Assembly (NCBI GenBank): GCA_000004695.1
Contig: CM000151.3
Span: forward strand, 4,384,001 to 4,448,000
Source of the DNA: Dictyostelium discoideum
Lineage: Eukaryota
Length of the DNA stretch: 64,000 nucleotides
Direction of reading: 5' to 3'
In this document: positions 1 to 64,000 of the stretch, piece by piece
How positions within the stretch are numbered: the stretch's first letter is position 1
Layout: each line of letters opens with the position of its first letter
Notes under the pieces: generated by a model
What the model was told of the DNA's origin: nothing
Databases searched by the model: none
The model's input: the letters and a program-made list of their open reading frames with translations, nothing else
Translations under genes and position numbers: made by a program

Positions 1-212
1 GAATCAAATAAATATATATTTTTTTGTTTTGTTTTTTTTTTTTTTTTTCTTCTTTCCCTTTAATTATTTTTTTATTTTTATTTTTTTTTATTTTTTTTAA
101 TTTTTTTTTTTATAATTAATTTCATTAAAAAATTGTAAATTGGTTTTTATTTTTATTTTTATTTTTTTTATTTTTTTTATAATTAATTTTATTAAAAATT
201 TTCAAACAAAAA

Positions 213-1523
<1,311 letters not shown>

Positions 1524-2086
1524 AAAAATAAAAATAAAAAAAATTAAAAAATTAAAAAATTAAAATAATAATAAAAATAATATTTTTAATATATTTTGAT
1601 AATAAAATAATAAATAATAATCTTTATTTATTTTTAAATAATTTTTTTTTAATTTATTTTATTTTAGTTTGTTTATTTTATTTATTTATTTTTTTTTTTT
1701 TTTTCTAAACAATTTTTTTTTTTTTTTTGTGTAATTTAATTTTTGATAATTTTTTTTTGAAGGCAGCAAACATTACATGGGTTAAAAAAAATATTAAAAA
1801 ATTAAAATTTAAACAATTTTAATAAAAAAAAAGATATTTTTTTAAGTTTTAGTGAAACGGAATTTAAAATTAAAAAATAAAAAAAATCTTTTTTTGTAAT
1901 GGGAAATTTAAAAAAAGTTTTTTTAGATATTTTTAATTTTTATTTTATTTTATTTTTTTATTTTAAAATAAAAAAAAAATAAAAAAAAAATAAAAAAAAT
2001 GCACTGGAAAATAAACCATCACTTTTTTTTATTTTTTTATTTTTTTACTTTTTATTTTTCATATTTCTTTAAACATAAAAAAAAAA

Positions 2087-2346
2087 ATGTTTAAATACAC
2101 ATTATTATTATCATTTTTAATTTTTGGTATTGTATTATCAGCCTCATCTTCTTCATCTTCCTCATCTTCATCAACATGTAGAGCCATTACTTTTTCTGGT
2201 GCTGGTAAATATTATCTAAATTATAATAAAAGAAAAAAAAAAAATAAAAAAATAAACAATAAAATAAAAAAACACAAATCTAATATTTTATTTTATTATT
2301 TTATTGTTTATTTTATTTATTTAATTTTTTTTTAATTTATTAATAA

Positions 2347-2405
<59 letters not shown>

Positions 2406-3070
2406 AGGTGATAGAGGTGCATGGGAAACAGGTGTTGTTATGGGTATAATGAATGTAAGACAACCAGAAGATTATCGATGGCAATTTGTAACAGGTATTT
2501 CAGCAGGTTCAATTAATGCAGCAGCAATGGCAATGTTTAGTGTTGGTGATGAAACAAGTGCACGTGACTTTTTACAAAATCAATGGTTAACTTTAACAAG
2601 AGAGAATGTTTATGTAAATTGGGCAGGTGGTCCACTCGATGGAATTTTATTCCAAACTGGTTTATTTGATACAACACCATTAATTCATTTATTAAATAAT
2701 TTAATTAATACTACTAAATTAGCAAATTCTGATAGAGGATTTTTAATTGGTGCTTCAAATATTGGTACTGGTGTCTTTGATAGATTTTATAAAAATGATC
2801 CAAATATTACATTGGGTGTAGTTGCATCTTCATCTGTTCCTGGTGTTTTCCCAATGATTGAAAAAGATGGTCAATTTTATTGTGATGGTGGTTTAACAGT
2901 TAGTATTAATTATTAATTTAAAAAATAATCTACAAATTATTTAATTAAACTAACTTTAAAAATTTTTTTTTTTTTTTTAATTTGTCATTTATATAGTATG
3001 ATACTCCGTATGTATAAAATTGATAAAATCTAACAACTAGTGTGTTAAAAAGAACACAAATAATATTAAC

Positions 3071-3109
<39 letters not shown>

Positions 3110-3530
3110 AGAATTACTGATACAGTTCGTTTATGTTATGATACTGGTGCCACTGAAGTTATTGTTGATGTAATTTTAGAAGGTGCATTAGAACCAATGG
3201 AAAATGTTACAGGAATGCATACAATTGATGTCTTATTAAGAGAAGGTTCAATTTTAGCAAGAAATACTCACTTAAAAGTAAGTTGTTTTAAATTTATTAT
3301 TTATTAATTTGTTTTTTTTTTAAAAAAAAAACTAAAATTATTTGTATAATTAGGATATTGAGAATGTATACATGGCTTTCCCACAAGCAAAATTAAATAT
3401 CTATACTCCAAATACCGAAAAATTACCAGGTTACATTTTAGGTTTCCAATATTCTGCTGAAATGATTAAAATTGGTATTGTTGATGGCCAAAATCCACCA
3501 TCCCAAAATAATGACAGTAGTAATTTTTAA
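2087..3530 (+). CDS. Patatin-like phospholipase, secreted, multi-exon. Approximate exons 2087..2204, 2408..~2902, ~3126..3277, 3354..3530. The exon 2/3 junction is uncertain.
   Basis: Exon 1 encodes a signal peptide and a Ser run, and ends ...ITFSGAG at a GTAAAT donor. It splices in frame to exon 2 (GDRGAWETG...), which completes the patatin Gly-rich/oxyanion motif G-x-G-x-R-G. Exon 2 carries GxSxG (GISAGS) and the catalytic-Asp motif CDGG. Downstream exons lie between GTAAGT donors and AG acceptors and end with TAA at 3528-3530. Confidence 0.7.
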
Positions 3531-3838
3531 ATAGTTTTAAATTGTAAATAAAAAAAAATAAATAAAAAAATAATTTAAATAAAGTCAATTTATTTAAAAT
3601 TCGATTGAATAAAAAAAAAAAAAAAAATAAAAAAAAAAGTTTTCTAAACACTTTTTTTTTTTATTTTTTTTAATATAATAATTTCAGCTTTAGTAGCCAT
3701 TATAAATACTTGTGAATAAAGTTTTTTGAAATTAAATAATAATAAAAAAAAACATCTTTTTTTTTTTTTTTTAAACCTATAATTTTTTATTTTTTTTATT
3801 TTTTATTTTTTTTTTTATTTTTTTTTTTATATTATCAT

Positions 3839-5865
3839 TTAAATTTGTTTTTTATCATAACAAACATGATCCCATAATGAGAAATGGTTCTTTGGACCAA
3901 CAGTACCATCAAGATTTTGGAATTCATGTACAAAGTAAACAGAGAATTTATATAATTGTTCATCACCAGTATGTCTTTTATTGAATTCTCTACAGAGATA
4001 TCTACCATGTTCTAATCTCATAGAATCACTATTTGCTTGATTATAACCATTTTCATAATATTTAAACCATCTATGATTACCATAAGACTTGTAGAATGGA
4101 TTTGGTTTTTCAAAGTTTACTTCAGTATTAATTTGAAAATTAAACATACCTTCATTTTTAAATAATTCAACTTTAGTACCATCATCTAATTCACCATGAA
4201 TAACATGCCACCAATGTGTTTTTGGTGGTGCTGGACTAAACATATTCCAACTTTGATCTATTATTAAATAAATTTAAATAAAATTAATAAATAAAATAAA
4301 ATAAAATAAAATAAAATAAATAAAATAATGAATAAAATTAAATTAAATAATTACCTAATCTTAAAACATAAGCAAATTGATGCCAACTTTGTTGGAAACC
4401 AAAATTATAATCAAAAACATTCAAATTATAAGCAAATAAGAAATAACAAATGAATAACATCCAAATGTTATTTAAAATTGAATAAATACGTGGAGTTTGT
4501 GGAATTGGATTCTTTTTCTTTTGATATAAACTTCTTTTACCACTAGACATAATTAATGATTGTTGTGAACGACTATGAATCTTTTGACAAATCTTTGTAA
4601 ATAACATACACATATTTGCAGGTACATATGTCAATGCCTTTGCCAATGGGAATAGTAAAGGTGATTTACTACAAATGTAATTTAAAGCATGGATATTTCT
4701 TTTTCTAATTCCATTTGAATCAATTGTAACTAACCAATCATCACCAACTAAATCTTTTTTACTACCATTAATTAATGGGGAAGAAGAAAACATTGTTGAT
4801 GAAATTGTTGGTGATGATAAATTTGAAGTACGACGACGATGTGATCTTTCAGCGTCATCAGTATCTGAACCAGAGTTATCATTTGATGATGATGATGATG
4901 AACTACTGCTGCTTAATAAATATGGTGATTGAGTAGCACTATTATTGCTAATTGAATCTTCATTATTTAACATTTTTTCTAATGGTGAAAAAATAGCATG
5001 ACCTGGAATTATGAAATAAGTTTTAAAGATTAAAGCAATTCTTTGACTAATTGGACTTGAAGTATTATAATAAACACGAGTTGGTTGTTGACCTTTTAAT
5101 ACTTTCTCCTCTATCAAATCAAAGAATAATTCCCAAACTGTTGTTGGAATATTAATTAATTCTGCACCTGCTGTAACGAAAAAGAATAAACCTAAACGTA
5201 AACACATAATAAAACCAGCATGCATAGCAATAAATCCAATTGCACCAAATAATCTACACCAATCTGAATAAACTGGTGAAATTAAAAATAAAATACCAAA
5301 TAATTCCCATTTTGCAACTGCAATTGTTAAAACTCTATAATAATAATAATAATAATAAAAAAAGTTAATATGTTATTATTTTTATTATTGTTGTTATTGT
5401 TGTTAATTTATAATAAATTAAAATATTTACTTTAATGCTGGAGGGAAATATAAAAATAATTTAGCGATATCAGTAGCGAAATAATCTAAAGTTAAAGCAT
5501 AGAAAGTTGCATCACCATTATGCCATTCTGCACCAGATTTATGAAAATATGAAGTACAATACATTAAACCAATTTGTAAGATAATTGCACAAGTACCGAA
5601 TGAAACGAAACGATAACTATCTGGATCTCTTTTTGCTTGGATAACTTTTTGTTCAATACCACGTTCACTACCAATCTCAATACCAATTTCATCTTTATTA
5701 ATATTAATATCTTTTAATTGTTGTTGTTGTGGTGGTTGTAAAATTAATTCTTGGTCATGTTGTAATTGTTGTTGTAATAGTTGTTGTTGTTGTAATGGTG
5801 ATTCTGGTTCTGATAAATTAATTATTGGTATATTCGTACTATTTATTACATTATTTATTATTACA

Positions 5866-5896
<31 letters not shown>

Positions 5897-6473
5897 TTAC
5901 AATATTATTATTATTATTATTATTTAAACGTTTTATTGGTGAATCTTGATAAAATGTTGCACTATCCCAAGAGAAATATTTTGAAGTTGGTATGAAAATA
6001 TTTAAAAATAACATCATACGAAAGAAAACATCACCACCATGACCAATGACACCAATGTAGGCTTGCAATGAAATTGTCATTAACCAAGTTAGAATAGAGC
6101 TTAGTTTTGTACGATAACCAATTAACATTGAAAATGCAATTACAATATGTAATGTGAATAGAAATGCTTGGAAACAAAATGATGTATTAACTAAATGAAT
6201 TGGTAAAAAGTAATTACTACTATAACGTGATGTAATTAAATGACGAGGCATAACACCACTATCTGTATACATTACACTTAAATCCGTTGCACGTTCAATA
6301 ACATCACCAATTACACATAATGCCATCGTAACTCTAAACAATGCCATTGATCTATAATCCATACCAAACATCATCAATGTTTTATGTTGAACCTTTTTCC
6401 ATGTCTCTTTTGATATAAAATTATGAAATGATTCTGTAAAACTTTGTGGTCTTTTTAATTTTAATTTACCCAT
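3839..6473 (-). CDS. HTTM-domain polytopic membrane protein (vitamin K-dependent gamma-carboxylase / lipase-maturation-factor-like). Three exons: 5431..6473, 4355..5334, 3839..4257.
   Basis: The N-terminal part matches the HTTM domain pattern (FGMDYRSMALFRVTMALCVIGDVIERATDLS..., PVYSDWCRLFGAIGFIAMHAGFIM...). Two GTAAAT/GTAATT donors and TTATAG/AATAG acceptors join three ORFs in phase (...PPALK|VLTIAVAKWELFG..., ...RL|DQSWNMFSPAPP...). There is a poly-Asn/Gln insert and a C-terminal soluble region (HWWHVIHGELDDG...). Confidence 0.6.
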
Positions 6474-6564
6474 TTTTTTTTTTTTTTATTATTTAATTAA
6501 TTAATTTATTAACTTTTAAAAAATTATAATTATTATTATAATTATTATTTATGATAATATCATG

Positions 6565-6612
<48 letters not shown>

Positions 6613-7349
6613 GAATGGTTTATTGCTTATTGTTTTTTTTTTTATTTTTTTTTATTTTTTTTAAACAAAAAGTGACAAGAATAAAAAAATAGAACAAAAA
6701 AAAAAAAAAAAAGAAAATTAAAAAATGATTTTGAAGAAAGTAAAATAAAATATAAAAAATAAAAAAAAAAAAAAATAAAAAAAATGAGCTGCTGGTAGAT
6801 TCGGTTGGATAACTGAGCAAACAGAAATTTTTCCAAAATTTCCAAATTTTGATATTTTTCAACTTTGGCGAAGAAATATTTTATTTTTTTTTTTTTTTTT
6901 TTATTTTTTTTTTTTTTTTTTATTTTTTTTTTATTTTTTTATTTTTTTTTTTATTAACCAAAAATTAATTTGGTTGATATTTAAGTATGGTTGATGTTGT
7001 TTATTTTAATAAATTGACTTGGTTTTTATTCAAATGAATAACAAAGCAATATCACCGAAATAAAAAAAAAAAAAAAAAAAAAAAAAAACAATTGAATTTT
7101 CTATTTTCGTTTTAATTTTATAGAATCATCTTGACAGTACAGAATCAGTAAAATTTTTTTTTTTTTTTTTATTTTATAATGATATAAGATATAAAGAATA
7201 TATTTTTCTCTCTCTTTTTCTTAAATATCTTTTTTAGTTACCTAAATAAAAAAGTTTTTTTTTTTCTCTTCTCGAGTCTTTTTTTTTTTTTTAAAATAGA
7301 TTTTTATTTTTAGATTTTTTTTTTTTTTTTTTTTTTTTTTTGAAAAAAA

Positions 7350-7387
<38 letters not shown>

Positions 7388-7449
7388 TTTGATAAATAAA
7401 ATAAATATAATCCTTTTTTTTTTTTTTTTTTTTATTTTCTTTTTTTTAT

Positions 7450-8827
<1,378 letters not shown>

Positions 8828-9137
8828 ATTATATAATATAAAATAGTGTATATAGAAAAAAAAAAAAAAAAAAAAAAAAAAATAAAAAATAAAATAAAAT
8901 TGAAAAATTGGGAATTGGAAAAAAAAAAAAATAAAAAAAAAAAATAAAAAATAAAAAATTTTTTTTACAACATACAAAAACCTTTCTTTCTTTCTTTCTT
9001 TTTTTTTTTTTATTTTATTTTATTTATTAAACTTTATTTAACTGTTTTGCCAACCTTTCATTATTTTGTAATGAACTTATTCTTTTTCTTTCTTTAACAA
9101 AATAAATTGAAAAAACAAATACTACTAAAACTACAAC

Positions 9138-9205
9138 CTAAATTTTTATTATTATTATTATTTTTTTTTTTTTTTTGGAATAAGGAAATATTAATATTAA
9201 TATTA

Positions 9206-9247
<42 letters not shown>

Positions 9248-9815
9248 CGATTATAATAATTACTTCAAAATATATTATATTAATTGCGGAAGTTTTTTCA
9301 ATTTTAGGATTATTATTATTATTATTATTTATACCATCAATATTATGATTTTTGTTATTATAATAATTATTATTTTTAGTTTTTTTATTATTTAAAATTT
9401 TACAAGAAATAAATCGTATTGATTCATTATCTTCACAAAACATTTTAATTCTATGATTAGTTGAACAATATGGTTCATTCTTTTCAGATTCTAAACATTC
9501 TCTACAAGTTTCTATTATTTTACATCCATTCTCTTGATAATTACTAGCATCTTCACTATCGTCAAAATCAATTGTTTCACCATTTGGTGTTTTACCTCTG
9601 GTTATTTTAAAATCATCTAATAATAATAATTCTTCACTACTTTTTTCTTTTTCTTCTTCTTCTTTTTTAATTACGTCATTATCATTATTGTTTTTTAATA
9701 ATTTATTATGATTATTTTGTATTATTGAATTTATATTATCTTTTTCTGAATTCGCTATATTAAAAATATTTAATAATAATATTATTATTATAATAAATTT
9801 AATTATTCCTTTCAT
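9138..9815 (-). CDS. Hypothetical secreted Cys-containing protein. The 3' end is uncertain: the ORF runs into low complexity and there may be an intron near 9250.
   Basis: ATG at 9815, an N-terminal signal peptide (MKGIIKFIIIIILLLNIFNIANS), an acidic region and a Cys cluster (CKIIETCRECLESEKNEPYCSTNHRIKMFCEDNESIRFISC). A GTAATT donor candidate follows ...IIYFE. I recognise no family. Confidence 0.4.
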
Positions 9816-10653
9816 TATATTATTATTACTATTATTATTATTATATATAAATTAATTGGTGTTTAATAATTTTTTTTATTTTTTTTATTTTTTTTATTTT
9901 TTTTATTTTTTTCAATTAAAATTTTAATGAAATTAATAATTATTATATATTAGTTTTTTTTAAGTTATTGGTTTATGTGTTTTAAAAAACTATTATTATT
10001 ATTGTTATTGTTATTATTATTATTTGTATAAATTTTTTTTATTTTTTTTTAATTTTATAAAGTATTCAAAAAAAAAAAAAAAAAAAAAATTAAAAAAAAT
10101 AATATAAAAAAAAATAAAAAAAAAAATAAAAAAAAAAATAAAAAAAAAAAAAAAAATAAAAAAAATAAAAACCGCTCCAATTCTAAAACAGTGTGGAATG
10201 TGAAAATATATTGATACTGCGTTATATCAACAAAATTAAGTTGTTTTTTTTTTTGTGTGTGTTAGATTGCAAATTATTTGGAAATTTTTTTTTTTTTTGA
10301 CAATTTTAAATTATTTGTGTTTGTAGAAAATTTAAAAAAAAAAAAAAAATAATATTCTTGAGAATTGAATCTAGATTTGCAATCATTTTAAAAGTCGGTC
10401 CAATTAAACTATTTTAATACATACTTTTTTTTATTTTATAATCATCTGGATTTATCTTTTTATTAAAAGAAAATGGTGAAAATTTCAACAAAACTATTTT
10501 AAAATTAATTGAAAAAAAAGGAAAATAAAAAAAAAAAGTTAAAAAATAATTTCATAGGATATCCATTTTTTTATATTTTTATTTATTTTATTTTTTTATT
10601 TTTTTTTATATATACACTAGTGATTACTATTTACTATTTATTATAAAACTAAT

Positions 10654-11239
10654 TTAATTTATATTTACAGTTGTTGGTTTATTATTAATATTAATATTAT
10701 TGTTATTAATATTATTATTATTATTATTTAAATTATTTTGATAAAAATTATCATAATAAATTGTTTTTTTATATTTATTTTCAATATAATTTTTAACAGG
10801 TATTTCATGTTTTTTATTTTTATTTGCATGATAAGTATTTACGACAAAGAAAGCGACTACCCAAAATTTATCAGTTACTAATTTTGCCATTTCTTTACTA
10901 CTATCAATTTTAAATTGATTCAATATATAAAACCAACGTCTTCTAATTGCACTATCCAACATATTGAAATGACTTAAACCATCTGAACAATCGATTTCAT
11001 TTAATATTATATCACTATCATAAATTGATATTAAATCATTAAAAAATTGAGCTTTTTTAATTAAATTATCTTCTTTAAATATAATCATTTCATTATGATT
11101 TAAATTATTATTTGATAAAATTGGTGAACCTTTTTTATAATTATATTTTATTGATATTATACATGAATCATCATTATCATTATTAATTTCATCATCATCA
11201 TTATTAATTATTTCATTAATTTCATTATTATTATTAATT

Positions 11240-11312
<73 letters not shown>

Positions 11313-11523
11313 ATGGTTTTTTCTGTTTAATAAAATTTAAAATTATTCTAAAATCTTTTCTGTATTCATCATCACCATATAAATTTAAGAGGTATAATTT
11401 CTCTTGTGATTTTCTTTCGAAAATTTCATATATAACTACTAAAATTGAAATAATTACTGATATTAATGAGATTATTAATGTAATAATTGATAAATCTAAA
11501 TTAAATGAATCAATATCTGTCAT
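10654..11523 (-). CDS. Hypothetical protein with an N-terminal transmembrane helix and poly-Asn/acidic linker.
   Basis: ATG at 11523. A hydrophobic segment follows (LSIITLIISLISVIISILVVIY), then a (AAT)n-encoded Asn run and a non-repetitive C-terminal domain (…DCSDGLSHFNMLDSAIRRRWFYILNQF…). No family recognised. Confidence 0.45.
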
Positions 11524-11577
11524 CTTATATATATATGTAGGTTAATAAAAAAGTATTAATATTGCGTAACTTTTTTT

Positions 11578-11609
<32 letters not shown>

Positions 11610-11656
11610 ATAAAAAAAACAAAAAAACACATATCAAGTGTCATATATGTCAAAGG

Positions 11657-11692
<36 letters not shown>

Positions 11693-11990
11693 AAACAATA
11701 AAATAAAACTGAAAAACAAAACTGAAAAATCTTACTTATTCCGCCATCAAATGATTTCAATGAAAATTTCAAAGTTTTCTCATATTAAACATAATCACCA
11801 TCACTTTTTTTTACCATTAAAAAAAAAAAAAAAAAAAAAGTAAATATAAAAAAGATATTAACATATATTTAAAATAATAGTTTTTATTTTTTATTTTTTT
11901 TTATTTTCCTAAATTTTTAATTAAAATTAAGATTTATCATATTTTCTAAACATTTTTTTTTTATTTTTTTTATTTATTTATTTTTAATTT

Positions 11991-12675
11991 TTAATCAATT
12001 TTCTTTGATTTAATATTAGTATTACTATTAGAATTTTTTGGTGTATAAGATTTAACAAAGAATTTAGAGAATAAGAAAAGGAAAGAAAAGTTAATTGAAT
12101 AGGCAGCAGCAAAAGCAGGATAATGAGTGAAACAACCAATAGTATTAATAGTATAAACATGAAGTACACCAGCGATACCAAGACAAACGAATTGAAGGAT
12201 TTGAATCATTGTAATATATTTTTTCCACCAAACTGTTTTACCTCTACCAGTTTGGAAATAGAAATAGTACATGAATACATGAACGAATGTATTTAAAAAC
12301 ACAACCCATAATTGGAAATTCCAACCACTGTATAAAAAAGAACCAACATAACCAAACGACAATACAATGATGATAGACGTGTAAGAAAATCAATGGTTTC
12401 TTTTTCAATACTATAATAACTGTATCTAAAAGTTCATAAAATTTACTAATATAAAATATATAGGACCAATAATAGGTTACACCTTTATCAAATCCACCGT
12501 TTGGATCTTCACAAACTGTGAATAATGGTCCTTCATTTGAAACTCTTTTAATAATTTCATATAAAACACCAACACACATAATTAATGACCAAATACATAA
12601 AATTGCATTATGTAAAATTGAAATGAATTTTAAAGAAAATGGTTTTCTATTTTTCATTAAAAACTAAATAATTAA

Positions 12676-12713
<38 letters not shown>

Positions 12714-12991
12714 AAAATAAAATTAGAATTTATTTTACAATAATTAAATTATTATATGAATATATATAGTATTTTTATATTTACTTTAATTGAAAAAATT
12801 GTAACTAAATAAATAACTAAAACAATTGGAATTATTTGAAATTGTGAAAATGGTGTAACACCAAAATTAAATTTATAATTAACTGGATCAATTAATTCTT
12901 TCCAATTTGAATCTTTAAAACTATGTTGAACCAATTTTTCCCAACTTTTTGGGTCAGTCCATTCTGTAATTATAGATTGAACAGTTTCCAT
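11991..12991 (-). CDS. ELO family fatty-acid elongase (GNS1/SUR4). Two exons, 12785..12991 and 11991..12663. As given, the second exon carries an apparent +1 frameshift near 12333.
   Basis: Exon 1 (METVQSIITEWTDPKSWEKL...) ends at a GTAAAT donor. Exon 2 has ...YIFYISKFYELLDTVIIVLKKKPLIFLHVYHH, the ELO histidine box HxxHH. The downstream ELO motif NTFVHVFMYYFYF lies in the +1 frame. The two frames overlap on the same nucleotides around an A6/T6 homopolymer at 12335-12340. Confidence 0.75.
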
Positions 12992-13572
12992 ATTTATAAT
13001 TTTATTTTTTTTTTTTTCTGTATTTATAAATAAATAAAAATTATTTAAAATAAAATTTTTTTTTAAGCGACTGACAGAAAAACAATACGAAAAAATAAAA
13101 ATAAAAATGACAAAAAAAAAAAAAAAAAAACTTTTAATAGAAATATCGGGTGTCGCTTTGTTAAAATAAAATAAAAAAATAAAAAAAATAAAAAAAAAAT
13201 AAAAAAAAAATAAATTTAAGTTTGGGAAATCCCAAACCAAGATATTTTTTTTAAAAAAAAAAATGATTTCACTAATTTATTTAATGATAATTATGTAAAA
13301 TAATTACATTTTTTTAAAATTATATAAAAGTTTAAAATTAAAAAAAATAATTAATATTTTTGAAAAAAAAAAAAAAAACTTACTATCAGAAAGGTTATTA
13401 ATTTTTTTTTTATTTTTTTTTTATTTTTTATTTTTTTTTTTTTTCAAAAATATAAATTTTTTTTATTTTTTTTTTTTTTTGTTATATTTTTTTTGGATAA
13501 TGAAATATAAGTTACTTCTCATTGGGATATATGTTCTCATTGGTATATAAAAAAATCTATTTAATATAAAAC

Positions 13573-13603
<31 letters not shown>

Positions 13604-13911
13604 TCTTGAAAATCTTGTTAATTCCAAACAACAAACATATATACAATATATTCGTTCAATGATTCAAAATATTATTAAAATTAATTCGAAAAAATTTAGA
13701 CAAATTAAAAAAAAAATAGAAAATAAATTGTTAAATGCTTATATTGATAAGGTTGGCGCTTGTCTGTTGGTCGCCTCTTTTTTTTTTTTACTCTTATTTT
13801 TTATTTTCCATGCATATCCCCTTAAAAATTGATTAAAAAAAAAAAAAAAATGAATAAAAAATATGACTTTGTTAATTTTTAATATTTATTAATTTTTAAT
13901 ATATAATATTT

Positions 13912-14692
13912 TTAAAAATATGAAAAGTAATATTTAATTGAAGGATTTGAAGAATTAAAATAATTATTAATTGTAAATGATGAAATTGGTAATAAAGTAT
14001 CAAGATCAATGATTGAAACTTCAGTTACCATATCACCACCATCAGATTTGTTAAGATTTGAAATTATTAAACCAGATTTATCTAAAGTTAATTGGAATGG
14101 ATTAAATTGATTGTTATTATTATTATTTTTGAAATTATTATTAATTTTAGTACTGAAAACATTATTACAACTATTACTGGCGGCATCAAATTGACACATT
14201 TCCATAAGATCATTATTTTTACTAATTTGGATTAAATATAAATTTGAAGTATTTGGTGAAGTTAATAACATTGTGTTTTTAGATGGATCTTGTAAACCTT
14301 TAATAGAGTTAAATCTTTTTTCAACAGATATAGAACCACTAGTATCAATTACCATTAAATTGGTTTGACTCAAAGATAATGGTGAAAAGGCTATATACAT
14401 TAAATGATTTTGTTGATCATATGCAAGTAATGGTAAAAGGTCACTTGAAAAATTATCAAAATGAAAACAAAGACTACTTTGTTTGGAAAAATCATATTTT
14501 GCTAAACAATTAACAGCTGGTTCAATATTTGAAGTTTCATTGTCATATAAACTACATCATTTGAATAAGCATATGGTTGATTTGCATTTATACCTCTAAA
14601 ATTCAACATTGGTGAATCAATAACTCTAATTTCATTTGACTATTTAAAAATAAAATTAGTAAAATTTTTTTATTTTTTTTTTTATTCACTGC

Positions 14693-14753
<61 letters not shown>

Positions 14754-15181
14754 ATACATTTAAATTTAAAGAAAGAATAGAACCTGTTGAATAAAGATCA
14801 TTAATAGAGTATAAAAGAATCTTTTTTTAAAAAAAAAAAAAAAATTATTTTAATTTATTTATGTTAATAATTTATTTATGATCATAAATTTTTTTTTAAA
14901 AAAAAAAAAATTAAAAAACTTACAGAATTTGAAAGTTGATCAATACCTAAAATACCATTTATAACATATCCATTTGGTACATTAATTGAAACATTTTTAA
15001 CAACTGTATTTTGTGATGGATCAATAACTATAAAATATTGATTTGAATAGGTTTCATTATTAATTTGAAATGCATAAATAAAATGAGATTGGTTATCGCC
15101 AATACTTTCACTGATCACACAGCTTCTAAAATTAAGAACACAAAAATAAAATAAAAATAAAATAATTGAAAATGTTTTCAT
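13912..15181 (-). CDS. Hypothetical secreted protein, multi-exon. The signal-peptide exon is ~14882..15181 and the main exons are ~13912..14640.
   Basis: The first exon encodes a signal peptide (MKTFSIILFLFYFCVLNF...). A long intron contains an (AAAT)15 microsatellite at 14697-14756. The downstream ORF is rich in Asn and Ser (…MYIAFSPLSLSQTNLMVIDTSGSISVEK…). No family recognised. Internal boundaries are not resolved. Confidence 0.4.
14697..14756. repeat. (AAAT)15 tetranucleotide microsatellite inside an intron.
   Basis: Perfect aaataaataaat... run of 60 nt. Confidence 0.9.
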
Positions 15182-15326
15182 TTTTTAGTACGAAAAGGTT
15201 TAAAAAAAAAAAAAAAAAAAATAAATAAAACTAAAAAAAAAAAAAACAAAAAAAAATTTAAAAATAATAAAAAATTAAAAACAATAAAAAATAATAAAAA
15301 ATTAAAAATAATAAAAAATACTTTAA

Positions 15327-15476
15327 CTTACTCGAGATATTTTAAAATATCCACCAAAAATCGCCACGTTGTTAGGAAAAAAAAAAAAAAATTGAAAAAT
15401 ATTGTAAACTTTCTCCAAATATTTTAAAATATCCACCAAAAATCACCATGTTGTAAGGAAAAAAAAAAAAAAAAAT
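15327..15476. repeat. Two copies of a ~55-bp direct repeat, each ending in an A-run, ~400 bp upstream of tRNA-Ser.
   Basis: ATATTTTAAAATATCCACCAAAAATCGCCACGTTGTTAGGAAAAAAAAAAAA at 15332-15385 recurs as ATATTTTAAAATATCCACCAAAAATCACCATGTTGTAAGGAAAAAAAAAAAAAAAA at 15419-15476 (3 mismatches). Confidence 0.8.
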
Positions 15477-15880
15477 CTTTTTTTAGGGTCATTAAGTTAT
15501 TCAATTAAACATTCATATTCAGTTCAAAGAAATCAAACCATTGAGTTTGTTCCCACTTTATGGTGCTTTTTAAAGTGGAAAGATTTATTTTGTTTTTTTT
15601 ATTTGTTTGTTTATATTTATTTTTTTATTACTAGTTTTTGTCTAATATGTTGTTGATGTAATATAAGTATGATTCGATACAGATGACGTAGTGGAAAAGA
15701 TGAATAGTAGGTGGCCAATTGTAATCTTTAAAAAAAAAATATTTTTTAATTTATCTTTCTATTTTTTAATTTAATCATAATTTAGATAAAAGCTAAATTT
15801 TTTTATTACACATTTTTTTTGATTTTGATTTTGATTTTTTTTACACATGTCATTTCCTAAAAAATCGAAATTTCATCAAA

Positions 15881-15962
15881 GACATCGTAGCAAAGTGGTC
15901 TAATGCGTCTGACTAGAAATCAGATCCCTTCGGGGGCGCAGGTTCGAACCCTGCCGATGTCG
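15881..15962 (+). tRNA. tRNA-Ser (anticodon AGA), 82 nt, with long variable arm.
   Basis: The acceptor stem GACATCG/CGATGTC is a perfect 7 bp, followed by a discriminator G. Anticodon loop CTAGAAA carries anticodon AGA. A long variable arm CCCTTCGGGGG forms a hairpin. T-arm GCAGGTTCGAACCCTGC. The 3' half matches eukaryotic tRNA-Ser-AGA closely. Confidence 0.9.
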
Positions 15963-15989
15963 ATATATTTTAACAAAATATCCACTTTA

Positions 15990-16004
15990 CGAAGTTCGGA
16001 TCTG
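15990..16004 (+). promoter_or_regulatory. Candidate extra B-box (ex-B) Pol III element about 30 bp downstream of tRNA-Ser.
   Basis: AAGTTCGGATCTGG resembles the B-box consensus GGTTCGAANCC. Dictyostelium tRNA genes commonly carry an ex-B box 20-40 bp downstream. Confidence 0.4.
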
Positions 16005-16388
16005 GACTATTTTTTTAAGACCAAAGTTTGTTATACCGCTTTTAGGTAAAAAAAAAAAAAAAGACCAAAGTTTGGCCTTACTCAAACAAATTGGTTAGAA
16101 ATCCCATTAATATATTAAAAAATATATTAAAAGAAGGGGTAAACAGACTCCCTAGTATAAAGAGTTACAAGATTATCTTTTAAGACAAACATATTGAAGT
16201 TAAATCAGAGAAATCGAAATTTATAAATTTTAAAATTCGAGTTCCTATTAAAATAAAACCTTTTTTATTTTTTTTTTTTTACATTTACAAATAACCAGTA
16301 TTGAAATGTTAAAATCTAAAATGTTGTAAAAATTTTAATATTGGTAATTTTTCACCAAAAGATACAATATTAAAATGAATTATTTAAT

Positions 16389-16520
16389 TCAAAACTTTTT
16401 TATAGAAATTTGTTTTTGTTTTTGGTTGTTCTTATTTGTTGTTTTTGTTTGTTGTGCCCTCTTTTTGATGTGCACAAATAAGAACAACAAAAAACAAAAA
16501 CAAATTTCTATTAAAAAAGT
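16389..16520. repeat. Long near-perfect inverted repeat: ~50-bp arms separated by a ~30-bp spacer.
   Basis: Arm 1 AAAACTTTTTTATAGAAATTTGTTTTTGTTTTTGGTTGTTCTTATTTGTTG. Arm 2 CACAAATAAGAACAACAAAAAACAAAAACAAATTTCTATTAAAAAAGTTTTG is its reverse complement with 2-3 mismatches. The spacer TTTTTGTTTGTTGTGCCCTCTTTTTGATGTG is G/C-containing. Confidence 0.85.
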
Positions 16521-16711
16521 TTTGAATTTAACCCACACCACAATAGCACAATAAATTACACCAAAACTTTATGTATTTTTTAATTTTAAAAATCTTTATC
16601 TGTTTTTATTATATATATGTTTTTTTTTTTTCCTTTAATTTTTTTAATTCCAAAAATAATTGACCACTCTACAATTGATGTAAATTTTTTTAATTTTTTA
16701 TTTTTTTTTTT

Positions 16712-19700
16712 TTAATAATCTTCATCTTTTTCATTAATTTTTGAAGATTGACTATTAATTTTTTGATTTTGATACATATCAACAACTTGATCAGAACTAG
16801 TTGCATCTTCAGGAGATTTATCAGGACGAATTCTAATGAAACGTGGGAAACGTAAAGCGATACCTTTATTTGGATCCAAAATACCAGATGCAGCTGTATG
16901 AACTGGAGAGATTGATAAATCAGCGGCCAATACCTCCCAAACACAACTTGGAGAGAACCAAACATCAGGTTTAATTGAATCAGAGAAACGGAATTGATTA
17001 CGTGGTTGATTAATTAGATGAGGTTTCAATTGACTGGTAAAAGTAGTCAATTGTTCATCAGAGAAACCAGTACCAATCTTACAGAGTGTTTGGAATTCTT
17101 CATTGTTTTCATCATAACAAGCCAACAAGTAAGCACCATAAGTACCTGTTCTTTTACCTTTACCATACCATGCACCAATGGGTACCAAATCTAAACTATC
17201 GGTCATACCTTGCATATAATCTTTTTTAATCTTTAACCAATTGTAAGAACGACGTGATGGTTCATAGATTGATTTCTCTTTCAAAGTTTTCACCATTAAA
17301 CCTTCACAATTACCCTCGACAGCCTCTTCAAGATAGGATTGAATATCATTTACGTCGGAAATATTTGAATATTTAGCAAAAGCAAATACACCATCGGATG
17401 CAATGAAATTTTCAACTAAATGTTCACGACGTTTGATTAATGGTTCATCAATTAATGATTGACCATTCAAATAGAGTAAATCGAAAGCAAATACACAAAC
17501 TGGTACTTTAATTTGTGACAATTGTACACTTTTTCTTGCTCTAGTCGATAAAACTTGAAATGATAAAATCTTTTTTGTTGCAGCATCAAATGCAACTGCT
17601 TCACAATCTAAAATGAATGATTTCACATTTGGCCCAACGAATTTAGTAACATTTGCAACAATATCTGGATATTTTTGAGTGTAATCCTCTAAATTTCTGG
17701 TATAAATATGAGTGGTACCATCTGGTAAACGATGGATTTGAGCACGTTCACCATCATATTTGAATTCACAAGTAAACTCCATATCAGAGAAACGATCCAA
17801 CATTTGACTGATACCAGTGGTTGGTTGTGCTAACATTGGTTTCACTGGAATACCAACTTTCAATGAACATGTACTCAAAATATTATCAATACCATTCACA
17901 GCAATTAAATGAGGTACAAATAAATCATAATTTGGTAACTGACTATATGCACGAGTTACCTTTGATACAACATTTTGATAACGTTCTTCAAATTCCTCTT
18001 GTTTCATTTGTTTTCTAATATCAAATATCTGTTGACCGCTACCATCAATTGGTGGTGTTACCAATACGGATTTAGCCAATGCCATCAATACTGAACGTTC
18101 GGCTAGACCAATTCTAAGCTTACCTTGCAATGAACGAATGATATAAAGTGTTTCACAATCTTTACATGATACCAATAGTTTCTTTATAAGATCTTTCTTT
18201 TTTTGTTGGCCACCTGTGCCAGAGAGATCAGCAATTTGTTGAAATGTTTTGAACACCGATTGAATGGTCAATGGTGTTGGTTTACCCATTAGAGTTTGAG
18301 TGGATCTACTATTTTGTGCAATTATACCCAAATCACCAACCTCTGTCAACTCTTGTTTAATAACATCCACTGATCTACCAGTGGACTCTGCTAATGATTT
18401 AATTAAAACATGTTCACCAATACCCAACTCTTTAGATTGATAGGATGGACCAATCTTATTGATTGATAAATAAATTGTCATAACCAAATCCTTTGGTGAT
18501 AATAACATAATCGATCTAAATAAATTGGCTAAATGTTCAATAATAATTAATCTTGATGATGTTGATTCCATCATTTCAAAGGTTTTTGCTAATACCATAT
18601 ATGGTACAGCTTCACCTTTTTTCCATTGTGCATCCTCAATTGGTCTATATTTTCCAATAACCTTTAAATCAGCTTGAATAGTTTTTGCATTACCTTTCTT
18701 TTTTGAAATTGGTACTTTTTTAATAAATTTACTTTTAATTTGTGTACTTTTCTTTTCTTCTTCTTCTTCATTTTCACTAATTCCCTCTTCATCTTCTTCT
18801 TCTTCTTCTTCATATTCTTCCTCATCAATATCTTCTAATTTTTCATCATCATCTTCTTCTTCTTCCTCTTCTTCCTCATCATCTTCTTTTTCTTTTTCTT
18901 TTTCTTTTTCTTTTTCTTTTTTAACTTCTACTTTTGTTGCTTCAACTTGTTTTTTTGAAGTTATTACTTCTTTTTCTTCTTTTTTAGATGGACTTGAAAT
19001 TGATTTTGAAGAAATAGTTGTGGCGGTAGAGGTAGTAGTTGTGGTGGTGGTGGTTGTGGTGCTTTGCTTTGCTTCAAGTACAGGTGATGGTTTTTTTGTT
19101 GTTGCTGTTGGTTTATGATCAACTTTTTGTTTTTTATTAGTTTTACTGTTTTTAGATGTTGAGGTTGGTACTGACGATTTAGCTTCAGCATTTGCTCTTT
19201 TAAATAAATCTGAAATATCAATAGTTTCTTTTTTTGGTGAAGTTAATTCCTTTTCTTTTAATTCCTTTTCTTTTAATTCCTTTTCTTTTAATTCCTTTTC
19301 TTTTAATTCCTTTTCTTTTTTCTCTTTTTCTTCTTTTTCTTTCAATTCTTTTTCTTTTTTCTCTTTTTTCTCCTTTTCCTTTTCTTCCTTTTCTTTTTTC
19401 TCTTTTTCTTTTAACTCTTTTTCTTTTTTCTCTTTATCTTTGAGTTCTTTTTCTTTTTCTTTTAGCTCCTTTTCTTTTTTATCTTTTAATTCCTTTTCTT
19501 TTAATTCCTTTTCTTTTAATTCCTTTTCTTTTTTATCTTTTTCTTCTTTTTCTTTTTTTTCTTTTTCTTTCTTTTCTTTTTCCTTTGATTCTTTTTCTTT
19601 TAACTCTTTTTCTTTCTTTTCTTTTTCTTTTTTCTCTTTATCTTTTAAAACTTTTTCTTTATACTCTTTATCTTTTGAAGAAATTGAATCTTTTTCATTA

Positions 19701-20302
19701 TCACTATCATCATCGAGCATATCATCTAAATCATTATCATCAGTTTTATTTTCATCTTCTTCGTCTTCTTCATCGTCATCCATTTTCTTTCTTTTTAATC
19801 TTTTCAAATTATTTGATTGTTTTGAAGATTGTTTTTCAGGTTTTTTAGTTTCTTTATTTTCTATTGTTTTCTTTGAAGAAGATGATGATTTTGATTCTTT
19901 ATTTTCTTTAGTTTTTAATGATTGTTTTTTCTTTTTATTCTTTTCTTTTTCATTTTCATCTAATTCCATTTCTTCTTCACCATTTATATCTTCTTCAATT
20001 TCTTCATCTTGTTGTTGATATTCTTCTTCTTCTTCTTGTTCTTCTTCACCATCTTGTTCTTCTTGTTCTTCTTCTTCTTCTTCTTCCTTATTTTTTTTTG
20101 AACTCTTTCTCTTTGGTTTTGTTTCTTTTTTTTCTTTCTTTTCAACTTTTTCTTTAACCACTGCTTCTCTTTTCTTTTTAGGGGAAGTTTTAAGTTTATT
20201 TAATTCTTGTGCATTACTAATTTTCTTTTCTATATCTTCAATTTCTCCACCTTCTTTCTTTTGTAAGAAACTCCTATAATATATTATGTCAAATTAATTA
20301 AT

Positions 20303-20344
<42 letters not shown>

Positions 20345-20415
20345 GAGTTAGCTTTAAAGTAATTAAAAAATAAAATAAAATAAAAAAATTCTAATTACCA
20401 CATAGAAGATTGCAT
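16712..20415 (-). CDS. lig1: ATP-dependent DNA ligase I. Two exons: a 17-nt first exon at 20399..20415 and the main exon 16712..20273.
   Basis: The catalytic core shows the adenylation motif CEFKYDGERAQIH (KxDGxR) and is collinear with metazoan LIG1 (…EGLMVKTL…, …WLKIKKDY…, …RFPRFIRIRPDK…). The track's initial M is an in-frame GTG. The frame stays open upstream to a TATAG acceptor at 20274. A GTAATT donor follows ATGCAATCTTCTATGTG, which gives MQSSMWSFLQKKEGG. This is a PIP-box-like start, as in human LIG1 (MQRSIMSFF). Confidence 0.9.
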
Positions 20416-20874
20416 TTTTTTTCTTCTTTTTTATTTAAATTCTAAATATGGTACAAATTGTGTTAATTTATATATATATATATATGTGTGGTGTTAATAT
20501 AGTGCTACAAAAAATGTTTTTTTTTTTTTATTTTTTTTTTTTGTTTTGGAATGGTTTATTAAAAAAAAAGCGGGAAAATTTCAAAAAATAAAAAAAATAA
20601 AAATTAAATGAAATAAAAAACCAAAAGATATTAAATTTATTTATTATTATTATTTATTTATATTTAATATTATTATTTTTCACATTTATGAACATTAATA
20701 TTTATAAATAAATAAATAAATAAATAAATAATAAATCTATTTTATAAAAACAAATTGGGGAAAAAATAAATTAAATGAATAGGTATATATTATCTATTTT
20801 ATTCCTTTATTAATTTTTTTTTTTTTTTTTCTAAAAACTTTTTTAATTATTATAAAACTTTTTATCAGCACTAG

Positions 20875-20986
20875 TTAAAAAGTACCATAAGAATTTAAAG
20901 TTCTTGAAGCCATAATCAACATATCATAAAAACCATTAACAGATCTTCTTAATTCATCTGCGCTATTTGCTGCATATAACCTATAA

Positions 20987-21018
<32 letters not shown>

Positions 21019-21046
21019 TAAAAATCATTATAATATAAATTAATAT

Positions 21047-21082
<36 letters not shown>

Positions 21083-21244
21083 AATTTCTTTTACTTACAC
21101 TGTTAAAACTGAATTATTTATCTTAAAATCTCTAAATATATTTAAATTAATTTCTTTATCTACAATTAATGAGTTCATAATAAATTTTGCATATTGTTCT
21201 TTTTTATAATCAATATCAACTGAACTATAAATTTGTATAAACAT
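20875..21244 (-). CDS. Small two-exon hypothetical protein (~83 aa), not in the ORF track. Exons 21099..21244 and 20875..20980.
   Basis: ATG at 21244 gives MFIQIYSSVDIDYKKEQYAKFIMNSLIVDKEINLNIFRDFKINNSVLT. A GTAAGT donor follows, with a TTTTATAG acceptor at 20981 and phase-consistent continuation VLYAANSADELRRSVNGFYDMLIMASRTLNSYGTF*. It is non-repetitive and has a balanced composition, unlike the surrounding intergenic DNA. Confidence 0.4.
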
Positions 21245-21263
21245 ATTAATATTTTTTTTTTTT

Positions 21264-21295
<32 letters not shown>

Positions 21296-21319
21296 TTTTT
21301 TAATAAAAAAAAACCCATA

Positions 21320-21433
21320 CTATTTATACAATAAATTATCGGCTGATTTTACTTTCTTATTTTCATCATCTTCATCTGAATAATCATCATCTTCATCTAA
21401 AATGATATCATCTTCTTTCTTTTCTGTTGACAT
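21320..21433 (-). CDS. Possible small acidic ORF (37 aa). Low confidence.
   Basis: MSTEKKEDDIILDEDDDYSDEDDENKKVKSADNLLYK*. Only the ORF and its compositional contrast with the flanks support it. Confidence 0.2.
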   Translation of the reverse strand: MSTEKKEDDIILDEDDDYSDEDDENKKVKSADNLLYK

Positions 21434-21594
21434 TGTATTGTTGACTAACAAAAATAAAAAATCAAAAAAAAAGATGTGAAATTGTTTTTTACAAAAAAAA
21501 AAAAAAAAAAAAAAAATCAAAGTTTTTTTTTATTTTTTTTTTTTTTTTATTTTTTTTAATTAATTAAAATAAATATTAATTGTTTTTTATAATT

Positions 21595-22197
21595 TTATTT
21601 TTTGGGAATTTCTCTTTTTATTTTTACAATTCTAAAAGTTGTTTGATTTGATTTTAAAGATTCATTAAAGAATGGTAAAGTATTTCCAGCTTTTGAACCA
21701 AGACCAATTGATAAGGCACCATCTTCAATCTTTGTTTGAATTGATTTACAATGTTCAATTAATTCAATTGGACAAGTGAATTCGACAATAGTTGATGGAT
21801 TAGTGTCTGTCCATTTTTTACCAGTTAAATATTTATTTGCATATTGTCTGCCATTTGAACCTTCGATTATAGCTTGATAAGGTTGAGTGTCTGGTAAAAA
21901 TCCATTATCAATAAGGAATTTACATTCTATATCACCCATTGGTCTATATACATTGATTTTACCTTTTATCGGTATTGATGATAATGCTTCTAACCAAACA
22001 CTACTACTACCCCTATGAGTTATATTCTTTAATTCCCCTGAATCCAATAATTCTTTTTCATATTGTTTTAAATATTTTAATCCTTTTCCAATTGGTTCTG
22101 CTCTTTCTAATGATTTTAAAAATTCTTTTTCATTTTCTTTAAATATTATTTCTTCTTCTTTTTCTTTTTCTTCTTCTTTTTTTTTATTATTACTCAT
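21595..22197 (-). CDS. Hypothetical protein, 200 aa.
   Basis: ATG at 22197 opens a continuous non-repetitive ORF after an N-terminal K/E-rich stretch (…HRGSSSVWLEALSSIPIKGKINVYRPMGDIECKFLIDNGFLPDTQPYQAIIEGSNGRQYANKYLTGKKW…). No family recognised. Confidence 0.55.
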   Translation of the reverse strand: MSNNKKKEEEKEKEEEIIFKENEKEFLKSLERAEPIGKGLKYLKQYEKELLDSGELKNITHRGSSSVWLEALSSIPIKGKINVYRPMGDIECKFLIDNGFLPDTQPYQAIIEGSNGRQYANKYLTGKKWTDTNPSTIVEFTCPIELIEHCKSIQTKIEDGALSIGLGSKAGNTLPFFNESLKSNQTTFRIVKIKREIPKK

Positions 22198-22974
22198 ATT
22201 TTAAAATTAAATCTATAATATATTGTTTTTTCATTTTTTATTAAATAAAAAAAAAAAAAAAAAATTATAAAAAAAAATTAAAAAAAATAAAAAAAAAAGT
22301 GAAAAAAAAAAAGAATAAGAAAAATATAAGAAAAATTATTTATTTAAATAAAAAAAGATACAGTAACTATTATTTAATATTTTATTTTATTGTATTTTTT
22401 ATTAATTTTAAAGTTCTATTTTAAATTTTTTTTTTCTTTTTTTTTTAATTTAATTTAATTAATTTCAATTTTTTTTTTTTTATTTTTTTTTTTTTCTTAA
22501 TAATATTTCCCATTACCATCTTTAGAAATAAATTTAGGTACTGTTATTTAATTTTTTAAAAAAAAATAATTAATTTAAATTAATTTATTTCGAAAAAAAA
22601 AATGGTAGATCTTTGCATCAAAATTTTAATTAGAAGGTGGGCATAAAAATGTGTGGTTCTCATTAAAAAGAGAATGATAAAAATTGATAATTTCTGAAAA
22701 AAGTGAAAATTCAAGACAAATTTAGTCAGAAACAGATCTCATTTGAAAAAATTTTAATTTATTTTTATTTTTTTTTTATTTTTTTTTTTTAATTTATTTT
22801 TTATTTTTTTTATTTATTTTTTTTATTTAATTTTTTATTTTATTTTTTTTTTACTCTTTATTTTTTTTATTTTTTATTTCATTTATTTTTTATTTTTTTT
22901 TTTTGAGCAAATATATGTACAAAAAAAAATAGTTTAACAAGGAAAAAAAAAATATATATAAAAATAAATTAGCA

Positions 22975-24642
22975 ATGGGAATTGAGGATAATTCACAGCA
23001 ACCCAACACTGGTAGCCCATATGGACAATCACCACCATCACAATATAATCCATATGGACAACAACCACCACAACAACAACAATATAATCCATATGGAGAA
23101 CAACAACAGCAACCACAACAACAACAACAATATGGATACCAACCACAATTTCAGCCTACATATCAACAACCACCACCACAACCACAATATTATAGTCAAG
23201 CACAAATGCCATTTCCCCCACAACAACAACAACCACCACCAATTACAAATTTAAATAAAGCAAATGACCGTGAATCATTAATTGGTGGTGTTGGTGGTGG
23301 TGGTATACCACCAAATAATAATCAAACAATGGTTGGTAGTTATAATGAAGGTGAAACCAAATTTGCACCACCAAAATATCAAGATATTTGGTTTTCAATT
23401 TTATTTGGGTTAAATTTTGGTTTATTAATAGTTGTTTCAGCATCAGCATTTGCCAAAACCCCTTATACATACTATGATAGTAATTATTACGATAATACAT
23501 CTGGTGGTTCATTTGGTTTCCTATTTGCAATCTTACCATTTACAATTGTATTTTCACTTCTTTACATTTGGGCATGGTTAAAGTTAGCAGCCAATCATGC
23601 AGAATCATTAATTAAATACTCCTTTTTTGGAGCCATGGGATTAATGATTGGTTATTGCGTATTCTTTTTCGTTTGGGGTGCTATTTACTTGGGTATAATC
23701 TTTGCAATTATGGCATTCTTTATCATTTTATTCTACATTTCATGCCGTTCACGTATACCATTCACTGCCACTTTATTATCAAATGCAGTCGCCATCATTA
23801 AAGAATATCCATCAGTCATTAGAGCAGGTTACGTTTCAATATTTATCAATTTCGTTTGGTTCATCGTTTGGGGTAGTGCTTTTGCTAGAGTCAATATGGT
23901 TTACACTGGTGCAATTCAAACTTGTATCAACATTTACTTGGTTTTCACATTGTATTGGGTATTCCATGTCATAAAGAATACCCTACATACAACTGTTAGT
24001 GGTTTATTGGCAACTTGGTATTTCTGTTCAGGTCCAAACGGTGTAGGTATGCCACATAATCCAACACTTGGCTCCGCTAGAAGAGCTTTAACCACTTCAT
24101 TTGGATCAATTTGTTTTGGTTCTTTAATCATCTCACTCATTGAAACTCTAAGATACCTTAGTCAAATGATGATCAATAATAGAAATGTTGTTGTAAAGAT
24201 TATCGGTTACATATTTAATTGTATCCTTTCAATGTTATCATCGATCGTACAATTCTTTAATACCTATGCATTCACTCATGTCGCCATATATGGCAAATCA
24301 TTTTGTGATTCTGCAAAATCAACATTTACAATGTTTGAAAATCGTTTAGGTTCAACAATTATCAATGACAACTTTGTTGGTACAACCATTGCCATCGGTG
24401 GTTTAGTTGCATCTCTTTTATTATCAATTTTGGGTGCTCTAATTTCAATTCCATTCGATATGTCAGTCTATGGTGGTGCATTAGCTTTATTCATTGGTTA
24501 CTTGGTTATCATTACAAACTTGGAAGTAGTTTATAGTTCAACAATATCATTATTTGTTTGTTATGTTATGGAACCAGAAGTTTTAGCTCATACAAAACCA
24601 CAATTGTATCAACTCTATTCTTCAACTTATCATTTAAGATAA
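22975..24642 (+). CDS. Choline transporter-like protein (SLC44/CTL/Pns1 family) with an N-terminal Gln/Pro-rich region.
   Basis: About 10 predicted TM helices. Conserved CTL blocks are present: TSFGSICFGSLIISLIETLRYLSQMM and YAFTHVAIYGKSFCDSAKSTFTMFENR (compare the animal CTL blocks GSLAFGALIL...IAR and NAYIMIAIYGKNFCVSAKNAF). A PYGQQPPQQQQYNPYG repeat region precedes them. Confidence 0.85.
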   Translation: MGIEDNSQQPNTGSPYGQSPPSQYNPYGQQPPQQQQYNPYGEQQQQPQQQQQYGYQPQFQPTYQQPPPQPQYYSQAQMPFPPQQQQPPPITNLNKANDRESLIGGVGGGGIPPNNNQTMVGSYNEGETKFAPPKYQDIWFSILFGLNFGLLIVVSASAFAKTPYTYYDSNYYDNTSGGSFGFLFAILPFTIVFSLLYIWAWLKLAANHAESLIKYSFFGAMGLMIGYCVFFFVWGAIYLGIIFAIMAFFIILFYISCRSRIPFTATLLSNAVAIIKEYPSVIRAGYVSIFINFVWFIVWGSAFARVNMVYTGAIQTCINIYLVFTLYWVFHVIKNTLHTTVSGLLATWYFCSGPNGVGMPHNPTLGSARRALTTSFGSICFGSLIISLIETLRYLSQMMINNRNVVVKIIGYIFNCILSMLSSIVQFFNTYAFTHVAIYGKSFCDSAKSTFTMFENRLGSTIINDNFVGTTIAIGGLVASLLLSILGALISIPFDMSVYGGALALFIGYLVIITNLEVVYSSTISLFVCYVMEPEVLAHTKPQLYQLYSSTYHLR

Positions 24643-24798
24643 ATCATTTTTAATTAAAAAAAAAAAATTAAAAAAAAAAATAAAAAAATAAAAAAAAAAA
24701 AATAATAATTATAATTATAATAAAAATATCTAAAATTAAATTATCAAAATCATTACTAAATTATTTATTTCTTTAATAATTTTATTATTATTTATTTT

Positions 24799-26262
24799 TT
24801 AATTATTAAAAACTATTGAAGAAATTAAAGCAATTTCCATTTCTCTAGCTTCAGTAACACCAGGTAAATCATCAGGTTTTGGTGGATAAAGTGCAGAACA
24901 ATGACTTCCACCTTGGATTAAGAAAACTTGAGATTCACTATTTGGTGGTGATTGAACCGATAATACAGACCATGGATCAATAGTACCTCTTTCATAGATT
25001 ACATTTGTGGCTTGAATATTTGTACCACCATAATCATTTAAAATATATTGAATTGCAGGTTGATAAACAAAACCTTTTGGTCCAAAGATATCAGTACACA
25101 TTTGTGTGAAATATTCCAATGTGATTGCACTTGAAAATGGTTGATTTTGAGATGAACCAGTTTGCCAATACCCATATTCAGTACAACATTGCCAATTCCA
25201 AGAACGTGAACTTGCATTGGCACTCTTATAATTTGATGATTGTAAATATTGTATAGATTTTTCATAGCTTGATAATGTACATTGTGAACCTGAGAATTGG
25301 TTATACTCATTATTGAAATCAATGAATTCTTTCATTGGATCTGAGGATTGCTCAAATCTTTCGCACATTGCTGTGATATTGGTGAATGTGTAATTATTAT
25401 TATCGAGATTGTATTGCACTGTCTCGGTGATACCACTCGAGAGGGATTCCATAAAGGTTGCAATATCCAATTTTGAAACTATTGGATCACATGCACTAAA
25501 CATTTGTTGAACTTGATCATTTTGACCATTGTTTAACATTGTGGTCACAGTTTGGGTGATGTTTGAAACGATGGCACTGCAAGTTGGACCGATCGATTGA
25601 GAAACCACTTCGAAATATTCTGGAAAATCTAATTGCGCTTTAACAGGTGCCGATGTTGCAATGGCTGCAGAAATGAGTTGAGGGTATTTCAATCTTAACC
25701 AACCACTGAGATTACCACTGTAACTGCCGCCAAAGCTAATCCATTTACTGCTTCCAGTATTGTATTTTTGGGTGAGGAATGGCACGAATGCTGCATAGTC
25801 GGCTAAGGCTTGTTGGGTGGTTAAATATTTTAAATTCTCTAATGATAAACTACCCATTGGTATACTGTCACCGTAGAATCTATGCTCGATAGCTACTAAT
25901 AATGCGTTGAATTTTTGGGCGTATTGGTTGAATACGAAATGACCTGTGACATAACTTGCCCCAACTGGACCCTCACCACCTAAGATATAGAATACTGGTG
26001 AACCTGGTGTATAATAAGTATCATTCACATAAAACTTTTGTTTAAATGTGTTTCTATTTTGTGGGTCGTAATGATCAACTCTATTGGTAAACCATTGAAC
26101 TGGTGGATCGTTTGGATTCACTCTTCTATCACTCGATGGTCTTGAATCAAATCCTGGAACTCTATGTTTTAATCCTTTATTAAGTGGTGAATCATGATTT
26201 CTATGTCCATTAATTATTCCTATAAAAAATAATAAACTTAAAATTATAAAAATAATTTTCAT
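24799..26262 (-). CDS. Serine carboxypeptidase S28 family (lysosomal Pro-X carboxypeptidase / DPP-II-like), secreted.
   Basis: Signal peptide at the start. The active-site Ser lies in a GxSxG motif (FGGSYSGNLSGWLRLKYPQL), with the S28-typical EHRFYGDS block nearby. Single exon from the ATG at 26262. Confidence 0.9.
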   Translation of the reverse strand: MKIIFIILSLLFFIGIINGHRNHDSPLNKGLKHRVPGFDSRPSSDRRVNPNDPPVQWFTNRVDHYDPQNRNTFKQKFYVNDTYYTPGSPVFYILGGEGPVGASYVTGHFVFNQYAQKFNALLVAIEHRFYGDSIPMGSLSLENLKYLTTQQALADYAAFVPFLTQKYNTGSSKWISFGGSYSGNLSGWLRLKYPQLISAAIATSAPVKAQLDFPEYFEVVSQSIGPTCSAIVSNITQTVTTMLNNGQNDQVQQMFSACDPIVSKLDIATFMESLSSGITETVQYNLDNNNYTFTNITAMCERFEQSSDPMKEFIDFNNEYNQFSGSQCTLSSYEKSIQYLQSSNYKSANASSRSWNWQCCTEYGYWQTGSSQNQPFSSAITLEYFTQMCTDIFGPKGFVYQPAIQYILNDYGGTNIQATNVIYERGTIDPWSVLSVQSPPNSESQVFLIQGGSHCSALYPPKPDDLPGVTEAREMEIALISSIVFNN

Positions 26263-26879
26263 TTTTATTATATTTTTAAAAATAAAATAAAATAAAATAA
26301 ATAAATTAAATTAAAAAAAAAAAAAAAAAACAAAAAACAAAAAACAATGGAAAAATGTGATCAAAAAAAAAAAAAAAAATTCGAATTGTTTTTTTTTTTT
26401 TTTTTTTTTTTTTTTGTTTTTATTTTTATTTTTATTTTTGTTTATTTATTTATTTATTTTTTGTTTATTTTTATTTTTTATTTTTATTTTTTTGTTTTTA
26501 TTTTTATTTTTATTTTTTTTTTATTTTTTTTTTTTTTTTGATAAAAACAAACTAGCAATTTTATTATTTATCTTAAAAATATAAATTAATTTATTTTTAA
26601 AAAACATTTCATTTTTATAAAAGGAAAAAAAAGAATAATTTTTTAAAAATAAAAAAATAAAAATTTATTAAAAATAGTCTTTTTAAAAATGTCATATATC
26701 TAAAAATATTACGATTAATGTGTTGTTGGGTGGTGGTTGGTGTGGTGTGGGGGTGTACTTGTTACAATAATTTTATTCATTTTTATTTAATCGTAATTAT
26801 AATGATATATCATGTTTTTTTTTTTTTAAAATCTAAATACAAAATTAGATATATTTTGTATAAATTTGGTGAAGGTTTT

Positions 26880-26932
<53 letters not shown>

Positions 26933-27502
26933 AACATAGAGATTTTTATTTTTATATAGACATTTCTTTTATTTTTAGAATAATACCAATTTATAAATTA
27001 TTGAAGATGTATGAGTTTAAATTCTTAAAGAATTAAGTAAAAAAAAAAAAAAAAAAAAAAAAACAGTTATTATTTGGGAATAAAAATGATTATTTTATTA
27101 CCAAATAATAAAAATCACTTAATTTAAAAAAATAAAACAAAAAACTAAAGTAAAAAAAAAAAGGATTGGAAAAAAAAAAAAAAAAAAAAAAAAGAACTAA
27201 TTAAGAAAAAAAAAAAAGATTAATAACGCGATGAAATTTTCATATGTTGTGATGATAATAGTGAAATGATTTTTATTTTATTTTATATTTTTTTTTTTTT
27301 TTTTTTTTTTTAAGCAAAGACCAATCTGCCTGATCATCAACATCCACTAACTCCAAAATATCTTTTGAATTTCATCACGAAATTGAATTTTTTTTTTTTT
27401 TTTATTTTTTAAAAAATCAAATTTCTTTGAAAAAATACACAAATTAATTATGTAAAAAAAAACCCTATTTTGTATGTCATAATACAAATTTCAAATAAAA
27501 AA

Positions 27503-27534
<32 letters not shown>

Positions 27535-27950
27535 AAGTATTTATTATTGTTTTGGAAATCAAATAAAATTTTTTTTTTTTTTTTTTTTAATAAAAAATAC
27601 ATTTGTTTCAATAGAAAAATTTTTGGGTATGTTCACCCCCTACACATTCCGTTTAATTTAATATTTTTTTATTTTAATTTTTTTTTTTTTAATTAATTTT
27701 TTTTTTTTTTTTTTAATAATAAATAAAAAAAAAATAATAACAAAAAAAAATAAAAAATAAAAAAAAAAAAAAAAAACATTTATTATTCACATTTATTAAA
27801 TACTTTTATTGTTAAAATTAAAAAAAATATTTTACTAATAATAATTTTATAATATATTATAAAAAAAAAAAAAAAAAAAGAAATTTAAAACCTTCACCAA
27901 ATTAATTAATAAATATATTTACATATATAAATAAAAATTAAAAAATAAAG

Positions 27951-28526
27951 ATGGAACATGGAAATTCATTGTGGGGATTAAGAGATTGTGTACCAATGTT
28001 AAAAGGTATTGCATTAATTGGTGGATCAATGTTTGCAGGTATTAGTATTTATATTCAAACTGTCGAACATCCAGCTCGTTCAACATTACCAACTGAATTT
28101 GCAGTTAATGAATGGCGTGAAAGTTTTAAAAAGGCCGCTCCATTACAATCTTCTCTTGCTGCAGTTTCTGGTATCGCTTCGTTGCTTACTTTTGGCTCCA
28201 TTGCAAAGGCATCCTGCAAGACAATCAACAAAGTAATCGTCAAAGCCACAGAAGATTCAGTTCGTCATTGTTGCCAATGTAATGGTTTAGGTTGGTTGCT
28301 AAGTGGTGGTTTAATGCTTTCCATTATTCCATTCACTTTATTAGCCATTATGCCAGTTAATAAGAAATTACAATCCAAAGAACTTGATACCTTTGCTGAT
28401 GATACTCGTCAATTATTAGCTCAATGGGGTGAATTACATTCAGTTCGTTCAGTTCTTTCACTCTCTGCGGTTGCAATTATGGGTTACAAAATCTTTAGAC
28501 ACTCCCATTTGTTAATTAAATCTTAA
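27951..28526 (+). CDS. DUF1772-like small membrane protein (four predicted TM helices) with GC content well above the local background.
   Basis: 191-aa ORF with hydrophobic helices. The C-terminal block LLAQWGELHSVRSVLSLSAVAIMG matches the DUF1772 consensus (W..LH.VR..L...A), as does PVNKKLQS (compare P[VI]NN). The coding sequence uses many G/C-ending codons (gcc gct, tcg ttg, ggc tcc, tgc aag), unlike its neighbours. Confidence 0.6.
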   Translation: MEHGNSLWGLRDCVPMLKGIALIGGSMFAGISIYIQTVEHPARSTLPTEFAVNEWRESFKKAAPLQSSLAAVSGIASLLTFGSIAKASCKTINKVIVKATEDSVRHCCQCNGLGWLLSGGLMLSIIPFTLLAIMPVNKKLQSKELDTFADDTRQLLAQWGELHSVRSVLSLSAVAIMGYKIFRHSHLLIKS

Positions 28527-28701
28527 AAACATGTTATCATTAAGATGAAATTACTTTCATAATCATTACCAATTTAAATTTTAAAATGATATTTTATAAA
28601 ATAAAAAATAAAATAAAATAATATATATAATTACAAAAATTACAAATAGAAAATAAATAAATAAATAAATAAAAAAAATTACAAAAAGTAATTTCAGTTA
28701 T

Positions 28702-28733
<32 letters not shown>

Positions 28734-28820
28734 CTTTATTTTTTTTTTTTTTTTTAAAAATGTTATAAAAAAGAAAATGATTAGATTTTATTTTATCTTT
28801 TTTTTTTTTCTAGGTTTTGT

Positions 28821-28892
<72 letters not shown>

Positions 28893-28921
28893 TTTAATTT
28901 CGGCTTTGATCAACTGGTTGC

Positions 28922-32227
<3,306 letters not shown>

Positions 32228-32300
32228 AAAAAAGAAAAACAATAAAAATAAATTAATAAATAAAATAAAATAAATAAAATACCAAACTGGTAGGTTTTAA

Positions 32301-32337
<37 letters not shown>

Positions 32338-32443
32338 TTGAATTTAATATTTTAAAATTATATCTTTATTAATCGTTCAAAAAATATATTTAAAACTTAA
32401 ATTGTTTTTTTTTTTTTTTTTTTTTTTTAAGGTTTGTGAGTGA

Positions 32444-33091
32444 TTACCAACCAGTGATTTCACCACAGTCTTGAACATTTTCTTCAGTAGCTTGGTTATG
32501 TTTACCTCTACCAGCACCACCTCTGTATTGTTCAGTTTCTTTAACATTTGAGGATTTGTATGTAACACCATCATTAACTGGAGCGGTAGTTCTGCCTGAA
32601 CCTGTACCAGTATCACCGGTAACACCACAACCTGAACCTGAACCTGAACCTGAACCACTTGATGAATGACGACCTAAATTTTTATTATTATTGTTTTCTT
32701 TTGGTTGTTCTTTGGTTGTATCTTTTTTACCACCTTCTTGAGCACGATTTTTGTGATGTGGGCAATAACCACCGCTACCACTACCGCTTCCACTTGAAAC
32801 TGGACCTTGTGTAAACATTGCTGGATCTTTTGAACCATCTTCATCATCATGTCCATAGCATGGATTTGCGCCAGTATTACCTGTACCACCACTAGCAATA
32901 GTTGGTCCTTGTGTGAATAATGCTGGATCTGCTGAATCAACTTTTACACTCTAAAAAAAAAATTTTAATATTATTATTAATTATTTATTTAATTATTTAT
33001 TTTATTTTTTTATTTTTTATTTATTTATTTATTAACTTACTAATGAAAGGGTTACTAAAAAGCAAAGAATTAAAATTAATTTTAATAACAT
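32444..33091 (-). CDS. Small secreted Gly/Ser-rich protein with repeated DPA(L/M)FTQGP motifs. Two exons, 33041..33091 and 32444..32950.
   Basis: Exon 1 is MLLKLILILCFLVTLSL (signal peptide), followed by a GTAAGT donor and a T-rich intron. Exon 2 follows the acceptor at 32951 (SVKVDSADPALFTQGP…DPAMFTQGPVSSGSGSGSGGYCPHH…GEITGW*) with several Cys. The first exon is not in the ORF track. Confidence 0.5.
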
Positions 33092-34530
33092 TTTATATAT
33101 TTAATTTATTTATTTATTTTATATATTTTATTTATTTTTTTTTTTTTTTGTTTTGGAAATGAATGTTTTAATTTGAAATTGAAAAAAACAAAAAAATTTG
33201 GATCTAATTTATAGTTTTATAATTTTACAATGGATAATTTTAATTTTATAATTTTATTGAAATTGAAAAATATAATGATATTTATTACAGTTGAGAACAA
33301 TAATTCCTTTATTCGAGAAAAAAAACAAAAAAAAAAAAAAATAAAATTAGAAAATTAAAATTTAATTATTTTTAAATTTCTAAAAAAAAAAAAGATTTTT
33401 TTAAAATATCCAGATACGCTTCATCATTAATTTTAAAAAAGCCATCACAATCTACTTTTTTTTTTTTTTTTTTTTAAAAATTAATATCAACCAAAAAATA
33501 AAAAAAAACTTCACAGGTATTCTTTTTTTTTATTTTTATTCTAATTTATTTTTTTTTATTTTTTTTTTATTCTTTTTAAAATTTTTCTTTTAATATCATA
33601 AAAAATATCCCACGTCACCAAAAAAGATTCTCAATTTCGAAAATCCTAAATAAAAAAATAAAAAAATAAAAATATTGGCAGAATAAAAAAAAAACAAACT
33701 AATTTTAATTTTTTATTGTTTTTTATTGTTTTTTATCCAAGATTTAATATAATTTTAAAATTGAAAGGTTAAGTTAAAATTTCAAAGTTATAATATTATT
33801 TTTTATTTTTTTTTTATTTTTTTTTTATTTTTTCGACAATCACCATAAAGAAAATCCAGCATTAAAATATCATTTAAAATAAAATGTAATTTAAATAGTA
33901 TTTTAATATCATTTAAATACATTTAAAATCAAATGTCATTATAATGGCAAAAAATATTTAAATTACATTACCATTAAAATGAAAATTTAAATATTCTTGC
34001 AAAATGAATTTTAACTTTAATTTTAGTGGTATTAAAATGTGATATTTTCTTTGTTGTGTTCAGAAATTTAAAAAATTGGGATTCAAAAAAAAAATAAAAA
34101 AAAAAATAAAAAAAAAAAAAATAAATAAATAAAATAATAATAAAAAAAAAAAAATAATAATAATAGTAATTAATTTAAAGATATGTTAATCAAACACCAA
34201 AAAAAATAATTATAATTAAGTCATAAAATGTTTTTTTTTTTTTTTTTTTGAATTTTATTTGAATTGCTGGTTATGGTGGTTTCAAAGATTTTTTCATATT
34301 TTTCAAAAAAATAATTGGGTAACCCACTCCCATTAAAAATTTCATCAAAAAAAACAAGCCATTTTAAAATTTTATTTTTTTTTGAATTTTTTTAATTATT
34401 TTTTTTGAAAAATGGGATTTTATTGGGTTTTTAATTTTTTTTATTTTTTTTTTTCAAGGGGTATAAAATGAAAAATTAAATCATTTTTTTTTTTTTTCTA
34501 TAGTTTTAATAAACAAATATTTAAATATAA

Positions 34531-35673
<1,143 letters not shown>

Positions 35674-35876
35674 ACAATTAAAACTAGTGATGAAAGTGCT
35701 TCTCACACAAACAAATATATTTAAATGTATAATAATAATAAAATATAATTATTTTTAATGGTTGTTGATCTTTATCCGACTATCAAAAAAAAAAAAATAT
35801 ATATATATATCTACACAATCTTTTTGTTTATTTTAGTGTTTTTTTTTTTTTTTAATTAGAGTTTTATTTTATTGTA

Positions 35877-37029
35877 TTAGTTTTTAATAATTGATATTTT
35901 TGAAAATGAGTTATGAATAATTGGTGTATAATTTCTGGAAATTGATAAAGTCTTTATCGAATGAGGTAATATTCGACCTAAAATACCAAGTGGTTGGTTA
36001 AAATCATTTCCAAAGATAAGGTTTTCAATTTCATCACCAAGTACACCAGGTAGTAATATTTGGTTGAAATCAGTACCAAATTTTAATTGTTTTAATAATT
36101 TAGGAAGGGATCTTAATTGTTGATTAAATTTTGCACCAAATGTAAGACTTGTTATTGAATCTGGTAAAGAGAAATCAATTATTGGTTGGTTGAACCAAGT
36201 TCCAAATGAAAGTGTTTGATGTTGTTAGATAAATGATTTTTTTGAATTTGTTAATTGAATTTTTCACTAAATGCTAGAGATGTAACACTTTTTGGAATTG
36301 AAGAGTTTAATAAACACATGTCGAAATCATTACCAAGTTTTAATGTTTTTACATTGGGTGGAATTGTTTCATTGTCTAATTTTTGATTAAAATAAAATCC
36401 AAATTCTAAATTTGTTACATTTGGGGGAATTATATTAAATAATGGTTGATTAATTTGATCACCCAATTTTAAAAATTCAACACTGTTGGGAATATCTCCT
36501 GGTTTTAAAATTTGGTTAAATTCATTTCCAAATTCCAATATTTTCAAAGAGGAAGGGAGTGAACCAGTTATTGGATTATTATATCCATGATTTAATGATA
36601 CACTTTCAACTGATTCTGGTATTACTCCTTTTTCCAATATATGATTGAAATCATATTCTGTAATATTTAATGTCTTACTATTATTTGGAATCACACCATG
36701 TGCAAGAGGTTGTTTTGAATTATAAATTAAAGTCCCTACTGAATGTGGAATATTACCAGGTTTTAACAGAGTATTTTCATTTTCAATATCAACCAACTCT
36801 AAACAAATAATATATTCTCTTTCTTTATATTCTAATAACTGTTCTCTTGTTAGTTTGACATATTTATTTTGTAGGTGATTTAATATTTCATTTCTTATAA
36901 CCATACATTGGAATATTTTCTTATAGAATAAATCATCACTTTTGGCAACATTCTTTTTTTCCTTACACTGAATTTGTAAAACTAATTGTAAACCAATATC
37001 ATTGTTCTCAATATTATCAATATTATCAA

Positions 37030-37107
<78 letters not shown>

Positions 37108-37447
37108 TATTATTAATATTTTTAAAATTATTATAGTTGTTAATATTATTATTATTAATAGTTATACAATGGTTGTTTTGATGTTGGGAATTATTTTTTA
37201 TATTTTTATTATAGTTATTATTGTTGATTATTGGTTGGTTTTTATTATTAATATTCCGATAATTAATATCACTATTATTATTTATAAAATTATTAATATT
37301 ATCATTGTTAATATTTATTTTCTGTTGAAATTCATTACTTTTTTTATTATCTTTATAATTAGGGTAAGTTTTATTGGTTTTTTCAGTGAAAAAATCTTTA
37401 ATAGTAATAAAAATAAACAAAAAATATAACAATAAAAGATAATCCAA
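35877..37447 (-). CDS. FNIP-repeat-containing protein. The C-terminal repeats are interrupted by an in-frame TAA and a frame change, so this may be a pseudogene or a sequence error.
   Basis: Repeated ~22-aa FNIP units occur across 36251..37447 (IP.SV..L.FG..FNQ.L.PG.IP: …IPNSVEFLKLGDQINQ…, …IPPNVTNLEFGFYFNQ…, …IPKSVTSLAFSEKFN). They continue in another frame down to a TAA at 35877 (…LSFGTWFNQPIIDFSLPDSITSLTFGAKFNQQL…ILLPGVLGDEIENLIFGNDFNQPLG…). An N-terminal hydrophobic segment and poly-Asn precede them. Confidence 0.6.
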
Positions 37448-37554
37448 TATTTATCAAATAATCTTCCATTTTCAATTCTCTTGGTGACAGTGCAAAAATA
37501 TGTATACACTGTTTATTATTATTATTGTTTTTTTTTAACCACTTGTATAAATAA

Positions 37555-37596
<42 letters not shown>

Positions 37597-37672
37597 TTTC
37601 TTTGGGAGTAAAAAAATAAATTAAATAAATAAATTATATTAAGTAAAAAAAAAAAAAAAAGATAGAATTTAT

Positions 37673-38739
37673 TTAAAAAAATAATTTTTTTAATTTTGAA
37701 AGTAATCCATTATTTTGACTTTGATTTTCATTAGTTTCATTTAATTTTGAAAGTATTCTTAATTCTTGTTTTGATAAAGATTTTCCATTTAATAATGTTA
37801 TTGAAAAATCGTTATTACCATTATTATCTATAGATAATAAGTTGAATAAAAATCTGTAGAATAAAGTTTGATTTGGATTTAAATCTATAGCTTTTAATAT
37901 TAAATCTTTTTGAGATATATTTTTATTATTACCTAAAGTGATTAGTTCATTTGGTTTCATTATAATTGCAAGATTATAATAAGTTGAATCATAATTTGGT
38001 TCTAATTCTAATAATTTAATATATAAATCCTTTTTATTTACATTTTTACCACCAACTAAAATTGATTCATCAGGTTTTAAAGATACTGCTAAATTATAAT
38101 ATGCTTCAACATTATTATTATCCAATTCAATAGCTTTACAATATAATTGTTTTTTATTTAATTTTCTACCATCTAATAAAGTTATTATAATTTCACCTTG
38201 TTGTTGTTGTTGTTCTGATTTTTGTTGTTGTTGTTTTGATAATAATAAATTTGCTAAATTATTAAATGAATAAGAAGTACTCTTTAAATTTGGATTAACA
38301 TCAATTGATTTTAAATATAGTTCAATATCAGTCATTGTTTTACCATTTAATAAAGTTATAGAATTCTCAACTGATGTATCTAATTGTTCAGCTAAATTAA
38401 AATAAGAATTTGAAGTATTTGGTTGAAGATCAATCGATTTCAAATATAATTGTCTTCTATTCATTTTTGTACCATCCGATAGAGTAACCACTTCATTTGA
38501 ACTATTTAATTGATTTGCTAAATTATGATATGGTTTTGAAAATTTTGGATCAATTTCAATCGATTTCAAATATAATTGTTTTCTTGTCATAATTGTACCA
38601 TCTAATAATTTAATTGATTTCTCATTATTCAACAAATTACCTAAATTATTATACGCTATTGAATGATTTGGATTTAAATCAATTGATCTTAAATATAAAT
38701 CTTTTTTATTTAATTTTTCACCATTTAATAATTCAATTA

Positions 38740-38820
<81 letters not shown>

Positions 38821-39142
38821 CAATTAAATAAGCTAAATTATGATAAGAGTTTGAATTTGGTTCCATATCAATTGATTTTAATAATAATTTCTTTTTATTA
38901 AATTTTTCACCATTTTTTAATTCAACAACTTCGTTATCATCTAAACAAATTGATAAATTAAAATAGGTATTATGATCAACATTTAAATTTTCATTAATCT
39001 CTTTTAAATGTAAAGTTTTATTCTTTGCACTGTTATTATTTAAAATTTGATGAATTTTATTAACTTGTTGTGTATGATTTGTAAAAAAACATTTTTGTTG
39101 TTTAATTAAAAGTTTATTAATATTTTTAGTTATTTTAAACAT
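37673..39142 (-). CDS. TPR-like repeat protein, ~490 aa. Paralog of 28922..32227. Possible mitochondrial presequence.
   Basis: Likely ATG at 39142 (MFKITKNINKLLIKQQKCFFTNHTQQVNKIHQIL). It carries 8-9 copies of the same ~35-aa unit as the upstream paralog: VTLSDGTKMNRRQLYLKSIDLQPNTSNSYFNLAEQL, IKLLDGTIMTRKQLYLKSIEIDPKFSKPYHNLANQL, ITLLDGRKLNKKQLYCKAIELDNNNVEAYYNLAVSL. It also has poly-Asn/Gln inserts. Confidence 0.6.
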
Positions 39143-39151
39143 TTTTTGATG

Positions 39152-39185
<34 letters not shown>

Positions 39186-39292
39186 AAAAAAAAAAGAAAA
39201 TGATTAAAAAATAAAAAAAAAAACAAAAAAGGATTAAATTCATTTTTGACCAAAAAATAAAAAAACAAAATTTTATTTTTGTCACTAATGTT

Positions 39293-42200
39293 TTATTTAT
39301 ATCCATTACGGTTGTTCTTTTTATGACTATTACTACTATTATTATTATTATCAGAAAATGAACCTGGAACATATGAAAAACCACCAACTACTTGAATTTC
39401 TAAATCATCAGTTGAAGAATGAAATTGAGAGGTTGATTGATCACCAAAAAAATCATCACCAAAACCATATTTATCTACATTATTGTTTCTATTATTATTA
39501 TTATTATTTTTATTATGATTATTTACATTCTTATTACCATTGTTATTATTTTTATTATTGTTTTTATTTTTATTATTATTTTTATTATAATTATTATTAT
39601 TATGATTATTATTATTGTTGTTATTACCTGGTTTTGGTTTATTTTGTTGTGATTGTGAAAATGAGTGATAGGGTTGTGGTTGTTGTAATAACTCCTGTTC
39701 TAATTGTTGATCATGTTGTAAACTTAATTGTTGTAATTGTTGTTTGAAAAACTCTGGTTGTTGTTGGTAAAACTCTGGTGGTTTATAATGATTTGGTTGT
39801 TGTTGTTGTTGTTTTTGTTGTTGTTGTGGTTGTCGTTGTTGTTGTTGTTGATATAATTGTTGTTGGTGTTGTTGTTGTTGATAATAATTATTATTTGTTG
39901 GTTTTGATTGAATAGTTTGATATGGTTTGAATTCACAAAGATCTGAACATTTTTTTAAACATTTTAGACCTTTATCATTTAATTTTGAACAAGGTTCACA
40001 ACATCTATCAAAAGGATTTAATACTCTATAACAAGGAGTTTTAACAGAATGACCACAACGTGGATGAGTTTTATCGATATCAACCTCACAACGACAAATT
40101 TTACAACATTCCAATTGACAAAGATGACCACAATCCAATTGTTTTAAACAAGGTTTGTTACAATTGAAATTATGATTAGTTTGAAGTGGATGACATTTCT
40201 TTGAGCAAGTATGACCACAATCCAATAAAAAGGCACAAGGCTTACTACAACCACCATCTTTTGCATATTGAATGAAATCTTTTTCATCACGAATATGAGT
40301 GATACCTTTTCTATGATTTTCACAAACCAATGGTAAAGTTTTACCGACTTGATTATTTTCTTCAAGTTTTGGAAACATATTTTTCCAAATTCCAGCATCC
40401 TCTCTTGATCTTTCAAGTAATTCTCTATTACCAAAAATGAATAAACCTTCTCTCGCTCTTGAAAGCATAACATTGATACGATTTGTTAATGAAAGGAAAC
40501 CTGCGACATTTCTTTCATTATTTCTAACCGAAGAAATGATGATAATATCATTCTCTTCACCTTGATATTGATCTACAGTTCTAACTAAAATACGTTGTAG
40601 TGGGTGAGTTTGACCTTGAGGTGGGACATTTGAAGAATGTTTCATTTTTTCATTGATAGCATCATTTATCTCCAAGAGTTGACCAGCGTATGGAGCTAAA
40701 ATTGTAATTCTCTCTGGTTCATAATTTTGATCCAATAGATAATTTGCAAAGCTTGTGATTAACCTAGCCTCAAAAGCATTGGATTTACTATTGATATGTG
40801 GTTCTTGAGCACGGCTTTCCCTATTAGAATGATCAAAGAAATAGACATTATAAAGAACACCACGAACAATTGATCTATAACCATCGGCTGAATTAATTCT
40901 CTCTTTTTCAACAACACTACTATGATTTTGTAAATTTGGGTAAACTGGTACAACAAATTGTGAAATACTTGGTACCATTCTACGTTGAGTTGCCAATGTT
41001 GAACATCTACCTTTATTCTCTACAATACGTTCAAAGATTGAAATATTTAAATTGAATTTAGTTAACAAAGTATGATCAGTACAAATTGGTTTCAATTGTT
41101 TATGATCACCAATTAAAATACAATGTTGAATACTTGATGGTAAACAAGCAGTGATTTGACCCTCCAATGTCAATGCACATTCTTCAATAATCAAAACTTT
41201 AATCTTTAATGATTCAAACAATTGTTTCATTCTTGAAGCACCAGTGATAGTGGCAGAGATAACTTCAGCACCTTGCAAGAGTTCTCTTTGATCATCAGAG
41301 ACTGCTTTTTTAATATTTTGAGTTTGAATATGAAATTCTTCAAAAAGTTTCTCAATTAACTCTAAACATTTTTCAACTTTAATTTTACACCAATATCTAT
41401 AGAGTTTAATTTTTTCTTTTTCTCCAAGTGAGTTAATTTTCTTTATATTCTTTTTTCTTTCACCTCTCATTGGTACATCATTATATTCTAAAAATTTCAA
41501 ACAATTACCAATTTCATTGAAATATTTCTTTGGTTGATTTCTTTTATTCTTTGAGAAGGAGAAATCACCTTTACTTTCAAATGTTTTCATCTCTTTTTTT
41601 CTTTCCAATAGTTGATTTCTAAGAATATCCTTATCGATTTTATAATTGTTTTCATTATCGATATCAATTGAATCATTGATAAATATATCATCCTCTGATT
41701 GTTCTAATTCTTGATCCTCTGAAAATTTAATTACCCTTTTCTCTGGTCTTTTAAGTTTATAATTTGATTGATGAGATAATGCATTCTCGAAATGATTCTC
41801 TTCTTTCAATTCCTTTTTAATATTTTCAATTTCACCTCTAATTGGATTAATCCAAAGTTGGTATTGTTTCTCATGTTCAAATGCTGATTCATAATCTTCT
41901 TCATCATTGGTAACTAATTGTAAATCTTCAAATCCAAATGGTTCAACTAATCTTTTTAATGAATCTCTAAGTTGCATTGTGATTTCAGAGATCTTTCTAT
42001 AGCCTTCATGAGAAAGTCCACCATATTTAATTTTGGCTTTCATTGTGTAATCTTTTAATGCTGGATCTTTTGATCTTGTACCAACTCTAATAATATTCTT
42101 TGTAATTGGTAATAGACCACTTGTAAACTGATCCAAGGCATGATTGGTATGACTAAGCACTAGAATCGGACTAGCCTCTGATCTACCGAAATCCTCTTTC

Positions 42201-43899
42201 ATTTTGTTATGTATTATATGAAACAACTTTTTACCTATAAAAGACTTACCAGTACCTGGTGGACCTTGAATTAAACTTAACGATGAACCAAGTGTTTGTT
42301 CAAGCGCTACCATTTGTGAAGGATCTAATTGACCCAATTGAGTTGGAAAACCATCTTTTATTATATCAACTTGAGATGGATCATCACCTTTGTTTGAAAG
42401 TTCAATTTCATCATTGAATATCTTTTTAAAATCAAACACTGGATTATCCTTAATATATTGTGGTGGTGTCTCAGTCTCCTTTCTATTACAATAAACCAAT
42501 GTATCCTTGAATGGTAAATTATCCTCATCAATTCTTTGCAATGATAATAAAATATTTTCATAGGATATAAAAAAGGATGGTGATTCAATCATAACATAAA
42601 TATTATCAAAAAATTCCTTATTAAATTTTAAACCATTACTATTTGAATTGCCCAAATTTATATCGTTTACACTTGGCTGTTGATATGGTGATAAACCAAC
42701 CTTTTTATGACCACCTTTTTCTTCTCTCTCTGAAACAATCATAAAATGTACCGTTTGAAAATTATCACAACTTAATGCTACTAATGATCCATTTAATAAT
42801 TTTGGAAATGTTTCCCAATCAATATTATGATGATAATCAAATGTAAATTCATAACCAATTTTAAATCCTGATGTTGTTAAACCTTTTTAAAAAAAAAAAA
42901 AATTAATTATTTAATAATTTTTATTATTATATTTATATATATATTTACCTCTAACTCTAACATTTGTATATAAATTTGGACCAATTTCACCTTTATTAAA
43001 AGATTGTAAAGCAGTACGAAATGGATTAATAATATCTTCTCTAATTAAACGAAAATGAGTTTCTAAATATTCATATGGTGAACTATAACGACCTTTTTTA
43101 ATTTTATTTAATTTGTTTTCATCTAATCTTCTTTTTAATTCACCTGGTTCTGGTACGATTGATAATTTTTTATAACATTTTGGTGTATTTGATTCATCGA
43201 ATAGTTTCTTATATCTATCGAAAAATTGATTAATATAATTGATTTTTTTTTTTTGTTTTTCTTTTTCTTTTTCATTTTCTTCATCTTCTTGAACATGTTG
43301 ATTTTGATTATTATTGGTTGGTTTCTTTTTCTTTATAATATCATTAATATTATAGTTATTATAATTACTAATTAAACTTGTGAATGAGTTTTTTAAGGTA
43401 TCAACCAACTTAAATGTATATTCTACTGAATCAATATCGAATAAATCTGAAATCTTTTCAAATATTTTAACGGCCCTTTCAAACAATTGAATTGGATGAT
43501 CATATTTTGATTTAAAGTAATTCTGAAGATTTGAATTATGGGAAACTAATGCTGATTTCATAATTTTACCATAGAATTCCATTTGTAATGGGTGATCTAA
43601 TTTCTCCAATACTGACTTGTGTGAAAAGATCTCTATAATCCACTCAATGATTTGATTGGTTAAATTGGTCTTTGAAAAAATCATTGAAAATGATGTTTTG
43701 TTTTGTTCAATTCTTTCAATTAAAATTTTACTATTCTTTTTACTTGATTTTAATTCATCATATACACTCTTTAACCCAATAAAACCATCCATCATTCCTG
43801 GATCAAAATCATTTTTATAATTATTTTGGTAACTTGTTTCAGTATCTTCTTCAAAAGTATTGTTATTTCTATCCTTATTATTTCTATCTTTATTATTTC

Positions 43900-43939
<40 letters not shown>

Positions 43940-44420
43940 GTTATTGTTAATTGCTGGTTTATATACAAAACCACCCAAACTACTCATTTCATTATCATCG
44001 GAATTATTATTTGATTTTTTTTGTTGTTGTATTGATTTTATTGGTTTTTGTTGAAATATATATTGGTGTGATTGCTCTTTTAATTGAGAAAGGAGTTGAT
44101 TAAAATTTTTTTTATTTACACAACTAAATTTTAATTCTTCTATTAATAATTTTCTGCCATCAACCTTTTATTATTATTATTATTATTTTTTCAAAAGGAT
44201 ACCATAAACAAAAAAAAGAAAAAATAAAAAGTAAGTAGTGTGAATTTGATTTTGAATTGTTTTTTTTTTTTTTTATTTTATTTTATTTTTTTTTAAAATG
44301 AGGAATTACCTTTAAATCTCTAAATGTTGGAATCAATTCTGAATATCCAATTGCGTCTAACCAACTAGATACTTGTTCATTTTTCCAATCTGGTGCAGGT
44401 ATATTTTTATAATTATTCAT
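39293..44420 (-). CDS. SAM-domain + ZNFX1-like SF1 (Upf1-like) helicase + NFX1-type zinc-finger protein, ~1640 aa. Three exons: 44300..44420, 42949..44165, 39293..42882.
   Basis: Exon 1 is MNNYKNIPAPDWKNEQVSSWLDAIGYSELIPTFRDLK, ending at a GTAATT donor. Exon 2 begins VDGRKLLIEELKFSCVNKK... and completes a SAM fold (W..V..WL..IG....F....IDG..LL.L). Exon 3 carries Walker A LIQGPPGTGKSFIGKKLFHIIH, a DExx/helicase core (…VLIIEECALT…, …QYQGEENDIIIISSVRNN…), then a C-terminal cluster of NF-X1-type fingers (C..C...L.CGH.C...CH.G.C: CAFLLDCGHTCSKKCHPLQ…CLKQLDCGHLCQLEC…). The tail is Q/N-rich. All junctions are phase-consistent. Confidence 0.8.
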
Positions 44421-44764
44421 AAAAAAAAATTCTGAATAAAACAAATAAACCTTAATATTTTTTATTAAGTTTTATTTGTCAATTAAAAAATGAATTTTTG
44501 AAAAAAAAAAATAAAAAATAAAAAAAAACAATTGCAAAAATAAAAAAAGTAAAAAAAAAAAAAATAAAATTAAAAATAAAAAAAATAAAATTTCTTTTTA
44601 TTGGAAAAACGGGAAGATGTTTTAGGATTATCAAGATGGAACTTGTTGAAAATAATTTTTAAAGGATTACAATAAGATATTGATAAAAACATTCCAATAT
44701 GATTTTTAATTTTTAATTTTTTTTTTAATCAATTAATTTTATTTATTTTTAATGTAATAATTCA

Positions 44765-44811
<47 letters not shown>

Positions 44812-45084
44812 TGAAAAATTTTATTTTCAAGATTCAATTATTATTTTTTGTAATTATTTTTAGAAGAAATAGCAATATATTTTATATAGAAAATAAATTT
44901 AAATAATAGGTTTTAAACTAAATATGAGTTTTATATTATTTAAAAAATCTTTTATCCATTTTTAGTACTTTTTTTTTTTTTTTTTTTTTAAATTTTTTGA
45001 AATTTCAAAAAAATAAAAATAGATGCATATGAATAATTAATAAATCTAATTTTTTATTTTTAAAATCATAGTTAATTAATTTTA

Positions 45085-45744
45085 TTAAATTTTTTCTATT
45101 ATTTTTTTTTTATTTAAAATTGGTGATAATTCAGGATTTGAAGTATCTTCAGTGTTTGGAATATTATCAAATGAGTCTTCTTTTGGTTGATTACGAGAAG
45201 GTATACGATCATGAATTAAATGATTGAAAAAACCCAATATTTCATCTGCCAAAGAATCAGAGATACCTTCTGATGATGGTTCACGTACATGAATAACTAT
45301 ACCACCATCAGAAGCGCCACCAGTATTAACATCATTTGAGGAGAATGCAGGTGAAGAATTTTGTCTTTGTTTATCTTTTTCCTCTTTTTCTTTTCTTTCC
45401 TTCTCCTCCTTTTCTTTTCTTTCCTTCTCCTCCTTTTCTTTTCTTTCCTTCTCCTCCTTTTCTTGTTTCTCTTTTTCTTCTCTCTCTTGTTTCTCTTTTT
45501 GTTCTCTTGCTTCTCTTTCTTGTTTCTCTTTTTGATCTCTTGCATCTCTTTCAGCTTGATCTTTTTTAAATTTCTCCAATTCTTGTTCAAATTCTAAACG
45601 ACGTTGATGATCAATCTCTTGTTGACGTTTTAATTCCTCTTGTTGAAGTTTCAATTCTTCTTGTTGACGAGTTAATTGTTCTTGTAACCATTGTTGGTTT
45701 TGTTGAATTTGTAATTCCTCTTGTTGACGAGTTTCTTTTGGATT

Positions 45745-45776
<32 letters not shown>

Positions 45777-46569
45777 CTTGTAATTCTTGTAATCTTGCTT
45801 GTTCTTCTTGTAATTGCTGTAATGTTGGATGTTGTCTTGATGTTTGTTCTGGTGTTTGTGTTACAAATTCTTCATTATTTTGTTGTTGTTCTTGTTGTTG
45901 TCTTTGATGTTGGTGATGATGCTGTTGTTGTTGTCTTTGATTATCTTGTGGCGAACGATTACCACCTGCGCCTAGTGATAATGAAATTAAAAGTTTTTGC
46001 ATTTTTTCAGAATTTAAACCTAATGAATCAAATAATAAATCTTCCAAGGTTGTTGTTGTTGAACTCAACCCAATATTATCATTTGAAGTTGATTGAGTAC
46101 CTTTTATTTGTTTATTACTCACTTTAATATTGCTATCATTATTATTGTCACTATTTTTTTGTTGTTCTTTTTGTTGTTGTTTAAATTCTTCTAATAACTC
46201 TTGATTTTCAATTTGTTGATATCTAATAGCCTGTTCTTTTTCAATTTTATTAGCATCTTCAATTATTTTCTCTATTTTATCTAAATAACTATTTATTGGT
46301 GTTTCTAATATAAACTTTTTAAATGTATTGTACAATGATTCAATATCTTTATTAAATTCATCTCTTTCTTTTTCAACTAATTCTCTTTTTGAATTAAATT
46401 CTTGATCATTATTTTTTTTAAAATAGTTATCCTTTTGGGAAAAAAAAAAAAAAAAAAAAAAACAGATCGAGAAAAAGAAAAAAGGTGGTGTTAATACCAA
46501 AGAAATTTTTTTTTTTTTTAAAAAAAAGGGTGAAAATCGAAATCGAATTTTAGATTTAGACATACACAA
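45085..46569 (-). CDS. Hypothetical coiled-coil, Gln/Glu/Lys-rich protein. The true 5' end is uncertain.
   Basis: Long ORF. A non-repetitive N-region (…ELVEKERDEFNKDIESLYNTFKKFILETPINSYLDKIEKIIEDANKIEKEQAIRYQQIENQ…) is followed by poly-Q and an (EKERKEKEEK)n repeat encoded by 21-nt tandem units at ~45395-45470. The C-terminal region is non-repetitive (…DGGIVIHVREPSSEGISDSLADEILGFFNHLIHDRIPSRN…). Confidence 0.4.
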
Positions 46570-46788
46570 TATCCTATTGAAAATAATAATGAAAATATGA
46601 TTATTAGTGATAATAATATCTTCATTTTTTTTTTTTTTTTTTTTTTTATATTAAAATAATTTAAAAGTTAAGTGTAGATATAATTTATTGTTAAATAAAT
46701 ATTAAATGATTTTTTTTAAACTATTTATATATTTTTTTTATTTTCCTTCCTTTTTTTTTTTTTCCTTTTTTTTTTTTAATAAAATAAT

Positions 46789-46819
<31 letters not shown>

Positions 46820-46839
46820 TTTGTAGAATGTTTGTGTGT

Positions 46840-46897
46840 AAGTGTACGTGAACGAATTAGTGTGTATGTATGTGTGTGTGTGTGTTTTTTTAAATCT
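46840..46897. repeat. GT-rich / (TG)n dinucleotide repeat island in an AT-rich intergenic region.
   Basis: tgtttgtgtgtaagtgtacgtgaacgaattagtgtgtatgtatgtgtgtgtgtgtg. Confidence 0.8.
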
Positions 46898-48063
46898 ACA
46901 AATTATTTTTTTTATTTTTTTTTTTTTTTCATACACTTTAAACAAAAAAAAAAAAATATCATTAAATATTAGATATTTATTGAATATTTTATAGGTTAAC
47001 CCAAGGAATGTTTTAATTAAAAAATGGTGAATCAATAAATCCACAAAGTCTCAAAATAGAATCTAAAAACTTTAATAGTTAAATGTGGTGTTGATCAATA
47101 TTCATAATAAGAAACTTTTTTATGTAATTTGTTTGAATAAATAATATTAAAAAAATAAACCAATAGTAAGAGTAAAAATACCAATATTATTACAAAAACT
47201 TAATTTTTCAAACAATATTATTTAATTCTTATAAAAAAAATAAACTAAACAAATAAAAATAAAAATAAAATAAAAAAAAAAAATTTTACCTCTGGTTTAA
47301 TTACTTCCTGGTAAAAGTTTTATTTATTTAAACTATTATCAATAATTAATAAAAAATAAAAAAAATAAATTGAACACTTCATTATTTGTCAATAAAAAAA
47401 AAAGATATTATTTTTATTTTTATTTTTTTTATTTTTTTTTTTTTTTATGTAATTTAATAATATACATTTAATAAATGATAACAATTATGTCACAATAATT
47501 ATAAATTGAGTCAAAAAAAATTTTGAAGTTCTTGGTAAATGATTCATGATTATGTCACAAAAACGGTGAGAAAAAAAAAAAAAAAAAAATAATCTTTGGA
47601 TGATTTCCCAAGTTGTGTGGAGATAATAAACCGGATCATTTATAAATAATTACATTACAATCATAACCATATGGTTTCATTGAGTTCCTTTTTAAGATTG
47701 GAATGATTGTTTCAAAAAAAAAAATAAGTTACAATTCCCATTTTTTTTTTAATTTTAATTTTTTGGAATTAAATTATCGCGTCATGCTTCGCAATTTTTT
47801 TTCAAAAAAAAAATCAGAATGATATTTATTATTTAAAACAATAACTTAGAACCTACAAAAAACAATATTAAATTTAAAAATAGAATTTTGGGAAGCTTAA
47901 AAAAAAACAAAATAATAAATAAATAATTAAAAATAAATATCCTAGTAATTACGTAATTTTTTTTTTTTTTTCTAAAATTTTAAAAGTTTTTTTTAATTTT
48001 TTTTTTTTTTTTGTTTATAAACACTCATAAAAAACTCATCATTTGATTAAAACAAAAAATAAA

Positions 48064-48094
<31 letters not shown>

Positions 48095-48127
48095 TAAAAA
48101 TAAAAATTTTAAAAAAAATATATTAAA

Positions 48128-50435
48128 ATGGAATTACAAACTATTCCAAATAATATTAGCCTTGCTAATGGAGATAGTAAAGGTGTTCAACTAACATTTA
48201 AAAATATTGTTTATAAGGTTGATAATAAAAAGTATAAAAAATTAGTTAAAAAACAAGAAAAAGCTAAAAAAAAGAATGACACTGAAAGTTCCACTGGTGA
48301 TATGAATACTGGTGTATCAACAACAATCGAAAAAGAATTAACAATTTTAAATAATGTTAGTGGTGTTATTGAAAAAGGTGAATTAGGTATGTAAATAATT
48401 TTTTTTATCTTCAAAAATTATATTGGTTGTTTTTATCATTTTTTTTTTTTATCTCTGTCCTTTTTTTTTTCTAAACATTTTTTTTTATTTTTTTTTATTT
48501 TCATTTTTAGTTGCATTGATGGGACCATCAGGTTCAGGTAAATCAACTTTATTGGATATTTTAGCACAACGTAAATCAACTGGTAAAATAACTGGTCAAT
48601 TATTAGTTAATGGTAAAGAAATTGGTGAAGCTTACAAAAAGGTAATTTTCAATTTTTTTTTTTTTTTTATTATTTTTTTTTTTTTTGTCTGCTTTAATTA
48701 TTAATTGTTGAATAAAAAAATTTTATTTTTTAATTTAGTATTGTAGTTATGTTACACAAGAAGATGTTTTATTACAAACTTCAACTGTATTTGAAACATT
48801 AAAATTTTATGCTGATTTAAAACTTCCAGGTGTTTCTGAAATTGAAAAAATTAAAAGAGTTGAACAAATTATTGAAGATATTGGTTTAACAAAGAGAACT
48901 CATTCAAAGATTGGTGGTGTTTTACCAGGTGGTATTTTAATGAAAGGTTTATCAGGTGGTGAAAAACGTAGAGTATGTAATTAGTTATTATTTAAATAAA
49001 ATTTAAAAGTTTTAAATTATTAATAATATATATATATTTTTAAAAATATTAAAAGGTTAGTATTGGTTGTGGTTTAGTTACAAATCCAAGTTTAATATTT
49101 TTAGATGAACCAACAAGTGGTTTAGATTCAGTTGCAGCATTACAAATTATGAAAACATTATTAAATTTAACATTAAAAGGTGTTACAGTAATTTGTAGTA
49201 TCCATCAACCACGTCCTGAAATTTTTGCATTATTTAATAAAGTAATGGTAATTATTAAAGGTAAAATGATTTATAGTGGTAGTAATATTTTGGAATATTT
49301 TGAATCATTAGGTTATCCATGTCCAAATAATACAAATCCAGCAGATTTTTGTTTAGATTCAGCAGTTGAAATTGGTGAAGGTGAACGTTATACTGAAATT
49401 TGTAATCAATGGCAAAAGATTTGGGAGAATGAATTATTGAATGAGATTGAATATCCACCAGTGAATGTAGAGAAACCAAAAACTGCATCATGGGGATACC
49501 AATATTGGATTCTATTAGGTAGAACATGGAAAGATTTCCTACGTAACCAAGGTAATTTCGTAGCAAGAGTTGGTACCGCAGTGGTTACTGGTTTATTATT
49601 TGGTGTTTGTTTTGCAGGTTTAAAAGAGACTGAAGCTGATGTTCAAAAGATTTTAGGTACAATTTTCTTTTTAATTACTGGTTTAAATTTAACACCTTTC
49701 GCAGTGATTTCATTATTCCTTTCTGGTAGAACTCTTTTCAACGCCGAGAGAGCTTCTAAAATTTACCATTCTTTCCCATACTATATGGCGATGGTAACTG
49801 TGGAAACTTTAATTGTATTTTTGGTCGCATTGATTAATGCAGCAATTTGTTATTTATTCGCTCATTTACGTTGGACTGCTGGTCACTTTTTCTTTGCAAT
49901 TATGGTTTATTTCTTTGTTCATTTACTCTCTGATTTTATGATTTCAACAATTGCTAATTTAACTGGTACTAGTGATATGACTTTTGCTTATGGAAGTATG
50001 TATTGAATTTAATCATCTCTAAAAATAATATTTAAATTTTATTTACCTTTGGTACTAACTTTTTATTAAATTTTAAAAATAGGTGGGCTTTCTGTAATTT
50101 ATATGTTATTTGCAGGTTTTTACGTGCCAACAAATGAATTACCAAAATCATTTGGTTGGTTACATTGGGTTAATCCACTTTTTTATTCATTTGTTTCTCT
50201 TGTTGTAAATCAATTTGAAGATTTACCTTTAGAATGTACAAGACCAAATATCCCGGTTGGAAATTCTACTATTCAAATACCATGTCAATTTAGTAATGGA
50301 AATCAAGTTATTGAATATTATGGTATAGATGATTGGACAAGAGGTAGTTCATTTGGTGTTGTTGTTGCATGGACTGTTTTCTTTTTCTGGACTTCATACC
50401 TTGCATTACACTTTTTAAACAAAGAAAAGAGATAA
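48128..50435 (+). CDS. abcG: ABC transporter G-family half-transporter (NBD-TMD, White-like). Five exons: 48128..48386, 48511..48641, 48739..48972, 49056..49995, 50083..50435.
   Basis: Walker A ([17 protein letters not shown]), ABC signature [12 protein letters not shown], Walker B ([12 protein letters not shown]), an H-loop (CSIHQPR), then an ABC2-type six-helix TMD. GTATGT/GTAATT donors and AG acceptors all join in phase. Exon joins verified: ELG|VALMG, AYKK|YCSYV, EKRR|VSIGCG, AYGS|GLSVIYM. Confidence 0.85.
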
Positions 50436-50459
50436 AAAAAAAATTAATTAAAATATTAA

Positions 50460-50516
<57 letters not shown>

Positions 50517-51027
50517 CCATCAACATCAGTATAAAAAATTAATAATAATTATTTTCAAAGTGGCCATCTTGACTTTCACTAATAACAAAATATTTTTTGT
50601 GAAAAGGTTGTGGTTTAAGGGTATTTTTGTCGATAAGTAACCAAATCGATTAATTTTTTTTTAAAAAAAAAAAAAAAAAAAAAAATAAAATTTTCATTTT
50701 CTCAAAAAAATTTTTTTTTCTTAGAAATCTAATCTTAAAAAAAAAAAAATTAATTTTGGGGATAAATGATCAATTTTACAAAAAAAAAAAAAAAAAAAAA
50801 CAACAGATTGTGTGTGATTAGTTTTATTATAATTTTAATATTAAAATAATGGGGATAAAATTTTATATATATGAAAATTTAAAAAAGTGCACTATTTTAT
50901 TTATAATTCCCCACATCAGTATATTTTCTAAATAAGCTTGATCGGTTTACAAAAAACCATGTTCAATCTAAATATATATTTTTTTTTTTTTTTTTTTTAA
51001 ATAAATAAAAAATTCTTAAATTTTAAG

Positions 51028-51076
<49 letters not shown>

Positions 51077-51256
51077 AAAAATATAAAAATAGAATAAAAT
51101 CTTTTTTAATCACTAATTAATATTTTTATTTTAAAAAAATATAAAAATATATTTTTTATATTAATTTTAAATAATATATAAAATAATTAAATTTTTGAAT
51201 TAAAAAAAAAAAAAAAATTTGAAATTAAGAATTTGTTTAATTAATAGATTGAAAAA

Positions 51257-53528
51257 ATGGAGTTGGAAACAATAGAATATAATAAAAGTTTTAATATTTG
51301 CGAAAATGGAGATAGTAAAGGTGTTCAACTTACATTTAAAAATATATCTTATAAGGTAGAAAATAAAAATTATAATAAAAATAAAAAAGAAAAAAATAAA
51401 AATAAAATTGATCCAGAATTTGTTAACCTAGATAATAAAACAGAGAATTCAAATGAAAAAGAAATTACTATTCTATATAATGTTGGTGGTGTTATTGAAA
51501 AAGGAGAATTAGGTAAGTAAATAATTAATTGATTTTTTTTTCTTTTGAAAATGATTTTTATATCTATCCTTTTTTTTTTTTTTTTTTTTTTTTTTATTTT
51601 TATAAACTTTTTTTTTTTTTTTCTAAACTTTTTTTTTTATTTTTTTTTTTTTATTTTTATTTTTAGTTGCATTGATGGGACCATCAGGTTCAGGTAAATC
51701 AACTTTATTGGATATTTTAGCACAACGTAAATCAACTGGTAAAATAACTGGTCAATTATTAGTTAATGGTAAAGAAATTGGTGAAGCTTACAAAAAGGTG
51801 ATTTTTTTTTTTTTTTTTTTCGTCTATTTAAAATTAATTACTAATTGTCGATTAAAAATTTTTATTTTTTAATTTAGTATTGTAGTTATGTTACACAAGA
51901 AGATGTTTTATTACAAACTTACACTGTATTTGAAACATTAAAATTTTATGCTGATTTAAAACTTCCAGGTGTTTCTGAAATTGAAAAAATTAAAAGAGTT
52001 GAAAAAGTAATTGAGGATGTAGGTTTAACATTGAAAAGAGATTCAAGGGTTGGTGGGGTTTTGGCAGGAGGAGTTGCTGTTACTGGTTTATCAGGTGGTG
52101 AAAAACGTAGAGTATGTATTAAACAAATAGTTAATCATTATAAATCATAATTAACAATTTTTTTTATTTTTTTTTAATTAATTTTTTTTAAAAGGTTAGT
52201 ATTGGTTGTGGTTTAATTACAAATCCAAGTTTAATATTTTTAGATGAACCAACAAGTGGTTTAGATTCAGTTGCAGCATTACAAATTATGAAAACATTAT
52301 TAAATTTAACATTAAAAGGTGTTACAGTAATTTGTAGTATCCATCAACCACGTCCTGAAATTTTTCAATTAATTAATAAAGTAATGGTAATTATTAAAGG
52401 TAAAATGATATATAGTGGTAGTAATATTTTGGAATATTTTGAATCATTAGGTTACCCATGTCCAAATAATACAAATCCAGCAGATTTTTGTTTAGATTCA
52501 GCAGTTGAAATTGGTGAAGGTGAACGTTATACTGAAATTTGTAATCAATGGGAAAATAAATGGGAGAATCAACTAACTAATGAAATTGAATATCCATCTT
52601 TGAATGTTGATATTCCAAAAACAACTTCATGGGTATACCAATATTGGATTCTCCTAAATAGAGAATGGAGAGGATTTATTAGAAATAAAGGAAATGCATT
52701 ATCAAGAGTAATCACAGGTATGTACATTTATATTAATTTTTATTTTAATAAAATCCAATAATAAAATTATTAATATTAAATTGAAATATAGCAATTGTTA
52801 TTGGAGCACTTTTTGGATCGTGTTTTGCAGGTCTTAAAGAATCAGATGCAGATGTTCAAAAAATTATGGGTACACTTTTCTTTTTAACCACTGGTTTAAT
52901 GTTATCACCATTTTCAATGATTACTCTTTTCCTTTCAGGTAGACAATTGTTCAATTCAGAGAGAGCTTCAAAAATATATCATTCTTTTCCTTATTTTTTA
53001 TCAATGATTACTGTTGAACTAACGATTGAATTCTTTGTAACATTGGTAGAAGTAACAGTTTGTTATATGTTGGCTCGTTTGAGGATGGATGCCGGTAGAT
53101 TTTTCTTTGCTGTTTTAGTATACAGTTTTATTCACTCACTTTCAACCTTTTTTATTAGTTCATTAGCTAATTTGACTGGTACAAGTGATTTAACATTCTC
53201 ATATGCTTCTTCATTAAGTGTTGTTTTCATGCTATTTGCAGGTTTTTATGTTCCTACAAATGAATTACCAAGAGCATTTGGATGGCTTCATTGGGTCAAC
53301 CCAGCATTTTATGGTTATTCTTCAGTTGTAATAAATCAATTTGAAGATTTACAATTAAAGTGTACAGATGAACCATGCAAGTTTACCAATGGAAATCAAG
53401 TTATTGAATATTATGGAATTGAAGATTGGACAAGAGGTGGATCATTTGGAGTTTTGGTAGCTTGGGCAACATTTTTTTATTCATTAAGTTATTTTGCATT
53501 GCACTTTTTACACAGAGAAAAAAGATGA
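51257..53528 (+). CDS. abcG: ABC transporter G-family half-transporter, a tandem paralog of 48128..50435. Five exons: 51257..51512, 51667..51797, 51878..52111, 52195..52717, 52792..53528.
   Basis: Same motif set as the upstream paralog. Exons 2-4 are (near-)identical to it at nucleotide level. The last intron sits at a different position (RVITG|AIVIG), and this gene lacks the paralog's intron at AYGS|GLSV. Confidence 0.85.
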
Positions 53529-53705
53529 AATATAAAGAAAGAGATAAAAATTTAAAATTAAAAAAAAATAAAGAAATAAAAAAAAAAATTATTTATAAAT
53601 ATGTTTTATTGGGTTTGTTTTTTTTTTTTTTTTTATACAATTGTTATTATTTTTTTGTTTACTAAAAAATTTTTGTTATTATTATTATTATTTTTTTATA
53701 CACTT

Positions 53706-54808
53706 TTATCTACTTTTATTTAAATCAGCACGAGTTATAAGTCTATTCATTGGAGAATTTGGGTCAACTTGATTTCTATTTGAAGAGTTTAGTTCTGGAT
53801 GTGATTGAATTCTTTGCATTGAAGAATTTAAATCAGCTCTACTATGATTTCTAATCATTGAAGATTGAATTTCACCGTGTGGACTTCTTTGTTGAACTGT
53901 TGAATTAAATTCAACACGTGGTGAACCAACTCTTAAATGTTGTGGATTTATATCAGCATGGGAGATAATTCTTTGATTTGGAATATTATTTAATCTATGT
54001 TGTGGAACTGTTCTTAATGTTGATGGATTAACTTCAACATGAGATGTTAAAACTCTTGGAATTGGATGATTAAAATCTGGATGTGAATACATTCTTGGCA
54101 TTGAACTATTTGAATCTGGAACGTGTCCGGCGAATCTTTGCATTGTAGAATATAAATCTGGATGAGAACTAATTCTATTCATTGAGTTTAATTCTTGAGT
54201 TGAAGCAATTTTCTTAATTGAAGAGATGATTGAATTCTTTCTTTGATTATAACCTTCATCATCAACAAATTCAGAATTTGATTCTAAATTTAAATCTTTA
54301 CTATCAGCATCTGAATCAATTGATTCATCATCATCATCGTCATCATATGGATGGTGACCATTACTAAGATTACGACGGTGATGTGTACCACCACTACCAT
54401 CTTTGGTTTCATTATTATTATTATCGTGATGGTGATGATGATGTGGTTTCTTTTCATCATATCTTGATTTCTTTTCTTCCATATAGTTCTTGTAATCTTG
54501 ACTGAATGGGAGTGGAATATCCTTGAAATGACTATAGGTATCAGCACATTGAACATGTTCACTTTCAACACGGAAGAAAATGAATTGAGCAGCCCATGCA
54601 ATTTCAGACAATGAAAACCAGAATAAAAACAATGGATGATCTAATTTATATGATGTACCTTGTCTAATTGAAAAAACAATTAACCATACAAATCTAAAGA
54701 ATGTATCAAATGACATTGCAACATAATAAACCCATTTTCTTTTAAATACCATTTTTTCTCTTAATGGCCATTGTTTATTAGTTTTATAATTTAAAAATAA
54801 ACCTATTT

Positions 54809-54852
<44 letters not shown>

Positions 54853-56733
54853 TATTAATATAAATTAATTATTAAAAAAAAAAAATAATAAAATTAAAAA
54901 ACTTACCCCAATCAACAGTAAAATCAGCATAAAGTTTATAAACTGTACCAACGACATTGATGATAAACCATAAGATTTTAATCCAACTCCATTCCTTATT
55001 ACCATAATTATTTGCAACCCATAAAAGAATATTAGTAACAATTGAAAATGTAGATCTAATAGCACTAGTTATATGTGGGAAGAATTGACCAGTTTCCCAG
55101 AAACGACGTACACATTGCATAACACGCCAGTAGAATGGTAAAACACTTAAAATTGGGAAGATTACAGCTTTATGTTTAAAACAAACACCAGATGGAGAAT
55201 AAAGTGGATCATTAAATTTAAACATACAGACTATTTGTTGCATATTGAATAAAAATTCACCCAAACATAATAATTGTACAGACATAAAGAAATCTGGGAA
55301 TCTAACTGGAACGAATGGGGCTTGAACAACTTTAGACATTTTATGTAAAACCCAAAATCTAGTACGATGAGCCAATACTTTAAATGGTAGAATTAAAAAG
55401 AAAATTGAACCCAAGATAAATAACAATGGAATTAAAAGTAAGTAACGAGAAGTTTCTGGACTACCAGTTTTATTTGAAATTGAATCAACATAAACATTGA
55501 AAACCACTAGCCACATTGTTACAAAAATCATACCATACATTAAATATCTTGATGAAGATCTTTTAATATCAGGTTTTAGTTCAAAAATAAATACATAATT
55601 AATACCAGCTTTCTCCCATAGTTTAGTCATCAAAGCAAATAAAGTACCGAGAATAATTGGTAAAGAGGAAATACGGAATAGCAACCAAGCCATTGGAGAA
55701 TTTTTGGGAGAATCAGCAACATCTGGGAAATAATAATAAAATTTGAAAATTACTTGAGCAATTAAAATAGCACTTGCACCAATTAAGAAACCAATAATAT
55801 AATTTTGAAATTGATTAACTTGTTTATTGGTTCTAATTTGATTATTTGCCAATTTAATATCATTACCAGTGAAATAACGAGCGTAAATTTGTTTAATTCT
55901 TCTTGATAACTCTCTAACTGGACTATTGGTAGAGGTTAATCTTGTATTTTCTAAATATTTTCTACACTCTTTGGCAATTCTTGGATTTATTTTTTCATAT
56001 TTATCCAATATCTTATAGAAACCATCCAAATTCAAATTTTTATAAGATTCTAATGATTCCAAATAATGGTAGTTATCATGGAAACCTTGTTTAACATAAT
56101 CAATATTTCTTATGGTTCTTAGTTGTTCATTATCTGATAAAAATGGAATCATACCAACCAGATCGACACATTTGAATTTAGTCTTTCTATAACGGTCAAC
56201 AAAGAATATATCCACTTTATTTACTTGATCAATGAAACCGTCTTGAAAAGTTTCTTGTGGAACGAATACAGTAGCACCTGTAATATTATTACTTGCAACC
56301 ATTTCAATTTGAGATGAAATACCACCACCATCCAATTGAAATTCGTCACCTTCAATCTCACTACTACTACCGAGACCTTTGTTTTTTGGTGAACGTGATA
56401 CCATTCTACTTAATCTATTATTTGTATTTTTGGCTATTTTTTTCAATCTTTTAACACCTTTATTAATTCCTTTTTTAACTTTAACTCTACTACCAGCTGT
56501 TGCTGTTATATTTATAATCTCACCATTATCATCAATAACCAATTCATCCATTTCAATCTCATCATCATCACCACCATCTTCATCACCAACAACACCATTA
56601 CCATTTTCATTTTCATCATCTTCATCTTCACCAGAACTTTCTTGTGGAGCCATTTGATTTGGTATTGAAATATTATTTGAATTTGTTTGTTCACCATCTT
56701 TTAATGTATTATTATTATTATTATTATTATTTA

Positions 56734-56797
<64 letters not shown>

Positions 56798-56971
56798 TTT
56801 ATTTATATTATTTTGTTCTTCTGGGGATAATGGTAAATCAATTATTGCACTATTTAATATTTCAGCATTTATATATTCATTGTCTATTAAATTTTTTAAA
56901 TATTCATAATCTATATATTTATCTCTCCAATGACTAACTTTATTATCTTTTAAATAATCTCTAAATTTCAT
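53706..56971 (-). CDS. xpr1: SPX-EXS domain protein (XPR1/PHO1/SYG1-like phosphate exporter). Two exons, 54907..56971 and 53706..54802.
   Basis: N-terminal SPX signature MKFRDYLKDNKVSHWRDKYIDYEYLKNLI. A poly-Asn/acidic insert follows, then a multi-TM region and the EXS domain. Exon 1 ends ...ADFTVDW-G at a GTAAGT donor and joins through the TTTAAAAAAAAAATAG acceptor to GLFLNYKTNKQWPLREKMVFKRKW..., giving the EXS DWGL motif. The C-terminal tail is His/Asn/Ser-rich. Confidence 0.85.
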
Positions 56972-58898
56972 TTTATTATTTTATAAATTTTCCAAGATTT
57001 TTATTTTTATATTTATATTTTAATTTTTTTTTTTTTTTTAAAAAATAATTTATAATTATTATTATTTTTTTTTTATTATTATTATTATTTTAAATATTAT
57101 TAAACAACTAAATTAATTGAGTTTTAAAATATTATTTATTTATTTAATTATTTACTTTTTATTTTTTTTATTTATTTATTTTTTTTTTTTTTTTATTATT
57201 TAAATTAAAAAAAAAAAAATTATTTATTTATTTATTTAATATTTTTTATTTTTTTTTTTTTTTTTTTATTTTATTATTTTTTTTTTTTTTAATAACCAAA
57301 AAAAAAATTTTTTTGACGTAATACAATAAAAATTGGAATACAATCAAATCAATTATTGTGTGTGGATTTCTTTATAAAAGTGATTAATTAAAAAAACAAA
57401 AAAAAAATTGATTAAATTTAAAGTGACAAAGGAATCAGTGAAAAAAAAACAAAAAAAAAAACAAAAAATAATAAAAAAAAAAATAAAAATAAAAAAAAAT
57501 TGAATTAAACAGAGTTGACATTCACATTTTTTCTTTAACTGGTATTTTTGCTGGAATGTATGATAAAAATAAACTCAAAAATTTTTTTTTTTTTTGTGCG
57601 GAAAAAAAACTCTCATAAAAATTTAAACATAAAGTTTGACAATCAACAAATCTCTGGGCATGTTTAAAAAAAAATAAAAAAAAAAAAAAAAAAATAAAAA
57701 AATTAAACAAAAAAATTAAAATATAAAACAAAAAAGTATTTTTTTTTTTTTTTTTTTTTTTATTTGTTTATAGCACCTTATACACAGGTTAAAAAAATGT
57801 GATAATATTTTTAATAACCCCTTTTTGATAGTATTTTATTTTTTATTTATTTTTTTTTTAATTTTTTTTAATTTTTTTTTTTTTTTAGATTTGTTGGTGT
57901 GTATTTTTATAATAATTTAAAATAAAAGGGTTTATTTTTTATTTTGTTTGGGTTTTTTTTTTAATAATTATTATTATAATAGATTTGTTTAACTTATCCT
58001 GTGTGTGATCGTTTTTTCTCTGTGTTTTTTTTTTTTTTTGACTGGGCATTTCTTTGTTTTTTTTCATTTTTTTTTTTTCATTTTTTTCATTTTTTTTTAT
58101 TTTTTTTTATTTTTTTTTACTTTTTTATTTTTTTTCTGTTTAGATTTCTGTTTTTTTTCCAACGGTCACTTAATAAATTAATTAATTTGATGACGATGAT
58201 GATTTTTGCTTTTTTCGTAAAAAGATCTTGATTTTATAAAAAAAATAAAAATTCTTTAATTTATTTTTATTTTTTTTTTTTTTTTTTTTTTTTTTTATTT
58301 TATGTGGTAAATTTTTTTTTTTTTTTAATCATTTTTTTTTTTTTTTCAATCATTTTCTTTATTTAATTTTTTTTTTTTTTTTTTTTTTTTAATCATTTTT
58401 TTAGTCTTGGTTGGTAATTTTAAAACTCAACTATTGTCATTTTGTTTTTTTTAACTCAAATTAATTTTCATCTTGAGTTTTATTTTTCAGCCATTCTCAA
58501 ATTATTAGAGTGAATTGATTTGAACATTACTGCTCAAAATAATTTGCATTCAAGAGTCTGAATAGGATTTAAACTCGATGCCCCTCATCAGAATTTTTAG
58601 TTGATTACTATTTATTATTAATAAAAAAAAAAAAAAAAAAAAAAGAAAAAAAAAATTATAATTTTTAATATTTATGTGTTTGTGTTTTTTATTTTTAATA
58701 AAGGTTTTTATTAATTTAGTATATTTAAAAATATAATATGTAATTGAAAGTTATAAGGAAGTGGAAAAATAATTTTCTTTTTTTTTTTTTTCTTTTAAAA
58801 AAGTTATATAATACAAAAAAGTTTATTTTTCTGTTTTTTTTTTTATTTTAATTTTTTTAAATACTAAATATTAAATAATTACTATTAATATTTTTTTA

Positions 58899-64000
<5,102 letters not shown>

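Follow-up and report, generated by a model that had tools for sequence, protein, structure and literature searches.

The window that we analysed is a stretch of 64,000 nucleotides of Dictyostelium discoideum DNA. It is extremely AT-rich (23.2% GC) and has the character of Dictyostelium-type eukaryotic sequence. On its forward strand an uninterrupted open reading frame (ORF) without introns runs from an ATG at position 27951 to a TAA at 28526 and encodes 191 amino acids before the stop codon. The ORF has 36.8% GC and is flanked by long A/T tracts of 11–12% GC. It is preceded by a choline-transporter-like gene and a Peptidase_S28 gene, the latter on the reverse strand, and is followed by a long TPR-like gene, a small ORF on the reverse strand and an actin gene. 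The encoded protein matches the Pfam family PF08592 (Anthrone_oxy, formerly DUF1772) with E=1.3e-15; the score of 57.9 bits exceeds the gathering cut-off (27.3), and the match covers residues 55–175 and profile positions 1–105 of 106. This confirms the family to which the ORF had been assigned in an earlier reading of the DNA made without database searches (hereafter the sequence-only reading). No model was found when NCBIfam was searched with the same protein.

The AlphaFold2 model, obtained with a 17-sequence alignment, has a mean pLDDT of 81.8 and a pTM of 0.76. It contains four long helices (residues 6–44, 48–95, 103–141 and 150–183), each with a hydrophobic core in the hydropathy profile (about residues 16–38, 63–85, 113–134 and 164–182), in agreement with the four-helix protein of 191 residues that had been proposed. 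The positions of the gene and of the conserved elements of its product are collected in Table 1.

Table 1. The DUF1772 gene and the elements of its product, with nucleotide positions in the window
Feature	Positions	Strand	Basis
Complete intronless DUF1772/Anthrone_oxy coding sequence	27951..28526	+	ORF, PF08592, AlphaFold2, dN/dS 0.18 against D. firmibasis
Hydrophobic helix 1 (about aa 16–38)	27996..28064	+	hydropathy, model
V-E-H-P-A-R motif (aa 38–43) at the end of helix 1; H40 and P41 nearly invariant	28062..28079	+	alignments
Hydrophobic helix 2 (about aa 63–85), including invariant Q66	28137..28205	+	alignment, hydropathy
Dictyostelid-specific 26-aa insertion (aa 86–111) between helices 2 and 3	28206..28283	+	alignment gap, low model confidence
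[RK]-H-x-C-x-C-x-G motif, R105 H106 C107 C108 Q109 C110 N111 G112	28263..28286	+	alignment
Hydrophobic helix 3 (about aa 113–134) with invariant W115, P127 and T129, then P135-x-N137	28287..28352	+	alignments, hydropathy
C-terminal block W159-G-E-L-H163-S-V-R166-S-V-L-S-L-S-A173	28425..28469	+	alignment

The C-terminal W..LH.VR..L...A block from which the family had been recognised by eye is present as W159..L162-H163.V165-R166..L169...A173, and the homologues show little or no variation in its columns. In the alignments of 17 and 15 homologues, W159, L162, H163, V165 and R166, together with P135 and N137, change rarely or not at all. The block is directly preceded by Q154-L-L-A-Q158 and runs into helix 4 (about residues 164–182). 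In the predicted topology one face of the membrane holds all of the conserved polar residues (E39-H40-P41, W55, Q66, P135/N137, W159, H163 and R166), and this face is formed, according to the model and the hydropathy profile, by the connections between helices 1 and 2 and between helices 3 and 4. The Cys/His loop and the N-terminal Cys residues of the dictyostelid proteins fall on the opposite face when model, hydropathy and alignment are combined. The model is least confident in this loop, with pLDDT below 50 at residues 96–106, inside the dictyostelid insertion. The [RK]-H-x-C-x-C-x-G motif spans the end of the insertion and the residues just beyond it, and is kept in the copies of group-4 species and in Tieghemostelium lacteum (KHSCNCDG). 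This eukaryote-specific loop may serve for metal binding, for disulfides or for S-acylation. A search for structural relatives of the protein returned no informative match and no informative solved structure.

The sequence-only reading had pointed to this ORF because it looked GC-shifted in an AT-rich region, and had taken the shift as the mark of a candidate horizontally acquired gene. We compared the 31 ORFs in the window that have 120 codons or more by GC3, by synonymous G3 and C3 fractions and by a leave-one-out codon-usage likelihood. The GC3 of the DUF1772 ORF is 0.225, third among the 31 ORFs, whose values range from 0.058 to 0.338; the maximum belongs to the actin gene (34543–35673), and the adjacent Peptidase_S28 and choline-transporter-like genes have 0.236 and 0.216. 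Most of the excess GC is held by the first and second codon positions (GC1 0.445, GC2 0.435), since the protein is of the membrane type, rich in Ala, Gly, Leu and Ser, and has none of the Asn/Lys low-complexity tracts. Measured against the pooled synonymous usage of the other ORFs, the gene deviates with z = -2.46 and ranks sixth of 31, within the native spread. The five ORFs that deviate further are actin (-6.5), Peptidase_S28 (-5.7), an FG-nucleoporin, the choline-transporter-like gene and a helicase. It had also been observed that the ORF uses G-ending codons that actin avoids. This is literally true, as synonymous codons ending in G make up 5.2% of its codons against 0.5% in actin, but it is not unusual, because six other ORFs of the window have an equal or higher fraction (0.055–0.088) and three more have 0.050–0.051. 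The native coding sequences of D. discoideum span 29.2–42.5% GC (PMC10733785). The bacterial relatives described below have a mean GC of 58% and a GC3 of 0.66, and since the GC3 of the ORF lies within the native range, far from this value, any compositional signature of a donor is gone; the composition and codon usage of the gene are native, and the apparent shift is the way in which coding DNA normally differs from the intergenic DNA of the Dictyostelium genome.

These data bear directly on the interpretation implied by the sequence-only reading, a recent transfer that still carries the composition of its donor. The GC contrast between the ORF and its flanks and the excess of G-ending codons over actin are what that interpretation has in its favour. 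However, every coding region of this genome stands out from the intergenic DNA, the GC3 agrees with that of the adjacent genes and not with the value of about 0.66 found in bacteria, and five ORFs in the same window are more deviant in codon usage. With the syntenic orthologues in D. firmibasis and D. purpureum and the homologue in T. lacteum presented next, we consider a recent transfer very improbable, and we rejected it on the basis of the native codon usage and of the orthologues in other dictyostelid genera. The intronless structure, also noted before, was borne out; it is uninformative about origin, and all of the dictyostelid copies have it. If the history proposed below holds, this compositionally native gene shows base composition to be a poor guide to old transfers.

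To establish the distribution of the gene we used word-indexed searches of 5.8 billion protein clusters, which cover annotated proteins and not genome DNA. Matches were found in Dictyostelium cf. discoideum (94% identity to the window protein), D. firmibasis (81%) and D. purpureum (59%), and two copies in D. citrinum (86% and 74%). D. discoideum itself seems to carry only one copy. A search with a dictyostelid profile added two further copies in D. purpureum and one in T. lacteum, a group 3 species (47% identity). Among the named matches in these clusters of annotated proteins there was none from group 1 or 2 dictyostelids or from other Amoebozoa, so that among Amoebozoa the copies are confined, as far as annotated proteins go, to the Dictyosteliales, namely group-4 Dictyostelium and T. 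lacteum. The order of genes around the ORF is the same in D. firmibasis as in the window, from the choline-transporter-like gene to actin. In D. purpureum the same neighbours are found (Peptidase_S28, actin, choline transporter and DNA ligase) with some rearrangement, and the locus also carries a tandem, degenerate paralogue of 164 residues. The T. lacteum copy sits among ordinary eukaryotic genes (UQ_con, Arf, dynein light chain and SIR2). The insertion with the H-x-C-x-C motif is shared by every non-degenerate dictyostelid copy, that of T. lacteum included, which speaks for a single origin of these genes; the N-terminal extension with its Cys residues is shared by them as well. The insertion was not found in any of the bacterial, nematode or rotifer homologues aligned.

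For the window gene, dN/dS amounts to 0.18 in the comparison with D. firmibasis and to 0.30 with D. purpureum; with T. lacteum, for which dS approaches saturation, it is about 0.4. Since dN/dS lies between 0.18 and 0.40 and orthologues are found elsewhere, the gene is real and under purifying selection, and we conclude that the ORF is functional in dictyostelids, where it encodes a small integral-membrane protein with four helices, and that its vertical inheritance goes back to the ancestor shared by groups 3 and 4, or further. Its integration in the chromosome is supported by the native flanks and codon usage and by the syntenic orthologues in the assemblies of other species. Bacterial contamination or an assembly artefact has nothing but the bacterial affinity of the protein in its favour. 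Against it stand the AT-rich native codon usage of the gene and its place between typical Dictyostelium intergenic poly-A/T tracts, the synteny of the locus in independent assemblies of other species and the lineage-specific insertions in the protein; on these grounds we discarded an artefact, to which we give a practically negligible probability.

Outside the dictyostelids the nearest relatives are bacterial. In the word-indexed search the dictyostelid proteins are directly followed by bacterial and metagenome proteins of about 145–150 residues with 33–40% identity, and the named ones belong to Terriglobales. Neither the word-indexed nor the dictyostelid-profile search of the 5.8 billion clusters gave a fungal name among the named matches. 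The homology search that had been proposed for this ORF thus points to bacteria, with no named fungal match and no named match from other Amoebozoa, and the absence of fungi from the match lists suggests that the dictyostelid gene is closer to the bacterial than to the fungal proteins. An exhaustive phmmer search without a word index, over 1.84 billion cluster representatives, gave 1204 matches with E<=1e-3 and 225 with E<=1e-10, and a single one, the Dictyostelium cluster itself, with E<=1e-30; the best match beyond that cluster has 107 bits and 44% identity. Beyond the Dictyostelium cluster, the matches with E<=1e-10 are about 145 residues long, about 35–44% identical and colinear over their full length. 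Nearly all of the matches align in two stretches, because the relatives do not have the segment that is present in the dictyostelid proteins. In the GTDB collection, with one genome per species, at least 223 bacterial species encode relatives with 31–42% identity, and the carriers include Acidobacteriota, Desulfobacterota, Nitrospirota, Binatia, Methylomirabilota, Gemmatimonadota and Verrucomicrobiota as well as Gamma-, Beta- and Alphaproteobacteria.

The bacterial DUF1772 proteins, as found in soil Acidobacteriota (Terriglobales and Bryobacteraceae), Desulfobacterota, Nitrospirota, Binatia and Gammaproteobacteria, have four helices in about 145–150 residues and are colinear with the window protein. 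They share with it the invariant residues H40/P41, Q66, W115, P127, T129, P135, N137, W159, H163 and R166. The dictyostelid protein differs from them by an extra N-terminal extension of about 15 residues with Cys, by the insertion of 26 residues between helices 2 and 3 and by a His-rich C-terminal tail, and its gene has 37% GC against about 58% in bacteria.

A conserved bacterial neighbourhood was sought among 148 neighbours of 80 loci; they fall into 110 Pfam families, none of which was found in more than four members, and thus no recurrent operon partner that could hint at a function was found. DUF1772 has been mentioned as a partner of DUF692/MNIO, and no DUF692 gene was found beside the bacterial relatives. 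The bacterial neighbours have a faint redox flavour, with Fe/Mn-SOD, FeThRed_B, Zn-ADH, a luciferase-like monooxygenase and an F420H2 quinone reductase among them. A plasmid search gave seven weak matches, which lie on large non-mobilizable plasmids or chromids, and the subfamily was not found when phage genomes, IMG/VR contigs and predicted viral structures were searched for a possible vector.

Nematode and rotifer members are the exceptions among the nearest relatives, and they are no closer to the dictyostelid proteins than the bacterial ones. The nematode members come from Meloidogyne enterolobii, M. incognita and M. javanica (95 bits), from Globodera pallida and from Heterodera schachtii, all of them tylenchid plant parasites. 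They belong to the same bacterial-type subfamily, are 34–38% identical to the window protein and have a pair of N-terminal Cys residues before helix 1, but they form a separate clade and do not have the dictyostelid insertion; this was probably an acquisition independent of that of the dictyostelids. A gene with 'Domain DUF1772' is listed among the candidates for bacterial horizontal transfer in the genome paper of M. graminicola, with an Alien Index above 26 (PMC7593179). The rotifer-like group consists of Brachionus plicatilis and of metagenome proteins whose contigs have 27–29% GC, sparse gene calls and N/Q/H-rich neighbours, and hence look like eukaryotic DNA; the rotifer acquisition was apparently also independent of the dictyostelid one. 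In addition, two contigs have a gene of 50% GC within DNA of 27% GC, which might be a recent transfer. The dictyostelids, the plant-parasitic nematodes and the rotifers have soil and freshwater bacteria as neighbours or as food.

On average, each of these eukaryotic groups is nearer to bacteria than to the other eukaryotic groups (the mean identity to the dictyostelids is 33.5% for the rotifer-like group and 37% for bacteria), but such identities between groups are not decisive, since long eukaryotic branches alone could give the same pattern. We constructed neighbour-joining trees of 261 sequences, with no fungal DUF1772 among them, over 144 trimmed columns and with 200 bootstraps, both from amino-acid distances and after Dayhoff-6 recoding. 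Every best tree unites the dictyostelids in one clade, with strict monophyly in 30–58% of the bootstraps; this moderate support is mainly due to the degenerate D. purpureum paralogue, which shifts its position. They are split from all 88 named bacteria in 94% of the amino-acid bootstraps and 89% of the Dayhoff-6 bootstraps. The bacterial sister group of the dictyostelids changes between alignments, so that the trees single out no donor lineage.

The same trees bear on the possibility that the gene is an ancient eukaryotic one, inherited vertically and mostly lost, with dictyostelids, nematodes and rotifers as relict carriers and with a likeness to bacteria due to a family that evolves slowly. 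Taken as a whole, DUF1772 is also found in fungi, the subfamily is present in three eukaryotic groups, and part of the excess similarity to bacteria could be a long-branch effect. However, this history needs very many independent losses (in other Amoebozoa, in group 1 and 2 dictyostelids and in nearly all Metazoa except tylenchids and rotifers), and the trees do not bring the eukaryotes together: a clade of all eukaryotes appears in 1.5% of the bootstraps with either type of distance, and dictyostelids with nematodes in 4% (amino-acid) and 10% (Dayhoff-6). In addition, no fungal protein is among the named matches and the nematode gene was independently scored as non-metazoan in origin (PMC7593179). 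We therefore regard vertical descent as improbable.

A link with the rotifer-like group, either by transfer from eukaryote to eukaryote or by a shared acquisition, so that only one of the recipients obtained the gene from bacteria, seems to us similarly improbable. Its origin is the first neighbour-joining tree, in which AT-rich, eukaryote-like proteins from metagenomes, akin to those of Brachionus, came out as sister to the dictyostelids, and dictyostelids and rotifer-like proteins stand apart from the named bacteria in 50% of the amino-acid bootstraps. The support falls to 9% after Dayhoff-6 recoding, as compositional attraction between AT-rich lineages would produce. A better alignment gives a different sister group, the rotifer-like proteins do not have the dictyostelid insertion, and their mean identity to the dictyostelid proteins is below that of bacteria. 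The supposed metagenome sister of the first tree, which proved to be rotifer-like eukaryotic DNA, was discarded when the grouping was lost with the better alignment and with recoding.

Because the gene has a restricted distribution around the dictyostelids and its nearest relatives outside them are from soil bacteria, a bacterial origin is the best supported, and because copies are found in both group 3 and group 4 the transfer would be older than the split between these groups. The history that we favour, and that we hold to be reasonably probable, is that the gene was acquired from a soil bacterium long ago, before groups 3 and 4 diverged, and has since been fully ameliorated. The direction from bacterium to dictyostelid and the singleness of the event are what we infer from the data above. 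According to this proposal, one horizontal acquisition would have brought the gene from a soil bacterium into an ancestor that the Dictyosteliales of groups 3 and 4 have in common. It would then have been ameliorated completely to the AT-rich native codon usage, and would have gained the N-terminal extension and the 26-residue loop with the H-x-C-x-C motif. Thereafter it would have been inherited vertically, with occasional duplication, in the conserved neighbourhood of choline-transporter-like, Peptidase_S28, TPR-like and actin genes. The horizontally acquired gene of the sequence-only reading is thus retained as probable, through distribution and similarity, while its compositional argument was wrong and the event would be ancient instead of recent: the GC3 falls within the native range, and the best homologues outside the dictyostelids are bacterial.

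A broader reading, which we put forward tentatively and consider rather doubtful, is that unrelated eukaryotes took up this bacterial four-helix protein on at least three separate occasions, in the Dictyosteliales, the tylenchid nematodes and the rotifers, and that purifying selection has maintained it over hundreds of millions of years. If so, three captures would imply a strongly advantageous stand-alone function that needs no partner protein, for example the detoxification or oxidation, within the membrane, of aromatic polyketides or quinones of bacterial origin, and the His/Cys-rich loop on the opposite face of the dictyostelid protein would be a new site for metal binding, redox chemistry or lipidation.

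To our knowledge, the only members of PF08592 that have been characterised are the fungal proteins HypC, GedH, MdpH2, TpcL and EncC. HypC, of aflatoxin synthesis, is an anthrone oxidase for which Q-L-x-x-Q-W was proposed as the catalytic site (PMC3202775), and GedH, MdpH2, TpcL and EncC, of the emodin family, are also anthrone oxidases (PMC9890505, PMC6985275). These fungal enzymes speed the O2-dependent conversion of anthrone to anthraquinone and are encoded beside non-reducing polyketide synthases (PKS) (PMC3202775, PMC9890505, PMC6985275). The window protein belongs to the same Pfam family as the HypC-type oxidases, is of similar size (about 17 kDa) and also has the HypC motif, as Q154-L-L-A-Q158-W159, of which most bacterial relatives keep only the L-L-x-x-W part. 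It appears to be more distant from the fungal anthrone oxidases than from the bacterial subfamily, with no fungal protein among its named matches. The fungal enzymes lie in polyketide clusters, beside a non-reducing PKS and a metallo-beta-lactamase-type thioesterase, whereas the window gene does not: when the 20 largest ORFs of the window were scanned with Pfam, no PKS, thioesterase, tailoring or other secondary-metabolism gene was found within the 64 kb. For want of this polyketide-cluster context we refrain from classing the protein among the anthrone oxidases. By analogy with the fungal enzymes, and with low confidence, we suggest that it acts alone, through a site resembling that of an oxygenase or oxidase at one face of the membrane, where the conserved polar residues might bind a hydrophobic aromatic substrate, anthrone- or quinol-like, and promote its cofactor-independent oxidation by O2.

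Horizontal transfer into Dictyostelium is already known, as is the candidacy of DUF1772 for such transfer in root-knot nematodes, and the Dictyostelium DUF1772 case appears to be new; our search of the literature found no paper that links DUF1772 or anthrone oxygenase with Dictyostelium. If the proposed history holds, it adds one more gene of bacterial origin to the Dictyostelium set, a modest and ordinary finding. More broadly, the subfamily recurs in dictyostelids, plant-parasitic nematodes and rotifers. This makes D. discoideum a genetically tractable host in which the role of a very widespread and uncharacterised bacterial membrane protein may be learned. The 2005 genome screen accepted only Pfam domains that are specific to bacteria (PMC3383452), and it missed DUF1772 because this domain also occurs in fungi and was excluded by design. 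The D. discoideum genome paper reported 18 candidates for horizontal transfer, ThyX among them, which are of bacterial type and have host-like GC and codon usage (PMC10733785). [quoted passage not shown]

The DUF1772 family varies in copy number within group-4 Dictyostelium, and additional members were found both beside the orthologue and at unlinked loci. The tandem paralogue of D. purpureum has lost the E-H-P motif at the end of helix 1, the C-terminal L-H-x-V-R block and the Cys insertion between helices 2 and 3, which indicates that it is degenerating or acquiring a new function; in the window, the interval between the Peptidase_S28 gene and the DUF1772 gene holds no tandem copy. The unlinked paralogues of D. 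citrinum and D. purpureum have no D. discoideum counterpart among the homologues retrieved, and copy number therefore differs between the group-4 species.

Coordinates of the DUF1772 paralogues and of other features in the window and on metagenome contigs
Feature	Location	Strand	Details
DUF1772 tandem paralogue, 164 aa	L081:6279-6773		D. purpureum, directly upstream of orthologue
Extra full-length DUF1772 paralogue	L083:8001-8582		D. citrinum, unlinked, near pyruvate kinase
Extra full-length DUF1772 paralogue	L085:6001-6582		D. purpureum, unlinked, near acyl-CoA dehydrogenase
DUF1772 tandem copies, 2-3	L086:2391-2987, 4657-5094, 6214-6360		Metagenome contig
DUF1772 gene	L087:1280-1735		Metagenome contig
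DUF1772 gene	L088:6001-6456		Metagenome contig
ORF with bacterial-type RecA domain, 458 aa	window 7451-8827	-	PF00154, 86.6 bits
ABC-2-type (ABCG-like) transporter membrane-domain ORFs, tandem	window 49149-50006, 52288-52761, 52866-53528	+	
FG-repeat nucleoporin ORFs	window 58899-62574	-	

Tandem DUF1772 copies also occur on a 13 kb metagenome contig of 29% GC (L086), where they adjoin a low-complexity ORF rich in N, Q and H; the host is an AT-rich eukaryote. The gene found on two other contigs, L087 and L088, has 50-51% GC and a GC3 of 0.52-0.54, and lies in eukaryote-like sequence of only 27-28% GC with few ORFs. Its protein groups with that of the rotifer Brachionus, and the gene could mark a recent transfer from a bacterium to a micro-eukaryote. 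It is an un-ameliorated compositional island, of the type that the sequence-only reading had believed present in the window.

The window holds one more gene of bacterial ancestry whose composition is fully native (GC3 only 0.083), the RecA-domain ORF, presumably the known mitochondrial RecA. The most compositionally odd coding region of the window is that of the FG-repeat nucleoporin ORFs: owing to their repeats, GC is very high at the second codon position (0.79) and the GC skew is strong (+0.5 across ~2 kb). Additionally, the three ABC-2-type ORFs share a starting peptide of 26 residues and look like a local tandem duplication.

The window DUF1772 protein carries Trp at residue 8 (TGG, 27972-27974), where all other group-4 orthologues have Cys, a one-base difference that falls in the otherwise conserved N-terminal C-x-x-x-x-C pair. 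The exact protein has no record in the assembly index, and its best cluster, 'Dictyostelium cf. discoideum', is 94% identical. In dictyostelids and nematodes alike, an N-terminal Cys pair could have been added convergently in eukaryotes, perhaps to provide S-acylation sites. The nematode homologues P0121 and P0147 have an N-terminal pair, C-R-C or C-G-C, directly before helix 1, which parallels the dictyostelid C-x-x-x-x-C (aa 8-13 in the window protein), whereas most bacterial relatives are without any N-terminal extension.

Follow-up and report, generated by a model that had tools for sequence, protein, structure and literature searches.

A three-exon gene of Dictyostelium discoideum predicted to encode a SAM-bearing ZNFX1-family helicase without ubiquitin-ligase modules

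A 64,000-nucleotide stretch of the Dictyostelium discoideum genome (contig CM000151.3, positions 4,384,001 to 4,448,000), here called the window and used for all coordinates, carries a gene of three exons on its minus strand, where all features described below lie. The gene is predicted to encode a 1,638-aa ZNFX1-family helicase that has gained a SAM domain and lacks E3 ubiquitin-ligase modules. The predicted architecture comprises a SAM domain, a poly-N linker, an ARM-like domain, insertion 1B, an SF1 helicase with a 1C insertion, three zinc fingers, and a Q/N-rich tail. The added SAM domain and the loss of the ligase modules therefore mark the protein, as judged from its sequence, as a naturally occurring variant of an immune/RNA-silencing helicase that is already known, and not as a system of a new kind. 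We consider the overall reading, in which this E3-less SAM-ZNFX1 helicase would act in RNA surveillance or silencing, to be rather likely. Its functional part is drawn by analogy from the solved and tested proteins human ZNFX1, Caenorhabditis elegans ZNFX-1, and Schizosaccharomyces pombe Hrr1.

The gene model was obtained by reading the minus strand and splicing it with a script, which gave one gene with two GT..AG introns and a frame that is kept throughout. The spliced coding sequence of 4,917 nt contains a single stop, at its end, in agreement with the sequence-only reading, which had joined the open reading frames (ORFs) in phase into one protein of about 1,640 aa. The SAM domain begins in exon 1 (44310..44420; 111 nt), whose 37 codons start with the first ATG at 44420 and supply its N-terminal half. 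Exon 2 (42949..44164; 1,216 nt) completes it and continues through the poly-N linker and the ARM-like domain into the ZNFX1 (1B) domain, the remainder of which lies in exon 3 (39293..42882; 3,590 nt including the TAA) together with the helicase core, the fingers, and the Q/N tail. Intron 1 (44165..44309; 145 nt, GTAATT...AAAG) is in phase 0 and has a GC content of 0.14, while intron 2 (42883..42948; 66 nt, GTAAAT...AAAG) is in phase 1, has a GC content of 0.03, and splits codon 443. Unspliced read-through of either intron leads to immediate stops. The GC content of the exons is 0.23 to 0.29, compared to 0.03 to 0.14 for introns and flanks, and it falls from 0.29 to 0.14 precisely at the GT of intron 1.

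Homology supports both splice junctions. Eight GT..AG pairings leave the frame open across intron 1, and 44310/44164 is the only one that keeps the SAM domain gap-free at the junction when aligned to the SAM domains of the Heterostelium and Cavenderia homologues. The acceptor proposed earlier (44165/44164) is therefore retained, and the donor moves by 10 nt, from 44300 to 44310/44309; the second proposed junction, 42949/42882, was exact. In the protein, the junction between residues 37 and 38 is bridged by the SAM match (aa 11 to 44), and that between residues 442 and 444 by PF25396 (aa 435 to 506) and by the alignment to 9q9z (aa 269 to 725). In translated searches (tblastn/tblastx), positions 44417-44316 of exon 1 matched the SAM domain of the Cavenderia homologue with 44% identity, and a Heterostelium SAM was also matched. 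The codon split by intron 2 is an intron site in both Heterostelium genes and in the Cavenderia gene, with conserved phase; the position of intron 1 has no counterpart in these three genes. The locus is thus predicted to be a real three-exon gene for a ZNFX1-family protein. Public assemblies already contain spliced annotations of the homologous genes, so it is the ORF list alone that overlooked the introns.

The similarity to ZNFX1 is far beyond what sequence comparison would give by chance. The human ZNFX1 structure 9q9z_A was matched at an E value of 5e-127 and UPF1 at 1.5e-31, and 2,207 database proteins were matched at E ≤ 1e-30. In addition, the Pfam ZNFX1 domain (PF25396, insertion 1B; 42692..42973, aa 435 to 506), which spans intron 2, scores 56.2 bits where the cut-off is 27 (E = 3.8e-15). 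The protein is accordingly classified on sequence as a ZNFX1-family SF1 helicase, the lineage already suspected from the letters. Its Upf1-like core (40424..42331, aa 627 to 1262) matches AAA_11 (3e-26) and AAA_12 (8e-39) and includes the previously recognized Walker A motif GPPGTGKS (42242-42265, aa 649 to 656), a Walker B motif LIIEECA (41174-41194; family consensus EEAA), and motif VI (SRAR; 40451-40468). The 1C insertion in RecA1 is very long: AAA_11 extends over aa 627 to 1043 for 257 profile positions, and the 9q9z alignment is broken into two blocks around it (aa 269 to 725 and 887 to 1393). Of the 168 columns that are at least 90% conserved in the family, 151 (90%) are kept. They include the lysine of Walker A, the two glutamates of Walker B, and the arginine of motif VI. 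Substitutions are bunched beside Walker B (A1011C, E1013L, V1014T, and H1018Q), so the ATPase could be altered.

An AlphaFold2 model predicts an eight-helix ARM-like domain at aa ~159 to 279 (43439..43801; pLDDT 80 to 91). Its top PDB match in Foldseek is 9eve_A, "ARM domain of human ZNFX1," with a probability of 1.00, a TM score of 0.56, an rmsd of 3.7 Å, and a weak E value of 6.8e-3. The NFX1-type zinc-finger stalk (39920..40342, aa ~1290 to 1430) consists of three CGH-type fingers, at aa 1331, 1360, and 1385, and a fourth that is degenerate, with H1415L and C1429P at conserved ligand columns. A C-terminal finger array is therefore present as described before, but it is short, and only the proximal stalk is found. 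The stalk aligns to residues 1257 to 1393 of a bird ZNFX1 with 39% identity (BLASTP, E = 1e-22). Among the profiles that the sequence-only reading expected on the joined protein, SAM and AAA_11/AAA_12 were matched, whereas Pfam zf-NF-X1 (PF01422) gave no match even at E ≤ 10, an outcome that, taken formally, counts against that reading. This silence is uninformative because the model is silent across the ZNFX1 family members tested: it matched none of 27 members in one batch, does not feature in the list of 25 families for a second batch of 29, and is missing wherever precomputed Pfam lists exist for vertebrate proteins named ZNFX1.

Unlike its relatives and human ZNFX1, the predicted protein appears from its sequence to have lost both E3 ligase modules, the Miz/Z-RING and the RZ finger. 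Past the third or fourth finger only a Q/N-rich low-complexity tail remains (39296..39898, aa 1438 to 1638; 50 N and 42 Q among 201 residues), which occupies the place of the distal fingers and of the Miz and RZ modules. The RZ finger profile PF20173 gave no match on the protein at E ≤ 1, while the dictyostelid homologues match it at 6e-19 to 5e-21, and the Miz motif, absent here, is visible in these homologues and in the family consensus. In tblastn searches, the C-termini of the homologues showed no similarity in any frame at the locus or elsewhere in the window. The absence of the distal fingers and of both modules compared to the dictyostelid homologues and human ZNFX1 is the main peculiarity of the protein, and it had been overlooked in the sequence-only reading.

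The SAM domain (44075..44399, aa 8 to 67, interrupted by intron 1; Pfam SAM_2/SAM_1) is judged genuine on sequence, as had been proposed for exon 1 and the start of exon 2. When the N-terminus is scanned by itself, SAM_2 reaches 27.6 bits (cut-off 20.5) and SAM_1 27.5 bits (cut-off 23); on the full-length protein, SAM_2 passes with 21.0 bits and SAM_1 lies just below its cut-off with 22.2 bits. The Pfam match covers the first half of the domain only (profile positions 2 to 36). The second half aligns to the SAM domains of the homologues with a 6-residue deletion in the helix 3/4 region, which forms the mid-loop polymerization surface. A profile built from four dictyostelid SAM domains matched liprin-beta1 (9e-17), SARM1 (1e-10), and SAMHD1 (3e-6), as well as SHANK3, CNK2, DGK-delta, Scm/Ph, and tankyrase. 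The closest solved SAM domains are oligomerizing ones, such as those of SARM1, SHANK3, DGK-delta, and Scm/Ph, which gives an indirect hint of homo-oligomerization through mid-loop and end-helix surfaces. In a survey of 303 family members, a SAM domain was seen solely in dictyostelid proteins. It is present in every full-length dictyostelid homologue found (two Heterostelium genes and Cavenderia) and absent from the other ~300 members checked, which therefore points to a fusion at the level of the Dictyostelia. The lineage-specific fusion considered earlier is borne out to this extent, but it is not peculiar to this gene.

The closest relatives are Heterostelium album EFA77791.1 and EFA77792.1 and Cavenderia fasciculata EGG25206.1, described as "NF-X1-type zinc finger-containing proteins." They share the order SAM, ZNFX1, helicase, and fingers with this protein and are 35 to 38% identical to it over conserved columns. 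However, their finger array is longer, with about eight or more fingers, and they also carry a Miz-like C.H...CP.C motif as well as an RZ finger, both of which this protein lacks. One Heterostelium copy has an extra CCCH finger ahead of its SAM domain, and the SAM domains of the homologues match Pfam over a longer stretch, in Cavenderia over the full model. In a neighbor-joining tree the protein falls within the dictyostelid clade on a long, basal branch; its identity to the other dictyostelid members is 35 to 41%, compared to 44 to 65% among those. Among the best 150 representatives, Cavenderia, Acytostelium, and Synstelium have one homologue each; the two Heterostelium homologues are adjacent genes. 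The organism's own proteins and those of its group 4 relatives did not appear among the matches of the protein searches. No flanking synteny was found with the Heterostelium or Cavenderia loci, and the window contains no RNA-dependent RNA polymerase or Argonaute neighbor, gene order being uninformative in eukaryotes.

The long branch and the low identity raise the question of whether the gene is a paralogue that has diverged and been truncated as constraint on it relaxed or changed, with a full-length SAM-ZNFX1-Miz-RZ gene elsewhere in the genome keeping the ancestral job. Such a copy could be decaying, or could be an E3-less regulator, for example one whose ARM and SAM let it assemble together with the full-length protein. 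The missing C-terminal third, the degenerate fourth finger, the substituted Walker B flanks, the deletion in the second half of the SAM domain, and the lack of flanking synteny are all consistent with this, and the adjacent Heterostelium pair indicates that duplication does happen. Against it, the 4.9-kb frame is unbroken, 90% of the family-conserved columns and all catalytic residues are intact, an intron position is conserved, and within the best 150 representatives three dictyostelid genera show a single homologue per species. Defense genes that evolve fast would, moreover, be expected to lie on long branches. We therefore regard a paralogue as a possible but not a favored explanation, next to a functional SAM-ZNFX1 variant.

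Two further alternatives concern the N-terminus. RNA-binding SAM domains are established for Smaug/Vts1, and a SAM of this type, attached to an RNA helicase, might load it onto structured RNA instead of serving as an oligomerization or scaffold module. The deletion in the mid-loop region makes polymerization of this particular SAM doubtful, which fits that proposal. However, the dictyostelid SAM profile matches protein-interaction SAM domains, with no Smaug/Vts1 chain among 60 PDB matches, and an RNA-binding role seems very unlikely. Alternatively, exon 1 could be foreign to the gene, and translation could begin within exon 2 at Met97 (MSSLGG...), which would yield a protein with no SAM domain. 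The full-length SAM_1 score just under the cut-off and the absence of intron 1 from the homologues could be read in this way, but exon 2 is open for 59 codons before Met97 and encodes the second half of the SAM domain there, the SAM alignment passes the junction without a gap, exon 1 matches the SAM domains of the homologues in translated searches, and the GC content drops exactly at the GT. A Met97 start is highly improbable, and the three-exon model with an interaction-type SAM domain is preferred.

The predicted protein resembles human ZNFX1 (PDB 9q9z and 9eve) in its ARM-like N-terminal domain, its 1B "ZNFX1" domain, and its SF1 Upf1-like helicase, in which the 1C insertion is very long. 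A proximal stalk of NFX1-type fingers and a deviant Walker B with two glutamates (EEAA in human, EECA here) are also common to both. In contrast, human ZNFX1 has no N-terminal SAM domain, and it carries distal fingers, a Miz/Z-RING (residues 1533 to 1631), and an RZ finger (Cys1860) where the predicted protein has its Q/N-rich tail. Therefore, no E3 ligase activity is predicted for the latter. Loss of ZNFX1 causes severe immunodeficiency in humans. The human protein joins two ubiquitin-ligase domains to an RNA helicase that is auto-inhibited, and it undergoes aggregation and turnover driven by ubiquitin chains (10.1101/2025.10.14.682297; 10.1101/2025.09.05.674436).

The RNAi-amplification helicases C. 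elegans ZNFX-1 and S. pombe Hrr1 belong to the same family and, like the predicted protein, lack the RZ finger, which implies that E3-less members can work. Hrr1, a part of the RDRC complex, is devoid of the entire finger/E3 region. C. elegans ZNFX-1 retains a Miz domain (10.1101/2025.10.14.682297), and both proteins work with RNA-dependent RNA polymerases (PMC9276528). Unlike for the protein described here, a SAM domain has been reported for neither. The innate-immunity enzymes SARM1 and SAMHD1 also join a SAM to a catalytic domain; because their catalytic domains are unrelated, this likeness is an analogy of architecture only.

By analogy with these proteins (mechanistic background in 10.1101/2025.10.14.682297, 10.1101/2025.09.05.674436, and PMC9276528), single-stranded RNA would lie between the two RecA lobes of the helicase, in their cleft, and the protein would translocate 5' to 3', driven by RNA-dependent ATP hydrolysis. 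ARM-ARM dimerization could lead to self-association, with the SAM domain as a second contact, either homotypic or partner-recruiting. The protein would probably act in cytoplasmic RNA surveillance or in small-RNA silencing of foreign or repetitive RNA. Lacking E3 modules, it could not make use of aggregation and turnover driven by ubiquitin chains as in the human protein, and any clustering on RNA would need to rely on ARM, SAM, and perhaps the Q/N tail. In a more specific version, the protein would be a separation-of-function ZNFX1 that keeps RNA binding, ARM dimerization, and the proximal stalk, uses a lineage-specific SAM domain together with a prion-like Q/N tail, and not K63-ubiquitin chains, to cluster on target RNA, and silences retrotransposon or foreign RNA with the Dictyostelium RdRP/Argonaute machinery; we consider this version unlikely. 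The roles of signaling scaffold and immune component suggested earlier are conjecture.

The gene adds a variant of modest interest to a known family. With its function argued by analogy and its homologues already annotated, it represents a useful lead and not a discovery. With an E3-less, SAM-bearing ZNFX1 in a genetically tractable amoeba, the helicase and assembly functions could be examined in isolation, and sister species with full-length versions carrying both SAM and RZ offer a direct comparison. One of two recent studies traced the RZ module to unicellular eukaryotes, for example choanoflagellates (10.1101/2025.10.14.682297; 10.1101/2025.09.05.674436), and the RZ-bearing ZNFX1 proteins present in dictyostelids and Aspergillus extend this tracing. 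Dictyostelids could reveal whether the role of the family in RNA silencing or defense predates animals and fungi.

The helicase gene was modeled as three exons on the minus strand. Exon 1 (44420 to 44310) starts at the first ATG, at 44420, and remains open for 37 codons up to ...TTA AAG/GTAATT at 44310/44309 (slashes mark exon boundaries). Intron 1 (145 nt) ends with ...AAAAG/GTT at 44165/44164, exon 2 (44164 to 42949) ends with AGA G/GTAAAT at 42949/42948, and intron 2 (66 nt) ends with ...AAAAG/GT TTA at 42883/42882, after which exon 3 (42882 to 39293) runs to a TAA at 39293. The spliced coding sequence of 4917 nt translates into 1638 amino acids in frame with zero internal stops, bearing out the proposal of a previous sequence-only reading that three ORFs join into one protein of ~1640 aa; unspliced reading of either intron leads to immediate stops. 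The GC content equals 0.29, 0.23, and 0.29 for exons 1 to 3, 0.14 and 0.03 for introns 1 and 2, and 0.11 to 0.14 for the flanks. Neither the joined protein, nor a SAM-less variant starting at Met97 in exon 2, nor the exon-3 ORF had an exact match in a collection of 15 billion proteins.

The nearest relatives include Heterostelium album EFA77791.1 (1647 aa), the adjoining EFA77792.1 (1851 aa), and Cavenderia fasciculata EGG25206.1 (1864 aa), together with N-terminally short models from Acytostelium, Synstelium, and one further assembly. The Heterostelium and Cavenderia proteins carry the NCBI name "NF-X1-type zinc finger-containing protein," and all three full-length homologues combine SAM_1, ZNFX1, and AAA_11/12 domains with an extended array of fingers and, at the C terminus, an RZ-type finger. 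The two H. album genes are adjacent on the same strand of GL290991.1 (retrieved locus L007, 3873 to 15362), encode SAM-ZNFX1-RZ proteins that are 54% identical, and represent a tandem duplication. Ahead of its SAM domain, the 1851-aa copy additionally contains a zinc-finger motif of the CCCH type (CFHFIKQGSCKKGDKCDFSH). When the window was compared with the Heterostelium and Cavenderia loci, the helicase gene itself was the sole match, and the flanks showed none.

Splice junctions were judged by homology crossing them, in place of transcripts. The Pfam SAM match (aa 11 to 44) crosses the first junction, between residues 37 and 38, where the alignment to the SAM domains of three dictyostelid proteins is ungapped (FRDLK/VDGRKL versus FRENDITGQSL, FKEQEVNGVTL, and FAEQAIDGDVL). 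Eight GT..AG pairs keep the frame open across intron 1, and only 44310/44164 produces this ungapped SAM junction; exon 1 alone shares 44% identity with the Cavenderia SAM domain by tblastn. In the junction originally proposed at 44300/44165, the donor coordinate, 44300, is off by 10 nt from the actual 44310/44309. The other proposed junction, 42949/42882, is exact: both the Pfam ZNFX1 domain (aa 435 to 506) and the human ZNFX1 alignment (aa 269 to 725) cross it at residues 442/444, and the intron position is conserved. Mapping of the annotated proteins of H. album (two genes) and C. fasciculata onto their own loci revealed an intron in each gene at the codon homologous to that of intron 2, corresponding to the residue between ...F/R-K/R and a conserved L. 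In the 1647-aa Heterostelium gene and the Cavenderia gene, this codon lies outside both flanking exon matches, as for a split codon. The codon position shared by three homologous genes indicates that intron 2 is old and conserved; intron 1 is lineage-specific. On the basis of sequence homology, we consider the gene to be real and correctly reconstructed.

The extremely AT-rich window, with abundant poly-N and poly-Q, also holds DNA ligase I, actin, FNIP-repeat, and TPR-repeat genes, which together indicate a Dictyostelium-type amoebozoan genome. Immediately downstream of the helicase gene, only ~150 nt separate its stop codon from the ATG of a TPR-repeat gene (37673 to 39142, minus strand; 489 aa, TPR_17-type repeats, E = 8.5e-34). 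The TPR protein contains a 26-residue poly-N insertion and returned no match in a database look-up. Further downstream lies an FNIP-repeat gene (36251 to 37447, minus strand; E = 1.5e-36). The upstream neighbor (45085 to 46569, minus strand) is Q/E/K-rich with KEKEEKERKE-type repeats and probably encodes a coiled-coil protein; Pfam was silent on the 305 C-terminal residues encoded from its second ATG. An intronless actin gene (34543 to 35673, plus strand) encodes a 376-aa product that recurs identically on 12 contigs belonging to two newly released assemblies (GCA_054859205.1 and GCA_054883475.1), at several loci in each, and therefore belongs to a multicopy family. Across six paralogous or other-species actin loci, similarity to the window was confined to the actin gene (DNA comparison for retrieved loci L001 to L004, gene lists for L005 and L006), and a ZNFX1-type helicase gene was absent. 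ARAGORN predicted a single tRNA gene in the window, a tRNA-Ser with anticodon AGA (15881 to 15962, plus strand). An ORF at 16712 to 20161 (minus strand) was considered as a helicase paralogue and rejected, as its product is of the DNA ligase I type and bears a long N-terminal extension rich in acidic residues and lysine; the length of this ORF, 1149 aa, coincides by chance with that of the exon-3 ORF.

The assignment to the ZNFX1 lineage of Upf1-like SF1 helicases, made originally from the combination of the helicase core (with its Walker A motif) and NF-X1-type fingers, is secure. Among solved structures, human ZNFX1 was the top match (9q9z_A, E = 5e-127), with UPF1 (1.5e-31), SMUBP-2, aquarius, and SEN1 far behind. 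Pfam detected AAA_12 (8e-39), AAA_11 (3e-26, stretched over 417 residues by a long 1C insertion), as well as PF25396, the ZNFX1 domain (3.8e-15). In a first word-indexed homology search, low-complexity words dominated the matches, and a cleaner query returned relatives of at most 39% identity. When HMMER was run exhaustively on the exon-3 product, it yielded 2207 proteins at E ≤ 1e-30, and those inspected were all of ZNFX1 type. An AlphaFold2 model of aa 140 to 442 contains eight helices at aa ~159 to 279 (pLDDT of 80 to 91). The crystallized ARM domain of human ZNFX1 ranked first among its PDB matches (9eve_A; probability 1.00, TM 0.56, rmsd 3.7 Å), although with a weak E of 6.8e-3 and followed by generic helical repeats. 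ZNFX1-like helicases of ~810 to 880 aa are very numerous in ENA metagenome contigs (P0175 to P0260 and P0036 of our collection), with 33 to 36% identity over the RecA2 and finger query, and PF25396 is absent from their precomputed Pfam lists. One first-batch metagenome helicase matches a cold-shock domain (CSD), and P0036 bears the source label "cold shock CspA family protein."

The predicted N-terminal SAM domain was likewise confirmed. Scanned alone, the N terminus scores 27.6 bits for SAM_2 and 27.5 bits for SAM_1, both above the curated cutoffs; in the full-length context, SAM_2 passes at 21.0 bits and SAM_1 just fails at 22.2. The profile match covers the first half only, and the helix 3/4 region carries a 6-residue deletion relative to the homologues. 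A four-sequence dictyostelid SAM profile matched liprin-beta1 (9e-17), SARM1 (1e-10), and SHANK3 (4e-10) in the PDB, as well as CNK2, DGK-delta, SAMHD1, Scm/Ph, and tankyrase, with no Smaug/Vts1-type RNA-binding SAM among 60 matches. Among 303 collected family members, the same profile, whose sensitivity extends to those varied PDB domains, found SAM in only the three full-length dictyostelid proteins, and a Pfam scan of 56 next-best cluster representatives listed none. As far as sampled, the SAM-ZNFX1 fusion is thus a feature of Dictyostelia that extends beyond a single gene.

The proposed NF-X1 finger array is real by homology, as the Cys-rich region shares 39% identity with residues 1257 to 1393 of a bird ZNFX1 (E = 1e-22), and is short. 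Just three units of the CGH type are present (aa 1331, 1360, and 1385), a fourth having lost conserved ligands (H1415L and C1429P). The matched segment corresponds to the proximal portion of a rigid finger stalk seen by cryo-EM (10.1101/2025.10.14.682297, 10.1101/2025.09.05.674436). Pfam zf-NF-X1 (PF01422), the profile suggested as a check, was silent on this region even at E ≤ 10, an outcome that would speak against the proposal under its original refuting condition. The profile was also absent from the complete matched-family list of 27 family representatives and from the 25 families listed for a second batch of 29, and the precomputed Pfam lists for named ZNFX1 proteins of vertebrates likewise omit it. 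Since these controls are equally unmatched, the profile does not discriminate, and its silence was rejected as evidence against the fingers.

Beyond the proximal fingers, the dictyostelid homologues and vertebrate ZNFX1 add many fingers, an F.QLDC.H.FE...CP.C motif, and the RZ finger. The motif corresponds to the Z-RING/Miz region of human ZNFX1, which is its E2-binding site, and the human RZ finger contains the catalytic Cys1860 (10.1101/2025.10.14.682297, 10.1101/2025.09.05.674436). In the window protein, homology ends at ~aa 1430, the final 201 residues are 46% N+Q, PF20173 (RZ) has no match, and tblastn of homologues against the whole 64-kb window found nothing past 39893, indicating that both ubiquitin-ligase (E3) modules are missing. 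Frameshifted Miz/RZ remnants in the tail and 3' flank were rejected, as a permissive all-frame search returned nothing beyond low-complexity noise, on the opposite strand. Hrr1 is reportedly without the whole finger/E3 region. Caenorhabditis elegans ZNFX-1, like the window protein, lacks RZ (10.1101/2025.10.14.682297), so E3-less family members have precedent. PF20173 fingers were observed in ZNFX1 homologues of dictyostelids (P0024 from Heterostelium, P0027 from Cavenderia, P0293, and P0023) and of Aspergillus fumigatus (P0296). The RZ domain of ZNFX1 has been traced to unicellular eukaryotes, with choanoflagellates as example (10.1101/2025.10.14.682297); its presence in dictyostelid and fungal homologues suggests an older, Amorphea-wide origin.

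The main rival explanation is that the window gene is a diverged, truncated paralogue, with a full-length gene elsewhere in the genome. In a neighbor-joining tree of 1078 well-aligned columns, the protein joins the dictyostelid clade on a long basal branch, and it is 35 to 41% identical to its dictyostelid relatives, compared with 44 to 65% among the relatives themselves. No close (group 4) Dictyostelium orthologue was among the homology-search matches. Aligned with 63 members of the family, the protein keeps 151 of the 168 columns that are at least 90% conserved, including the Walker A lysine (in GPPGTGKS, versus GKT in the family), both Walker B glutamates in the deviant form of the family, motifs Ia, III, and V, and SRAR of motif VI. 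The misses concentrate just past Walker B (EECALTLEGQ versus consensus EEAAEVLE.H): at aa 1006 to 1012 (41174 to 41194, minus strand), EECA replaces EEAA, in which the Ala after the glutamates is invariant in the 63 members, and E1013L, V1014T, and H1018Q alter further conserved sites beside the catalytic glutamate. Judged from its sequence, the protein is a variant within a known family, with a putative function.

Public dictyostelid genomes already include annotated ZNFX1 homologues with a SAM domain. A literature search returned no work on ZNFX1 in Dictyostelium or Amoebozoa, nor on the SAM fusion, and the combination of a SAM domain, absent Miz and RZ modules, and a Q/N tail is undescribed in the literature searched.

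Domain architecture and conserved catalytic residues are both directly observed. By analogy with human ZNFX1 structures and assays, the variant would hold single-stranded RNA between its RecA lobes, hydrolyze ATP upon RNA stimulation, and translocate 5' to 3'. An acidic run read directly from its 1C insertion (EQSEDDIFINDSIDIDNE) may act as an auto-inhibitory plug and the ARM domain may mediate dimerization, as in the human protein, while SAM biology suggests an extra homotypic or heterotypic contact. Human ZNFX1 is subject to a ubiquitin-driven circuit of aggregation and turnover (10.1101/2025.10.14.682297, 10.1101/2025.09.05.674436). Because Miz and RZ are absent, a circuit of this human type cannot operate in the window protein. 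Hrr1 offers one basis for proposing that the protein participates in small-RNA or foreign-RNA surveillance. ZNFX-1 (PMC9276528) likewise suggests that the Dictyostelium protein may serve in such surveillance.

What the first reader, a model, noticed from the sequence alone, without database searches (positions are those of the whole stretch)
48128..53528. Tandem ABCG half-transporter paralogs with a gene-conversion mosaic and non-shared intron positions
Two head-to-tail ABCG genes lie 820 bp apart. Exon 2 is 131/131 nt identical between the copies. Exon 3 is identical for ~140 nt and then diverges. Exon 4 is near-identical for ~330 nt, and flanking intron sequence is similar too. Exon 1 and the TMD-encoding 3' halves are clearly diverged. 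This block-wise identity points to recent gene conversion of the NBD-encoding middle, not to simple duplication age. Copy 1 has an intron at AYGS|GLSV that copy 2 lacks. Copy 2 has an intron at RVITG|AIVIG that copy 1 lacks. This looks like a pair of recent intron gain/loss events visible directly in paralogs.
Basis: seen in the sequence. Interest (0 to 1): 0.55.

Follow-up and report, generated by a model that had tools for sequence, protein, structure and literature searches.

The report
Gene conversion between tandem abcG12/abcG8 genes

Summary
The window is D. discoideum AX4 chromosome 2, and the two genes are abcG12 (48128-50435) and abcG8 (51257-53528), head-to-tail and 821 bp apart. Paralogue synonymous divergence (dS) is 0.02-0.03 in two blocks (codons 85-172 and 200-327). 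It is 0.6-1.1 elsewhere, including an 81-nt island (codons 173-199) between the blocks. Orthologue dS in the two blocks is normal, so constraint does not explain the pattern. Eight other assemblies carry the same tandem pair. The flanks and the island give clean G12 and G8 clades (97-100% bootstrap). The two blocks group paralogues by species or strain (orthology 0-1%). Tract extent differs by lineage and even among D. discoideum isolates. I conclude recurrent, short-patch interlocus gene conversion on genomic DNA, confined to the NBD exons. The island holds 11 fixed paralogue-specific residues in 27 codons.

Both non-shared introns are real. Seven outgroup genes lack them, which favours gain after duplication. 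The abcG8 intron is in all eight discoideum-clade taxa sampled, so it is not recent. The abcG12 intron was precisely lost in one cryptic discoideum-clade isolate and is absent in D. firmibasis. D. firmibasis abcG8 has a different intron in the same codon, 1 nt away.

Known mechanism, locus apparently undescribed; moderate interest.

The parts
48128..50435 (+). abcG12 (ABC transporter G family member 12; NBD-TMD half-transporter, 638 aa). Exons 48128-48386, 48511-48641, 48739-48972, 49056-49995, 50083-50435.
   Evidence: GT-AG model translates exactly to XP_644137/Q8T685. Pfam ABC_tran 74-229 and ABC2_membrane 356-566. Walker A, Q-loop, LSGGE, Walker B and H-loop intact.
51257..53528 (+). abcG8 (ABC transporter G family member 8; 626 aa). 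Exons 51257-51512, 51667-51797, 51878-52111, 52195-52717, 52792-53528.
   Evidence: Model translates exactly to XP_644138/Q86HQ2. The independently deposited AbcG8 AAL91493 has the same length and 2 substitutions. Pfam as for abcG12.
48478..48864 (+). Conversion zone B in abcG12: 3' end of intron 1, exon 2, intron 2 (only partly homogenised in AX4), and the first 126 nt of exon 3 (codons 85-172). Partner in abcG8: 51634-52003.
   Evidence: Paralogue dS 0.017 against ~0.95 in the flanks. Exon 2 is 131/131 identical. Repeat family D10 is 96%. Paralogues group by lineage; the D. firmibasis pair are sisters at 100% bootstrap.
48865..48945 (+). Conversion-resistant island C in abcG12 (codons 173-199, the segment just upstream of the LSGGE signature). 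Partner in abcG8: 52004-52084.
   Evidence: Paralogue dS 0.71 and dN 0.37. G12 and G8 monophyly 100%. 11 fixed paralogue-specific residues in 27 codons, the densest in the protein, and invariant in all eight G12.
48973..49055 (+). Intron 3 of abcG12 (partner in abcG8: 52112-52194). It lies between converted exon sequence but is not converted.
   Evidence: Orthologue identity among close relatives (AX4, R, W, cfDisY) is 81-99% for G12 and 77-92% for G8; paralogue identity 63-74%, against a shuffle background of 69%.
49056..49412 (+). Conversion zone D in abcG12: the first 357 nt of exon 4. With the last 27 nt of exon 3 (48946-48972) this makes codons 200-327. Partner in abcG8: 52195-52551 (plus 52085-52111).
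   Evidence: 351/357 identical. dS 0.025. D7 is 98% over 300 nt. Orthology bootstrap 0-1%; discoideum-complex sequences of both paralogues form one clade at 83%. V216I stays fixed in all taxa; G8-type residues at codons 266 and 268 (Q/E and I) persist in most.
49996..50082 (+). abcG12-specific intron 4 (87 nt, phase 1 in Ser-522 codon A|GT).
   Evidence: GT...AG; stop codons on read-through. Present in AX4, R, W, cfDisY, D. citrinum and D. dimigraforme. Absent with exact exon junction in cfDisZ and D. firmibasis. Absent in all abcG8 orthologues except for a nearby intron in D. firmibasis, and absent in seven outgroup genes.
52718..52791 (+). abcG8-specific intron 4 (74 nt, phase 1, ACA G|CA, RVIT|AIVIG).
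   Evidence: GT...AG; frameshift or stops on read-through. Same position and phase in all eight abcG8 orthologues, with lengths of 66-74 nt. Absent from all abcG12 and all seven outgroup genes.
50436..51256 (+). 821-bp intergenic spacer between the paralogues. AT-rich, with poly(A) runs at 50461-50513 and 51028-51074, and not duplicated.
   Evidence: Sequence. The 5' and 3' flanks of the two genes align only at background identity.

Best explanation
abcG12 and abcG8 are an old tandem duplicate pair of ABCG half-transporter genes. The duplication predates the common ancestor of D. discoideum, D. citrinum, D. dimigraforme and D. firmibasis. Homologous-recombination repair repeatedly uses the neighbouring paralogue, 3.1 kb away, as template, which is non-allelic (interlocus) gene conversion. 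It copies short patches of roughly 100-400 bp of genomic DNA between the copies. Conversion is confined to the NBD-coding exons 2-4. These are the parts still similar enough to pair, and each event restores the identity that allows the next one. It stops at sequence that has diverged too far: exon 1, intron 3, the linker and TMD half, and an 81-nt island upstream of the ABC signature motif. That island is packed with fixed paralogue-specific residues and is probably kept apart by selection. The direction is mostly G12 to G8, but both directions occur. The two non-shared introns most likely arose after the duplication, one in each paralogue. The 3'-most intron of abcG12 was later deleted precisely in at least one lineage, as expected for recombination with a spliced cDNA. 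Shown: the mosaic, its lineage specificity, the phylogenetic incongruence, intron presence and absence, and one precise loss. Inferred: the molecular mechanism, selection on the island, and gain rather than multiple loss.
For: (1) Paralogue dS is 0.017 and 0.025 in blocks B and D, and 0.63-1.13 in blocks A, C, E, F and G. (2) There is no cold spot or synonymous constraint. AX4 versus other discoideum-clade orthologues gives dS 0.05-0.10 in B+D and 0.05-0.15 elsewhere. AX4-versus-D. firmibasis orthologue dS in B+D is 0.24-0.32, more than ten times the within-AX4 paralogue value. (3) The tandem pair is present in eight other assemblies. G12 and G8 are each monophyletic at 97-100% in A, C and E-G, but at 0-1% in B and D. 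(4) Tracts are lineage-specific. Block B paralogue dS is 0.00 in D. firmibasis, 0.02 in AX4, 0.07/0.11 in isolates R/W, 0.20 in the two cf. discoideum, 0.38 in D. citrinum and 0.54 in D. dimigraforme. Block D is 0.03-0.04 in the discoideum complex and 0.20-0.32 in the other three. (5) Private substitutions are shared by both paralogues of one strain or species. (6) Genomic DNA is the substrate. D. firmibasis G12 and G8 introns 2 are nearly identical to each other and unlike the discoideum type, and isolates R/W share an identical internal patch of intron 2. (7) Direction: D. dimigraforme G8 keeps a strongly diverged exon 2 (17/131 differences) while all G12 are alike. AX4 G8 has lost three G8-diagnostic exon-3 sites that other discoideum-clade G8 retain. 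(8) Island C has 11 fixed differences in 27 codons and is invariant in G12. (9) Introns at 383/ph1 and 522/ph1 are absent from D. purpureum x2, P. violaceum x2, H. album, T. lacteum and the 745-aa sister clade. cfDisZ nests in the discoideum complex at 100% bootstrap yet lacks the 522 intron, with an exact junction.
Against: No conversion event was observed directly; everything is comparative. Double reciprocal crossovers would leave the same pattern. For deep comparisons, orthologue dS in B+D is about half that of the rest of the gene, so some extra synonymous constraint, or conversion-driven slowing, exists in these blocks. Selection on island C is inferred only from fixed differences. A passive barrier (too diverged to pair) fits equally well. 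In AX4, exons 2 and 3 are ~100% identical while intron 2 between them keeps paralogue-specific sequence. This requires at least two separate very short tracts or patchy mismatch repair. Intron gain rests on parsimony over seven outgroup genes; no source sequence was found, and intron loss is known to be frequent in Dictyostelium (PMC4683709). No transcript data were available to me for AX4.
Confidence: 0.9

Rival explanations
1. There is no conversion. The NBD exons are simply under very strong purifying selection, codon-usage constraint or a low mutation rate, so the old duplicates stayed identical there.
For: The blocks encode the most conserved part of ABC proteins (Walker A to H-loop). GC3 is lower in the blocks than elsewhere (0.05-0.08 against 0.15-0.19). 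Deep orthologue dS there is about half that of the rest.
Against: Synonymous sites are homogenised (dS 0.02 against ~0.95). Orthologues diverge normally in the same blocks. Paralogues share lineage-private synonymous changes. Block trees group by species. Intron 2 is homogenised in D. firmibasis.
Confidence: 0.02
2. The identical blocks are an assembly artefact: collapse or chimerism of two diverged copies, or of one gene, in the AX4 reference.
For: AX4 has the most extreme identity in block B, and AT-rich repeats make Dictyostelium hard to assemble.
Against: Both AX4 proteins are found residue-for-residue in a second D. discoideum assembly (KAM9945257/8). Eight further assemblies show the same two-gene mosaic; the D. 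discoideum, cf. discoideum, D. citrinum, D. dimigraforme and D. firmibasis ones appear to come from the Nanopore+Illumina projects PMC12745789 and PMC11193728. The same diagnostic differences (S145Y in seven of eight taxa, V216I in all, G8-type residues at 266/268 in most) sit inside the tracts, between distinct introns. A collapse would not preserve them.
Confidence: 0.02
3. The duplication is recent, and the ends (exon 1, island C, TMD half) have diverged fast under positive selection.
For: dN/dS is highest in island C (~0.5).
Against: The ends have saturated synonymous divergence (dS 0.6-1.1). They form separate G12 and G8 clades that each contain all eight taxa, so the duplication is older than the speciation events. 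Positive selection does not raise dS.
Confidence: 0.02
4. Homogenisation occurs through spliced cDNA (reverse-transcript-mediated conversion) rather than between the genomic copies. That would explain why exons are identical while intron 3 and part of intron 2 are not.
For: In AX4, exon identity is 98-100% but intron 3 is at background and intron 2 is partly diverged. cDNA-mediated recombination is the favoured model for Dictyostelium intron loss (PMC4683709).
Against: All three introns in the converted zone are retained in every taxon; cDNA conversion spanning an exon junction would delete them. Intron 2 is itself homogenised in D. firmibasis and in isolates R/W. The similarity extends into the 3' ends of introns 1 and 2 in AX4.
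Confidence: 0.03
5. For the introns: both non-shared introns are ancestral and were lost differentially (383 from abcG12, 522 from abcG8), rather than gained after duplication.
For: Precise intron loss is common in D. discoideum: 441 losses against 40 putative gains (PMC4683709). The 522 intron was demonstrably lost in cfDisZ. D. firmibasis abcG8 has an intron in the same codon as the abcG12 intron.
Against: It needs at least six independent losses for each intron across the outgroups (D. purpureum clade, 745-aa clade, P. violaceum, H. album, T. lacteum, plus the other paralogue), against one gain. The D. firmibasis G8 intron is in phase 2, not phase 1, and shows no sequence similarity to the G12 intron (z up to 2.2).
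Confidence: 0.2

Closest known systems
Interlocus (non-allelic) gene conversion between tandem duplicates, e.g. human gamma-globin HBG1/HBG2 and primate red/green opsin genes (from my own knowledge of the literature; not retrieved here)
   Same: Closely spaced, same-orientation paralogues. Patchwise identity at synonymous sites. Paralogues group by species inside tracts and by gene outside. Tract ends fall at diverged or low-complexity sequence. A few functionally diagnostic residues survive inside converted sequence, as with the opsin spectral-tuning sites.
   Different: A different gene family and a haploid amoebozoan host. Here an intron inside the converted zone (intron 3) stays fully orthologous. 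Tract extent differs even among natural isolates of one species.
Human ABCG5/ABCG8 adjacent half-transporter pair (structures 5do7, 7r87 etc.)
   Same: Two ABCG half-transporters encoded side by side. Same NBD-TMD architecture. E ~1e-55 to 1e-57 to abcG12.
   Different: ABCG5/G8 are head-to-head, deeply diverged, functionally asymmetric obligate heterodimer partners (my knowledge). abcG12/abcG8 are head-to-tail, both keep all canonical ATPase motifs, and have near-identical NBD cores. Whether they heterodimerise is unknown.
Reverse-transcriptase-mediated precise intron loss in Dictyostelium (Ma et al. 2015, PMC4683709)
   Same: Exact excision of the 3'-most intron of abcG12 in cfDisZ, with the flanking exon sequence unchanged. 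This matches the 3'-biased precise losses described there.
   Different: Here it is seen as a presence/absence difference between very close relatives (cryptic discoideum-clade species), not between D. discoideum and D. purpureum. This gene pair was not found in that paper's supplements under the names and guessed gene IDs I searched.
Putative lineage-specific intron gains in D. discoideum (40 reported, source found for 2; PMC4683709)
   Same: Introns absent in all outgroups examined, with no identifiable source sequence.
   Different: The gains here are dated by a paralogue pair. One site (codon 522) carries two different introns, 1 nt apart, in the two paralogues of different species.

Membership tests
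ABCG (White/PDR-type) half-transporter | Reverse domain order: one N-terminal NBD followed by one ABC-2 type TMD | tested here: met
   Pfam ABC_tran at 74-229 and ABC2_membrane at 356-566 in abcG12; 75-228 and 355-565 in abcG8.
ABCG (White/PDR-type) half-transporter | Intact ATPase motifs: Walker A, Q-loop, signature, Walker B, H-loop | tested here: met
   [24 protein letters not shown] and SIHQP found in both proteins.
ABCG (White/PDR-type) half-transporter | Closest solved relatives are ABCG/PDR proteins | tested here: met
   Cdr1 9.6e-86, Pdr5 8.6e-82, ABCG2 2.9e-71, ABCG5/G8 ~1e-55.
ABCG (White/PDR-type) half-transporter | Functions as a homo- or heterodimeric exporter; substrate | not testable with these tools
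   No functional data found. Neither gene is mentioned in PMC3743828.
Interlocus gene conversion / concerted evolution | The duplication is older than the speciation events compared | tested here: met
   G12 and G8 clades each contain all eight taxa at 97-100% bootstrap in unconverted blocks. Flank dS is ~1.
Interlocus gene conversion / concerted evolution | Paralogue divergence at silent sites is far lower in the tract than in the flanks | tested here: met
   dS 0.02 against 0.95; Fisher P = 7e-25; permutation 0/20,000.
Interlocus gene conversion / concerted evolution | In the tract, paralogues group by species (phylogenetic incongruence) | tested here: met
   Orthology support 0-1% in B and D. 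D. firmibasis pair 100% in B. Discoideum-complex clade of both paralogues 83% in D.
Interlocus gene conversion / concerted evolution | Not explained by constraint or low mutation rate: orthologue silent divergence is normal in the tract | tested here: met
   Orthologue dS in B+D is 0.05-0.10 against 0.05-0.15 elsewhere for close taxa, and 0.20-0.47 for distant taxa.
Interlocus gene conversion / concerted evolution | Non-reciprocal transfer observed directly (donor unchanged) | not testable with these tools
   Needs pedigree, mutation-accumulation or population data.
Precise (cDNA-mediated) intron loss | Exact removal of the intron with exon sequence intact, in a lineage nested among intron-bearing relatives | tested here: met
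   The cfDisZ G12 junction GGAA^GTGGAC is identical to the spliced product of its relatives. cfDisZ lies inside the discoideum complex at 100%.
Precise (cDNA-mediated) intron loss | Involvement of a reverse-transcribed mRNA | not testable with these tools
   Only the 3'-most position of the lost intron is consistent with it (n = 1).
Bona fide intron gain (criteria of Logsdon et al., as quoted in PMC4683709) | Absence in all outgroups on a clear phylogeny | tested here: met
   383/ph1, 522/ph1 and 522/ph2 are absent in seven outgroup genes from five lineages. The D. purpureum copies are co-orthologues rather than 1:1 orthologues.
Bona fide intron gain (criteria of Logsdon et al., as quoted in PMC4683709) | Identified source sequence of the new intron | tested here: not met
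   BLAST against the window and 12 loci gave only AT-rich low-complexity hits. Whole genomes could not be searched.

The most novel reading that the evidence does not exclude
Codon 522 (Ser, just before the last TMD segments) is a recurrent intron-insertion site. abcG12 acquired a phase-1 intron there, and D. firmibasis abcG8 independently acquired a phase-2 intron 1 nt away. Each event comes with a switch of the Ser codon from the TCN of all intron-less outgroups to AGY. Boundary microhomology (GT...GT in abcG12, AG...AG in D. firmibasis abcG8) makes both compatible with insertion at the same dinucleotide. The same TCN-to-AGT switch sits next to the clade-specific 209/phase-0 intron. If real, these would be sequence footprints of the intron-gain mechanism, caught in very closely related, genetically tractable species that also carry intron presence/absence variation. 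Separately, NBD homogenisation with a protected island might reflect selection on a G12/G8 heterodimer.
Probability: 0.2. Interest if true: 0.65.

Novelty: new member of a known kind. Interest (0 to 1): 0.4.

Why it matters
Mechanistically this is textbook concerted evolution, so it changes no concepts. It still has three practical uses. First, trees or dating of Dictyostelium ABCG genes built on the NBD will be wrong for this pair. They would make the duplicates look recent, when the TMD shows them to be older than the discoideum-citrinum-dimigraforme-firmibasis radiation. Second, the locus is a compact natural system for measuring tract length, direction and barriers of ectopic conversion in a haploid, genetically tractable eukaryote. 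It is 5.4 kb, has two zones, an internal island and an excluded intron, and its tracts differ among wild isolates. Third, the intron presence/absence differences, and the two different introns in one codon, offer rare near-contemporary material on how introns are gained and lost.

Tried and rejected
(1) Constraint or cold-spot explanation: rejected by orthologue dS. (2) cDNA-mediated homogenisation: considered because intron 3 is not converted; rejected because introns are retained and intron 2 is homogenised in D. firmibasis and isolates R/W. (3) GC-biased gene conversion signature: GC3 is lower, not higher, in converted blocks, so no support. (4) Source sequences for the lineage-specific introns: only low-complexity AT-rich hits in the window and 12 loci. 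(5) Transfer of the D. firmibasis abcG8 intron from abcG12 by micro-conversion: four of eight G12-state diagnostic sites cluster at codons 517-522, but G8-state sites are interspersed, the phase differs, and intron similarity is not significant. Left unresolved. (6) Treating the D. purpureum tandem pair as 1:1 orthologues of G12/G8: rejected, because the four D. purpureum copies cluster together. They were used only as outgroups. (7) Literature: no paper on abcG8/abcG12 conversion. The gene names and three gene IDs I guessed from memory were not found in the supplements of the Dictyostelium intron study. Neither gene is mentioned in the developmental ABC survey. (9) Structure prediction to place island C: not run, because the tool returns no contact information. 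Its placement just upstream of the signature motif, in a stretch that needs gaps against Cdr1, comes from the alignment.

Full report
IDENTITY AND ANATOMY. The window is about 22% G+C with poly(A)/poly(T) spacers and short AT-rich introns. GT-AG gene models built by hand translate residue-for-residue to two Dictyostelium discoideum AX4 proteins on the 8.48-Mb chromosome 2. These are ABC transporter G family member 12 (abcG12, XP_644137/Q8T685, 638 aa; 48128-50435) and member 8 (abcG8, XP_644138/Q86HQ2, 626 aa; 51257-53528). Both are NBD-then-TMD half-transporters: Pfam ABC_tran plus ABC2_membrane, all ATPase motifs intact, and closest solved relatives Cdr1, Pdr5 and ABCG2. They are head-to-tail, 821 bp apart, and each has five exons. 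Introns 1-3 are at shared positions (codon 87 phase 1, 131 phase 0, 209 phase 0). Intron 4 is at codon 522 phase 1 in abcG12 (49996-50082) and at codon 383 phase 1 in abcG8 (52718-52791). An independently deposited AbcG8 protein (AAL91493) has the same length and differs at 2 residues.

Sliding-window and piecewise alignments and an independent repeat finder show the following. Exon 2 is 131/131 identical. Exon 3 is identical over its first 126 nt apart from one dinucleotide, strongly diverged for the next 81 nt, and identical in its last 27 nt. Exon 4 is 351/357 identical at its 5' end. Identity is 60-80% everywhere else, and the flanking intergenic DNA is at background. The longest identical runs (181, 149, 96, 81 nt) exceed the maximum of 74 seen in 20,000 permutations. 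Among degenerate codons for conserved residues, 2/207 differ inside the blocks and 92/257 outside (P = 7e-25). The exon-3 identical stretch is 126 nt, not ~140. The abcG8 junction is RVIT|AIVIG, not RVITG|AIVIG. And 'flanking introns similar' is true only for the 3' ends of introns 1 and 2, since intron 3 matches no better than shuffled sequence.

IT IS GENE CONVERSION, NOT CONSTRAINT OR YOUTH. Nei-Gojobori dS between the AX4 paralogues is 0.017 (codons 85-172, block B) and 0.025 (codons 200-327, block D). It is 0.63-1.13 in exon 1, the 27-codon island C (173-199), the linker and the TMD half. The key control is orthologue divergence in the same codons. AX4 against other discoideum-clade isolates gives dS 0.05-0.10 in B+D and 0.05-0.15 in the rest. 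AX4 against D. firmibasis gives 0.24-0.32 in B+D. Silent sites therefore mutate normally there, and the paralogues inside one genome are more than ten times more alike than the orthologues of species that split after the duplication.

COMPARATIVE TEST. I retrieved the same tandem pair from eight other assemblies: two more D. discoideum isolates, two 'cf. discoideum', D. citrinum, D. dimigraforme, D. firmibasis and D. purpureum. I mapped all exons exactly. The discoideum-, citrinum- and dimigraforme-type assemblies match the project described in PMC12745789, and the D. firmibasis assembly matches PMC11193728. Both projects used de novo Nanopore+Illumina assembly. I did not check accession numbers against those papers. 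Bootstrapped NJ trees per block give abcG12 and abcG8 monophyly of 97-100% in blocks A, C and E-G, and 0-1% in blocks B and D. In B and D the sequences group by lineage: the D. firmibasis pair at 100% in B, and all ten discoideum-complex sequences of both paralogues at 83% in D. Paralogue dS differs by lineage. Block B is 0.00 in D. firmibasis, 0.02 in AX4, 0.07 and 0.11 in isolates R and W, 0.20 in both cf. discoideum, 0.38 in D. citrinum and 0.54 in D. dimigraforme. Block D is 0.03-0.04 across the discoideum complex and 0.20-0.32 in the other three. Site patterns show private substitutions shared by both paralogues of one strain or species. Conversion is therefore recurrent and ongoing, with events younger than the divergence of D. 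discoideum isolates.

MECHANISTIC DETAIL. (a) The substrate is genomic DNA. The D. firmibasis introns 2 are nearly identical between paralogues and unlike the discoideum type. Isolates R and W share an identical internal patch of intron 2 between paralogues, while the AX4 and cfDisY abcG12 copies keep a different version. No intron in the zone has been lost, which argues against cDNA-mediated homogenisation. (b) Tracts are short and patchy. In AX4, exons 2 and 3 are identical but intron 2 between them keeps paralogue-specific sequence. (c) Intron 3 is excluded everywhere. Among close relatives (AX4, R, W, cfDisY) orthologue identity is 81-99% for abcG12 and 77-92% for abcG8, while paralogue identity is 63-74% against a 69% shuffle background. 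Zone D therefore starts at the intron 3/exon 4 boundary. (d) Direction is mostly G12 to G8. All abcG12 exon 2 sequences are alike, whereas D. dimigraforme abcG8 keeps 17/131 differences. AX4 abcG8 has lost three G8-diagnostic exon-3 sites that other discoideum-clade abcG8 retain. The R/W intron-2 patch in abcG12 is G8-type, so transfer goes both ways. (e) Island C carries 11 fixed paralogue-specific residues in 27 codons, or 41 per 100 codons. Blocks B and D carry 0 and 0.8 per 100, and the TMD carries 21-24. Island C is invariant in all eight abcG12. It lies just upstream of the LSGGE signature, in a stretch that needs gaps against Cdr1. Within zone D, V216I is fixed in all taxa. S145Y persists in all but D. 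firmibasis, and G8-type residues at 266 and 268 in most. I infer, but have not shown, that conversion across these residues is selected against, or that island C is now too diverged to pair. Either way it splits the convertible region into two zones. (f) GC3 is lower in the converted blocks (0.05-0.08 against 0.15-0.19), so there is no sign of GC-biased conversion.

THE INTRONS. Both non-shared introns behave as real introns. They have GT-AG ends, 6-17% G+C, lengths that vary between taxa and are not multiples of three, and stops or frameshifts on read-through in almost every taxon. I mapped intron positions in seven outgroup genes: D. purpureum x2, P. violaceum x2, H. album, T. lacteum and the 745-aa sister clade. 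Only 131/phase 0 is widely shared. None has 209/ph0, 383/ph1 or an intron in codon 522. Parsimony therefore favours gains in the discoideum clade: one gain against at least six losses each. The abcG8 intron (383/ph1) is present in all eight abcG8 orthologues, so it is older than that clade and not 'recent'. The abcG12 intron (522/ph1) is present in six taxa but absent, with an exact junction, from cfDisZ and D. firmibasis. Unconverted blocks place cfDisZ inside the discoideum complex (100%) and D. firmibasis basal (80-88%). The cfDisZ state is therefore a precise, recent loss of the 3'-most intron, as in the reverse-transcript model documented for Dictyostelium (PMC4683709). No source sequence was found for any of the introns in the sequence available.

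UNRESOLVED CURIOSITY. D. firmibasis abcG8 alone has a fifth intron (L001 12776-12841, stops on read-through). It lies in the same Ser-522 codon but in phase 2 (AG|C), 1 nt from the abcG12 site (A|GT). All intron-less outgroups and all other abcG8 use TCN for this serine. All abcG12, including the two that lack the intron, and D. firmibasis abcG8 use AGY. Boundary microhomology (GT/GT in abcG12, AG/AG in D. firmibasis abcG8) makes the DNA-level insertion point ambiguous by two nucleotides, so both are compatible with the same dinucleotide. The same TCN-to-AGT switch lies one codon downstream of the clade-specific 209/ph0 intron. Independent gains at a hot spot, an ancestral AGY proto-splice site, a one-nucleotide slide, and a patchy micro-conversion (G12-state sites cluster at codons 517-522 in D. 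firmibasis abcG8) all remain possible.

KNOWN OR NEW. Searches of the open literature found nothing on conversion at this locus or on these two genes' function. The gene names and guessed gene IDs were not found in the supplements of the Dictyostelium intron study. The mechanism itself is classical, so I rate this as a new member of a known kind, with moderate interest. The main added value is the multi-isolate picture of ongoing short-patch conversion with a protected island, together with the intron presence/absence variation.

Noticed in passing
window 49996-50082 and L001:12776-12841: Two different introns in the same Ser-522 codon of the two paralogues: abcG12 A|GT in phase 1, and D. firmibasis abcG8 AG|C in phase 2. 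Every gene that has or had an intron there uses AGY for this Ser, while all intron-less outgroups and the other abcG8 use TCN. Boundary microhomology makes both compatible with one insertion point.
   Followed up: partly
window 48973-49055 / 52112-52194 (intron 3, codon 209 phase 0): This intron is shared by both paralogues in the discoideum clade and absent from all seven outgroup genes. The Ser one codon downstream is AGT in all intron-bearing genes and TCA/TCC in all intron-less ones. The intron lies inside the converted region, so it may have been gained once before the duplication or spread by conversion.
   Followed up: partly
L005:7016-8308 (cf. discoideum 'Z' abcG12): The 3'-most intron of abcG12 is missing with an exact exon junction in one cryptic discoideum-clade isolate, while its closest relatives keep it. 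This is an intron presence/absence difference between very close lineages.
   Followed up: yes
L004:9639-10020 (D. dimigraforme abcG8 intron 2): Intron 2 is 382 nt here, against 62-98 nt in the other taxa. It is swollen by (ATTTTT)n and (AAAT)n microsatellites. The same gene has the least-converted exon 2.
   Followed up: no
L003:7914-8046 and L004:7912-8086 (abcG12 intron 4 in D. citrinum and D. dimigraforme): (AAT)n expansions enlarge this intron to 133 and 175 nt, against 85-87 nt in D. discoideum.
   Followed up: no
window, codons 85-172 and 200-327 of both genes: Third-position G+C is lower in the converted blocks (0.05-0.08) than in the rest of the genes (0.15-0.19). This is the opposite of what GC-biased gene conversion would produce.
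   Followed up: partly
L009:5001-9439 (P. violaceum) and L002:10001-15245 (D. purpureum): The same ABCG subfamily is also tandemly duplicated in P. violaceum, and has four copies in D. purpureum. In each species the copies cluster together in trees, reflecting either independent duplications or concerted evolution there too.
   Followed up: no
window 50461-50513 and 51028-51074: Two uninterrupted poly(A) runs of 53 and 47 nt lie in the 821-bp spacer between the paralogues.
   Followed up: no
L001:13161-15845: In D. firmibasis the next called gene lies ~2.7 kb downstream of abcG8 and is a 601-aa protein without Pfam hits. In the discoideum, citrinum and dimigraforme-clade assemblies, a ~1030-1110-aa gene (SPX/EXS Pfam hits in three of the six) starts ~160-180 nt downstream. 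This may be a local rearrangement or an annotation difference.
   Followed up: no
window 15881-15962: A tRNA-Ser(AGA) gene, the only tRNA in the window.
   Followed up: no
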